A stretch of DNA of 63,717 bases, filler included, from Globobulimina sp. (lineage: Eukaryota), in assembly GCA_003354225.1 (NCBI GenBank). It is 15 parts of 15 records of this genome, joined end to end, with 100 filler letters (N's around TTAATTAATTAA, not from the genome) between each part and the next. Parts side by side here need not be neighbours in the genome. Positions count along the whole stretch, not along the records: positions 46,818 to 50,969 come from PIVH01001552.1; 14 more parts are not named here. One strand, given 5' to 3'. The number at the start of each line of letters is the position of its first letter. Position 1 is the first letter of the stretch. The notes below the pieces were generated by a model. It saw only the letters and a list, made by a program, of their open reading frames with translations, did no database searches and was not told the DNA's origin. This document shows positions 1-63,717 of the stretch, piece by piece. Position numbers and translations under genes: made by a program.

Positions 1-150
1 CGGCGTCGACGGCTCGGTCACCAGATAGGGTGCCAGCTGGACACGAATGTCCGGTGCATATTCAAACGGCCGGTGAAGTGCAGGCTCTTGCTCACCTTCG
101 CGTCCATCTTCAATCTGGGCTTCATTTTCGGGTGGCTCAACAGCCTCCTC
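1..150 (-). other. Foreign, probably bacterial, coding fragment joined to the G-beta gene
   Basis: Visibly more GC-rich. G-beta homology stops after HTGDVMSIDLNS. A different minus frame reads EEAVEPPENEAQIEDGREGEQEPALHRPFEYAPDIRVQLAPYLVTEPSTP without a stop. Confidence 0.55.
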
Positions 151-847
151 TTTTTGCTGTTCAAATCAATCGACATTACGTCGCCGGTATGGTCCATGAA
201 CATATTCTTTGTGGCTCGGCTTTCAACGTCCCACAAAATGCACGTTCCGTCGCCCGACGCCGATATCACTTCGCCATCATCGATGAAACGCGCACACGAC
301 AAATAACCGTCATGTTTCTCCAATTCTCGGTATAAATCTTTTGAGCGAAACCTGCCGCCATTGGCTCCTATGTACATTACATGCGATTTTGCGCGTTGCC
401 AATGTGCCATATTACAGATTATGAAATGGAGGGTGTACCGGCTTGTGCGTTTTGGTTGGAAGTCTTGAATATTGAGACTGTGTTATCTAAGCCGCCCGAC
501 GCGATGTACTCATAAGTCGGCGAAAAGGCGCAGGTCATAACCCAGGCGGAGTTGAGTGTGATGGCCAACTGTTTGTTGCCAGTATGCGACGACCATATAA
601 TTAATTTTCCGTCTTGCGAGGCGGTCACAATATTCATGCTATCCGGGCCCCAGTGTAAGGCGTAGATTTTGCCGAAATGCCCGGTGCATAAATTGCGTTG
701 TTTTGGTTCGTAATCTGCGACTTCCACATTTTGGGCTATTTCTGCCAATATTTTCTTGCCGCTGCTAGACCGAATTTGATCGATTTGCGTTTTTAACTCT
801 TCACACATTTTCTGGCATGTGTCCAAATCTCGCACTGCTTGTGACAT
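151..847 (-). CDS. GNB: Heterotrimeric G-protein beta subunit (WD40), 3'-truncated
   Basis: GHFGKIYALHW, TASQDGKLIIW, WVMTCAFSP, ASGGLDN, HDGYLSCARF, SASGDGTCILWD, HTGDVMS. A phase-1 GT-AG intron at 368-438 joins the two track ORFs in frame. Confidence 0.95.
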
Positions 848-1181
848 TGTCTTGCTTCTTTGTTTTTGGTATGGTAAATATTAAAACTGTCAAGTACTAA
901 GTCAATGTAGTTTATGTGAATTAATTGACTCATTCTGATAAGGCGAATAACAGCAATTAAGTTTTATTATTGGGTTAAATATCAATTATTAAAGCACAAA
1001 TTTATTATAAAAAGTTGTTTTGGTTTTGACTTTTGTACATTACTGCATGGCATACATTAATTAATTCGTTTTCGATGTGTATTCATTGCAAACGAATTAT
1101 ATAATTACAATACCAACACAGCAATGTACTAACAATCAAATACACGATGAAATAAAAAAAATATAAGTATACGTCAGCCAG

Positions 1182-3220
1182 TTAAACATTATCATGCAAC
1201 CAATTTGTGATCGACTCCTTAATCGATTTTGCGTTTTGATCAATTAAAGTGATACTCAATGAATATTCTTTTTGTATGGCATCCAATCGGTCGTTCCCAA
1301 TCGAATCGTCTTTGGATATCAAATTAATGCAAACGCCCTTTGCTCCAAACCTCCCCGTCCTACCAACGCGATGCATAAATGTCTCAGAGTCAAAAGTGAA
1401 TCCCGTCTGACCAGTTTGTGTGGACTGTCCCTCATTCATTGGAATCTCGAAATTCACCACCAAACCGACCGCAGGCACATCAATGCCGCGAGCAATCACA
1501 TTGGAAGCCACTAAACACTGCGTCTGGTTCAATCTGAATTCATCCATGGTTTTATCCCGCAATTTAATATCCAATCCACGGCCATACAACGCGCTGCAAG
1601 CCACACCGATATCTTTTGACTCTAAGCCAGCAATTAATTGCTTTGCTTTTGTCACCGTGTTGACAAAAATTATCATTTGGCCAATGTTTGCCAATGATAT
1701 CACACGTAATAACGTATTGAATTTATCCACTTCATCTTCACATAATATCTAAAAAAAAACAGACAAAATCAGTGGGTCCATGATCGGCTTAAAGTGTTTT
1801 TCACTAAAAAAAAACTTGAAGTCACCCAAAGATAGTTACTAAATCATGACACAGTCACACTCAACTTTTGAAACTGTGTTAATTTAATCACAAAACATAT
1901 ATAATATACCTTGAACACCCGAATATTGTCCAATTGGACCTGTTTTTGGGCGACTCGGATAATGAACGGATTGGGCGCGATGTCAACGGCTAATTTTTTA
2001 ACATGCGCAGGATATGTGGCAGAAAATAATAAGGTTTGAAAGCGCGGCTTAACGCCGTTGGTGAGGTCGGTCGTAATCATTAATAACTGATCGAATAAGT
2101 TACCGAAACTGCTCGTAAATTGTTTCTTGGATTTACTTTTTTTTTGGGATTCTGCTTTTAAAAATTCATCGGCTTCATCCACTACTAAAATACGAAAATA
2201 TTTCAAAAAGCCTTTAATTCCGTTTTTTGAACGTTTTTGATTGTTGAGAATTTTATCGATTATGGTTCCCGGCGTTCCGACACAGATTTGACAATCCCAT
2301 GGATTTGGCATCCGTTCACCTGCAATTACACAAAAAAATAAATATAACCAATTTGTAACAGAAAAATGGTAAACTGATGTAACAAATTTCCAGTTTCAAA
2401 CTGCATGTTATCTGTGAATATAACATTGAGTCTGAGACTGAAAAATGACGAGTCATGTCATGATGAGCTGACTTGAGTGACTTAGAGTTTTTTTTTTACA
2501 TTTTCAACATGGCTTACCTTTTAAAGCTAAAGTGACTTTGAGACCACTTATAAATTGACCCAATGACTGACAAACAGTGTACGTTTGGATGGCTAACTCG
2601 CGGCTGTGTACAACCACCAATCCTTGTAAATTAATAATATTTTCATCGACCCGTTGTAGCATAATCAGAGTAAACGTGGCTGTTTTGCCCGAACCGTGAT
2701 GTGCTTGGCCAATTAAATTTGGATAAGTGTCCGCCAAACAGCGCGGTATAGCCTCCGCCTGTATTTTTGACGGATGTGTAAAATTCATTTTATCGCAACC
2801 GTCCAATAATTCCGGCCGTAAAATCGCATTCATCGATGCGAAATCGACGTATTTTAATGATTGATAATGGTTTATGTTTAATAATTTATTATTATGCGTC
2901 ACTAACAATGTGCCCTGCGTCGAGTCAATGATTCCGGTCTTTGGCATAGGCGCATTATTGTTGTTGTTGGTGTTTACATTCATATTATTCATTTTCTCCT
3001 CCATTTGTTTGAAATCGTGTGGTTTAAATTGTTGTTGTTTGAAGTTGTTATTATTATTGTTGTTGTGGTTTAAATTGTTTTGTATTTGCTGAGCGAACTG
3101 CTGATTCATTGCAAATTGCGCCTTTTGTTCCGTCGCATTGTTGGTTAAAGTTTGGAGTTGTTGCAGGTATTTGGCTGTATTGATAGCGAAATTTGCATTG
3201 GGTTGAGTTTGTTGAGCCAT
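1182..3220 (-). CDS. DBP5: DEAD-box RNA helicase, DDX19/Dbp5-like, with N/Q-rich N-terminus
   Basis: PSKIQ Q-motif, NLIGQAHHGSGKT, GTPG, DEAD, FSAT, ARGID, HRVGRTGRFG. Exons 3220-2518, 2319-1910 and 1748-1182 splice in frame. Confidence 0.88.
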
Positions 3221-3402
3221 GCTCTCAATCTCAAAAACTTGTAATATTTACTTTAAAAACATCAGACTTAAATTTTAAAAACCATTATCTGTGCCAAATA
3301 ATGCAGTTCGTTTACAAAAAAAAACTAAAACAACAACTGTACAAAACGTATAAACCACACATCAACACAACGCAACAAAAAAATAATTATATACAGACAA
3401 TC

Positions 3403-4159
3403 TTAATCAGACTCGTCACTATCATCAAAATTATATCCCTGCACTTCCATTCTCCATTCAATGCCTCTCCTAAAAAAGGACATCATTCGGGAAGCAGCCA
3501 ACGCGTTGCCACTCACACGATTTCCTTTCATATCCGACTGAGTGATCATAGTACACATTGGCCCGAATACTTTGCCCAAGGACTGGCCGCCCATTCTCGC
3601 CGACGGCTTCATTGCAACTCTCGCCAATATGTCCCACAAATAGGTCAAAGTGGAGGCGTACGGCTCATCCATCTCTGACACCACCGCTGCCATTACATCC
3701 TTACTCAATGCCTTCATTAATATGCTCTGCGACACTGTGCTTAATAGCGGTGAGGGCAGAGATGCAAAAAAGACATATATATGATTGGCATATTGCATTT
3801 CCATCACATCCGCGCATTTTTGCATTTCCTCCGGATGGAATATCTTAAATGTTCCAAATTTATCCAATTTTATCAATTTCTCACCCAATAAATATAAAAT
3901 CAATGGTATCTCGCCCGAATAACCAGACACTTTGCTCATTTTTAATGTTTTCAATGCTTTTCCCAATGCATTTTGCCTGAAATACAACATTCAGTTTCAA
4001 ACTCAAAATTTGTTCGCAAGTTTTACAATATTTCAGTTTCAAACTACTTTTCACCGAACACATAAAAACATATTCAGTTTGAAACTGAAACTTCGTACAA
4101 TTATAAAAAAAACATACATTTCAAAATTTATCGCCTTATCAGACCCGACCTGCACACCA
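3403..4159 (-). CDS. RhoGAP-like domain protein, 5'-partial
   Basis: IPLILYLL...KIFH...FFASLPSPLL...TLTYLWDIL...MGGQSLGKVFGP follows the RhoGAP motif order. Intron 3977-4117. Confidence 0.7.
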
Positions 4160-4259
4160 NNNNNNNNNNNNNNNNNNNNNNNNNNNNNNNNNNNNNNNNN
4201 NNNTTAATTAATTAANNNNNNNNNNNNNNNNNNNNNNNNNNNNNNNNNNNNNNNNNNNN
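4160..4259. other. Artificial contig-joining spacer (first of 14)
   Basis: N44-TTAATTAATTAA-N44, with stops in all six frames. Identical 100-bp spacers start at 4160, 8418, 12676, 16934, 21190, 25446, 29701, 33956, 38211, 42465, 46718, 50970, 55220 and 59470. Confidence 0.99.
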
Positions 4260-4742
4260 ATTTCAATTAATTGTTACAATGGGAAAAAATCTAAATTTAA
4301 ATCGCCACCAAAGAGCAAAGAGTGGCAAACTCCATTTGGAGAAGTATTCGCTGTGCTCAAATCATCCGTATTTGGTAAAAATATTATGTGGCACTTTTGA
4401 TGTGGTTTCCTCTTTTATTCCAAAAAAATGTGACCACAAATTTGTTATTACTTTGAAGAGTGCAAATAATGAATACGCAAATCCTCCAATTATAAACACT
4501 AAAATATATACAGTGCAGTACATGCAGTGTGTCACGGAAATAGCAAACAAAAAGAAAGCAGGAACATAACTTTGTTGCCAGAGAGCCATTCGACTGTAGC
4601 TATTGATAAATATATTAATATTTTTACCAAATACGGATGATTTGAGCACAGCGAATACTTTTCCAAATGGAGTTTGCCACTCTTTGCTCTTTGGTGGCGA
4701 TTTAAATTTAGATTTTTTCCCATTGTAACAATTAATTGAAAT
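4260..4742. repeat. 127-bp inverted duplication at contig start (4260-4386 vs 4616-4742)
   Basis: Reverse-complement identity with one mismatch; copies part of a coding exon and begins exactly at the contig edge. Confidence 0.9.
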
Positions 4743-5414
4743 ATGAGAAACATCAAAACCAGATAACTGGCATAATTTTGAACCATTTTTGGTGATTAAT
4801 GATAGCTTTGAACAAACAATATCGAGTTCAGAGCATGCAGTCAAAATACCGCGTGAATCGAAACGGAAATAATCATTACGACAGACATTGTACCAATGAT
4901 CGCAATAACTCTGCAGTGTAATGTGCAATGTATGTGTGTGTGTTGCGTATAATATTACAAATCATAAAAAATATTAGGGTTTAACTTGACAGATTCCCTT
5001 TATTTGATTGGTTCCTATTCGTGGATCACACGGAGAACAGCCAATATTTAGACTGACGTCTCTGTGTTTTATTTTATTTTGCAAAGTGAATTGGAATGTG
5101 CAAGGATGTAATTATAAGACAGATAGAATGTGGAATATGAATATGTTGTACCTACAATCAGATGAAACACTTTTTTCATGATAAATATAGATATTTTTTA
5201 TAATTCTATCAGTATGGCTCTTATTGCAACATGTTTCGCCACGATAATATTTGCAATATGATAACTCTCGATTGTATGTTGGTAATTCCTCATCAAATCG
5301 AAAATGTTTGGTGTCGCCACATTTAGGCTCTCTTGTAAATCTCTTTTTGGTTTTGCAATCAACGTTAATTAAAAATAATAATATTGTTACTATTATGGAA
5401 AGGAATGCAGCCAT
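4387..5414 (-). CDS. Folate-receptor-family Cys-rich protein with signal peptide and C-terminal TM; true 3' end replaced by the fold-back
   Basis: CKYYRGETCC, GCSPCDPRIG, ICQSYCDHWYNVCRNDYF. Exons 5414-5152, 5061-4986 and 4910 onward splice in frame. Confidence 0.8.
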
Positions 5415-5656
5415 GTTTAAAAATGGACGACAAACTAAAGTTTTGGAGAGAATGAAGTTTAGAGCATGGGTTCAATTTCGTTTTTGTAATAGTTATGATG
5501 TAGTTTCATCAAATAAAATTAAAATATTCTTGAAATTTCTTGGATTTCTGTTTGTAAATAGATGACAAATCCGTTTATAAATTAACAAGGGTTACGATCA
5601 AAACAACAACAAAGAACACAGATAATTATGGAGCAAATAATTTAATTAAAGGTTTA

Positions 5657-7663
5657 TTGAAAAAGAATGATAAACATCAAATTTCACAAAATAAGAAAAA
5701 TAAAGTTGTAAATGAAGCATTACAGATTTACCAACAAATCAAGGAAGAAAAAAATTATTTTGTGATCAATACAATGTTAAAATTATTGTATCAATTTGAA
5801 AAACCAGAAAAAATATTGTCATTATGGAAGGATATTAAACTGCTACGAGAACAGCAAAATTGTGACATATCGTTTCCATTATTGATGAAATGTTGCATTA
5901 AAGCCGATAACATAAATATTTGTGAATGCGTAGAAATATTAGAATGGATAAAAGAATGTAATTATAAGTTACGATTACATGGATATTTCATAAATAAACT
6001 TATAGGTAAAACAATTGCAAATAATAATTTGCATAATTTACAATATATTCACGCTCTGATTTACAATGATAAAATAATTGAAGACAACAATGATATTATA
6101 ACCAAAACAGTTTTAATTAATGCTTATTCAGCCTGTAAAAGCCCGGAAGATATATTAAAAATATTTGATTCCATCAATGATAAAGATATTGTTCTGATCG
6201 GTGCTGTGATGAATGGGTTAATAAATAATAAATGGTATACACAATCACTTGAAATATATGATAAATATTATTCATTAAACAATGAAATAACCCACATTTT
6301 AGCCGTTAAAGCTTGTGCAAAATGTATGTTAACAGAGAAAGGTTTAAATATTATTAATAACAAAATAAATATAAATAAATTATCAGTGCAGAATAAAAAT
6401 ATATTGATTGGTTTTTATGCAAAATGCGGCGATATTTATAATATGGTCGATATGTTTAATTGTATCAAATTGAATGGCGAAAAATATGACATTTATACAA
6501 TAAATGCAATGATGAAAGGATATCTGGATAATAATAAAAATGAAGACGTGTTGCAATTGTATGACAATATTCCAATTACTTTGAGCAAAGATTCAGTTTC
6601 TTTTTTATTGGTTATTACAGCATGCAATAAATTGAATGATTTGCGGAAAGGACAGGAAATTCATAATATATTAAATATAAACAAAACAAATAAGAATTTT
6701 GATATATCATTGGAGCATAACAATGCATTGATTGAATTTTATGGAAAGTGTTCGCAAATAAAAGAGGCTGAAAATGTTTTTGCTTCAATTAAGGATTCGG
6801 AGAAAGACATTGTGACAATAAGTAGTATGATGAATGTGTATTGTAATAATAAGTTAAATTACCAATCAGTTGAAATATTCAATAATTTAAACAGTGAGAG
6901 ATTTAAGCATATTGAGGCAGATATTGTTTGCCACGCAATTGCGTTGAAAGCATGTTGTAATGGGGATTTGTTTGATTTTGGTATGGATATTTTTGCAAAT
7001 TTGGAAATGGATAAAAATAAAAAGTGGATGTTAAGTCATATTGATTTACAAATGCCATTAATTACATTGTTTGGCAAAAATGGCGTTATTCAACAGTGTG
7101 AAGTGATATTTAATGATATTAAAAAACATAAATATAATGAATATAAAACAGAGATAAATATATGGAATGCTATGATTATCGCATATATAAAGAACGGTAA
7201 TATTGACAAAGCAAAGGAATTGTATTTTGATATGAAAACAGAAACGGAATTAAAGGGGGATATATTTACATTCTCTGCGTTATTGAGTGGGTATAGCCAT
7301 TGTGGACAAGTGAATGAAGCGTATAATATTTGGGAGAATGAGATTGAGGGTGAATGTATGAGATATAATAAAATTGTCATCTCGGCATTGGTGGATGGGT
7401 TGTCACGAAGTGGTGAATTGTCGGAAGCTTTTCAACTGATTGAAAAATATGAAAAGTATGGAGACAATCAAACATATCATGTGATGTGGAATGCATTGTT
7501 AAATGGAGCTGTTATGCATAAAGATACATTGGTGAATAATATTTATGATGAATATGAACATCGGTTCGGAGATGACCAAATATTGATGGACTCCGCATCG
7601 AAATTGTATGCAAAAAATGTTCATTCATTACAGAAAGATAAATTGGAAACAGTAGTAAAATAA
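5657..7663 (+). CDS. PLS-class pentatricopeptide repeat protein ending in an E1-like motif, no DYW domain
   Basis: Alternating S-like (LIGFYAKCGD, NALIEFYGKC), P-like (WNAMIIAYIKNG) and L-like (SFLLVITAC) motifs; terminal TFSALLSGYSHCG, ALVDGLSRSG, VMWNALL. The frame is open upstream to about 5558, so the true start is probably in an upstream exon. Confidence 0.92.
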   Translation: MKKNDKHQISQNKKNKVVNEALQIYQQIKEEKNYFVINTMLKLLYQFEKPEKILSLWKDIKLLREQQNCDISFPLLMKCCIKADNINICECVEILEWIKECNYKLRLHGYFINKLIGKTIANNNLHNLQYIHALIYNDKIIEDNNDIITKTVLINAYSACKSPEDILKIFDSINDKDIVLIGAVMNGLINNKWYTQSLEIYDKYYSLNNEITHILAVKACAKCMLTEKGLNIINNKININKLSVQNKNILIGFYAKCGDIYNMVDMFNCIKLNGEKYDIYTINAMMKGYLDNNKNEDVLQLYDNIPITLSKDSVSFLLVITACNKLNDLRKGQEIHNILNINKTNKNFDISLEHNNALIEFYGKCSQIKEAENVFASIKDSEKDIVTISSMMNVYCNNKLNYQSVEIFNNLNSERFKHIEADIVCHAIALKACCNGDLFDFGMDIFANLEMDKNKKWMLSHIDLQMPLITLFGKNGVIQQCEVIFNDIKKHKYNEYKTEINIWNAMIIAYIKNGNIDKAKELYFDMKTETELKGDIFTFSALLSGYSHCGQVNEAYNIWENEIEGECMRYNKIVISALVDGLSRSGELSEAFQLIEKYEKYGDNQTYHVMWNALLNGAVMHKDTLVNNIYDEYEHRFGDDQILMDSASKLYAKNVHSLQKDKLETVVK

Positions 7664-7713
7664 ATACGCATTTAAAGACGTGCTAAATCAAACAAACAAG
7701 ATGCTGCTTATAG

Positions 7714-8417
7714 TCATAGCATGTCACCTTTGCCTATCTTTGTCAACGATTTTTGAATGCATTCACCAATTGACGTTGTTCCGTCCAGAATTAATAATCG
7801 ATCTTTTATGGAAATACGATCTTTCAATTTTGCTGTATTGCTTTCAAACACTTTTGCTTTATATTGTTGATAATTCGGCCAAATATTTTCTCGAAAATAT
7901 CGCGGAGTCTCAGGTTTTGACGACATTCGCCGTTGATAGCACACTTTGCGTGATATTTCAAGCCAGATAAAATGGTGAATACGTTGCACAATTCTGCTCT
8001 CATGATACAGCATAAAACCCTCTAGAATTATATAAAATGGTTTGCTTTTATTGTCTATCGATATGGAAGTTTTATGATAATCACTTTGTGTCAATATATG
8101 TTTGTAAAAAGCATCATGTCTTATTGCTTTCGGGTGATCCCAATTTCCATTTAATTCCTTCCATATTTTCATAGTATCAAAATAATTGTCCTGATGAATA
8201 GTTTTACAGTTCTCAACACCTAACAATTTGGTTAAATAATGTGTCAGAGTGGACTTTCCAGAGCGTGTTGCCCCAGAAATACCAATTACTATCACCTTAT
8301 TATTTATGTTTCGATAGACGTATTCTTTTATTTTGTTTAAACAATCAGTTGAATCATTGGATACATTTTGTTGATGGATATTTGAATCTTTTTCTTTTGT
8401 ATTATATATATCTGCAA
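7714..8417 (-). CDS. Nicotinamide riboside/uridine kinase family P-loop kinase, 5'-partial
   Basis: IGISGATRSGKSTL, IHQDNYF, NWDHPKAI, ILEGFMLY. The frame stays open from 8295 to the contig end. Confidence 0.85.
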
Positions 8418-8567
8418 NNNNNNNNNNNNNNNNNNNNNNNNNNNNNNNNNNNNNNNNNNNNTTAATTAATTAANNNNNNNNNNNNNNNNNNNNNNNNNNN
8501 NNNNNNNNNNNNNNNNNGATATTAATGTAAAAGAATTTCATTAAAACAAATATGAAAGCATCCATTC

Positions 8568-8999
8568 ATGAAAGTATTGGATGATCAGAATGAGGAAAGG
8601 GAAGAAAAGGAAGAGGAAACACAGGAAATTATTGACGATAATAATGATGAAAGTGGGCATGGATCGGATGATGAGTATGATGATGGAAGCGGAGGCTTAG
8701 ACAGTTCAGATACCGACAATGCTAATGATGATTTAAATAGATATATAAAGATATTGGGTGCTAATAATAAAGAGTCCGGGATTGATGGTAAATTATTATG
8801 TCAATTATTATTAACAGAATGGGATTTAACTGATTGTTATCCCAAATTAAAGCAAAGCGGATGGACATATCCATCTGAATGGCAACAATTAACTGTACCT
8901 GTTTTAGTGTATGAAGTCGGTTTAGAAAAGGAAGAATCGCAATTGTTTATTAAATGTTTGGATGGATATTTGAAATATAAACAATCCAAATTAAACTAA
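8568..8999 (+). CDS. Acidic hypothetical protein with degenerate SAM-like C-terminal domain, probably 5'-partial
   Basis: D/E-rich stretch, then LLTEWDLTDCYPKLKQSGW...LT...L..VGL, resembling a SAM pattern. Confidence 0.45.
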   Translation: MKVLDDQNEEREEKEEETQEIIDDNNDESGHGSDDEYDDGSGGLDSSDTDNANDDLNRYIKILGANNKESGIDGKLLCQLLLTEWDLTDCYPKLKQSGWTYPSEWQQLTVPVLVYEVGLEKEESQLFIKCLDGYLKYKQSKLN

Positions 9000-9179
9000 A
9001 ACTTTTACATCACTTTGACCATAGACTGGATTTATTGTTTGTATATATATAGTTCGAGCAATTATCTGTTTTTAATTATAATTTTTGTTTCTCATCACTC
9101 TGTTTTTTGTATACATTAACCACGTAAACGATGAATTCCTTGTCAAGTACAAAAACATTTTTAGATTATTTACCACATC

Positions 9180-10337
9180 ATGATGGAGGTCACCCTGGAT
9201 GACAAGGTATTATGTTGGTGGTTGTTTGGAATTTCAAATGGAAGTTTAATAATTTTATGGACAATGTCGATGAAACAATGTTGTAACTCAAATATTTCGG
9301 ATAAAAAACGATGTCATCGAGCAACCTCTGTTGTATTATTTAGTGTTTGTGGCATGATACTAAATGCATTTTATTATTTATCGTCAATGTTCCCACATTT
9401 TGTGTTAATATATCTACGATTGCCAGTAATTACATTTATTTGTGAAGCAATTGTCACAATAATTGGATATCATATTTTTTGTTTATTTCATTTATCATTT
9501 ATTAATCGTTTATATCAAGCAACAACTGACCACGCTCCATCATCACTGAAATGTGCATTCATATTATTGGAGGCGTTTGTTATTATTATGATACTAATCT
9601 GTTATTCCTTTGTTTTTATATTCAGCCAATTTTATTCTATCATAATTTGTTATATATTATACGCGCTGATTATTTTATGCCAATCATTATTAGTATTATA
9701 TGAATCAAGTAAAATATTAACATTATTAACTCCAACAGCAAACGCCTATGAATGGGACGCAATTAACCATCGTACATCTATGGAATCAGTTGTTTCAACA
9801 AAATTAATCTCAGCAAAACGAACCGTGAAAGCGGTCATATTAATATTGCTTTTGATATGTTGTGTTTGTATCAGTGATATATTATTAAATTTGCATTTCA
9901 TTATACAAGCACACGGAGTGCCATTCTATATTGGCAGATTTGATATATTTTTAATAAGTAATATTATACGCTCATTGTTTATGATTACATTAATGATGAT
10001 ATTGCTATTCTGGATATATCAAAGAGATGCGACATGGTGTGATTGTAACAAAAATTCGATTTGTATGGTTAAGTGTAAGTGGACGCATTATAAAAATATG
10101 AATGTGAAAGACTTCAATGAATTGGACAATATACTACGAATTGATAAACATATCAATGTATTGGAGACCCCGTCGCCATTTGTGAATTTAACAACGAATA
10201 CATACACGATGGTATGGGATAGTACTGTGGTCACTGGAAACACAAATCAAACTGTAGATACTACGTCTGCTGATACTGACAGTACTACAACGTTATTGAT
10301 TGGTGATTCAACTTCAACACACACTTTTTGTTCATAG
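9180..10337 (+). CDS. Orphan seven-transmembrane (GPCR-like) protein
   Basis: 385-aa ORF with about 7 hydrophobic segments, a Cys-rich juxtamembrane stretch and an S/T-rich tail. Confidence 0.65.
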   Translation: MMEVTLDDKVLCWWLFGISNGSLIILWTMSMKQCCNSNISDKKRCHRATSVVLFSVCGMILNAFYYLSSMFPHFVLIYLRLPVITFICEAIVTIIGYHIFCLFHLSFINRLYQATTDHAPSSLKCAFILLEAFVIIMILICYSFVFIFSQFYSIIICYILYALIILCQSLLVLYESSKILTLLTPTANAYEWDAINHRTSMESVVSTKLISAKRTVKAVILILLLICCVCISDILLNLHFIIQAHGVPFYIGRFDIFLISNIIRSLFMITLMMILLFWIYQRDATWCDCNKNSICMVKCKWTHYKNMNVKDFNELDNILRIDKHINVLETPSPFVNLTTNTYTMVWDSTVVTGNTNQTVDTTSADTDSTTTLLIGDSTSTHTFCS

Positions 10338-10402
10338 TTTATTTGTAATTTTGTATATTCTCAATCGATCTACAGTACTTTCATAAAAAACAACAACTGG
10401 AA

Positions 10403-11370
10403 ATGTTGCCAGAGACAAGCGACTGGATAAAACTTCCTATTGCACCGTTTGGGGATAAAGATTGTGGCAGATCACCAGTATTGATTAATGACGACATTAT
10501 TTTATCTCCATCCAATGATAATCATATATATAAATTTAACATTAAATCACAGAAATGGCATACATTTAAATTCACTGATTATACGAATATTGAATATCAT
10601 GCGATGTGTGCATCAGCTGACAATGAAAGGTTATTTATATTTGATGGATTTGAGAATGAAATATTATTGATTGTAAATACTGAGACTATGAAAGTAATTA
10701 AAGAAATAGATGTCATTTGCACGGGACCATCTCCTGTGATTATCCCAGATGCTGTTAATAAAGAATTGATCCATATTATTGGTGGCGGTTTCAGCAATAA
10801 GCACATTACATTTAATATGAGAGATTATACAACAAACACAATTTATGAATTTAAAGGCATGGGATTTAAAGGCGGAGGTGTTTTAAATATATGTATCAAA
10901 GATGAAAACATTTGGTTATTGTTTAGTTATTCAATGCCAATTCATATATTTGATGGATAAATACATGTACAAATATGGATAAATACATGGCGCTTTTGAA
11001 TATTTACAATTTTGGGTATATATTAACTTTGGATCAGAAATATGTAATAATATTTTGTGGCTATAATTGTGATGATATTTTGATATTTGATGTTGAACAC
11101 AGGAAATTATTTAAATCGTATGTTAAAGCGCCAGATGTTGGGAGAACAAACGCAGTGATAACAAAGAACGGAGATATTCACTTGTTTCAAGATGCGAACC
11201 ATTACACAATTAATGTTAAAAAACTTATTGTCCCATTGGCTGTGTTGATTAATGGATATTTTAAGGATTTTCTGAATGAATTTAATGTTCCAATGGATAT
11301 TATAAAAATGATTGCTTTGTTTTTTGGAGATATTGTTAATGGTCAGCCTGTCCATCGCACGACAGCATAA
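10403..11370 (+). pseudogene. Kelch/beta-propeller-like protein split by an apparent frameshift near 10950
   Basis: Blade-like motifs (IYKFNIKSQKW, LFIFDG, IHIIGGG, VIIFCG, IHLF). The two ORFs are in different frames with no usable GT-AG intron between them; an assembly error is possible. Confidence 0.55.
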
Positions 11371-11454
11371 TCTTCCAATAGCATTGCTAGCTATGCTATA
11401 AAATCTAGGGCAATTAAGTTTTCATACCATTTTCCAAACTTTCTGAAGTAGATC

Positions 11455-12675
11455 ATGTCACCATTGTTTATGAGTTTTGAGCTTGCACTTACTTTATTTT
11501 TATCCATCTGGAACGGATTATTATTTGTTATGTTAGTGGTAAAATTATTGAAAACCAAAACAGAAGAACGCTATTTTAGTAAAAAAATTGTATCGTCAGC
11601 ATTGCTTAATTTTGGTGGGTTTTCTATTTGTTATATGATACATTCAATAGTTAGAATGCATAACTTTGGTGATTGGTCCATACGGATTATGTATATTGTA
11701 TTTACAGTGACATTTTCAATATCATTTGCATCTTCCTATATGTTTGTTGTCTCAATGATATATGCTTCATTTAATGGCTCTCAGTTTGCAATAAAAAAAT
11801 GGAACTTATATTTGCATTTATTATTAGCACTCATATTATTTATGCTATGTAGTTTCGGCACATTATTTATTTATGTAATACCAACTAAATGGGGACCTAT
11901 ACTACATTTTATCCTTTATCTATTGTATATTATTGGTTTGTGTTCAATGTATTATTTATTAAATATGAATTTAATAAAAATGGTAATGTTAGGTACGATT
12001 CTCCGCTATGAACAATCTGTTTGTATCTGTTTATATTTTTTGGTGTAAGGAAATGATCGGAGCAGAATCTATATATTTAATCCGATCCAATCTGGTTTCA
12101 TGTCTACAATAACTCGCTTATCAGTGTTGCAAGGAATATTTACGTTTACTGCAATTTTCTATTTGTTAATAACAATTTTGAACAATGCTGTATTTAAGAC
12201 TCCGCTTTCAAATAAGATTGAATGGCTATGTTATGCATTTACGATAATTATTGGTACGTTATCGATATATTTAACATTTAATATGAATATAAATGAATAT
12301 AAATGTATTTGCAAACCATGCAACATATTTTGTAAAATATGTTGTGAATCACTTGTAAAATGGTTGTATAGAACAAATGCAATGAAAACAGAGATAAAAC
12401 ATATCAGAAAAAAGGTAATTACCAGTACTACCACAACAACTACAACAATCACAACATGTACATCAGCATCAACTGAGACTGAGTTGGAACTGACTACTCC
12501 AAAAGTACGCGCAGTAAACAATAATGAATTTCCAGATCCAACGATTATAGAAACACCAGAAACTCCGTTAATTTTTAGCAATCAACAATTAAATGCAAAC
12601 GCTGTGTATAATTTGCCAGCAATCCTTTATAAACTGAAAGAAACGGAGAAGCATGGTATAAATGATATAAGATTA
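11455..12675 (+). CDS. Orphan seven-transmembrane protein, 3'-partial
   Basis: Five plus two hydrophobic segments joined in frame by intron 11993-12049; CICKPCNIFCKICC after the last TM. Confidence 0.7.
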
Positions 12676-24074: not shown

Positions 24075-24863
24075 CTATGCGATTAAGGATTCAGGTCTTC
24101 TGACGATAAATGGCGCACAAAATAATCTCGCCGCTGGAGATGGACCATCAACACAATGAAAGATCACACTTTTACCAGCGACACTTTCCGGATTCAATCT
24201 GGCTCCACAATTATTGCACGGAGCCGCTACAACGCCTTGCGTAAAAACCATATCATCCTCCATTGGTACTAAATGTCCCAATCGTCCCGATAAATCACCC
24301 ACTTCACAGCTCCAATAATTAACATCATTTACATCATCACAAAGCGGTTTTTGGTACGGATCTATGTAAAAAAAATAATTATATATGCATTTATGTTACA
24401 AAAATAAATATAACCAAACTATAATGACCACCAGTAAATTCTTCACCGCATTGTTCATCTCCATATTTATTATCGGAATCAGAATGTGTCCATTTGTCAT
24501 GAACATAATATTTAAACTCTCCGCCGCCATCACCGCAAATTGATGCATCTAATCGGAATTATATGAAACAAATGATGCATATAAATATATTTCAATATAA
24601 ACAATATGACATACCAACGCCAGATGTATCTAAAGCCACTGAAACCTCGCCAGTCTGGTCCACTGTCACTGATCCTGTATTGGTATTTGGTATTTAGTAT
24701 AGTGTTTGTTGCAACACATTGTATGACATTGCAAATTAATAATACCTGTTACACCGAATGATCCGTCAAATGTTGCGATTGCTGTACATGAACAATCTTC
24801 ATAATTAACACGACGTGCACTGGTTAATGCAATTGATGCTACTGCAAATAAAGCTGTTAACAT
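24075..24863 (-). CDS. Cu-only SOD-like paralogue, copy B, one Cu ligand lost
   Basis: Introns 24675-24745, 24549-24614 and 24362-24419; YYVH, TGGHYNPY, CEVGDLSG, GKSVIFH, RLFCA. Confidence 0.85.
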
Positions 24864-25575
24864 AGTTGTGTTGAACGGTTCTGGGATGGTGGTAAGGAAG
24901 ATGTTTTTTAGGAGAAAAGGATTAGTAGTAAATGTACTGAAAAAAAAACAATTCCACAAGCAAGAAAAGTTAGCAGTTTAATTTAGTTAAAATGAGATAA
25001 AATCACAGTGAAAATCACTAACAAATAAAACTGATGTTCTTTGACAATAACTTGCTCCCATGATGTTGCTTTAATTAATGATAATAATAGATTTCTGAAT
25101 AATAGATATAACGAGACGTCGACAGCGAATATGTTTAAAACGATTAAATAAATTATCTTTTATATATTAGATATATAAAAGATAATTAAATATCTTTTAT
25201 TATATCTAATAAAAGATCTCAATCAGCTGCGAGTTCAAGGTTTTGTGAATGTTTCGTGAAACGAGTTTGATGGCACTTCAAGCAAAAATTGAATAAATGA
25301 ACTCTTAATAATTGTAATTCATTGAAAATAGTATAGATTTTCTATTTCAATTTTTGAAACCGTTATTTAACCTAAAAACGTATTGCAATGATAATCAAAT
25401 ACATTGCAAAAATTGTTGATTATTATGTTAAAGATATCGAGCATTNNNNNNNNNNNNNNNNNNNNNNNNNNNNNNNNNNNNNNNNNNNNTTAATTAATTA
25501 ANNNNNNNNNNNNNNNNNNNNNNNNNNNNNNNNNNNNNNNNNNNNCATTTCAATATAATTCATTCTGTTTTTGAT

Positions 25576-26712
25576 TTGATATTATTATTTAAATTTACAT
25601 GGGCAATCTCTACCTATCCAATTAATTTATATCTAAAGCATCAAAGGCAATTATTATCCATGCAACAGCCCCATACATGGCAAGAATTTCTATGCACAGA
25701 TAATGATATGGCACAAGCAGATATTGACCTATTTAAAATACCAATCGATGACGCAATCTCTTATATTGATAATAATATGTTTAATGAGGATAAGAATAAT
25801 CATATATCGCCGAGGAAATTAGAATTTTTTATGCGTGAATTTGGTGATCCAAATGAAGAGTACGCGTGCGTCATTGAGCTGTTATTTGTGACTGAAATAT
25901 CACAAATTAAATCACGTATTGTGACTATGATCGGTGATATATGTGCAAATAAATGCGGTTTGATCGTAGCAGTACCAAATGGTTTGCCACCATCTAACTT
26001 ATTAGTATCACATTTGAAGTATGTGAGTGATATCAATATTGATAATATATATGATATCTTAGCCAGGATCTATCTGAAATATATAAATTATGACACTGCC
26101 ACTGTGCCCATATACGATTTAATAATTATTCGTAAGTTGGACATTGTATACGATTTATTAACGGTTGAATTGCCACAAAATATGTGTTTAAAATATCCGA
26201 TGGTCAATCCGGACATCATAGAAAACGTAGGTAATAATAATAAGAAAGAAACATTGATGGAGTATACGGATAATGGTGACAATGATGACACTGTACATGT
26301 GGCACAATTGTTAACTGCGACAAATGACACACAGTTTGCGGATATTGTGAATAATTTTGATTTTAATACAGATAACCTGTTTGATATAAAAACAGATGCT
26401 ATACACAGTAATATCGGAGTTGTGGATGACAACCAAGAACAGGAAAAAGGAATGGATTTTTATTTGAATGTCCCAGCATTAAATATTGATGCATTTGTAA
26501 ATAATTTACTGGGAAATGACAATGAATCAAATATAAATAATAATATTACGCAAAGAACAAGATGGGATAAACAAGAATTGGAAAATATATATAAATTACT
26601 AAAAACATATGATGATATTTTAGCTGATGCGGCCATAAAAATACAAAATTGTTATCAAGAATACAAGAAAGAAATCATTGGCAAATATAGCCGGTGTCAG
26701 TCAATAATCTGA
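25576..26712 (+). CDS. Hypothetical protein
   Basis: Long open frame (378 aa); no family recognised; start uncertain. Confidence 0.6.
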   Translation: MILLFKFTWAISTYPINLYLKHQRQLLSMQQPHTWQEFLCTDNDMAQADIDLFKIPIDDAISYIDNNMFNEDKNNHISPRKLEFFMREFGDPNEEYACVIELLFVTEISQIKSRIVTMIGDICANKCGLIVAVPNGLPPSNLLVSHLKYVSDINIDNIYDILARIYLKYINYDTATVPIYDLIIIRKLDIVYDLLTVELPQNMCLKYPMVNPDIIENVGNNNKKETLMEYTDNGDNDDTVHVAQLLTATNDTQFADIVNNFDFNTDNLFDIKTDAIHSNIGVVDDNQEQEKGMDFYLNVPALNIDAFVNNLLGNDNESNINNNITQRTRWDKQELENIYKLLKTYDDILADAAIKIQNCYQEYKKEIIGKYSRCQSII

Positions 26713-26867
26713 ATGCAATTTCAATGTGTTTGTCAGATGGTGCATGTCTCTGTACATTTAGTGTTTTCTTTTGTATTATTCATGTATTAATTTATAAACT
26801 CTTTTTAGTCTTTTTTCAGGTATAACTGAAAATAGTTTTTTATAATTACTTACAACAATTTCCAAGC

Positions 26868-29380
26868 ATGTCAGTTTGCGTCCATTTTATCACTTGTATA
26901 TATTCATTAACATGGGTAGGATTAATCGTATTCTTCATCATACCATTCGAGATCTACGTAACCATCAAATTCTACAAATATCGGTTTCATCCAGGAATTC
27001 AAACCCGTTATCCTATGGTCATCATCGCATCTGCAATATTTGCAATGCTGCACTCTTTGATTTGCGAATCATTTTATTATTTACAGAGTGGCGTCTCCTT
27101 GGATGTTCTCAATACATCGCCAGCCATATTTTCTTCACATATCATCTTCCCGCCATTCTTGTTGATGATGTTTATCATGGTTTCCTTCAGAGTCTATTTA
27201 ATTCATTACAACACAAAGTATGCAATATCTCAGTCCACGCTTGATTGGCAATTACTGCTCAGCGATTCAGGTAACTTTCTATTGTTACTTTACACTCTGC
27301 TAATTTTCCACTGTATACATTAGTGCCGTCAGATGATTTTTATTCACGTAATAGAGCAACATATGGCAATTGGAGATATGTCATAAGATATTTTATTTTC
27401 TATTTTATCATTGCAAGTATCGTCGATATCACTGCCTCGACATTTGAACATCCAGAAATATTGAATATGTCACATGCTATTTCCAAATATATTTACGTTT
27501 TCTGTCTATTCCTTGTTATAATATTTTCAGCATATTTATTTTTCAAAACACCCAAATTCGAGGATATATATTTTGTGAGGAAAGAATTAAAATATTTGAT
27601 ATTTTTATTGTCATTTTGCGTCATGTTATACACCTTAGCTTCGGTATTCGCCTCTGATGAATTTCCAATATTTGAAGAGATTTCAACAACAGCAATAACA
27701 CTCGCTACTTTCGGTATATTTACTTTGTTTTCATACATTCAAAATTAAAAAATGCGAAAAAAGTTCTGACGCTGAAAATTAATTAAAAACATATACAAAA
27801 ACAAATTAAATGCGTATTTAGGACAAGTGGTGATCTCCGAATATATCATATTGAATAAGATGATGAAGCATGACGACAGTGGCTACGATTACGGCCGTTC
27901 TACCTTTATGCTCCCTGGTCTTCCACAGAAACATTCTTCGCAAAAAAAGGCGAAATTTATAGCTCCAAGCATTTTATTTAATGTTTTGTTGGCGACACCG
28001 GTTGGAATTGACCTTTTTGTCAAGCATCTTCGCTCTGAATTTTGTGTCGAAAATCTATTGAGTTTAATAGAGTTAGTCCAATGGATATATTTTGCCACAA
28101 ATAAAGAATTGGACAGTTTCAACATCGCTCCTTTGGAGAAAATTGAATTTGATTTGTGTTCCATAATTCCAATATCTTCAGCCAATCAGCACTATGATAA
28201 CGACACAAATGATTGCCAATTTAAATGGGAGCAACCACTCACTATAATATATCAAAAATACATACATTACTCAGCGGAATTACAAGTAAATTTGCCTTAT
28301 GAAATAATGACGGCATGGTCCAGTTTGATGTATTTATTAAAAATGAAGCAAGAGCTAAGGAATAAAACATATATTTTTAAACATCAACCAATGCCAATCA
28401 AACCTGTTACGTTAATAAATAAATTATCGTTTTCATTTTGGGGCAAAAGCAGCAACAAATCGAGCAAACGTACTGTTGCTGTCAACATGCATACAATTCA
28501 TGAAAGCAAAAATGTGGAAGTGGACGAACCGAATATTAATCCGCTTATAGATAATATTAATTGGTTCCTAGAAAAAAAATCTAGCACCAAAACTAAATCA
28601 AAGCAAAACATTGACAGCAAACACATGTACAATAATAACAGACTCACTGTCGACGCATCAGACGGTTCCGTGGCATTGGAAACTGCTCATTTAACAGTGA
28701 GTGATGGCTCGGCGCCCCCTCAACTCAGACAAATGCAGCCCGGCGAAAGTACAGAATTCGATTCTATTGATGATGTGGACCAACTGGTCATAGTGGATGA
28801 TGATTACAGGTTATATGATTCGACTCGCACTGCTACTTTGAGCAAAACTAAAGTCTGTAAAGATCCAGAAATCAGCAATTGCAGCACTTTGCGAACTAAC
28901 ACAAATCGAACTAACTCATCCAGGACGGATACGAATAGAACAGCATCGAAGAGAGCAGTTTCATTTAGATTTGATACGAATGATAGAACAACAGGAAGAA
29001 ATACGGACAGTTTAAAACTTCCGCCACTTAAATTGAAGAATGATAAAAGTGTCATCAATTCCGTTAAGACATCATTTCACAAATTAAGTAAATTAATGAG
29101 AAAAACATCTGGAAAATCAAATAGTTTGAGGAAAAATAAGGTGGATGAGGTCGAAAAAATAAATAATTTATATATTAAGGAATGGGAAGAGGTGGAGCGC
29201 GCAAAAAGTTTGAAATTGAATGAATTTGTGTCGCTTACATGCAGGAGTATACATATAATACTTTTATTAAATTATCAGTCAGTCTCTAGATTTAAGAGAA
29301 GTAAGAGTTATGCAGAATTTGTACACAGTGTAAATTTGCAAAGTTTGATTGAAAAATATGGAAAAAAGGGAGTGTTTTAA
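26868..29380 (+). CDS. 7TM-RGS protein (membrane-anchored regulator of G-protein signalling)
   Basis: TM exons are joined by introns at 27271 to about 27323/27332 and 27714-27821 to RGS motifs LFVKHLRSEFCVENLL, IYQKYI...ELQVNL and a distal LL..QSVSRFKRS. Confidence 0.85.
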
Positions 29381-29802
29381 ATCATTAATTAATTTGTATA
29401 CCAAAGCCTTATATTGTTTTTGTTGATATTGTTTTTGTTGCCTTATATAATATTACCATATGACATAAAATTTCGGAGTCATCGCGCAAAGCTTAAATTG
29501 GGAACTCTGGTTTTGTATCACGAAAAACGAAATTGTACATAGAATAATACATGCGTGCTGCAAATACCATTAATTTGCAAATATAACTAGTATGGACAAA
29601 TAGAAACAATACACCGTCGTATGACAACGATATACTGTCAGATAGAAACAATAATAAGATATTTGCTGGGCATTTGTGACAAGTTTATAGCAACTTTGCA
29701 NNNNNNNNNNNNNNNNNNNNNNNNNNNNNNNNNNNNNNNNNNNNTTAATTAATTAANNNNNNNNNNNNNNNNNNNNNNNNNNNNNNNNNNNNNNNNNNNN
29801 AA

Positions 29803-30307
29803 TCAATAACATTAATTAATAAAAACAAATCGAATAATGACAAACTTTCTAATATATCCGATGAAGATAAGATAGAAGCGTTAAAAGGGATATTTATACG
29901 TAAAAATTATCAAACAAAATATAAAAATAAAGGAATAATAAATAAATTAACCGATAACATTTAATGACTGGATACAAGTAATGAACACAATAAAAAAAGA
30001 ATTAATATCCTCATTATATGATGGTATGGCTGAATATGAATTCATTCCATACAAAGCTACAGCAGCTGATTTTCAAATATATAAAGACGCGCCATTTAAT
30101 TCACCTAATTCGAACTCCAAATCTAAATCGGCTCCAACAAATCGAAAACGGAATCTAAATAACGCTAATAACATTAATAACGTTTCTGCACCTCTTAAAC
30201 GCCGAAAATTAAATAAAAATAATGCAATAAATATTTGTAATCGTTGTGGTAAATTCAATCATCTTACACGAGATTGTTATGCAACATCACTTCCTCTTCC
30301 TAACTAA
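29803..30307 (+). pseudogene. Gag-like fragment ending in a CCHC zinc knuckle, frameshifted near 29960
   Basis: CNRCGKFNHLTRDC after a basic linker; an upstream open frame at 29803-29964 is in a different phase. Confidence 0.45.
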
Positions 30308-30469
30308 CTAGAAAATCACAGAGAACATTACATATTTAAAAAAAAGAGCCATGAACAAAAAGTGAAATTAATTAGTCATAAAAAGAAGATAATAATAAAA
30401 CAAATTTGCCATCATAATTACATTAATAATTAATAATAGTATACATAATACATTTTTTAATAACACTGA

Positions 30470-32365
30470 TCAATATAAATCTGGAGCAGTTTGTATTTCC
30501 CGTGTTGTTGTTTGTGGGTAATTTGCAATATCAATTCCAGAGACAGTTAAACATTGAATAATTATATAGAAAAAGGAAAAAATAGCGATAACGTAAAATG
30601 TTAATCTGAGATGATACATCATTGCATACAAACCAATAATACACAACACTAACTTTCCAAACGATGTCCAATTAATAATATGCTTCAATTGTGGGGAGGT
30701 TGAAGCCCATTGGATTACAAATCCAATAAACACTGCGACACAAACAAACGGAAACAAAACAGCACAAATAAACGACCATAATGTTTCCAATCTTTGTTCA
30801 TTTGACAATGGTGCATTGATACCATGGCCATAGAATACAGACACAATAATCTCCGATGCTATAAAATACATAAACGGTCCACCAACTAACATTGCTATAA
30901 AATATGCATAACCTGCAAACTTTATTGACATTATTCGTGATAATATAGCAACAACAAAACACCATAATATTATACCATACAAATACAATACAAAAGTATT
31001 ATTTACATAATATGCATCATCATCGATATCAGTACTAATGATATGAGAAACAGATGTTGCCAATGCAGGAAATAAAATCCATCCAAAAAATAAAATCAAT
31101 CCAAAAAGAAATATATATAATAAAGATAATGTATCCATTTTAAATCGCAAACATAATGTTACACAAATAATAGCAACACAGAAATATGCGATAGCATAAT
31201 TATTGGCAACAAAACTCAAAAAAACAGCAATTAAGCCCAAAAAAAGTATGATCCATTTATTATTATTATTATTTATTTTATATCCACGTCTTTGATATGC
31301 AAAATCTAATTCAATTCGCTGGTCATTAATAATAATTTGTTGTTCTCTTACACGTTCCATTAATATTCGAGACGAAATAGGTTGACAATTATCACTGTCA
31401 TTGCTATCAAAACTTTGCGTTGAGGATGTTACTGTTGTTCCTATTTCTGGTCTCAATGAAGGGATAATTCTCTCCTCTTCGTGGTAATGATCATTTGTAT
31501 TAAAATTATTTTCCAGTGGTAAATCAGGTAATTTTTCATCCATTTCATCATGTTGATGCGAATCATTTTTTATCTCGGCATGCGAAACTGTACATGTTTC
31601 TGGATAAATGTGGTGTTTCTGTAAATTCTGTTGATTTTCTGTGTACAGTAAAAAGTTACAACCATCACCATATAACACAGGATAATCAGTGTTAATATAT
31701 TCTTTAACAAGTTGATCAATTTTAGATTGTATATATCTTAAATGCTTGATTTTTAATCCAGGCCCATTGAATTTGTGTGATATTATGCCGACAGCTGGTT
31801 TTTTAGTGTATGGATACTTGGATGGAATGACAATTTCTTTTATATTATTTTTTTTGATTAAATTTTTTAAGGGGAGAAAATTTGCATTAACATTAGTTTT
31901 AAAATTTTTCCAATTTTTCAAACTTGATTGATTTTGATAATATGTAACAATACCAAATGATAAAAAATTATCACTCTCTAAATCATCATATTTTGATAAT
32001 AATTTTGAATTAATATCAATATCTAATTCATCATCCAATTGCCGTTTATGTCTATATCCAGTTTTTGTATTATTTTCTTGAATGTATCGTGCCCTTTGAA
32101 GCCAATAATTATCCCAATTATTATCAGCAAATAAAATTAATGGTCTGTTAATATTTTTTTTTGTATTTTGTAATATATTTTTGATTTGTTTCTCTGTAAA
32201 ATCTGATAATTGGAAAAACGTTCGAAAATTTCCTTTTTTATTATATTTACAATTTTTTGGTGGTTTAGGATTCTCTTTTCGTTGTTTTTTTGGTGGTGGA
32301 GCACAGTCAGAATTTTCATTGTTTCCTCCGTCCATTTGATTACGATCTCTTTTTTGAGCGCCCAT
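30470..32365 (-). CDS. Multi-pass membrane protein with soluble N-terminal domain and NLS-like motif
   Basis: 631-aa intronless ORF; PPPKKQRK; about 8 hydrophobic segments in the C-terminal part. Confidence 0.7.
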   Translation of the reverse strand: MGAQKRDRNQMDGGNNENSDCAPPPKKQRKENPKPPKNCKYNKKGNFRTFFQLSDFTEKQIKNILQNTKKNINRPLILFADNNWDNYWLQRARYIQENNTKTGYRHKRQLDDELDIDINSKLLSKYDDLESDNFLSFGIVTYYQNQSSLKNWKNFKTNVNANFLPLKNLIKKNNIKEIVIPSKYPYTKKPAVGIISHKFNGPGLKIKHLRYIQSKIDQLVKEYINTDYPVLYGDGCNFLLYTENQQNLQKHHIYPETCTVSHAEIKNDSHQHDEMDEKLPDLPLENNFNTNDHYHEEERIIPSLRPEIGTTVTSSTQSFDSNDSDNCQPISSRILMERVREQQIIINDQRIELDFAYQRRGYKINNNNNKWIILFLGLIAVFLSFVANNYAIAYFCVAIICVTLCLRFKMDTLSLLYIFLFGLILFFGWILFPALATSVSHIISTDIDDDAYYVNNTFVLYLYGIILWCFVVAILSRIMSIKFAGYAYFIAMLVGGPFMYFIASEIIVSVFYGHGINAPLSNEQRLETLWSFICAVLFPFVCVAVFIGFVIQWASTSPQLKHIINWTSFGKLVLCIIGLYAMMYHLRLTFYVIAIFSFFYIIIQCLTVSGIDIANYPQTTTREIQTAPDLY

Positions 32366-32512
32366 GTTGTGAAAATATTAGAGTCTCCTTATGTTCAGTA
32401 AACCAAGTACAGTAACATGATCCAGTTTCGTATCATCGACTGATCCTATTAAGTATCAAAACAGTGTCTTTCATCAACAAAACATATATATACAAAACAC
32501 AAAAGATTCAGC

Positions 32513-33853
32513 GATAGTGACATTGATGAATGTGATGACAGTTATTTAGATGACAACTATTGGATTCTACATGCAGCTGCAGATGATGACAAACCACAAA
32601 TTAAAAAGAAAAAAGCAATACATCGACCCAGTAAACAACTTGAACCTTTGGATTCTTATCAATTACCAGAGCCTCCAGAGCGATTGACAAATTTTCCAGT
32701 GTCAAGGTATCTATTTACCTTTCCAACTGTTACTAAGTTGCAACAATTAAGTAATTATAATAATTAAATTATATTAAAGACCCATATATTACACATTGAA
32801 TGATGCAGAATATATTTTAACATTTTATCACGAGCCTCGATCTATACACATTGCGCAGTATTCAATGTGTAACAAAGAATGGAAACACTATACACAATTA
32901 ATTATGCCCTCAATTTCAACATGTCCTAACTTTGTAGAACCGGCATACAATGATAAAAAGAAAGAAATATATTTCCTTTACATTGATGAGAATAAAGAGA
33001 AAATTTGCGCTGTATTAAACTTAAAAAGCAGTCAATGGAAATTAATACAAAAAGTGTATAAAGTAATTGGTAAAAATTGTTCCGACGTATTGTATAAAAC
33101 ACGTAGCATGGTTCGGTCCTATTTCATACCATATCCCGTCGGAAAAGAAGAAATAAGAACAATTTGTCATGATATTTACTGCAAATATAATGTTTATGAC
33201 AACAAGTTATGTTGGAAGCAGATAGCTATACATGATGATGAAAGTATATACAATGCAAATATTTGTACTACATTGATGTGGCTTGAATGGAGAAAAACTA
33301 TGTTGTCATTTTTTGGCAAACATATATTTTCTTGCGACGTCGACTTGGATGATAATCAAATAAATGAATGGAACATGTGTCCGGTTGCTTTGCCATCGAC
33401 AAATGATATGATTATTGTATTGGGCTTTGAGTATATTTTATTTATATTTATTCCTGAATTCCAAGGTATGTAATTTAATATTATATGTATATTAATATAT
33501 TAATACATGATAATTGCTACAATTAAACAGAAATTTATTTATATGATACGTTGTTTGGTGGAGAGTTGTATGAGAGCCATCAATTGATACCAGAGGAGAT
33601 TGCAAATAATATGACAAATGAATGTGTTGTTACAAAAGATAATGAATTACATTGCATTAATTGTAATGCAAAGAAACATTATAAATTATCATTGGTCGAT
33701 TTGATACCAAATGATTTATATAAATTGTATGTTGAAAGTTTATATCATTCATTGCTGTGTGCATATATTGCTCGTGTTTATGGAAAGTATAAAATTTGTA
33801 TTCCAAATGACATTTCCGAATTAATTTTAATTTTTATTCCACCGTTTTTATGA
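32513..33853 (+). CDS. Kelch/beta-propeller-like protein with C-terminal helical motif, multi-exon, start uncertain
   Basis: Blade-like repeats ending in W; introns at about 32707-32779 and 33466-33530; terminal LLCAYIAR...IPNDISELILIF. Confidence 0.6.
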
Positions 33854-34199
33854 GTAGGACAAACTAAATATACTCGTTTTTACTTTTAATTTACATAAGA
33901 TAAGATTCGCAAACACTGAAACACAATGACAATAGCTTGTTGTTATTCAACTCAANNNNNNNNNNNNNNNNNNNNNNNNNNNNNNNNNNNNNNNNNNNNT
34001 TAATTAATTAANNNNNNNNNNNNNNNNNNNNNNNNNNNNNNNNNNNNNNNNNNNNTTATATATGTGTGTGTTTTTTTGTGCATGTTATATTATTTGTTGT
34101 GTTATATAATATTATTTTGGAATTTTTATATTATTGTTTTCCTAAATATCTACCCAAAAAAACTCTCACTAAAACAAAAGTAAATTAGCAAAATGAAAC

Positions 34200-35130
34200 T
34201 TGCCTTATTATCCTTATGAAGGTGCGAACATGAAGGTGGTCTCTGGCCATCATTTGGAATATGTTCAAGACACAGCTCATCGATATTATTATACACCATG
34301 TCGTAATGACGAACCCTGTCATCAGGACAACGCTGATTTTATTGCCAACGCAGTTCAGTATGGTGAGGAAAATCAGTGTCATCATTATTTATCTGTTGAT
34401 CATCATGATCGACCCTCTTACTTTTTTGGTGGAGCCAGCTGGGAATTTGAATATCGTGACGGCGAAATATGTGATCTTACGCAACAACCACGATCTGTAA
34501 ATATCTGGTATCAATGCGATGAATTAATGCCAAGCGGTGCTTATTTACCCATATTACGATGTGGATGAACCACATATCTGTCGATATAATACGTAAACAT
34601 ATAAAAAATTGTATACACATTCCTCGCACTTTACATATTTGTACATATACACAGTGGTTCGTAGTCCGTTAGCTTGCGTCCCGAAGATAGACATTGGCGA
34701 TATCAAAATTATTACTTAGATTTATCCTCACAAAGAGGCTCAGTGATTTATGATCGGGAGTCACAAACTGGGCAAGAAATCCGTGTCATGTCCTTGATAG
34801 AGAATGATGTGACGCATACTTGTGAGCATTATTTAGCGGTATGGCAGGAAGGCAGAGTGTATATATCCTGAATTTCATTTACATGAAAGCGATCCTACTC
34901 AAACGCATTGGGCGTTCCATTTGGTTATCTGGGCGGTGTAATAATGGGCTGCAAGACGAGGAAACCATTCGTGGTGAATAGTATTGTGATCCTTCGGTGG
35001 TGAATAGTACGCTGCTGAATGTTAGTTATGATGGTGACTGCCGATGGGAGATGGATGTTGCTTCGTCGTTGGCATGTCCGAGCAATGATATTTATCATAT
35101 TCATAATGGCTTTGAAAAAGAGAAATTTTT
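34200..35130 (+). pseudogene. Mannose-6-phosphate-receptor-homology (MRH) tandem-domain gene with several frameshifts
   Basis: YYYTPC..., FEYRDGEIC...R.VNI.YQC, EPHICRY, SPLAC, then a second domain ending CRWEMDVASSLAC; the pieces lie in shifting frames. Confidence 0.6.
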
Positions 35131-35432
35131 ACATTGAAATAACTCACTTTGTTTTTGTAATTGATACCCGTATCGTATACATAGTTCTTTTTAAATTGCA
35201 ATTTTACAGCGGATTTTGTAGGGAAAACGCAACTTTTTTTTGGCTAAAAACGCAACTTTATCAATTTCGACGCAGTGTCAAACATAAAAAACAAAAAGTG
35301 CGTATGCATATGATTAACAATGGTGTTTTGTTTAAGATGTAGATATCTCCCATGTCATAACATAGCATTGAATCGATATATTTACAGTACATTGCATTGT
35401 CAAACAAAAGCAGCGTATTTTTTAAATATATA

Positions 35433-36980
35433 TCAATCCGATATCGATACAACATCCGTCGAATCTGTCATTTCACTTTCAGTCCCTTTCGGTGCGCCCG
35501 ATATTTTCTCCCACATTTGTTGCATTTCATCATCACCAATATCAGTGCCATCGCTCTCTGTCTCTGTCCGGGTCCGTATGCTCGAACTTCCACTACTCTC
35601 CTCATCCTGCTCCACTTCAATAGTATTCGTATTCTGTTCAATATTTTCTTGCACATTTTGATGCATATTCTGTTGCATAATATCTTTTTCCTCCACATTT
35701 TGGTGCACATTCTGTTGCACATTCTGTTGCATATTTTGTTGCATATTTTGCTGCTGTCCATTTTGCTGCACATTCTGTTGCACAGTTTGTTGCATATTAT
35801 GTTGTATATTTTGTTTCAAATTTTGCGGTGCATCTTGTTGCATATTTTGCGCTACATTTTGCTGATAGTTATTATTATTATTTTGTGGATTAGTCATTGC
35901 CCGCGTCCTTCCATAACCATGTTGTTGTTGTTGTGGTTGATACCTATTTTGTTGCTGTATATTTTGCGCTGCAAAATTAGGATTCGACTCAATTTTCATT
36001 TGAGCATAGGCCGCTTGTAACTGTTGCTGCTGATAATTATTTTGTGCAGCATTGTCAGCTAAATTTCTAACTGATTGAGATCCCATTTGCATCATTCTCT
36101 GCATTGCGTTCACATTTGGTTGAGCCATAAAATTTTGTTGCGAGGAAAACATTGCCCGATTCATGGTCGGTGGAACATTTTGCATCACATTGCCACCTCC
36201 ATGTGATTGTATATTCAAATTCGGTGTCGACGCGATCCGCATTCGTGCAAATGCAGCACGTTGTTGTTGCAGATACAAATTTTGTTGCATAGAGTTTGGA
36301 GAAACGGCTGTTGTTACATTTGGTTGCGAGTTGACAGAATTATTGCTATAATTATTTTGTTGTAGATTTGGAGCGTAATTGGGACGCATCTGACGATTTG
36401 GAATTTGTTTTTGATTATCAACGTTCTCGAAACTTACTTTTTTTATATTAAGAGCTGGTTTAATAACGTTGTTCGTGGCTGTTTTTTGTGCGGCGTTGCT
36501 GCTTTCAGATGTTATATCTTTTGGATTGTTAATGTTTTCAACGATTGTGTCAATGCCAAATAATATTTTATTTTTAGCTTTTCTGTTTTGAATATAAAAG
36601 TATATTAAAGCAGCACATAGCATCAATACAATGATGCTGGAGAGGATGAAGATTATTATGTATAAATGTGTGTTGTCGTTGGTTGTTGCTGTATATGACG
36701 CAGTTGATGTTATGTTGGATATGTTTTGTGATGTTGTTGGAGATATGTTGATGTACATGAATGTAATTGTTGATAAGCTACATGAAAATGAGAACATGAT
36801 GATAAAAATAAAAAACTTTTTTTCACTGTAGTTCAGTGCATGTGCGACGCCGTCAAATTTTAGTGTCAAAGGTAGTTTGTCAGAGTGATGAATTTTAATG
36901 TCGAAGGAACAGGATATGGCGGTGAGCATAATAATGTTGATGAAAGCTCTGAATTGTATGAATGGATGATTCAACAGCAA
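35433..36980 (-). CDS. Single-pass membrane protein with Q/N-rich low-complexity tail
   Basis: TM segment YIIIFILSSIIVLMLCAALIYFYI followed by QQN(V/M/I) tetrapeptide repeats; 5' exon structure uncertain. Confidence 0.65.
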   Translation of the reverse strand: MLLNHPFIQFRAFINIIMLTAISCSFDIKIHHSDKLPLTLKFDGVAHALNYSEKKFFIFIIMFSFSCSLSTITFMYINISPTTSQNISNITSTASYTATTNDNTHLYIIIFILSSIIVLMLCAALIYFYIQNRKAKNKILFGIDTIVENINNPKDITSESSNAAQKTATNNVIKPALNIKKVSFENVDNQKQIPNRQMRPNYAPNLQQNNYSNNSVNSQPNVTTAVSPNSMQQNLYLQQQRAAFARMRIASTPNLNIQSHGGGNVMQNVPPTMNRAMFSSQQNFMAQPNVNAMQRMMQMGSQSVRNLADNAAQNNYQQQQLQAAYAQMKIESNPNFAAQNIQQQNRYQPQQQQHGYGRTRAMTNPQNNNNNYQQNVAQNMQQDAPQNLKQNIQHNMQQTVQQNVQQNGQQQNMQQNMQQNVQQNVHQNVEEKDIMQQNMHQNVQENIEQNTNTIEVEQDEESSGSSSIRTRTETESDGTDIGDDEMQQMWEKISGAPKGTESEMTDSTDVVSISD

Positions 36981-37107
36981 GCAAAACCAGTATTGATTAA
37001 AAAGTTAATTCAAAATGGATATGATTCAATGTATGTTGATTTTATTCAACAAATAATAATATAAATAACGTATACGCAATTTCGCACACAAACAAAAAAC
37101 AAGTGAT

Positions 37108-38210
37108 ATGATACAAAGTATCGATATGGAGGATTTAGCCGATATTTGCACTGAATTACAGCTTAAAGTAAAGGAAAAAATCAATCTTAAAATGATAATT
37201 AAAAATCAATCAAACCAACACGTTAAGAAAAGTGCCAAAATATATTTATATTTAATTACCTGTATTTTGTTGTGATTGCAGGTAATTGTCGACAAAGAAG
37301 AGACCAACGCAATGATCCAAATGGGGAACAAACTAAAATCAATGCAAAACGCATTACATTTAGTTGCAAACACTGAGAAAAGTTAGAAATTAAAATATAT
37401 TTAAATTATTCTATTATCATTGCACTAATTGTGTTCACTCAGAAATGGATGAAGAAGTTTCAAAGCATATGGAAATAATTAAAAATACATTTAAAGAAAT
37501 CCATAATAAATTACATGAACGAGAAACAAAATTAATTCGACAGTTACATCAAATTGCAAATGAGAACAAAAATAAATTAAAAAATATATCAAAAACATTA
37601 AATCAGCAAACAAATACTGCACAAAAAGTTAATTTTATATTTATAGTTGTGACAATATGTTTGTATTTGATTTTTTATATGTAAACAGACAATTAATTCC
37701 TGTCATAAATCATTAAAAAAATCCGTTGAAATCAGCAACATTGAACGACGAAAACAAGGAATTATTAAAATCAGCAAAGATGTCAATAATATTAAAATAA
37801 TTACAAAAAATGATCCGGTTGTTACTGCGAATAAAATTGAGGTTTTTCTAGATAAAATATCAATGATTAAAAGCATAAATTCGTTTGGTTTCTGCAGTGG
37901 TAATGTTGTGCCAATATTAATGTCATTGACAGATAATAACGATTTCAGTGTTGCACTACAATGGAAATTAAGCGGCGACAAACCAATAGAAAATAATAAT
38001 AAATTAAAAGTCGAATGGAGTGAAATTGAATCAAAACATAATGAGAATGATAACGAAGATGATATGAAACAAGATTGGAAATATAAACGTGAATTTAAAG
38101 TGAAAAATGAAAATGATTATAAAGTTATACTTAAAGTAACAAACAAAACAACTTCATATTTATTTAGAATTCAATATTTTGATGGAAATGTATGGTCCGT
38201 TAATAGTAAT
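37108..38210 (+). CDS. Multi-exon protein: SAM-like helix, coiled coil and FN3-like domain; partial
   Basis: EDLADICTELQL; FKEIHNKLHERETKLIRQL; VALQWKL...VEW...YLFRIQYFDGNVWS; short GT-AG introns between the pieces. Confidence 0.55.
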
Positions 38211-38729
38211 NNNNNNNNNNNNNNNNNNNNNNNNNNNNNNNNNNNNNNNNNNNNTTAATTAATTAANNNNNNNNNNNNNNNNNNNNNNNNNNNNNNNNNN
38301 NNNNNNNNNNATCATTTGGACATTCTTGAGACGACGTTAGCCAACAAAATGACAACCAAAGAGTTACAAAGCAGAACAACGTTGACATGCTTCAATTTGC
38401 ATTTACAAAAATACGAAAATCTTTGTTCCAACTGAAGTTTGAGTGGCGTTATTGCAAACTTTTTATTACATCGAGCTTTGCTTTGAATTTAACTGTAACA
38501 GATTGAGATAGAGACAAATTATATTTGTTCATTTCCATGAATGCCCAATCTATGTAAGCCTAAAAAGTCAAAACATTTTGTGGTTGTCTTTTAATGATAT
38601 TTTGACGGTCTGATACTGTTTTTGATAGGGAATTAAAACTCATAGCAAGTGCGTGTCGAAAAAAGCTGCAGAATAGGATACAAAATGAATATTAAATGAA
38701 TAACACTATAAAACTATATAATTACTATA

Positions 38730-40525
38730 TTACTGACGTGTATTTGCATAGAAACTCGGATTATCATCATTTTGCTGCTCTGCTGGATCCGGTTCAGACT
38801 GAATAAAATCCGACGACTCCTCATCACTCAATTCCGATAAATCCTCATCGCTGTCGCCATATTTCCCATCCTCATCATCCACAGACTTCCTCCGCCGCCT
38901 TGCTTGCTGCATATTTGACTTAACAAATATTTGGAAATCTACATAAATCTGTTTATTAATATGCACGCCGAGCGCAATTTGCCTCGCAATATATCCATAT
39001 TTATTTGCCGCATTCTTTACAAAATCCTGCACATTGTCGAATAATGTCGGCAATGACTCATCGCTCACATTCCTCCGCGACAATGCAATACATAAATACG
39101 ACGCATTCATAAACAATCTTTTTTTAAAAGTCGCAACAATATCATCTTTCGGACGTATTTCTTTCATCACTTTATGCGACATTTTCGGCGAACTTTGTTT
39201 GGTCGAACCATCATAAAACACCACACTGAAGGAATATTTCTTAAATTTTGTATTTGGTAAAGCATCCATCACATCGCACCACTGACCGTTTACAATCCGA
39301 ATCTCACTCATTAATAAATATGGATCATCGCCAGAGGCCGCATACTTTATCATCCTGCGCCATTTGACAATATTTGGACAGATAGAGTTTCGCGCCAAAC
39401 CTCCATGTTCGATAAAGGAACGGATTGCGTCTAAAAAAGGTGTATCTAAACACAAACAATTGCCATCCACTGCCCCTTCGCGGTGAAATATGCGTCGATA
39501 ACACTCCGATTTGTCATAATCATCCAATAAATCACCGAAATCTAAATCGTCAATACCCATAATCGACGACGAACGCCGTAAATGCCCAGCTCGTTGTTTC
39601 TGTTTCATACCGGATAAGCCAGCAAATAATCGACATGGCAATAAACTGCGCAAAGTATAATCATCCATCATAGCATTAACTACATCGGCACCGCAACGAC
39701 AGATCGTCATCGAATACATATGACTGCGCCGCATAAATCGCAATCTTTGCGTTGCGGTACATTTTACTAACCAGCCATCGTCTTCATAGCAGCAATAAAA
39801 CCCTTTCTTCACTAACTGCACAAGCACGGCATGCGACCGTCGATGACTCCCTATGGAATGGATTAATATTTTTGTAGATAATGTATGGTGCGAATGTGCG
39901 TATATATACCTAATTTGACGATGGTTTGCTCGATTTTAGGCAAATCCACAGCTTCCTGTGTAAAATCACGACGTATGGTCCATTGTGCAATTAAATCAGT
40001 TTGCTCACGAATAGCAAAATGCATCTCATAGCGAGGTATGTCACCCACGATGGACTTGGCCTGGATCAATAAGATTGGCGGTCGTGAGGCTAATCGGTTG
40101 CGTGAGGATAGTTTTTCCATCCAACAGCCTAATTTGGGTACAATGGCAAAGCCTGCTTCGTCGCAGTTGACGCGAATTTCGTTGCCCCGTACTGATAAAA
40201 AGGAGGCATATTTTTTCACCTTTTCAGTGCCTACAAAGCGTGCAATTCTGCCGGCGTGATTCCCACGTAATATTAAGTAATCATTGCCATATACTAAGTG
40301 TTCCTTTGCCAATGGTTGTGCGGATTGGTCGGTTTGAAATAAATCCCAATCGAAGGTTAACACTTTACCTAATCCCTGCATCAGATGTGGCTTTGAATAT
40401 CTTCTCTTGGCGCGATCTCGCAGTATCCCTCTATACACTGCATTTGCGTCTTTTTGGTAACCTTGTGGCTCTATTCGGGTTATACTGTTCCTTCGTAAAC
40501 CTCTATAACGAGATTTAATCGACAT
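38730..40525 (-). CDS. Hypothetical protein, about 580 aa, two exons
   Basis: A phase-1 intron at 39851-39909 joins the two track ORFs in frame; KOW-like YLILRGNHAGRIARFVG; acidic tail. Confidence 0.7.
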
Positions 40526-40738
40526 TGTTTAATTTACACTACTGTCAGTGCCAGTGATAGAATTAAGTACTTGGGTAGTTATTAGAAAATGGAAAGATAG
40601 TTTAAAGTTTGCATTTTATATAACGATGAGTTTTGCTTTTGATACATCTTCAAAATACTAAGAAATGCATAGAGTTGATATAGTTTTTACGCAATAATAA
40701 TAATAAAAAAAAAGTCTGACGTACATAATCACGACAAT

Positions 40739-42464
40739 TCAATTAATTGTGTTCTCAATATCTGGCCACGTCCCATAACCAGTGCCAGTTTTATATTCAA
40801 ACTCAGTATAATCGGAATGATCAAATAATTGAAACCATTGTTGACTATTTTTTTTATCCATTTGACTGTGATAACATCTTGATTTCTCAAATGGTGTTAA
40901 TATATTTTCATCACTCCTTTCTGGTGCATCTAACGTACAAAATTTATTTTCATTTTCAAATTCAAATGTTTTCTGTCTCCCATATATTATTTCCATTTTA
41001 TACCTTTGCTTAATTTCTTTGATTAATTTCTTAATGTATTGTTTTGGAAATAAGCATAATGGCTGGCAATATCTGCGAACATCCCCGCTGTAATAAGCCA
41101 TCCCCATTTGGGACGCTATATTGGCAAAGCTGGCCCACGCAAAACCGTACGGCACTTTCAATTCAATCACAATCGATCCTGGTTTCATATAAAGCAAATT
41201 GGTTAAGCCAGCACCATGTAAACCAATTAAAATATCCACATCATGAAATTGTTGGATATAATCCCTTAAAATCACATTTCTGTCCTCAATACTTTTATCT
41301 TTAAGTGATTTATGTATTAAATCCCAATCGCAACATTCGATGATTTCAACTCCTTTCACCTCAAAATAGCGCAATATATCCTGCAAATTGCCCATTCTTC
41401 GTTGTCCGCTCAGTCTTGTTATCCACATTATTTTTGGTTTATATTTTGCGATAATTTGCTGTGGACTTAATTGCAGCAATTTATTTTCTTGTTTGTTCGT
41501 TAATTTTATGGCCATATTTTCATAGAAATTGTCAAATCTAACACCAAGTTTTATGAATATATAATACTGATAATACCATATTTGCGATGCTTGCGAGTTA
41601 AAAGTACCAAATCTGCCTTCTTGATTATACCACAACGGAGCACGGTTTTGCCCCCATATTAATGTCTGAGCGGTCAGTGCATGAGTTTGAGCTGGAGCTA
41701 TCCGAATGTTTCAACATAAAATTGCGTTTCAAACATATAGCTCCATCTCACGAATCACTGCAATGTGCTCATACCTTAAAACAGTGCAACAAATGTTTAT
41801 TAGTATGTTCATGCTTGCGAGTAAATTGTCGCTCGTAACTATGAACATTATCATCAAACATTGTCCACAACATCCAATACAATATTAATGCATCATCTTT
41901 TTGTTTTAAATCGCCATCAAACACATAGGCAGATATATTATAATGAGCTGGAGAGAGAAAACTTGTGTTTGCTTCTAAAATGTCAATAAAAGTTGGTAAT
42001 AAGACATCATTATGTAAATGGAAATTATTGTCAATACGGCAGGGCGTGACTATAAATGCTATGTCATCATGCATGATATCACAGGTTTTGTTGATATCTG
42101 AGACGTTTAATGCTTGCTCAAAATATTCTAATTGCGTTGGAACATCGTCCCCTTCGTTTTCAGTGCCATAACAGATTTGATATCGTCTCACAAACTGGGA
42201 CCATTTTTGGAGTTTGGACATTGGTTGATTCCATACCACCAATGTATTGTCTTTGAGACCGACATTGTGATAAACCAAATAATGCCCATACCAATACTGT
42301 GGGACATGGATTCTTGATTTACCATCAAACGGACGGAGTTTGTATGATTTTGTCTTTTTATTGTAATAATAGAGTGGATTATGAACACGAGGTCTCACAA
42401 AATAATTTAAATCTGATGGAAAGCATTGTGTGGCGTGTAATTCATTTAAACGAGAGTATAGGTT
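40739..42464 (-). CDS. Glycosyltransferase family 61 (EOGT/POMGNT2-like), 5'-partial
   Basis: NNFHLHNDVLLP and DILIGLHGAGLTNLLYMKPGSIVIEL; intron 41666-41774. Confidence 0.88.
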
Positions 42465-42564
42465 NNNNNNNNNNNNNNNNNNNNNNNNNNNNNNNNNNNN
42501 NNNNNNNNTTAATTAATTAANNNNNNNNNNNNNNNNNNNNNNNNNNNNNNNNNNNNNNNNNNNN

Positions 42565-45500
42565 ATGGATTTCTGTATTGTATTCACAGTCTGGTTTAAT
42601 AAATGAATTTAATATTTGTACATTATTATTGATTCGTTGATTGTGATTTTGTTTACATTTACTGATAATTTGATCCAACTGATATTGAATCGTTGTGGAT
42701 TGATTGGTATTGTGATTGCGAGGGGCTATGGGTAATAATTCATCGGATTTACTGTATCTAAATAATGATTCAACGATAGAAATATCACATTTTAAAGCGG
42801 AAACTTTTGTAGCTGCATTAAATAATTGAGGTGTTCGCAGACCACATCCACCACGCTTCATAGTGATAGGTAGTTGAATATTAAGTGTCGGATTGTATGT
42901 TAGTAAGTTAGTAATTGACTTATTTATAAATGTATATATAAACTGTATCTGATCAATCCAGCGATCAATTTTGCGGGTATTCTTCAGGTGATATATGATT
43001 TTATTATAATTAAAAAATCGATTATAAATCAAAAATTTAATTTGCGTATCATTAATCATTTCTATATTCATTATTTTATGCTGTAATTGGATAAAATACT
43101 TATCCATTTTATCAATAATAAATTGATCAACGCCGTGGGCAACGCCAAGAAACTGGATATTGCCCTCAAAATTGAGCTTATATTCACCAAAATGCGTTTT
43201 TAAGTATGAGATAATTTCTGTATTTTGTGTGTTTGTGATTATGTGTGTTTTATCTCTATTTAATTCTATATCCCATTGCGCATATTCATCTTCTAATATT
43301 TCAAAATATGGTTTTAAAAAAGTAAAGTTAAGGCACATCAGGCCATCATCAACATAGTCAGATTGGAAATGTATATCAAAAGCCGGCTGTATAGCAATCA
43401 TACGCTTTTCAGTGTTTGTCAAAATTTGAGTTTTTCCAGCACAGTATAAAAACATTGAGGACCATAAGCCTTGGATAGTACCGGAGGTCATTTCAATGTG
43501 ATGATTCCAATCAAAATCAATGCCATTGTCATGGCCATATAAGAATTTATAGTAATTGACCAAATCAGGTATCTTTTCACAGCATAAATCATACTGTTTC
43601 TGCCGACTGACTGAGTTGAAAGCGTTTTTTGCATCACTATTTATCATGACCTCACCCTGCAATTCAGTTAATAGTTGCAAGGCCATATCGGTTGATATCG
43701 TGCCAATCTCGCAGCAGTCTTTAATACCAATTAACTGATACGGTCCCATTATCTGACGCTGTGTATTGGTGGGTATATTGTGCATTATTACACTATCAAT
43801 TAAGCGCATTATAGAGGGAAGGATATTGATGGGGCGAATGTCATAATCTGGTATATCATATTTCGCCTTTCCTAATGGTATCCCGCGGCCATATGTCAAG
43901 AAACGCGCAACCTCAAATGGCAGCCCATTGGTAACCAATTCTTTACATAACTGATGCACCATATCGGCAAAGCAATATTTTGCCTCATTATCAGCTAAAT
44001 ATACCAATAATTTGTTGTCCATACCAAATTTTCCCGGCGCACTTTTAGTATTTAGATTCATTATAATTTGAGTTATTGATTTTACTTTTAGGCGAAAAAC
44101 ATTTTTTGGTTCGTTTTGAAGATATGTGATTGGCGATTTTTGTGGATATTTGGATTGGAGTTTGGCATAATTACCATTAATATTTAAGTCCGCAATAATA
44201 CAGTCATTCAAAGCTCTGTCTGCTTTTTTAATATATCCTTGTTTCGCATATTTGAGACATTGCTTGGATCTGCGGATGATTTCATCTTTTTTATCATAAT
44301 TGCCATATTTTATTATATCAATATTATTATTTAAATGATCTAAGTTAATATCGCCAGTTATTGAATGTATGATATTTTTATAGTTAATAAAATTGAGAGC
44401 GGCGTTATTTGATTGGTTCATATCACTGTTATGAGTGGAATTGGCATTTTGATTGGATGTATTTGGTATATTTTGATTGTTTGTGTTGATCAAGTTATTT
44501 TTTCCATATTTCTCTTTAACTTTTCTATCCTTTTTGCGGTTTCTTTTATTCTGTTCATACTCAATTCTGCTGACCAATGCCCCCCATTTTTTGGATCTAT
44601 ATAGATTTTCGCGAATCGAGATTTCTTTCTTTTTAGCAGCTGTATCAACAGATCTATTGGTAAGGAAATGATAGGTCGGTGCATATAAAGCTAATTCAAC
44701 ACATGCGTCAATCGCAGCAGCTTTATTTTTGTTTGCATATCGAATTTTGGTTAGTGCATTGATAATGATCCTGCCAACTCTGTCTTTTTGCTCATCACTG
44801 TACAGATTGACATTGGTATCCCAGTATCTAAGCGCCAGCCGGGAGTCAAACTCCTCATTATTACCATCTAAGATAACAAAATCTGAGATGATATCATTAT
44901 TATGCAAGATATCACTATGGATATCATTATCGGGATTATTATGCAAAAAATCAGCATGCTGTTGTTGCAAATCAAACTCATATTTATGCAGCTCACACAG
45001 TGTATTATTCAAACCAATTAATGTGTGGCAGGATTCCTGGTCACAATATTTGCGAGCGGTGGCAATCAGATACTGCTCATTGGGATGTTTATCATTATGA
45101 TTTCTCCAATGTTTGTATGCACCTTTGCCCCAATACTCATCTTTATGTTTATGGCAGTTTGTAACGCAGCCTTTAAATACAATGGTATATTCGCGTTTGA
45201 GTGTTTGCTGTGTGGTTTTATTTTTCCCCGTCCACTTTTCCTTCCCTGTCTGTGTACAAGATTGGCATATGTACTGTGTGATATATTTGCTTATGCCGGG
45301 ATTTAATAGGTAGTTATAGCCAGACTGCTCTTTAATATGTTCAACACAATGACATTTTGCGCACGTCCAACTGGATCGAATTTGCCAATCCAAATTTGTT
45401 TCTGAATCAATTTCTTCTTTTTCGGAACTTTTGTTTTCAGAAACGTTTCTGAAAAAACTGCTGGGTGACTTTTGAGTGTCTCGAATATCAGCAACTTCAC

Positions 45501-46717
45501 TCTCCTCATCACCTCCGGTGTCGACATTTGGATCATGGGTCCGTTGTGGTAGTAGCAGCTCAGCTACAGCGGAGCCAATCGCTTCAGTCACAACCGCATC
45601 AGTCACCATCGCATCAGCCATGATAATGTCACTCGCAACCATCGGGTATATAACATTCGGCGAAATTACAGGAAATGACGGGCATTCATTCAATATATGA
45701 ATCGCGGGATTACGCAAATTCGGAGATGAATAAATATCAGTTTTATAGCCGCGGCGCGATCCAGTCGAGCCACAATTGGCCAATATATCTGCTGTAGTAT
45801 TTATGGCAATATTGCAATGACCGCCAGTCCAATATATGTGAAGTCCGAATGAGTCAAACTGGTGCAACGCTGGTTTGACCCATGCAAATAATGAGGGATG
45901 TGCTCTGATGGTCCATTTATCAGTCAACATATTAACGGACCATTGGCTATCTGAGAAGATATATATTGGCGGCTTACGATCAGTTATAAAGCGCCGCTGT
46001 AAAGGCTGAATAATATGAACTTGGCCACCTTCTCCAGCCAACCATGCCATAGCTACGCCAATGGCAAATAATTCCGCTGCATTATTACCATGCTTACCAA
46101 TGGCAGCCACAATTTGCGTGCAGCTCGAAGAGGATTTACCAGCCATTATAACAGCACCGCTACCCGCCGGGCCAGGATTGCTTTTACTTGCTCCATCCGT
46201 AGCAATCACGACGGCAAATTCAGGTATATCTGCCCATATTTTCTTAAATTCATCTCTAACTAATTGCTTTTGTTGGTGCGTTCTATTTTTGGCATTGCCA
46301 TATTTAGAACGACTATTTTTAGGTCGCATTGGAGGTGAATGGGGAGAGTTGATAGTTTGGGTCCGTGCAAGTGCGAATTCGCGCGGATTTGTAGTGGGTA
46401 AATGAGTCGAAGTGGGAGAGGAATGAGACGATGCCGTAGCAGACTGAGCGGCATCTACGGTGGCTTTCGGCTCATTATTGCCATGTAAATGAGTCGAATT
46501 GGAGGAAGAATGAGGTAATGTCGTAGTATATGTAACGGCATCTATGGTGGCCTCCGGCTCATTATTGGCACGTAAATGAGTCGAATTGGAGGAAGAATGA
46601 AGCGATGTCGTAGCATATTGAGCGGCATCTACGGTGGCTTTCGGCTCATTATTGCCATGTAAATGAGTCGAATTGGAGGAAGAATGAGGTAATGTCGTAG
46701 TATATGTAACGGCATCT
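42565..46717 (-). mobile_element. Non-LTR retrotransposon ORF (RNase H, Zn fingers, CRE-like reverse transcriptase), truncated at both ends
   Basis: RNase HI motifs TDGASKSNPGPAG, NNAAELFAI, SDSQ, GH...N..AD.LA; RT motifs SAPG, RPINI, DAKNAFNSVSR, GTIQG, YVDD, FLGV.HG, LP...GGCGL. One open frame spans the whole contig. Confidence 0.92.
46398..46717 (-). repeat. 87-bp tandem repeat (about 3.7 units, alternating A/B variants) encoding 29-aa repeats in the retroelement frame
   Basis: Units start at 46398, 46485, 46572 and 46659; no stops in the RT frame (..DAVTYTTTLPHSSSNSTHLHGNNEPKATV..). Confidence 0.92.
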
Positions 46718-47038
46718 NNNNNNNNNNNNNNNNNNNNNNNNNNNNNNNNNNNNNNNNNNNNTTAATTAATTAANNNNNNNNNNNNNNNNNNNNNNNNNNN
46801 NNNNNNNNNNNNNNNNNGCCCAGCCTCGACTGATAAAGGTAAAAATAATATAGGTTTGCCTTCGTTTCTCAGAAACAATAATCTGACGCTGAAAACCGGA
46901 TGCTCTTTAGATACACATAATCCACGAGCTGTAACATTATTAGATTTATGGGCACCTTTAAAAACAGATTTTTTCTGTTTAAACTTTAAAAGCAGATTTT
47001 TACGATAAAGTAACTTTTTTAAAATAAAAACTATTTCC

Positions 47039-48322
47039 ATGGCTTTCTTCCTCTGTATTTTGCTGGGTTTATATGCCAAAACAAGCACAACCACTCAATT
47101 ACCAAAAATGAGCATTTGGCTTCATCCAAATCCAAATTTGGTTCCTTTTATATCATCAAATCAATCGATATTCCATCAGCAAAATTGGGAAAACCTTATG
47201 GATGATTGGCAAATACGAATAAAGTCAACAAAGTCCGTGAATGAGCTGTACAGAAACATAACTGATATGTACTTCATAATTACTTCAGAATATCCGTTTG
47301 ATTTAAATTGTTTCCACGAGCAAAGTATTTCATTATTATACAGAATTGCTTTACATCATTTTTACAGTGCTCTTGGTTCTGTTTCTGACCTATCTCAAAG
47401 AGAGTGCATCACTTTAATGCATAACATGATAGACACAAACATTCAAATGGGCATTAATTTGGATGTTCATGTTTGGAACACATTTTTCGGTGTTTTTTAT
47501 TCGCTCAATAATGAATTTGGTGACACAGCTTTCTGTCAGTTATTAAAGGAAATGAAACGGAATGGAAGCAATGCCCAACCAAATATTGATACTTTTAATG
47601 TGATTTTAAATGGAATTGCTGCGAATAACGGAATTGTTAATGCTGAAAAAATGGCGTATCTAATTATAAGAAATAAAACGATGTCGCATGGAATTGAACC
47701 AAATCGAGTAAGTTTCACAATTTTAATGTCAATCTTTGCGAAAAATCAAGAGTGCATTAAAGCGACTCGTTTGTTTTTGGATCATTTCGCAACAAACAAC
47801 GCAAACAATGCATATGTTGACAGTATGTCATATTATTACAAGTTATCATTCTTTGCTGCTGATATTAATAAATTCAATGCTGTTTTCACAGATTTATTGG
47901 ATCATTATTCTCTTCATAACAATATTCAATTTGTTGTAAAATTCATGATAAAAAGCGTTATGAGACCTTACCATATTAAACCAGATAAAGATACATATTT
48001 ATTGTTGACATATCTCAGTTATCGGAATACTAAAATTCGCCATATTTTGCGCAGTATTCCACCATCTGATTCATCGGAAAATCCGTATGATCGGATTGTA
48101 TTTAGATTGCACCAAACAGCAAAGGGAAAAAACACCACTGGATATAGGAATTATATATCATTGATACCAAAATCAATGAGAGATGATAAGATGCCTCAAA
48201 CTCCGGATGCATTAAGAAAATTAAACAAAAAACCCTGTGCCTGGAGAAACCAGCTGCGTGCATGGAGAAGAAAATTGCACCAATTTGATAACTTGACTAC
48301 GATAACTGAACTGAGGAAATAA
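47039..48322 (+). CDS. PPR-repeat protein with C-terminal SLBP (histone mRNA stem-loop binding) domain
   Basis: P-type PPR motifs (DVHVWNTFF, PNIDTFNVIL, PNRVSFTILM, PDKDTY); C-terminal R..Q..KGKNT.GY.NY...IPK..R....PQTP...W..QLRAWRRKLHQFD. Confidence 0.85.
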   Translation: MAFFLCILLGLYAKTSTTTQLPKMSIWLHPNPNLVPFISSNQSIFHQQNWENLMDDWQIRIKSTKSVNELYRNITDMYFIITSEYPFDLNCFHEQSISLLYRIALHHFYSALGSVSDLSQRECITLMHNMIDTNIQMGINLDVHVWNTFFGVFYSLNNEFGDTAFCQLLKEMKRNGSNAQPNIDTFNVILNGIAANNGIVNAEKMAYLIIRNKTMSHGIEPNRVSFTILMSIFAKNQECIKATRLFLDHFATNNANNAYVDSMSYYYKLSFFAADINKFNAVFTDLLDHYSLHNNIQFVVKFMIKSVMRPYHIKPDKDTYLLLTYLSYRNTKIRHILRSIPPSDSSENPYDRIVFRLHQTAKGKNTTGYRNYISLIPKSMRDDKMPQTPDALRKLNKKPCAWRNQLRAWRRKLHQFDNLTTITELRK

Positions 48323-48360
48323 TCGATACACTGGCAGCTTGTATAAAAACGTTTTTTATC

Positions 48361-49464
48361 ATGGCAATCCGCCGCACCTTCAAACGACACACTCAACTAT
48401 TTAACAGTACGCACCATCATTATAAATCACTAACTCGTTTTTCCTCCACAAACGCGTCATCCTCGGAAATAATTTACGTAAACCCGCGCCATGCACAAGA
48501 TGGATACGAGATTGTAAACTGCAAATTTAAACCAACGATACCAGCGTTGGGCTTTGGTACTTGGGGTTGTGACCATTTCTCCTCTGAATTGATCGCAAAA
48601 TCCGTCGATATTGCACTAAAAACCGGCTATAAACACTTAGATTGTGGCCGGGTCCATGCGAATGAAAAGGAAATCGGTGCAGTTATTGCGGATCATTTGG
48701 AGTCCGGTCGTATAGACCGACAGGATTTATTTGTAACGTCCAAACTATTTAACAACGAACATGCACCGCCAGATGGCGCACCATTACGTGCATTGGAAAC
48801 GACATTAAAAGATTTGAAATTGGATTACTTGGATGCATTTCTGATAAATTGGCCGTTTAGAAATTCAATACATACTCCTCCATTAGCCTTTAATTTGGAT
48901 ACTTGGTTTTTTACTTATAAGTTATTGCACGAGTTCATGTTACAAGGCATGACGCGGAGTGTTGGAGTATGCAATTCGAGCATACATAAAATGAAAGGAT
49001 TGATCCATTTATGTGAGAAATATAAAGTATCGAAGCCTGGTATTTTGCAAATTGAATTGCATCCGTACTTGCAACAGGAAAATATATTGCAATTTTGCGA
49101 GGATGAGGACATTATTGTTACTGCTGCGATGCCGTTAGGTTCGCCAGAGAGGCCAGACCGATGTAAGCGGGATAATGATCCAATGGTTTTGGAGGATGGT
49201 GTATTGAAAGCGATTGCAAATGAAATTGGACACTCTGTGGCTCAGATTATAATCAGATGGCATTTGCAAAAAGGCGTGGTTTGTATTCCAAAAGCAACCG
49301 AAGAATGGATGATTGTGGAAAACTTTGAGAGTTTGAATTTTCGATTGAGTCAGGAACACATGGAGAGGATAAATGCATTGGATAAGCATTATAGGTTTGA
49401 GAGAGGTGAAGTGTTTCGGTGGAAAGAAAATCAAGCTTGGCAGGAATTGTTTGATAACGAATGA
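48361..49464 (+). CDS. Aldo-keto reductase family protein with mitochondrial-presequence-like N-terminus
   Basis: IPALGFGTW, GYKHLDC, LFVTSKL, LKLDYLD, QIELHPYLQQ, AQIIIRWHLQKG..CIPK. Confidence 0.92.
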   Translation: MAIRRTFKRHTQLFNSTHHHYKSLTRFSSTNASSSEIIYVNPRHAQDGYEIVNCKFKPTIPALGFGTWGCDHFSSELIAKSVDIALKTGYKHLDCGRVHANEKEIGAVIADHLESGRIDRQDLFVTSKLFNNEHAPPDGAPLRALETTLKDLKLDYLDAFLINWPFRNSIHTPPLAFNLDTWFFTYKLLHEFMLQGMTRSVGVCNSSIHKMKGLIHLCEKYKVSKPGILQIELHPYLQQENILQFCEDEDIIVTAAMPLGSPERPDRCKRDNDPMVLEDGVLKAIANEIGHSVAQIIIRWHLQKGVVCIPKATEEWMIVENFESLNFRLSQEHMERINALDKHYRFERGEVFRWKENQAWQELFDNE

Positions 49465-49617
49465 ATACATAATATCGTAAATACAAGATTGTAATGCATG
49501 CAATAATTGACTGACATCAATACTTGCTTTGAATATTCAGACTCTGATTCAGAAACAGTTTTACTTCCATGACCAACAACACAAAACTGTGAAGTTACAC
49601 TAGTATAAGATTAAAAC

Positions 49618-50583
49618 ATGGCAGTTAATCATGAAGATGACCGTACAATATTTGATATTAAAATTGATGGGTTATGGAACAATGCAAAAAGACGTAACTT
49701 CATTGAAAGAATCGAAATTCATTTTGTATTGAAAGTAGCGAAAATAAAACAGAAAAGAATTCACATCGATATCATACTTCCTCATTGTCCAACATCACAA
49801 TTACGTAAAAAGAAATTTCTATTATTAGTGGATGATAAATTACTGAAAGAAACAAAAAATGTGATCAAGGAATATTCAAATCAATTATACGTCGAAAAAG
49901 AAAGAAAATCAAAAATTTTAATCCAGCAATATATCGAAAACATAATGGATAAGGAAAGCTTCTCTTCATTCCATTCATTGTTTGAAACTAACATTGAATG
50001 CTTATGTTTTGATTATTACTGCGATAAACAATATGAAATCGATAAAATGTGCCGGAATTCAATGAATTATTTGGGAATTGGATATAAAACGTTTGATGAT
50101 TTAAAAAAAATAAATAAAGATAGAAAAATTGTGAAACGAATGTTTAACTGTGCTGATAAAATATTTTGTTCATACAATATAATCCGTCAAATCCCGAGAT
50201 TATTGGGACCGACATTGGGCAAAATGGAGAAATTTCCGTCTGTAATCAAAGCAAATCAATATGGTAATTTGAGAGAAATATTGGATATAAATAGGCAACA
50301 AATTAGCATAAATTATAGGATAAAAAGCGACTGTAAATTCGCTACAATATCATGTTGCATTGGTGATATTAATATGGATAAAAAAGACGTGATTGATAAT
50401 ATTATGGGTATCATTTGTGGCATGTTGCAAAGTGTTAATATGAAATGGCATTTGGTTCATACAGTCAATGTGAAACGAACAATGGGTAAAAGTATTCGGA
50501 TCTACAGTCATAAAGATATTGTATCGAGATATGAGATACCAAAATTAATGAAACAATACAAAAGAAAACTAAATCAGTATTGA
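49618..50583 (+). CDS. Divergent ribosomal protein uL1 (RPL10A)-like protein
   Basis: KRRNFIE.IE...LK, LPH.P, DDLKKINKDRKIVK, IIRQIPRLLGPTLGKMEKFP, KRTMGKS; longer than canonical uL1. Confidence 0.8.
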   Translation: MAVNHEDDRTIFDIKIDGLWNNAKRRNFIERIEIHFVLKVAKIKQKRIHIDIILPHCPTSQLRKKKFLLLVDDKLLKETKNVIKEYSNQLYVEKERKSKILIQQYIENIMDKESFSSFHSLFETNIECLCFDYYCDKQYEIDKMCRNSMNYLGIGYKTFDDLKKINKDRKIVKRMFNCADKIFCSYNIIRQIPRLLGPTLGKMEKFPSVIKANQYGNLREILDINRQQISINYRIKSDCKFATISCCIGDINMDKKDVIDNIMGIICGMLQSVNMKWHLVHTVNVKRTMGKSIRIYSHKDIVSRYEIPKLMKQYKRKLNQY

Positions 50584-50874
50584 TATGAGTAGCAATATAA
50601 TGATCTGACAGCAAAAACTAATGCTATCCGAAAGGACACACTTTAATTCTAACTGCAAGGACACATTAAATGTTTGTAATGAGAGAAAATATATGTTGGA
50701 TTTAGACGCTATGTCTATGCGCTTTTTTACTATGGTCAGTTTAATATAATTAAGGGAACTGAAAATAGTAAGATTCAATAAACTTGTTTTTAGTCTGAAA
50801 TAGCAACTAAATAGTTGCGCGGCAACTATTTAGGAAACCTAGGCTCTTTTCATAGCCAAAACTGCCGGACAATA

Positions 50875-50957
50875 TGCGCCATTAAGGATTCCATAAGAAA
50901 ATTGAAAATTGTTAGCGCCATTAAGGATTCCATAAAAAGAAATTTTCGGATTCCATA
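50875..50957. repeat. Short direct repeats GCGCCATTAAGGATTCCATAA (two copies plus a partial) near the contig end
   Basis: Copies near 50876 and 50915; partial GGATTCCATAA near 50948. Confidence 0.7.
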
Positions 50958-51776
50958 AAAAACTAACTTNNNNNNNNNNNNNNNNNNNNNNNNNNNNNNN
51001 NNNNNNNNNNNNNTTAATTAATTAANNNNNNNNNNNNNNNNNNNNNNNNNNNNNNNNNNNNNNNNNNNNTAATATATGACGGCTTTCTTCTCTCATTATC
51101 GCCGCCTTAATATATGACGGGATTCTGTATATATATATTCAATCATTTTCTGCATTGTTTCCTTTTCTTTTAGTTTTGGCATCTTTTAAAAGGGGTTTCG
51201 ACCTTTTGTAAAAAGTGCAAGACTTCTCGAACTGAGCTGTTTGACAGAGTTTTTTAAAAATCAGTACTTATCGGAGAGCTCTATTGGTGCAGACCAAATA
51301 GTGCGGACTAATGTAGTAAGGCTTCTAGAACCACTACTGTGTGCGGGCTCGAAAGTGCGATGTAATAGGTGCGCACCATTTTACAATATGATAGCACTCA
51401 TTTTTTAACATAGTGTGCCTCGATTAGATTACACTTTATGGATCGCACTCGTATTGTAAAATGATGCGCATCTATAGTGGCTCTAGAAAAAAACCGCTTG
51501 TGAGATATCACTGTAACAAAGTTTTCACTTTTATAATCTTTTTTAAGACATTTTATGTTGTTCGAAAAGCATCGTTCCTAATCCTACGTAACGCGTTTGT
51601 CGACGAATCTTATAATCGATTAGTTATCAAACATGGATTGCTCCATCAAAATCGAACCGACAACAAAGTATGAGAAATAGACAAATTCAAATCTAACTGG
51701 TTGCGTTCTAATACTATAGATATAAGTATAACCAGTTGGAATCTAAAATATGTTCATGCATCAAAATTAATTATAG

Positions 51777-53456
51777 AATACGTACACAAATATAACACAA
51801 AGTGCGCTAAATAACCAGAAAGAGAAACAAAAAGAGAAAAACAAAAATAAAGCGACAGAACAAGGGACTGAATCAGCATCAAACAGCAATATTGTTTTTG
51901 AGAAATGTTACACTTTTGAGGCAACCTGTCCTTTTAAAGAATGCGCCGAATATAACAAAGTAATATTTAAATCACAACAAGCGTACCAACAACACCATGG
52001 ATTAAAGCATGAGACGCGGGATAAATTTCGAAATAATTTGGTGTGGAAATGCCCCCAATGTGGCAAGCAATGCTCCTCCTTTTATAATTTTAGTGCGCAC
52101 GTCTCGATGCATAGAGAGTTATGTCAGCCGCCCTGGATTTGCACGCTACCGCCGGTCAAACACAGCAAGAACTATAACAACCAACTTATGACTGCCTGCA
52201 ACAAACGAAGCAGCACCAAAAACAATTTGATATCGCACATTCGATCTGTACATAAATTGAATGTGATTGGTTATAAAGTTATGTTTGTATATAAATGTAA
52301 TATGAAATATGAATATGTTTTGAAACACAGCAGGAAAGAAATAGTATCCGTAAAATGCATCCAATTCCCGCCATGGCCAATATTTCTTATCAAACCAATC
52401 AAAAACGCACGCGAGAAAATAGTAATATTGTTTGTGGCAATCAACCGCAATCCAAACGACTTCGTACCAATGGCAATCCATTGTTGTTACACATGTACAA
52501 TATCAATAATATGGGCGGTGTTGGTCCGATGCAACATGGAAACGGCGGTAATAGCAACAATGGAAAAGAAGCGGCAAATGTGTTTCCTGGATTCAATCAC
52601 TGTCAGAATACAAATCTAAATAATAATAATCCCTATGATAATATAATAGTACCTATAGCGGCCAGTATAACTATACCAACCCCGCCGTCTGTACATAATT
52701 CCACTGCTATAAATCGTAGAAATGAGCCACTTAATACGCAGATTGGTGCTGTTACCACGAATAATATGCCGCCTTTACCAAATATGCAGCAATTACGAAA
52801 TCTATGCACGTTACTTCAGAGTTTTAATAATCAACAAAATAATAATAATAACAAGAAGAAGAAGAATGGTGATTTTGATGCTATTGCAGTGTATGTGTGT
52901 ATGTATTTGTTGTTTGTATTCGTCTTAAAACTAAATTAAAAAATGTTTGTTAATATGAAACAGTATGAACTGCATAAATTATATTAAGAATTGTGAAGGG
53001 AATCAATCACAGAATCAGCATGATCGAAATATAAATAATACGAATGGTTTTAATTGCAATACGAATACGAATACGAATACGAATCAAAAGAATGGCAATA
53101 ATAATATGAATCAAATGGTAACATATCATCAGAATACACAGCAACAATATATGCCAAATATGCAAAATAATATGCCACGTAATCATAATCATAATAACAA
53201 TATTAATATGCGTAATATGCCCAATGTGCACATGACGAATTATAACAATATTGTTAATAATACGACTCTAAACATACAAAATATGATTAATACATTAAAT
53301 AATATGAATAGCTATAAGATGAATAATAACATAAATAATATGAGTCATGGCCAACAACATACAAATAACCAAAACATGTCCAATCAAAATAGAAATAGCA
53401 GTCGTGGGAAACAATCGTTTCATTCAAATTTACCTTCATTGAATCGGCCGTATTAA
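51777..53456 (+). CDS. C2H2 zinc-finger protein with N/Q/M-rich prion-like C-terminus; start uncertain
   Basis: Three fingers: CPFKEC...HHGLKH (upstream of the track ORF), CPQC...HVSMH, C...C...HIRSVH. Introns 52278-52333 and about 52892-52963. Confidence 0.8.
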
Positions 53457-53711
53457 TTATTAGTAAAATGGATCGAGAAACAGAATATAAAAAAATGTTG
53501 TTTTTTTGCATAAAAAATATTGTACGTTTTTATATTGTTTTTTTGTTTTTGTTCCGTCGTTGTATTTTGTGTACTCTCATTTTACCAAAAAATCACCACC
53601 TATACAACTTATTGCTTGCCAATGATTTGTGTATGCGCTGATCTCTTGGTGCTTGTTTGAGTTATTTACATATTTTGCTTTTGTTACTCAATAAAATAAT
53701 CATTATATACA

Positions 53712-53852
53712 CGTGTTATAACTAGTTATAACATATGCATATGCATCACTATAATTGTAGGTTATAGTGCGAATAATGTATACTTATACCATGTGTTATA
53801 ACTTATAACTATAATGTATACTTATAACGCATGGTTATAACTTATAACTGTA
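53712..53852. repeat. AT-rich degenerate tandem/palindromic repeat
   Basis: Recurring GTTATAACT and ATAATGTATACTTATA units. Confidence 0.6.
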
Positions 53853-54368
53853 TGAGTGACATATCAAAAGAAAAGAATATGATGAAAATCATAAAAAAAA
53901 ATATTTTACCCAGGCAGATCTTTCTAGACACTTACTTTTTTTGGAGAAAGATTTTTCTAATTCCCATAACTTCGTCAAGTGTTTTACTAAAAAAATTGTT
54001 TTTAACATGGGGTCAGTTTGCTGGTGGTTCGTAATAACACAAATGATAATACAACATAATGCTGAAACTAGGTACGTATCATCGTATTTTAGCGACTACT
54101 TTGAATTGCAATTGATGTCTCAGTTTGATACATATGCAATATATATGATTTTACAGACTTTGCTCTGCATCAACGGACCCTTCATGCATTTGCACCGATC
54201 CTGGTACGTTAAACAATATATACTGATATACACCATCCAAATCACACTGAATGTGCTCTATCCCACGTACACACGCACAAAAATCTAACACTATTCAAAC
54301 ACCAACAATCCCAGAAACGTTTAGTGTGATACATATAAACCAACAACTAACTAACTAAATGACTAAGA

Positions 54369-55219
54369 TCGCTGCCTTCTGGAATGTAGCGGCAAAGATA
54401 AGTGCAAAGGATCAGATATGAAATTAGGCTGCAAATCAGGATATCCATGCAATGTCATCTGCAACTCAGCCGGCGAAGAGAATGCCTGCGAGGATGCCAC
54501 CATTGACGGTTCTACAGCAACCTCACTGAATGTCATATGCCGAGATAAGAAATCCTGCTCAAACACAAAAGTAAACTGTGGCACTGGCGACTGTACGGTG
54601 ATCTGTTTAAGCATTGACAGTACGGGCTCAAACTGTCAAAGTTTAACCTTAAATTGTGGCCCCAATGCATGCAGTATTCATTGCGAAAACGCACCCAATA
54701 TGTGCTCCGATGTGCGTGTCAATACATTGCCTGCTACGCAATCATTTGAATGTGTTGAGGAAGGCATAGGAAACACAGCCTGTACGCCTATACACCAACA
54801 AATCGCGCCCTTCGCGCTAGAAACTGTAAACCCAACCTCGCTCACACTAACTCCTACATATATACCTACTAAATCACCCTCCAAAACACCTACAAATACA
54901 CCAACAGATACTACATTATCTCCAACTAAATACCCAACACATAATCCATTGCTGTCTACCGCCACAACTAAAAATCCCTCCATCGCGCCTTCGTATAATC
55001 CATCCTTATCTCCTTCAAAAAAGCCAACATTATTCCCCTCACATAATCCATCCAAAAGCCATGTATTCCCATCAACGGATATTCCAACACCACCACCAAC
55101 AACCAAACCCACTACGACCTCCAAGCAGAAACCATCAAAAACACCAACCACTACATCGAAAACACCAAAACCATCCAAAACAAGCTCGCCTACCATTGGC
55201 GTGGTGCTGCAGCCGACGG
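54369..55219 (+). CDS. Cys-rich extracellular protein with TxxP mucin-like stalk; upstream exons uncertain, 3'-partial
   Basis: Regularly spaced CxxxC repeats followed by PT(K/N)xP repeats. Confidence 0.75.
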
Positions 55220-55982
55220 NNNNNNNNNNNNNNNNNNNNNNNNNNNNNNNNNNNNNNNNNNNNTTAATTAATTAANNNNNNNNNNNNNNNNNNNNNNNNN
55301 NNNNNNNNNNNNNNNNNNNTATATATATTTACATGAATTATTCAAAATGGATGGGTCTAAAGAGGCAGTACCTAAAATAGGATTGCATGTGAATACAATG
55401 TGTAAGACTAATATTGATATCATTTTAAAATTGCTGATTGTAACAAAGAGAATGAGGGTTTTTGTCCATAGGTATTCTATTCATTTTCTCCTCGCATCCT
55501 CACTCAATACATTTGTGTTGTTATTTCAATACATTTGTGTTGTTGTTAAATATTGAGAAATGTGACAGCTTAAATCTTGGTGAAGGATATATGAACAGAC
55601 AGCTACGGAATGTTGATATATTCACCGAGACTTAATTATTTGTGGGGATTTATTCGGACAGCAGTTTCTGAAAACGATCTATCATACGACATACATATGA
55701 GACCCACTAATATTATGTATATCTCCTTCACCAAGATTAAAGCTGATACGTTCAACTGCGATATTTGGGTTGAGATCGACAACGAAACAGTGAATATAAT
55801 GTTTATAAACACATATAATATCACTGCACGTCGCACAATTGAATGAGACAGTTTTTTTGCGTGGTGATAATACCCATGGACAAACTACCTCATTCTGTTA
55901 GTTACTTTCTCAGATTTATTTTTGTGCTGTTTATGGTTGCTATTAATTGTTGTTGTGGTCGACGCGCTAAGGTTCCATTTAG

Positions 55983-58900
55983 ATGACAGCGAGATCTTCA
56001 AGCTTTTTTTATCTAATATACTTGACTTGGAAAATCATGTCAGCCGCAGGTAGAAGAGCAGCGAATTTAACCACACCAATTAAAACAACATCGGCCAATA
56101 AAAGTAAAATCATGCTCCCAGATGATGAGCAAAATACAATCTCCAATATACTGATAAAAAATGCCAAAAATATGAAAAGAAGCAAAAACAGCAAATTGAA
56201 CAAAGCAAACAAAAATAAAGCACCCTCTAAAAAGAAAAAAATTGGCCGAAGAAATGGGAAATTTAAAAAAGCAGCACCCAAAAAAAGGAAAAAAAAGGGT
56301 CGAAAAAAACAACACGAGAAACCAGAAAAGCTCGAAATGGAAGAAAAAGAAGAAATTGATCCATACCAAATGCTAAAACAAACCGATTCCACTGCATTAA
56401 TACGCATGTTTTTGCACAAACTGTCCGAATATCCATTGGTTTTCCAACATTTGGGTCAATTTGGTGACCAATTACAGAGCTCAATGATCAATTTCATCCA
56501 CGACATGATAGCACCGACGTTGATGTCTGAGGACAATGTCTCCAAATTCAAATCCATTATAAATGACAGGAAGTTGATCTATTTATTGCGACAGTCCTTT
56601 ATCCGATGGCTGCTGATCCATAAGACGCAAATGAAGCTATTATTTAAACGCAAAGGCGACGAGAACGCCAAAAACAAACTAAAATACGACATCGTGGTGA
56701 CAAAGAACCATATAATACAAAAGTTGTCGTCTGCACTCAACAGAGACAATGTCGACTTAAAAGCCATTATCTCGCAATTGGACGCAAAGACTAAATTGGC
56801 CTATTTTCATTATCTAAAATCAGACATTAAAAACCCATTTCTGGCGCAATTAATGACACCCATTCCCGGCGCATTGCTCTCCAATACAAAGTGTAACGTG
56901 CCTTCGTTGAGTGGCAAAATGCCAGATTTGGATGCAACAAAACATGATCCAAACGCGCTTATTCATGCCATTGTTGCCGGTGGGGATCATGCGGATGGCA
57001 GTGGCGAAGAAAAGGTGCAAGAACAGGGTGTCGAAGCGAAACAAGCGGAAGAGACCGTACATGAAGGTACGCCATGCATTTTTAGTGTAACTGTACTGAA
57101 GTTTTTTTGTTTTTTTTAAGCTAAAATGATTTAAAAATGCTTTTTCTTAAAATCATATACAAACAGGCTATGATAATATGAAAGTGCAACAGAAATTGCA
57201 TGGATTGTTTGATGGATACAAAGACTGCGTGTTACTGTCTGAGAAACAAATACTTGTCGATATCTTGAAAACGCAGTATAAACTGATCCAAAATGCCATT
57301 GATGACTACGGCAAAACGCGTTGGATGGACGCACCCATTGACCACGGACATATACGTCTGATGCAGCGCGAATTGATCCGCGATCACCAACAAATCGTCA
57401 AAAAATGCGAACTGATTGAAACCGACTACAAAAAGAAATTATTGCAAAACATCTCCGAAGTCAACAAAATGCGAAGAGAGCTGAAAAAACGCAAAGAAGT
57501 GTATTTGGATTTGATTGAGAATAAATGCTATCGCTTTTTGAAAGAAAAACTATCCGCCATTCACGAAGAAATTGAACGCAAGAAACAAGCCATCGCATTG
57601 CATGAAAAAAAGCGAGAGAATTACTTGAACCATGCCAAGGAATCACTGAAAAACGAGCAAAATATGCGGAAAGGCGTGAAGTTGGTCAATGACACTTACC
57701 ACAAATACCTACGGCAGTTAACACGCTCTAAGATCGAGTATGCGGTGATCGACAACAGATTGAGCCAGGACCAGTTTTATTCGTTGCAGGAGAAATTGAA
57801 CAATCTGCGCAACAAAAACGATCGTTATTGGTATTGGTACAAGAAAGAAAAGGAAATCTACAGCAAATCCATCAAATCGCTGTCGAGAATCAACCGTTTT
57901 TTGAAGCGAATCGAGGCGTTTTTGATCACGGAATACGGTGAGAAGAGCGAGGAATTAATGACGTTTCGGAAGGAGTACTATTTGCAAGTGTTGGTGCACA
58001 ATGTCGATGCGCGAGAGTTGAATAATAAATATAATAAAGAGATATTCGAAAAGAAGAAGATATCGGACATCGAGATTGTTTATAATATGAAGAAGAAAGA
58101 CATTAAGCTGCCCGCTGCCAATTTGTCGGTGGTGAACCGGCTGTATTCGCGGTTGAAGCCGGCTGATATTGGCGTGGGCGATGTGGGCAGACATGAGAGG
58201 ACAAAGACGAATGACGAGAGCGGCATGTTCGTGAATAATGAGATCAAGCGACATCAGGACGAGCATGGCGACGATGTGATGGGCGGCGATGGGGATGAGG
58301 CGAGGGAGGAGGAAGAGGATCAACACGTTAATGAGTCTGATGAAGAGGAGGAAGTTGTGGAACAAGAGCAACGTACTGGTTATGTCCGGACGAATGACGA
58401 GGATATATTTGGCGGTGTGGCCGTGACGCAAGAACCCGAGGAGCAGGAATATGGAGATGGAGAGGCAGAGGAAGCCCAAGGTTAAGCCATGCATTTTAAG
58501 TGCCACTTTACTTGAAAGTTTTTTTTCTGCACACAAAAAGATGTAAAGATCAAACGAAGATATGATGAGGAAGACGGCTACGAGGACGAGTATGAGGATG
58601 ATGAGTATGAAGATGATGAAGAAGAGAATGAATATGATGCGACCATTTCGTACGAACACGTCATTCAAACTGCAACCGATGCGAGATCCAGTGACAAATA
58701 CACAGAAAACGAAGAGACAGCGACCGAGAGCGAGGACAAATTTGTAGTAAGCCAAGAAAAAGGAAAACGCGACACACAAAATGCATGGCAAGACACTGTA
58801 GAATCCACTGTATTTTATGGTGGCGGTGGTAATGCAAATACAGACATAGCCACTGCACCACATATGGCCAAACATTATAGCGCTAAGAACCTATTACCCG

Positions 58901-59448
58901 ACGATGGCTTTGAAGATTCCACGCAATATCAACAGGAAGATGAGGAGGAAGAGGATGTGGACAATAGACCAAGTTCTACAGTCATTAAACCTGAACCATC
59001 CGAGCAGGAATTCCAGTTTTTTGCAGAGAATAAATATGATGAAATGCATGAGGAGGAAGAGGAAGAGGAGGATGAGGAGGATGAGGATGAGGATGCATAT
59101 GAGTATAGGATTAAATTGGATAATAAACACGAGAAGGCACAGAATAGTCTGTCAGTGTCTGGTTTTGGACACATTGGCACCTCGTTTGGCTATGACGTGA
59201 GTGGTAGTGGCGGTATTAACGGGTTTGATACACCGATTGCTGATGGCGGTGGCCATGGAGCAGCGCAATTGATTGAGCCGCCGACGCCGTTTATTAATGA
59301 GGACGAGGAAGAGGAATATGACGATTTTTATGACGATGATATGGAGCATAATGTGGTTGAGGATGATATGGGAAATATGTCATTTGAATCGGATGATGAA
59401 AGTGATGATGATGAGGACTCATATGATGATTCGTATGAAGATGATTAA
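55983..59448 (+). CDS. Large hypothetical protein: basic N-terminus, coiled coil, very acidic C-terminus
   Basis: Introns 57067-57166 and 58481-58540 join three track ORFs in frame. Confidence 0.75.
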
Positions 59449-59569
59449 TATGATTATTTGAGAGTGTATNNNNNNNNNNNNNNNNNNNNNNNNNNNNNNN
59501 NNNNNNNNNNNNNTTAATTAATTAANNNNNNNNNNNNNNNNNNNNNNNNNNNNNNNNNNNNNNNNNNNN

Positions 59570-60948
59570 TGAATGATTGTATTTAATTTATTGACCAATG
59601 AGTTTAACATTTTATCGTTTGAACAGTAATTCCTTTGCAATGCGTAATTAATAAATTGTAACACTGATTCACTATGAAACAGTAATCCTTTTTCAATCAT
59701 AAAGCCGCACCATTTGCCACTATCCAAAAACATTCGGGAATATTCCAAATTGTTCCCATTTAAGACCACAATGTCACTAATCATTGTCAATAATTTTTTG
59801 AATGCCCTCTCTATCTCCTTATTATTTGCCCAAATCTCTTTGCTTAATAATTTGCCACATTGATACAATACTTTTGGTCCATTGTTTTTTTGCAAATGTT
59901 TTAATCCCATCTCACTTTGCCGAGTAATACAAGACAGTGTAAATACTAATTTATTAATTAATTGTCCATTGATCGATTGTGTATTATTATTGTTCTTAAA
60001 ATCTAAATAAATATTATTTAATTCATTAATAATAAACAATACCATATTTGATTCATGTACATATTGAATTGCATTTGGATTATTTTGTGATGCTACGCCA
60101 ATTACATCCATTATTTGTGATAATATTTTGTAATTTAATGTTGTGTTTTGATTATCATTATTTTTGGAATTATAATAATTATACGTTTTTAATAAAATTT
60201 GAACACCGTTCATTTTCATAAAATCAACTCCATTGTCCACTTGATACAGAAATTCCGGTAACACTGTCAATTCAATCAATAATGAAGAATCTGTATATAA
60301 ATACGTATGATTTAAATCTGTTTCTGTCTCTGCTTGTTTCTCCGTGTGTTGTTCCACATTATTTAATATCTTTTGAATCTGTTGAGGATCATCGGGAGGT
60401 AATTGGGACTGAATAGTTATTAATAATGTTTTTGTTTTATTTTAATTTTTATCATTGATAAAGGGGATTAACTTCGATCCAATCAAAGATTTCGATCATT
60501 TCCTCCAGTTTTTCAGGATCCATTTGGAATTGCTATGTATTATAATATAAAAATGTTTCCTTAATTACACATCATTGAATTGACTCAGTTGAGAAACACA
60601 TAACGGATAAATCAACGAGTTCTCCTTCTCCTGGCTTCAAATAACTTGGATCGTCATTGATTTCTCTTAATGCTGCTATTAATTCCGGATTCATTGCATC
60701 CATTGTCTGGGTATACGTAAAGTTCAATAATATAAACATTTGATAAATTTAAATGAATGAAGACATACATGCAGATCATCTGAAGTGTCCACGTGGATAT
60801 TGGCTATATCTTGCTTTGTCTTGCCAGTGTCAGGTACAATGGACACACCAGTTTCGTCTTTCCCAGCTGGATTACCAGCAACCATACGGGTATAACAATA
60901 AACAATACAACTCATGAAGAGAACACGTGTAGCCTTTAGTTGCAACAT
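59570..60948 (-). CDS. SIL1: SIL1/HSPBP1-type armadillo Hsp70 nucleotide exchange factor, 3'-partial
   Basis: Signal-peptide-like N-terminus; YQVDNGVDFMKMNG, IGVASQNNP, KLVFTLSCITR; several short introns at 60400-60770. Confidence 0.8.
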
Positions 60949-61077
60949 TGAGCCAATCAAATAAAATTAAATAACCTAAAGTGTTTTTTGTGATTTTTTA
61001 CTAGTGTCAAAAAATCAACTGTGAAATATACATTGCAACAAGAAGAATATATCGAATTGGAATAAAAATCATTCAAT

Positions 61078-63068
61078 ATGGTAGACGTAACTGATGAAGT
61101 AGAATTAACCAAGGATCGGGTGGGTATAATTCGTTATAAAGGCCCCTTAGACGGCAAAAACGGCGTATTTTATGGTGTTGAATTAACGAAAGGCACAGGG
61201 AAACACAGCGGATTATTTAAAGGAAAAAGATATTTCATGTGTCAGAAAGGAAAAGGAGTCTTTGTGGATAAAAAACAAATATTATACAAATTAGAACCAA
61301 AAGACAAAGCCGCAGATAAAAAGAAAAAGAAAAAAAAAACCAAAAATGCAGCTGCTCGTTCATCCTCTCAAGATCTAGGAAAACGATTCAAAGTGCAACG
61401 AAAAACAGGCCCATCGCAAGAAAAAAAAGCCTCCAAAAAATCAGGCTGGAAACCTCCGTCATGGACTAAAGACGTATTGGACGACGACAGTGGTTTCTTA
61501 GAGTACCGCTCTGCGCATCGAGGCACAGTGCAAGGAAAGACCTCGTACGGCAAAGCCGGCTATCTCCCTCACGCCAAATGGAGGAAAAAAAAATATAAAC
61601 CCGAAGAATGGGCCGAATTCCAGCAAGAAATAGACGATGAAAATGCCGCCATTGAAGCTGAAAGGGAGCGCATTCAATGGGAACAGGACGAATTGCAGCG
61701 AAAACAACGCGATATGGACGACAAAGAAAAGGAAGAAGCGGAGCGTAGACGCATTGCATTGGAGGAAGAAGCCGAACGGCTACGTAAATTGGAAGAGGAA
61801 AGGCAGCGGAAACAGGACGAGATTGAACGAGAACGGCGTCGTTTACGCGAACAAGAAGAGGAAATGGAGAGGAAAGCCGCGGCTGAGGAGGAGGAGCGAT
61901 TGCGGCGGTTGCAAGAAGAGGAGAGGAAAAGGAAGAAAATGTTGCGCGAACAGGAAGAGTTAGAACGGGAGAAACAGCGATTAGCAGAGATGCAGAAAGA
62001 AGCAGAGGCCAAACGACAGAAAGAAATCGAAGAAGAAATGCGACTAATCCAAGCTGAGAAAGATAAATTGCGCGCGGAAGAGGAGGAGCGAAGGCGACAA
62101 GCGGAGGAGGATGAGGATCGAAGTCAAGTTTTATAGCTTTATATGTTGCGATTTTGCGAATAGAATAAATAATTGAATATATAGGGAGACGGAAGTGGGA
62201 GAAGCAGGAAGCGGATCGATTGCGAAAACAGCGAGCGGATGAAGAGGAATTAAAGCGCAGAATGCAGGAAGAACAGGCTCGGTTGGAAGAGGAGAGAATG
62301 TTTTTAGAGCGCGAACGAGAGAGGAAACGAAAGGAAGAATTGGCGAAATTGAAGGATGAGGAGGAGAGAGCGGCACTGTTAGCGAGGCAAAAGAAAGAAG
62401 TGGAAGACCAAAAACGCAGATTGGCGAAATTAAAAGCAGAGCAAGAAGAGGAGGCTCGTCGTAAAATGGACGAAGAAGAGGCGCGAATGGCCAAATTGGA
62501 CGCCAAAAGACAAGAATTGGAGGACGCGAGAAGAGAGTTAGAGGCTGAACAGGCTCGCAAAGCAGAAGAGGAGAAAGAGAGACAACGCAAAGCCAAGGAA
62601 GATGATGATGAACGAAAGAGGCAATTCGAGCAAGAGATGGACGATTTGCGCGCACAGTTAGCCGACGAAGAGGCGGCCCGACGCGCAGAGCTAGAAAAGG
62701 AGCAACAAGGTTTAGATGATGAATTGCAGAAATTGCGAGGTATACTGCATGCATTTATACATGTATTAATTGTATACTGTATATTCTAAAATGATACAGA
62801 TTTACGTAAACAAATGCAGGATGAACAGGAGCGGTTAAAACGGCAACGAGAAGATGATGAAAAGGCGCGTCGTGACGCTGAGAGAGATTTGGAGGATAAG
62901 AAACAAAAAGAATTGGATCGATTGAAGCGTTTGGCCGATGCAGAAAAGGAACGGCAACGGCAAGAAGATGAAGACCGACGGCGTCAATTAGAAGATGAGC
63001 GACGGAGATTGGAGGCAGATCGACAGAAAATGCAGGATGAGTTGGATCGAAAACGTGCAGAGGATGAA
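61078..63068 (+). CDS. CAP-Gly domain protein with long E/R/K-rich helical tail, cut by a chimeric junction
   Basis: GIIRYKG...GVEL...GKHSGLFKGKRYF.C..GKGVFV; introns 62123-62184 and 62740-62799. Confidence 0.9.
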
Positions 63069-63520
63069 CACTCATGCATAGCATCAAGATCGAGCACCCA
63101 GGGCTCATTATTCCTGAGCAGAAAATTAGTTGCCTTACAGTCACCGTGATAAATATTGAGCTGGTGGAACAAGCTGAACAGCTGGACAAAGTTTTCCGCT
63201 ACCCGTTCTTTAGCGGTAGCATCCTGTGCAGCATCCTGAAAAAAAGCTTCGGCATTCGTCCCGGCAACAAAATCGCACATATAATACCCCGTGGAGCGTA
63301 AAGGACCAATACGTTTTTCAATCATGGCAATTGCCCGTGGGGTCGCGATACCGGAAATTTTCAAGAGGTGGGCGTTTCCCCAGGAGGTCCATGCGCGGGA
63401 TGGTCGAAAGCAGCGACTCAGGGCATGCCACGGGTTCTTGATATTGTAGCGTTTAATGACCCAGTCGCAGTCATCAACCTGAACGCGAACAACCGTAGAA
63501 CTGTTGCCCGCTTTAAGGAT
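63069..63520 (-). CDS. Fragment of a bacterial lipopolysaccharide kinase (Kdo/WaaP/InaA family)
   Basis: LKAGNSSTVV...VIKRYNIK..WH...FRPSRAW.SW.NAH...GIATP...HGDCKATNFLL...LDLDAM; intronless, more GC-rich, both ends missing. Confidence 0.88.
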
Positions 63521-63610
63521 GCTGAAGAAGCGCTGGCGATTGATAAAAAGCTAGGCAGGGAAGATAAGATCGCCACAGACCTCAGCAATATTGGTGGAGT
63601 TTACTATTCC
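63521..63610 (+). CDS. Fragment of a TPR protein, probably bacterial
   Basis: AEEALAIDKKLGREDKIATDLSNIGGVYYS is a typical TPR consensus. Confidence 0.7.
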
Positions 63611-63717
63611 TGCTCCCTGATAACAATTTTACTTGCCAGTTTTGTCATTTTGAAAACAAATGCAGCCAGCAACCTTGTTGAACACTATCTGAAAAACAAG
63701 CTAACTAATAACTTACA

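Follow-up and report, generated by a model that had tools for sequence, protein, structure and literature searches.

Does a contig of the Globobulimina sp. assembly GCA_003354225.1 (PIVH01001551.1) carry a genuine non-LTR retrotransposon in which RNase H precedes the reverse transcriptase (RT) and, if so, to which lineage does that element belong? The contig lies in a window of 63,717 nt, that is, the whole stretch of DNA analysed, in which 15 contigs of ~4150 bp each are strung together via artificial spacers. In agreement with the first-pass annotation, positions 42565-46717 make up one complete assembly contig of 4153 bp; it is flanked on both sides by such joiners (N44-TTAATTAATTAA-N44), so that nothing beyond these limits counts as a genomic neighbor. 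Our reading, to which we assign a probability of about 0.8, is that this contig holds an assembly-limited copy of a non-LTR retrotransposon of the restriction-like endonuclease (RLE) type, belonging to a very divergent family in which a sub-lineage has an RNase H1-type domain fused ahead of the fingers. The RLE type is inferred from relatives, because the endonuclease lies off the contig, as do the element ends, the poly(A) or other 3' end, the target-site duplications and the target.

The open frame and its N-terminal region

The minus-strand frame starting at 46716 comprises 1383 stop-free codons (protein P0001) and is open at both contig ends, whereas the remaining two minus-strand frames contain stops throughout. 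The unbroken frame of more than 1380 codons announced by the first-pass annotation is therefore real, and the positions of repeats, Pfam matches and motifs also sustain the domain order proposed there, namely repeats, RNase H, Cys/His fingers and RT (Table 1). Rfam scans of the contig at E<=1 and of the whole window at gathering thresholds returned no HDV-like ribozyme, U2, rRNA or tRNA. Similarly, Pfam gave no match to the APE endonuclease (Exo_endo_phos) either in P0001, whose frame is open at the 5' end, or in the family members scanned.

Table 1. Features of the contig in window coordinates; residue numbers refer to P0001.
Feature	Coordinates	Strand	Remarks
Whole contig, P0001 frame	42565..46717	-	Incomplete element copy; both element ends (5' and 3'), the endonuclease and the target site lie beyond the contig
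87-bp tandem repeats, 3.7 copies	46398..46717	-	In frame as 29-aa repeats
Met130, candidate start codon	46327..46329	-	8 codons ahead of conserved 'KYG..RT' leader of RNase H module
RNase H, RNase H1/PF00075 type, residues 168-316	45769..46215	-	Pfam PF00075
Acidic/low-complexity linker, RNase H to fingers	45376..45768	-	Weakly conserved
Cys/His region, residues about 448-585	44962..45375	-	Three modules
Conserved helical domain upstream of RT, residues 608-720	44557..44895	-	BLASTP to P0002, E 3e-11
RT: N-terminal extension, fingers, palm, thumb, residues 800-1325	42742..44319	-	Motifs, model, relatives
Start of linker toward CCHC + RLE	42566..42741	-	Cut by contig end

The repeat block has a higher-order unit of 174 bp (93% matches) and represents either a 5' UTR/promoter-like repeat or an unconstrained N-terminal extension. 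Indeed, the 129 open codons that precede Met130, the earliest in-frame Met of P0001, look unconstrained; all 10 ATGs of this upstream stretch are out of frame. The sample also contains at least one further diverged copy of the element, about 88-89% identical in two pieces, which differs from the contig in the repeat region by 23 nt, resulting in 17 amino acid changes over 73 codons without any stop. Stand-alone RNase H homologs begin just ahead of the same leader motif that follows Met130 in the contig. However, this second copy has Thr at the Met130 position, which leaves the start of the protein unsettled. In the thumb, 12 listed nucleotide changes between the two copies translate into 3 amino acid changes over 54 codons, that is, most of them are silent. 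On indirect evidence, recent activity of the element is plausible, considering its intact catalytic residues, the second diverged copy and these mostly silent thumb differences.

Reverse transcriptase, relatives and the endonuclease end

The C-terminal half of P0001 displays the RT signatures SDAKNAFN at residue 1027 (motif A, with D1028), YVDD at 1121-1124 (motif C, 43345-43356) and GGCGL at 1289 in the thumb. Across 13 family members, the columns of D1028, Q1082 and G1083 are invariant and those of D1123, D1124 and K1156 nearly so. P0001 was nonetheless unmatched by Pfam RVT_1 at E<=1, so its RT is identified from relatives, motifs and fold. The RVT_1 cut-off of 29.6 bits was also missed by all 10 family members scanned, with P0002, P0003 and P0012 scoring 26-28 bits. 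The predicted model of residues 590-1383 has a pLDDT of 83.5 and a pTM of 0.84, and the helical domain upstream of the RT consists of high-confidence helices in it. Foldseek searches with this model ranked LINE-1 ORF2p first to seventh (E 5.5e-15 to 1.5e-13) and R2 eighth to fourteenth (E 2.7e-13 to 1e-9), thus placing LINE-1 slightly above R2, and then retrieved the HCV NS5B polymerase and group II intron RTs. A 27-sequence family profile run against solved structures recovered R2Tg only (E 4.6e-7 and 6.2e-7; 31.5 bits), with LINE-1 absent at E<=10, while a profile built from just 13 sequences retrieved no RT from the PDB; single outgroup proteins match R2 at 1e-11 to 1e-16. By motif content and predicted fold, which is nearer to LINE RTs than to those of retroviruses, telomerase or group II introns, the RT is a very divergent member of the non-LTR (LINE) class, with its putative catalytic Asp residues intact. 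As a lead only, the ESM Atlas places the RT part near generic RVT_1 clusters, the nearest of which are eukaryotic, with Bacillariophyta the commonest taxon.

At E<=1e-3, 840 library proteins match, mostly as short pieces, and 44 of them do so at E<=1e-30; the closest long relatives are P0005, P0006 and P0007 (31-38% identity). A word-indexed protein search with the RT part yielded P0002 as its single match, and the corresponding profile search two distant matches; metagenome contigs gave four short, distant loci (25-27% identity), which were left out of the later analysis, and viral contigs no related loci. The family occurs in AT-rich and some GC-rich eukaryotes, and its members share a layout of variable N-terminus, three Cys/His modules, helical domain, RT, and CCHC plus RLE. 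Alignments to P0005 and P0007 extend to P0001 residues 1375-1376, and both proteins run ~270-280 residues past that point, including CCHC, RH(D/N) and PGD motifs; C-terminal CxxC..H..C, RH(N/D) and PGD motifs are found in P0002, P0005, P0006 and P0007. In the predicted model of P0005, residues 35-1005 align with R2, reaching the point where the R2 chain stops (Z 21.1, rmsd 6.0, 731 residues aligned), but the alignment with LINE-1 extends no further than about residue 750-808 (Z 20.4, 536 aligned), although the Z-scores for R2 and LINE-1 are less than 1 apart. The CCHC and restriction-like endonuclease ending anticipated by the first-pass annotation thus exists in close relatives, collinear with R2, and the contig stops before it. 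Collectively, the Foldseek matches, the P0005-R2 alignment, the R2Tg profile match and the C-terminal motifs of the relatives corroborate an early-branching non-LTR retroelement of the RLE kind.

A long intact frame with conserved catalytic residues, on a contig where no element ends are visible, would also befit a host gene of retroelement origin that has been domesticated and no longer moves, that is, an RT-RNase H fusion with a cellular role. We consider this very unlikely, since the same sample contains the further diverged copy, the 5' tandem-repeat block is present, many divergent relatives retain the endonuclease, and databases contain the family only patchily and in fragments.

The RNase H domain and its junction with the fingers

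P0001 matched PF00075 with 35.3 bits (cut-off 25.8) over profile positions 3-139 of 141, whereas PF13456 (RVT_3) remained unmatched at E<=1. Leader and tail included, the conserved RNase H module spans residues 130 to 330, approximately (45727-46329). Residues D174, E215, D256, H300 and D310 fall within motifs conserved across all the RNase H relatives fetched; only D174 and E215 are visible in the alignment to solved RNases H, and we take the five to be the D-E-D-H-D set on the basis of these motifs and of the distance from H to D, which in E. coli RNase HI is 10 residues. The acidic catalytic positions reported from the first inspection are therefore present within conserved motifs, their roles being assigned by analogy with E. 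coli RNase HI. The proposed cellular type of the domain is equally borne out by the PF00075 assignment, by its grouping with stand-alone RNase H proteins and by a leader segment common to the contig and a canonical HBD+RNase H1 protein. A stand-alone RNase H+HRDC family was also seen; like the host RNase H1 or another LINE, it is a candidate source of the domain. The ESM Atlas returned generic RNase H clusters only for this part, the nearest being viral-labelled, which we regard as a lead only.

Downstream of this domain, the linker holds a 15-bp tandem repeat (45576-45617) and leads to Cys/His modules of the forms CxxC...CxxC, C...C...H...H and C...C...CxxH. The family consensus retains their Cys and His columns, and on sequence grounds these modules are presumed to be nucleic-acid- or target-binding fingers. 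It is at this junction that an artefact would have arisen if the contig were a chimera, formed for instance in amplified DNA, of a host RNase H gene and a retroelement devoid of RNase H. The assembly is indeed highly fragmented, the contig is found in only one run of the sample, and the RNase H module is similar to stand-alone RNase H proteins, N-terminal leader included. Furthermore, one Logan contig departs from the element at 45461, in the interval between RNase H and fingers; it may correspond to a 5'-truncated or RNase H-less copy. However, the frame is in phase across the junction and open over its 1383 codons, and Logan unitigs of run X1 tile positions 42565-46509, junction included, without a break, albeit from the same sample and data as the assembly; runs X2 and X3 of that sample contain almost none of the contig. 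In two other database proteins, P0038 (336 aa) and P0094 (300 aa), 36-40% identical, the same Cys/His module comes after an RNase H, and the RNase H tree groups the contig with both in one starred clade (support 96/86 with P0038, and 95/98 for the five-row clade). Because the RNase H-to-Cys/His order recurs in these proteins, the junction is not a mis-join of the two halves, an outcome that the first-pass annotation had named as fatal to its claim of RNase H and RT in that order within one frame. The chimera is hence the least credible of the alternatives and close to refuted.

In a word-indexed search of proteins of 760-2421 aa, a query combining RNase H and fingers retrieved no full-length RNase H-bearing relative, nor any full-length protein that unites RNase H with RLE. 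RNase H is not present in P0002, P0006, P0007 and P0012, and most family members are without it, which implies that the domain was gained inside this family.

Lineage, proposed mechanism and comparison with known systems

MoTeR and Cnl1 insert into telomeric repeats. The first-pass annotation favored a place for the element near these and other members of the CRE clade (CRE1/2, SLACS, CZAR), which would make it site-specific for spliced-leader genes or telomeres and a recipient of RNase H. We find this assignment doubtful, although some observations speak for it: the family is RLE-type with N-terminal fingers, and its RT stands at a much greater distance from R2 and LINE-1 (31.5 bits to R2Tg) than do other RLE-type relatives, which fits early branching. 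As described in excerpts of PMC12278014, CRE elements have an RT, an RLE and one or two structures resembling zinc fingers, together with internal repeat regions, to which the tandem-repeat block of the contig is a parallel. Compared by description alone, CRE elements thus resemble the family in RT plus RLE, zinc-finger-like structures, repeats and an early-branching, very divergent RT, but no RNase H is described for them in those excerpts (PMC12278014). In addition, Rfam returned no matches in the contig, and the motif resemblances to CRE named in the first-pass annotation are putative.

The AT-rich, gene-dense host is presumably unlike oomycetes, which matters for another candidate lineage. 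RNase H encoded upstream of RT has been published for oomycete Utopia families (Kojima & Jurka 2015; PMC4640811, in excerpts), so the architecture as such is not undescribed, and the possibly undescribed lineage of the first-pass annotation is overstated in this respect. According to these excerpts, Utopia elements combine one to three N-terminal zinc fingers, RT, and a C-terminal zinc finger plus RLE, and inhabit Amoebozoa, SAR and Opisthokonta (PMC4640811). They are thus like the contig and its relatives in gross layout, that is, RLE-type, with one ORF, N-terminal zinc fingers and an RNase H upstream of RT that was gained within the lineage. An element belonging to the Utopia/NeSL lineage, with this known architecture simply inherited, is nevertheless improbable. 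The excerpted text describes the Utopia RNase H as archaeal-like, with Arg instead of the conserved His, and the domain as confined to oomycete Utopia (PMC4640811), whereas the contig, from its AT-rich and gene-dense host, has His300 at the Arg position and an RNase H1/PF00075-type domain. Moreover, RNase H was gained within the contig's own family, whose RT scores below the RVT_1 cut-off, a further difference from Utopia. U2 snRNA had no match in the contig or the whole window, a weak argument since element ends and flanks are absent. The difference in RNase H type, archaeal-like versus RNase H1-type, suggests a separate capture. In open-access text, no RLE-type element with an upstream RNase H other than Utopia was found, although Repbase or supplements (PMC4640811, PMC5348765) could hold others. 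Going beyond our main reading, we tentatively propose, at somewhat less than even odds, an unnamed deep protist RLE clade with an RT missed by RVT_1, in which a sub-lineage independently captured a eukaryotic RNase H1-type domain with its leader at the N-terminus, in convergence with Utopia but from a different kind of RNase H.

Enzymatic activity, target specificity and mobility are properties that we only infer for this element. Its protein would bind its own RNA, the fingers and the RLE would recognize and nick a target, probably a specific one, and the RT would copy the RNA starting at the nick through target-primed reverse transcription. Built-in RNase H would then strip the RNA from the RNA:cDNA hybrid, so that second-strand synthesis could proceed. 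R2-type elements lack RNase H and clear the RNA strand by other means; for RLE-type LINEs, the way in which template RNA is removed ahead of second-strand synthesis is still debated. If true, a second independent fusion of RNase H ahead of the fingers would mean that this function has been repeatedly selected and can occupy different places within the protein. A large, very divergent RT family that standard domain models miss also matters for the annotation of protist transposons.

RLE-type LINEs (R2 and kin) are the earliest-branching LINEs and are in development as site-specific gene-insertion tools; to our knowledge, they normally lack RNase H. By family profile, R2 (R2Bm and R2Tg; 8gh6, 9dou, 9nl2 and 9nl3) provides the closest solved proteins; collinearity of R2 with P0005, one of the relatives, begins at the N-terminal extension of the RT and continues through the C-terminal endonuclease, although structural alignments to R2 reach only 12-16% identity. 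N-terminal zinc fingers are common to R2 and the contig's family, and the R2 ORF, like the contig's frame, is open upstream of any ATG. In contrast to the contig, R2 has no RNase H; a 28S rDNA target and a Myb domain are further traits of R2. The Globobulimina protein, if it does represent a second independent lineage, would be a natural R2-like protein with a built-in RNase H available for comparison. Type-1 RNase H is otherwise a feature of APE-type LINEs such as I, Ingi, Tad1, Loa, R1, plant L1 and others. These elements resemble the contig in combining type-1 RNase H and RT in one polyprotein, as exemplified by P0149 (APE-RT-RNase H), but they carry an APE endonuclease and their RNase H follows the RT, whereas in the contig it precedes both fingers and RT, with no APE.

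Domain order of the element frame

The element on the contig at 42565-46717 is an assembly-truncated non-LTR retrotransposon of the restriction-like endonuclease (RLE) type, belongs to a very divergent family and carries an in-frame N-terminal RNase H1-type domain; judged from its sequence, it is probably active or recently active. On the minus strand, a frame read from 46716 (P0001) contains no stop over 1383 codons, both contig ends being open; another minus-strand frame of the same contig is crowded with stops. The first-pass annotation had described an unbroken frame with repeats, RNase H, Cys/His fingers and reverse transcriptase (RT) in that order, which P0001, the PF00075 match and the motifs bear out (see table). 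The RNase H residues D174, E215, D256, H300 and D310 fall in motifs kept in all RNase H relatives retrieved. At 45576-45617, the RNase H-to-finger linker holds a 15-bp tandem repeat (2.8 copies) encoding in frame a short Asp/Ala/Val/Thr-rich peptide repeat.

Features of the element frame (P0001 residue numbers) and of the window around its contig
Feature	Position	Detail
Tandem repeat	start of frame	87 bp x 3.7 copies, read as 29-aa repeats
First in-frame Met	residue 130	
RNase H	residues 168-316	PF00075, 35.3 bits vs cut-off 25.8
Acidic linker	between RNase H and Cys/His region	
Cys/His region	about residues 448-585	
Helical domain	between Cys/His region and RT	kept across family
RT	motif A D1028; YVDD 1121-1124; GGCGL at 1289	
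Spacers flanking element contig	42465-42564 and 46718-46817	
Three unbroken genes, one strand	47039-50583 (contig 46818-50969)	PPR+SLBP-domain protein, aldo-keto reductase, ORF without assignment; spacing 38 bp and 153 bp

A second, diverged copy from the same sample differs over 46293-46509 at 23 nt, changing 17 of 73 codons without introducing a stop and converting Met130 to Thr, whereas the thumb piece has 19 differences, and the 12 of them that were listed change only 3 of 54 codons. This disparity indicates purifying selection on the RT, but the codons ahead of residue 130, with zero in-frame and ten out-of-frame ATGs, appear unconstrained as protein. The 87-bp repeats may be 5' UTR or promoter; alternatively, they may form a disordered N-terminus that extends a frame starting off the contig. 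At 46563, inside these repeats, one contig diverges 5' of the element, running on for 52 nt of G-rich sequence unrelated to it, a loose end that may be the 5' junction of another copy. A family member of 1395 aa, P0017, has an additional ~600 N-terminal residues in which the Cys/His module apparently occurs once more; within this family, domain gain seems to concentrate at the N-terminus.

The window consists of 15 size-sorted contigs of 4148-4159 bp joined by N44-TTAATTAATTAA-N44 spacers, and the element coordinates match exactly one of them. Genes on either side in the window are therefore not genomic neighbours, any gene-neighbourhood finding spanning a spacer would be an artefact, and the element ends, target site and copy context are unreadable from the window. 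The remaining contigs contain tightly packed, unbroken eukaryotic genes (PPR proteins, Rad17, SLBP, protein kinase, aldo-keto reductase), a 38-bp gap between successive ORFs being seen once, and G+C is 29-40% over the 15 contigs. The host is a eukaryote with an AT-rich, gene-dense genome. Seen from the three-gene contig (46818-50969), this genome is unusually compact and apparently intron-poor.

Class of the reverse transcriptase and endonuclease

Pfam RVT_1 did not match P0001 at E<=1 and its cut-off was reached by none of 10 family members scanned, three of which came near (26-28 bits vs 29.6), so that the RT assignment rests on relatives, catalytic columns, fold and family profile. A full library scan with residues 160-1359 retrieved 840 proteins at E<=1e-3, of which 44 reached E<=1e-30, and the family alignment revealed D1028, N1031, A1032, R1038, Q1082 and G1083 as invariant and D1123, D1124 and K1156 as near-invariant. 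All nine more distant relatives in the scan clear the RVT_1 cut-off (42-83 bits), with no APE domain in any of them; two of the nine matched R2 best among solved structures (1e-11 to 1e-16), with LINE-1 ORF2p second. With 26 relatives as input, AlphaFold gave a confident model of residues 590-1383 (pLDDT 83.5, pTM 0.84), and its best 14 Foldseek matches were all LINE-1 ORF2p or R2, with HCV polymerase and group II intron RTs below them. Searched against solved structures, a 27-sequence family profile recovered R2Tg only (E 4.6e-7), with no LINE-1 at E<=10; a thinner, 13-sequence profile found nothing.

The contig ends ~60 residues past the RT thumb. The closest long relatives, P0005, P0006 and P0007 (31-38% identity) and P0002 (31%), run on into a CxxC...H...C motif, an RH(N/D) motif and a PGD...D.x.N segment. 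The P0005 model (pLDDT 86.7) aligns with R2 over residues 35-1005, up to the R2 chain ends (Z 21.1, rmsd 6.0, 731 residues), but with LINE-1 ORF2p just to about residue 750-808 (Z 20.4, 536 residues). Since the Z-scores are tied, the contrast lies in alignment extent. The C-terminal motifs and this predicted structure place the family in the R2-like RLE type. For the window's own copy, we infer the RLE type from these relatives.

Reality and origin of the RNase H fusion

The first-pass annotation had named mis-joined RNase H and RT halves as one possible objection. Logan unitigs from X1, the sole run with the contig, tile it unbroken, yet they derive from the same sample as the assembly. The junction recurs, however, in two related library proteins. 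P0038 (336 aa) is about 40% identical and takes in leader, RNase H, tail and the opening CxxC of the fingers; in P0094 (300 aa, 36% identical) two finger modules come after the RNase H. At the sequence level this supports the fusion independently of the assembly sample. In an unrooted tree of 23 RNase H domains from a careful search, the window's domain is sister to that of P0038 (96/86), and a five-row clade (95/98) unites these two with P0094 and two short fragments, which shows a diversified sub-lineage of RNase H carriers. A Logan contig from X1 follows the element as far as 45461, within the RNase H-to-finger linker, and continues on the 5' side with 120 nt of unrelated sequence; it may be a 5'-truncated copy plus flank, or an RNase H-less variant.

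Among relatives with complete N-termini, P0006 and P0007 matched no Pfam family at E<=0.01 and P0002 and P0012 had no RNase H match; P0117, P0058 and P0050 were also counted as RNase H-less by reading the sequences alone. In an RT tree of 31 rows from a quick search, with P0003 left out because it nearly duplicates P0002, the element clusters with P0005 (84) within a subclade (91) containing the RNase H-less elements. This nesting argues for gain of the RNase H inside the family, repeated loss being much less likely.

Homology exceeds the Pfam domain: together with a leader ('KYG.A..RT..Q..LV') and a tail, it covers about 200 residues. The same module occurs in six stand-alone proteins without RT (P0052, P0072, P0077, P0082, P0127 and P0140), in the canonical eukaryotic RNase H1 P0134, whose N-terminus carries the hybrid-binding domain PF01693, and C-terminally in the LINE-type proteins P0149 (APE-RT-RNase H), P0146, P0148 and P0153. 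P0052 also bears an HRDC domain and shares with P0077, P0082 and P0127 a C-terminal '..QSP..IL' ending; stand-alones with this ending look like a host gene family, and the group of six is not known to match a described RNase H family. The window's module matches P0052 (E 8.5e-44) and P0038 (E 6.5e-44) equally well. Capture from a host RNase H1-like gene is the simplest reading, not a proven one, as the RNase H tree is unrooted.

Comparison with known elements

A non-LTR element of the RLE type with an N-terminal RNase H stands, from R2-like fold and relatives, as first annotated; the suggestion of an undescribed lineage fares less well, as the architecture is already published. Oomycete Utopia, a NeSL-clade element inserted in U2 snRNA genes, likewise has RNase H ahead of RT in an RLE-type LINE, a position its authors termed unique (PMC4640811), and a later study confirmed it (PMC5348765). 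In open-access article text, only the Utopia papers were found for RLE-type elements with upstream RNase H. The likeness to CRE elements is real, and the element is at most a candidate member of that clade; CRE elements are described as combining RT and RLE with internal repeats and zinc-finger-like structures, but no RNase H (PMC12278014). Utopia's RNase H is of an archaeal-like type in which Arg takes the place of the His (PMC4640811), whereas the element keeps this residue as His300 and its domain matches PF00075 but not PF13456. Because the RNase H types differ, the element's domain is best read as a second acquisition, independent of Utopia's. The RNase H-before-RT layout is thus already known from Utopia, and what is new here is its RNase H1-type version, not a new kind of element.

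Follow-up and report, generated by a model that had tools for sequence, protein, structure and literature searches.

The PPR-SLBP gene and its product

The window analysed here, a stretch of 63,717 nucleotides from Globobulimina sp., is made up of contigs of ~4.15 kb joined by N44-TTAATTAATTAA-N44 linkers (28 N-runs, 14 linkers). Since the linkers split the window into contigs, the 4152-bp contig at 46818..50969, to which no strand is assigned, is alone the true genomic context of the gene described below. All further features lie on the plus strand. An unbroken open reading frame (ORF) at 47039..48322 runs from ATG to TAA and encodes a protein of 427 aa, which we refer to as the PPR-SLBP protein, without the need for an intron. 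An in-frame stop is located directly 5' of the ORF, with the frame open from 47009. At 34% G+C, an open frame of this extent (437 codons) is expected by chance ~4e-11 times per whole window, given the base composition of the contig. The locus thus holds a real gene with one exon, in a eukaryote that is AT-rich and has few introns. An aldo-keto reductase gene adjoins it on the same contig.

The PPR-SLBP protein is composed of three parts: a hydrophobic, signal-peptide-like N-terminus, an alpha-solenoid, and an SLBP-type RNA-binding domain. The coordinates given in the preliminary description agree with the present annotation, in which the PPR-type repeats occupy nt 47465-48052 and the SLBP domain nt 48083-48292. 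An AlphaFold model of the protein, calculated with an alignment of 60 relatives, has a pLDDT of 89.0 and a pTM of 0.80. It was used instead of a single-sequence model, which was discarded (pLDDT 45).

Continuity of the reading frame across the junction

The preliminary description had proposed one uninterrupted ORF, and this is confirmed at the DNA level by contigs of two other studies. The first of these (X1, 1511 nt) spans 47026-48536 with 7 differences, and the second (X2) spans 47687-48698; both bridge the junction between the PPR and SLBP modules. Contigs from two additional sequencing runs, X6 and X8, whose origin from RNA is a guess, cover parts of the ORF with ~95-97% likeness, none of them across 48022-48091. 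At the protein level, phmmer aligned four relatives (P0009, P0021, P0028, and P0133) through the junction as a single stretch.

The joining of PPR and SLBP modules did not arise in assembly. The idea of a chimeric contig, or of a gene model wrongly merging two genes, would find some footing in the heavy fragmentation of the assembly, with the window being a chain of ~4-kb contigs, and in the absence of the locus from runs recorded as RNA. Against this, the junction is bridged unbroken in both other studies, no stop codon or frame change separates the two modules, the alignments of relatives pass through the linker between them, and the same architecture is found in nine independent database proteins, two of them from Nonionella stella. 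We regard an artefactual origin as extremely improbable.

Alpha-solenoid

The PPR repeats proposed in the preliminary description are recovered by two Pfam models above their cut-offs, PPR_2 (36.5 bits against a cut-off of 30, E 5.3e-9) and PPR_3 (30.2 bits against 25, E 4.7e-7), and the structure model contains ~4.5 of them. Matches to the Pfam models PPR_1 and PPR, located in repeat 3, stay under their own cut-offs. A sequence search against solved structures returned a designer PPR protein (6een_C, 2.1e-15) and maize PPR10 (8.4e-9).

The solenoid comprises two degenerate capping hairpins and ~4.5 PPR-type repeats. The two degenerate helix-hairpins of the N-terminal cap (47156..47449, aa 40-137) are family-specific and are formed by helices at aa 40-62, 67-84, 91-110, and 120-137; no Pfam PPR match is found in this region. 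The cap is followed by repeat 1 (47465..47584, aa 143-182), repeat 2 (47585..47704, aa 183-222), and repeat 3 (47705..47806, aa 223-256). An extra helix (47807..47863, aa 257-275), which in comparison with the other fusions is mostly an insertion particular to this protein, precedes the PPR-like repeat 4 (47864..47986, aa 276-316). A terminal half-repeat (47987..48052, aa 317-338), with helices at 317-329 and 331-338, runs into the linker. The four repeats measure 40, 40, 34, and 41 aa, compared with the 35-residue PPR period.

In the model, the solenoid resembles known PPR proteins. All seven Foldseek matches at E <= 1e-3 are PPR proteins, with low TM-scores of 0.22-0.32. VIA-align of the solenoid yielded 6lvr_A (Z 9.9, 189 residues), 4m57_A (Z 9.2, 212 residues), and 4ozs_A (Z 8.9, 164 residues); scores below ~13 may be generic for helical repeats, and those obtained here range from 9 to 11. 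The structural neighbours include PPR10, the PPR domain of PRORP1, and designer PPRs.

The residues at position 5 and at the last position are Asn147 and Asn182 in repeat 1, Asn187 and Asn222 in repeat 2, Thr227 and an ambiguous position in repeat 3, and Asn280 and Asp316 in repeat 4, corresponding to the codes N/N, N/N, T/ambiguous, and N/D. In 40 family rows, the PPR hallmark positions are well kept: Trp occupies position 4 of repeat 1 in 36/36 and Pro precedes the last repeat position in 37/38. Asn at position 5 is present in 22/36, 18/38, and 24/34 rows for repeats 1, 2, and 4, and Asp or Asn at the last position in 33/38, 25/35, and 22/26, respectively. In the PPR code, Asn at position 5 favours pyrimidines, with ND reading U and NN reading U or C (PMC4837458). 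Repeats 1, 2, and 4 appear to carry a pyrimidine-type code (Asn at position 5, Asn or Asp at the last position), and their contact with RNA is predicted. As a readable code is present in only 3 to 4 repeats, the sequence specificity would be small.

SLBP-type RNA-binding domain

The solenoid is connected to the C-terminal domain by a short, Ser/Pro-rich linker of 10 residues (48053..48082, aa 339-348), at which the confidence of the model drops (10-residue block mean of 69). The domain itself (48083..48292, aa 349-418) is a complete SLBP-type RNA-binding domain with helices at aa 349-364, 367-375, and 400-414. In agreement with the preliminary description, it scores 62.6 bits with SLBP_RNA_bind (PF15247), for which Pfam sets a cut-off of 27; the match (E 3.5e-17) extends over aa 352-418 and over positions 5-70 of the 70 in the profile. 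The motif string quoted there, GKNT..Y..Y..P..R..P.TP..W..W..LH.FD, is found in the protein. Among solved structures, the sequence search retrieved Drosophila SLBP (4tux_A, 1.1e-7) and human SLBP (4l8r_C, 1.6e-6). The predicted model of aa 345-418 superposes on human SLBP (4qoz_C) with Z 10.2 and an rmsd of 2.6 Å over 71/73 residues, and on the fly protein (4tuw_A) with Z 9.6 and an rmsd of 2.0 Å over 67/71 residues.

Two sites of the canonical RNA-binding domain deserve attention. Thr171 of the human TPNK motif is a phosphorylation site that raises affinity, and Arg181 makes the sole base-specific SLBP contact, to G7 of the hairpin (PMC10388802). Thr388-Pro389 (48200..48205) aligns to Thr171-Pro172, the motif here reading TPDA, while Lys398 (48230..48232) aligns to Arg181 and is followed by a two-residue Pro-Cys insertion. 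Lys398 is the only exception among 15 tallied SLBP positions, the other 14 having the canonical residue. In the Arg181 column, SLBP-only domains have Arg in 58/64, Lys in 5/64, and Glu in 1/64, so that Arg is lost in 6/64 of them, compared with 4/10 fusions (the copy at 47039-48322 included; Arg in 6/10). The replacement of Arg181 by Lys398 is a conservative change, also present in a few ordinary SLBP domains. The Thr of TPNK is kept in 64/64 SLBP-only domains and in 5/10 fusions.

N-terminus and cellular compartment

The first 16 residues (47039..47086) form a hydrophobic, signal-peptide-like stretch, assigned by a hydrophobicity heuristic only; the best 10-residue Kyte-Doolittle window reaches 2.92 and starts at aa 2. 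A low-confidence linker extends from this stretch to ~aa 39. The hydrophobic N-terminus, already pointed out in the preliminary description, proves to be recurrent in the family: by the same heuristic, a signal-peptide-like start is present in 24/48 Met-starting family members, compared with 2/63 SLBP-only proteins. This suggests that the protein may act in, or be delivered via, the endomembrane system. A signal peptide is odd for an RNA-binding protein.

In non-photosynthetic eukaryotes, most PPR proteins are organellar (mitochondrial) RNA factors. If it were one of these, the protein would recognize a hairpin with its flank where a mitochondrial transcript ends, and so fix the position of this end or shield it. 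In favour of such a location, PPR proteins are described as acting 'primarily in organelles' (PMC4837458), mitoribosomal or other mitochondrial PPR proteins are frequent among the structural neighbours (e.g. 8csp_4, 6yxx_E6, 9gyt_g, and 7a9x_A, Rmd9p), and no acidic residue is present in the first 50 aa. However, these structural matches speak for the fold and not for the location. By the heuristic, the N-terminus has a short hydrophobic core at its very end and not a basic amphipathic presequence, and only 3 Lys and Arg residues are present in the first 60 aa, compared with 9 in the adjoining aldo-keto reductase, which has a basic extension. A mitochondrial role is, in our estimation, distinctly unlikely.

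A divergent multigene family

The fusion is not a one-off and belongs to a divergent multigene family. With local HMMs, including one for the family core (aa 92-332 of the PPR-SLBP protein), core and SLBP domain were found together in 9 further proteins among the best 150 database representatives, with P0006 as a weak extra case. Seven of these 9 fusions score above the Pfam SLBP cut-off of 27 bits; P0028 (16.9 bits) and P0133 (24.5 bits) fall below it, and P0006 has a remnant only. None of the 9 exceeds any Pfam PPR cut-off, and the majority of the family has diverged too far to be recognized by the Pfam PPR models. Among the best 150 representatives, the SLBP domain is present in ~1/5 of the family members seen and absent from ~4/5.

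A taxon label is attached to 5/19 family proteins found in the collection, in all cases Nonionella stella or Bolivina argentea. The label Nonionella stella is attached to two of the fusions, the label Bolivina argentea to relatives that have the core only. The PPR-SLBP protein is one member of a diversified, fast-evolving multigene family, the labelled relatives of which are foraminiferal only. When metagenome contigs were scanned with single sequences, P0001 had 43 pattern matches and P0005 had 74, without a relative among them. A word-seeded protein search gave nothing for the whole protein, one candidate and no relative for the SLBP region, and for the fusion alignment only its own member P0133; as the index misses this family, these blanks carry no weight. 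The large clusters closest to the protein in a protein atlas are of a generic PPR kind, with no cluster in which PPR and SLBP occur together, at scores too low to serve as evidence.

The SLBP domains of the fusions have long branches, 1.6 to 6.4 compared with a median of 0.65, in a tree of 74 SLBP domains and 73 columns. This tree is poorly resolved: the fusions need 3 label changes, and a single origin is still compatible with it. Given this weak resolution, the tree provides no evidence for the source of the fused domain.

Comparison of the ORF with the related contigs gave synonymous to non-synonymous counts of 4:15 (X6/X8) and 2:5 (X1/X2), where chance predicts 20% synonymous; these are small numbers, and another 9 differences lie outside the tally. 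This near-neutral pattern may reflect weak constraint, the comparison of paralogues, or diversifying selection. Within the SLBP domain, the differences from close relatives (K362M, R370S, D383H, and K384E) are located at residues or loops that are variable among SLBP domains.

The near-neutral substitutions, the degenerate SLBP domains of P0028, P0133, and P0006, and the many family members that have no SLBP domain would all be expected if the RNA-binding modules were relics. In that case, the solenoid would be a scaffold for contacts between proteins, the SLBP domain would be in decay, or this copy would be drifting to a pseudogene. The 437-codon open frame, far longer than chance would allow at this base composition, argues against such decay, as do the retention of 14/15 canonical SLBP positions together with the PPR hallmark residues and the placement of the four SLBP-domain differences at variable sites. 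We consider this explanation very improbable.

Proposed function

On balance, the PPR-SLBP protein is probably a bipartite RNA reader that recognizes a hairpin through its SLBP domain and the flank through its PPR tract, a proposal made plausible by residue conservation, which we hold with moderate confidence and for which we can only infer target and compartment. The SLBP domain would clamp an RNA hairpin on its 5' side in the manner of canonical SLBP. PPR tracts bind RNA in parallel orientation (PMC4837458). Because of this polarity and its position N-terminal to the SLBP domain, the tract is predicted to read a few single-stranded nucleotides 5' of the hairpin. Different paralogues may read different hairpins: the variability of the RNA-contact residues among paralogues suggests distinct hairpins, so that histone mRNA is probably not the target, or at least not the sole one. 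Weighing against the proposal, no RNA target was seen in the window, with no histone gene motif in six frames and neither a histone stem-loop nor another relevant Rfam match at the gathering cut-off or at E <= 10. The Lys at the site of Arg181, the few readable repeats, the near-neutral substitutions, and the oddity of a signal peptide in such a protein count against it as well.

Alternatively, the protein could be the working foraminiferal SLBP, or one of several, its SLBP domain binding replication-dependent histone mRNAs at their 3' stem-loop. The solenoid would then take over from the disordered effector regions found in animal SLBP, either by offering a platform to factors of processing or translation or by reading the flank. 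In favour of this explanation, the domain is near-canonical (62.6 bits, 14/15 positions) and keeps the Thr-Pro of TPNK. Furthermore, a eukaryote-wide survey, a preprint of 2026, reports, in Rhizaria, stem-loops with the diagnostic positions near the stop codons, for all core histones, as well as the presence of SLBP (10.64898/2026.10.14.759114). No separate canonical SLBP labelled as foraminiferal was found in a very limited search, in which 1/10 SLBP-only matches had an organism name (Amoeboaphelidium).

Several observations point away from histone mRNA. Several divergent paralogues are present, with two or more in N. stella, the SLBP branches of the fusions are long, and the G7-reading Arg is Lys in the copy at 47039-48322. 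The TPNK Thr is lost in 5/10 fusions and 0/64 SLBP-only domains, with losses of Arg181 also more frequent in the fusions (4/10 and 6/64). The signal-peptide-like N-terminus would put the protein away from histone mRNA, excluding it from nucleus and cytosol. With several fast-evolving paralogues, half of them without the TPNK Thr, it is doubtful that the protein takes part in the processing of histone mRNA, and we judge it unlikely that the PPR-SLBP protein is a histone-mRNA SLBP.

The bipartite reader can also be extended to a more speculative scheme, which we think quite unlikely. Here, a foraminiferal SLBP fold freed from histone mRNA would have given rise, together with short PPR tracts and a secretory signal, to diversifying hairpin-plus-flank readers routed through the ER. 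Their destinations would be a membrane-bound compartment or the outside of the cell, for example a food vacuole or a symbiont or kleptoplast compartment. If true, this would amount to a host-encoded, exported system directed against foreign or compartmentalised RNA, with fast evolution reflecting changing targets.

The SLBP RNA-binding domain is regarded as serving histone mRNA alone. Its fusion to PPR tracts, in a family with diversifying contact residues, would show that the domain can be reused for other hairpins. For the engineering of designer PPRs, the family would also be of interest as a model, supplied by nature, of how one bipartite protein reads structure together with sequence. That an RNA-binding family should have a signal-peptide-like N-terminus points to new ground in foraminiferal RNA biology.

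Comparison with known systems

The combination of a PPR tract and an SLBP hairpin-binding domain in one protein is without a published description that we could find, although each module is known. Our literature search found no paper on a PPR-SLBP fusion, in line with the preliminary description, which had considered it undescribed. The eukaryote-wide survey mentioned above takes PF15247 as its criterion for an SLBP homologue, and describes both SLBP and histone stem-loops for Rhizaria; under this criterion, the PPR-SLBP protein would be counted (10.64898/2026.10.14.759114). The terms 'PPR', 'pentatricopeptide', and 'fusion' have 0 occurrences each in its main text, and its section 17 handles RBD-positive paralogues through tree reconciliation only (10.64898/2026.10.14.759114). 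Some PF15247-based SLBP counts in Rhizaria may be of PPR-SLBP paralogues and not of histone factors.

With canonical SLBP (human SLBP and Drosophila dSLBP; 4QOZ/4L8R and 4TUW/4TUX), the PPR-SLBP protein shares a three-helix domain of ~70 residues that scores above the PF15247 cut-off, a fold that in the predicted model superposes at 2.0 to 2.6 Å, and the conserved segments GKNT.GY.NY, the Thr-Pro of TPNK, and WRRKLH.FD. In contrast to the canonical domain, which lies between disordered regions, that of the PPR-SLBP protein is C-terminal to a folded solenoid; consistent with a canonical domain that stands alone, PF15247 is the only Pfam domain above cut-off in all six long SLBP-only proteins scanned. 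The PPR-SLBP protein differs further in its signal-peptide-like N-terminus, in the Lys at the position of Arg181 with the 2-residue insertion after it, and in belonging to a fast-evolving family with multiple paralogues, whereas canonical SLBP is a conserved single gene.

With P-type PPR proteins such as maize PPR10 and the designer dPPRs, it has in common the tandem helix-hairpins, the hallmark residues, and, at position 5 and at the end of the repeats, residues that appear to be of the code type. It differs from them in having only ~4.5 repeats, two of which are of 40 aa instead of 35, and in an N-terminus that, by the heuristic, is not presequence-like. PRORP1, in which PPRs are combined with a nuclease, is similar in that a short PPR tract is joined to a second RNA-directed module. 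In the PPR-SLBP protein, unlike in PRORP1 and the P-type PPR proteins, this partner module is an SLBP hairpin-binding domain.

Identification of the PPR–SLBP gene

The PPR–SLBP gene (47039-48322, + strand) is an ORF of 427 codons running from ATG to TAA without interruption. Its frame is open from 47009, so an upstream extension is impossible without an intron. At the base composition of the contig (34% G+C), ~4e-11 open frames of 437 codons would be expected in the whole window. In Pfam, SLBP_RNA_bind matches residues 352-418 of the protein with 62.6 bits (cut-off 27, E 3.5e-17), spanning profile positions 5-70 of 70. PPR_2 (36.5 bits, cut-off 30) and PPR_3 (30.2 bits, cut-off 25) also pass, while PPR_1 and PPR stay under their own cut-offs. 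Sequence searches of solved structures retrieve the designer PPR 6een_C (2.1e-15) and maize PPR10 (8.4e-9), together with Drosophila SLBP 4tux_A for the C-terminal 92 residues (1.1e-7) and human SLBP 4l8r_C (1.6e-6). The profile check proposed in the preliminary description thus agrees with the structure matches in placing PPR motifs and an SLBP RNA-binding domain in one uninterrupted 427-aa ORF, as had been read from the DNA, and the coordinates first assigned to the ORF and its modules are correct.

Two contigs from other public sequencing runs cross the PPR/SLBP junction. The X1 contig (1511 nt) covers 47026-48536 with seven differences from the window, and the X2 contig, from a different study, covers 47687-48698. 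The kind of these runs is unrecorded, so the continuity that had been called for across the junction holds at the level of sequence and does not by itself establish one transcript. Scanned in full with HMMER, a set of 1.84 billion representative proteins yielded 1021 matches at E <= 1e-3, and the family counts rest on the best 150 of these. Among these 150, at least four proteins align in one piece, starting in the PPR part and crossing the linker to end in the SLBP domain: P0009 (residues 106-419 of our protein), P0021 (96-416), P0028 (75-417), and P0133 (49-412). These results establish the fused PPR–SLBP architecture as real, and leave an artefactual join extremely improbable.

Predicted structure

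AlphaFold with a 60-sequence alignment gave a model with a pLDDT of 89.0 and a pTM of 0.80; the run without alignment reached a pLDDT of 45. Combining the model helices with the sequence, the protein begins with a hydrophobic helix (residues 1-16), a low-confidence linker (17-39), and two degenerate helix hairpins (40-137). PPR repeats 1 (143-182; Asn147 at position 5, Asn182 at the last position), 2 (183-222; Asn187 and Asn222), and 3 (223-256; Thr227 at position 5) follow. An extra helix (257-275), mostly an insertion peculiar to this protein, precedes PPR-like repeat 4 (276-316; Asn280 and Asp316) and a half repeat (317-338). A linker (339-348) connects this solenoid to the SLBP domain (349-418), with helices at 349-364, 367-375, and 400-414.

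All seven Foldseek matches in the PDB at E <= 1e-3 are PPR proteins, with TM-scores of 0.22-0.32; low values are usual between solenoids of different curvature. VIA-align of the model against 48,161 representative chains superposed residues 345-418 on residues 127-199 of human SLBP 4qoz_C (Z 10.2, rmsd 2.6 Å, 71/73 residues) and also matched fly SLBP 4tuw_A (Z 9.6, rmsd 2.0 Å, 67/71 residues). The PRORP1 PPR domain 6lvr_A (Z 9.9), PPR10 4m57_A (Z 9.2), and the synthetic PPR 4ozs_A (Z 8.9) were matched as well. The highest-scoring chain was a designed helical repeat (Z 11.3); such Z values may be generic for helical repeats, so we base the PPR assignment on sequence combined with fold.

A family of fusions in foraminifers

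Two local HMMs, for the solenoid core and the SLBP domain, were run on 151 sequences (our protein and the best 150 of the 1021 matches). Both matched our protein, P0005, P0009, P0021, P0028, P0057, P0058, and P0133, as well as the fragments P0105 and P0137. The SLBP domain occurs without the core in 62 proteins, and the core or a generic PPR without the SLBP domain in 72. Seven of the nine other fusions exceed the SLBP_RNA_bind cut-off of 27 bits (P0105, 77.5; P0005, 68.2; P0137, 54.8; P0009, 44.5; P0058, 43.7; P0057, 32.3; P0021, 27.7), with P0133 (24.5) and P0028 (16.9) under it. None of the nine reaches a Pfam PPR cut-off, so the architecture would stay hidden from domain databases.

P0006 (530 aa, from an ENA/Logan record) matches both local HMMs weakly. 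Between its two solenoid cores lies what remains of an SLBP-like domain, degenerate and without a Pfam match (local HMM E 7.7e-4); the layout hints that members of the family have undergone tandem duplication and decay.

Our protein is absent from the protein collection and its best match is only 44% identical, indicating that the relatives come from other organisms. A cluster look-up provided taxon labels for 5 of 19 family proteins, all Foraminifera: the fusions P0133 and P0005 from Nonionella stella, and the core-only P0002, P0052, and P0062 from Bolivina argentea. The fused architecture therefore recurs in foraminifers. Passages of PMC8153729 describe polyA transcriptomes and metatranscriptomes of these two species. 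We infer these data to be the source of the labelled proteins, in which case N. stella would transcribe the fused form as one mRNA.

Putative RNA-reading residues

Aligned to human SLBP by HMMER, the protein places Thr388-Pro389 opposite Thr171-Pro172. Thr171, in the TPNK motif of canonical SLBP, is a phosphorylation site that raises affinity (Tan et al., as reported in an excerpt of PMC10388802). Lys398 aligns with Arg181, the only base-specific contact of human SLBP, and is followed by a two-residue insertion. We tallied 15 conserved positions over 64 SLBP-only and 10 fusion domains. Our protein is canonical at 14 of the 15, departing only at Lys398. The Arg181 equivalent is Arg in 58, Lys in 5, and Glu in 1 of the SLBP-only domains, and Arg in 6, Lys in 1, and another residue in 3 of the fusions; the Thr171 equivalent is Thr in all 64 SLBP-only domains and in 5 fusions, with other residues in the remaining 5. 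These columns indicate that the fusion SLBP domains are diverging and that our copy is near-canonical. Fusion branches are long in the SLBP-domain tree (1.6-6.4 vs a median of 0.65), and its topology, which lacks resolution, would be compatible with a single origin.

A true histone-mRNA SLBP bearing a PPR effector arm would account for the near-canonical domain, and sections of preprint 10.64898/2026.10.14.759114 report both histone stem-loops and SLBP as retained in Rhizaria. Paralogy, divergence, and the putative signal peptide argue against this assignment, which we consider unlikely.

PPR hallmarks were counted over 40 family rows. Repeat 1 has Trp at position 4 in 36/36 rows and Pro just before the last position in 37/38, and positions 3-4 of repeat 2 are Thr-Phe (32/38 and 36/38). 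Position 5 is Asn in repeats 1 (22/36), 2 (18/38), and 4 (24/34), and the last position is Asp or Asn in the same repeats (33/38, 25/35, and 22/26). According to parts of PMC4837458, Asn at position 5 prefers pyrimidines, the code ND reads U while NN reads U and C alike, and RNA lies parallel to the PPR protein. As the PPR tract precedes the SLBP domain in the protein and SLBP grips the 5' side of the hairpin, the tract is expected 5' of the hairpin. By this simple geometry it would read a few pyrimidine-rich nucleotides there.

We somewhat favour a bipartite RNA reader, in which the SLBP domain would take the hairpin and the PPR tract the flank; it would belong to a diversifying family in which the hairpin read may differ between members.

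Genomic context

Rather than one unbroken piece of chromosome, the window is a series of ~15 contigs of ~4.15 kb, with sizes falling slowly along it. They are joined by 14 linkers between 4160 and 59525 (e.g. 46718-46817), each N44 + TTAATTAATTAA + N44, so gene neighbourhood is meaningful only inside one contig. That of the PPR–SLBP gene (46818-50969) holds three genes, all on the + strand. The stop codon is followed after 38 bp (48323-48360), a very tight spacing crossed by one X1 contig, by the ATG of an aldo-keto reductase gene (48361-49464), and after a further 153-bp gap by a Ribosomal_L1-domain gene (49618-50583). The Pfam match of the latter is confined to residues 158-290, behind a long Lys-rich N-terminal extension.

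A high-copy repeat lies at 46830-46908, just inside the contig and upstream of the PPR–SLBP gene, and many contigs of other runs stop there. Its summed word depth is ~11,118 in X2 and 322 in X1; over the gene, the depths are 6 and 21, respectively. The preceding contig ends (46400-46717) in about four tandem copies of an ~87-bp unit, noted by eye, and the linker cuts the array off. Upstream, on a different contig from the PPR–SLBP gene, a retroelement-like ORF (42517-46329, - strand, 1270 aa) reaches the linker; Pfam places an RNase H domain (E 1.1e-8) close to its N-terminus.

Other contigs encode a Rad17 P-loop protein (13447-15921, -), a CAP-Gly protein (61078-62136, +), and a protein kinase fragment (17847-18800, -). 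A classical 629-aa PPR protein (5774-7663, +; Pfam PPR 106 bits, PPR_2 86 bits) is not detected by the family core HMM; ordinary PPR proteins therefore exist in this organism as well. Of the 19 other long ORFs that were scanned in the window, ten lack a Pfam match. A hairpin at 23789-23878 (-) gave a full-model Rfam match to mir-2733 (40.6 bits, E 4.9e-5), far under the gathering score of 72.9; the hairpin is probably a mere inverted repeat.

A possible N-terminal targeting signal

A signal-like start, defined as a 10-residue Kyte-Doolittle window >= 2.2 within the first 35 residues, is present in 24 of 48 Met-starting family members, several of the others looking like N-terminal fragments. 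Among SLBP-only proteins the figure is 2 of 63. The hydrophobic core is only 10-12 residues long, and small polar residues come after it, a pattern that we read as a putative cleavable signal peptide, not a membrane anchor or basic presequence. This putative N-terminal signal would point to an endomembrane route.

In the neighbouring aldo-keto reductase, the Pfam domain starts at residue 63 and is preceded by a basic, Ser/Thr-rich extension of 60 residues. This extension looks like a mitochondrial presequence, with nine Lys+Arg in the first 60 residues vs three in the PPR–SLBP protein. Presequence-like extensions thus exist in this organism, and the PPR–SLBP N-terminus is different. That the protein acts as a mitochondrial transcript-end factor appears improbable.

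Sequence variation

The window differs from X6/X8 contigs by 4 synonymous and 15 non-synonymous changes, and from X1/X2 contigs by 2 and 5, where chance predicts a synonymous share of 20%; the sample is small, nine further differences lie outside the count, and the compared contigs may be paralogues. The mostly non-synonymous differences tentatively point to relaxed or diversifying selection on the ORF. The four SLBP-domain changes fall at positions also variable among ordinary SLBP domains. Decaying modules, or a scaffold role, would be a very unlikely account of the protein.

Comparison with known proteins

The preliminary description knew of no PPR–SLBP fusion, and the papers found to mention both pentatricopeptide and SLBP, judged by title or abstract start, likewise describe none. 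Titles on foraminifera and pentatricopeptide yielded nothing relevant. Of the publications found on SLBP_RNA_bind, PF15247, or histone RNA hairpin-binding, just one bears on the question: the 2026 preprint 10.64898/2026.10.14.759114, a eukaryote-wide survey of SLBP homologues. Its main text contains 'PPR', 'pentatricopeptide', and 'fusion' zero times; its supplement or InterPro might list such proteins uncommented. Both modules are already known; the novelty lies in joining them, in the signal-like N-terminus, and in the lineage-specific expansion.
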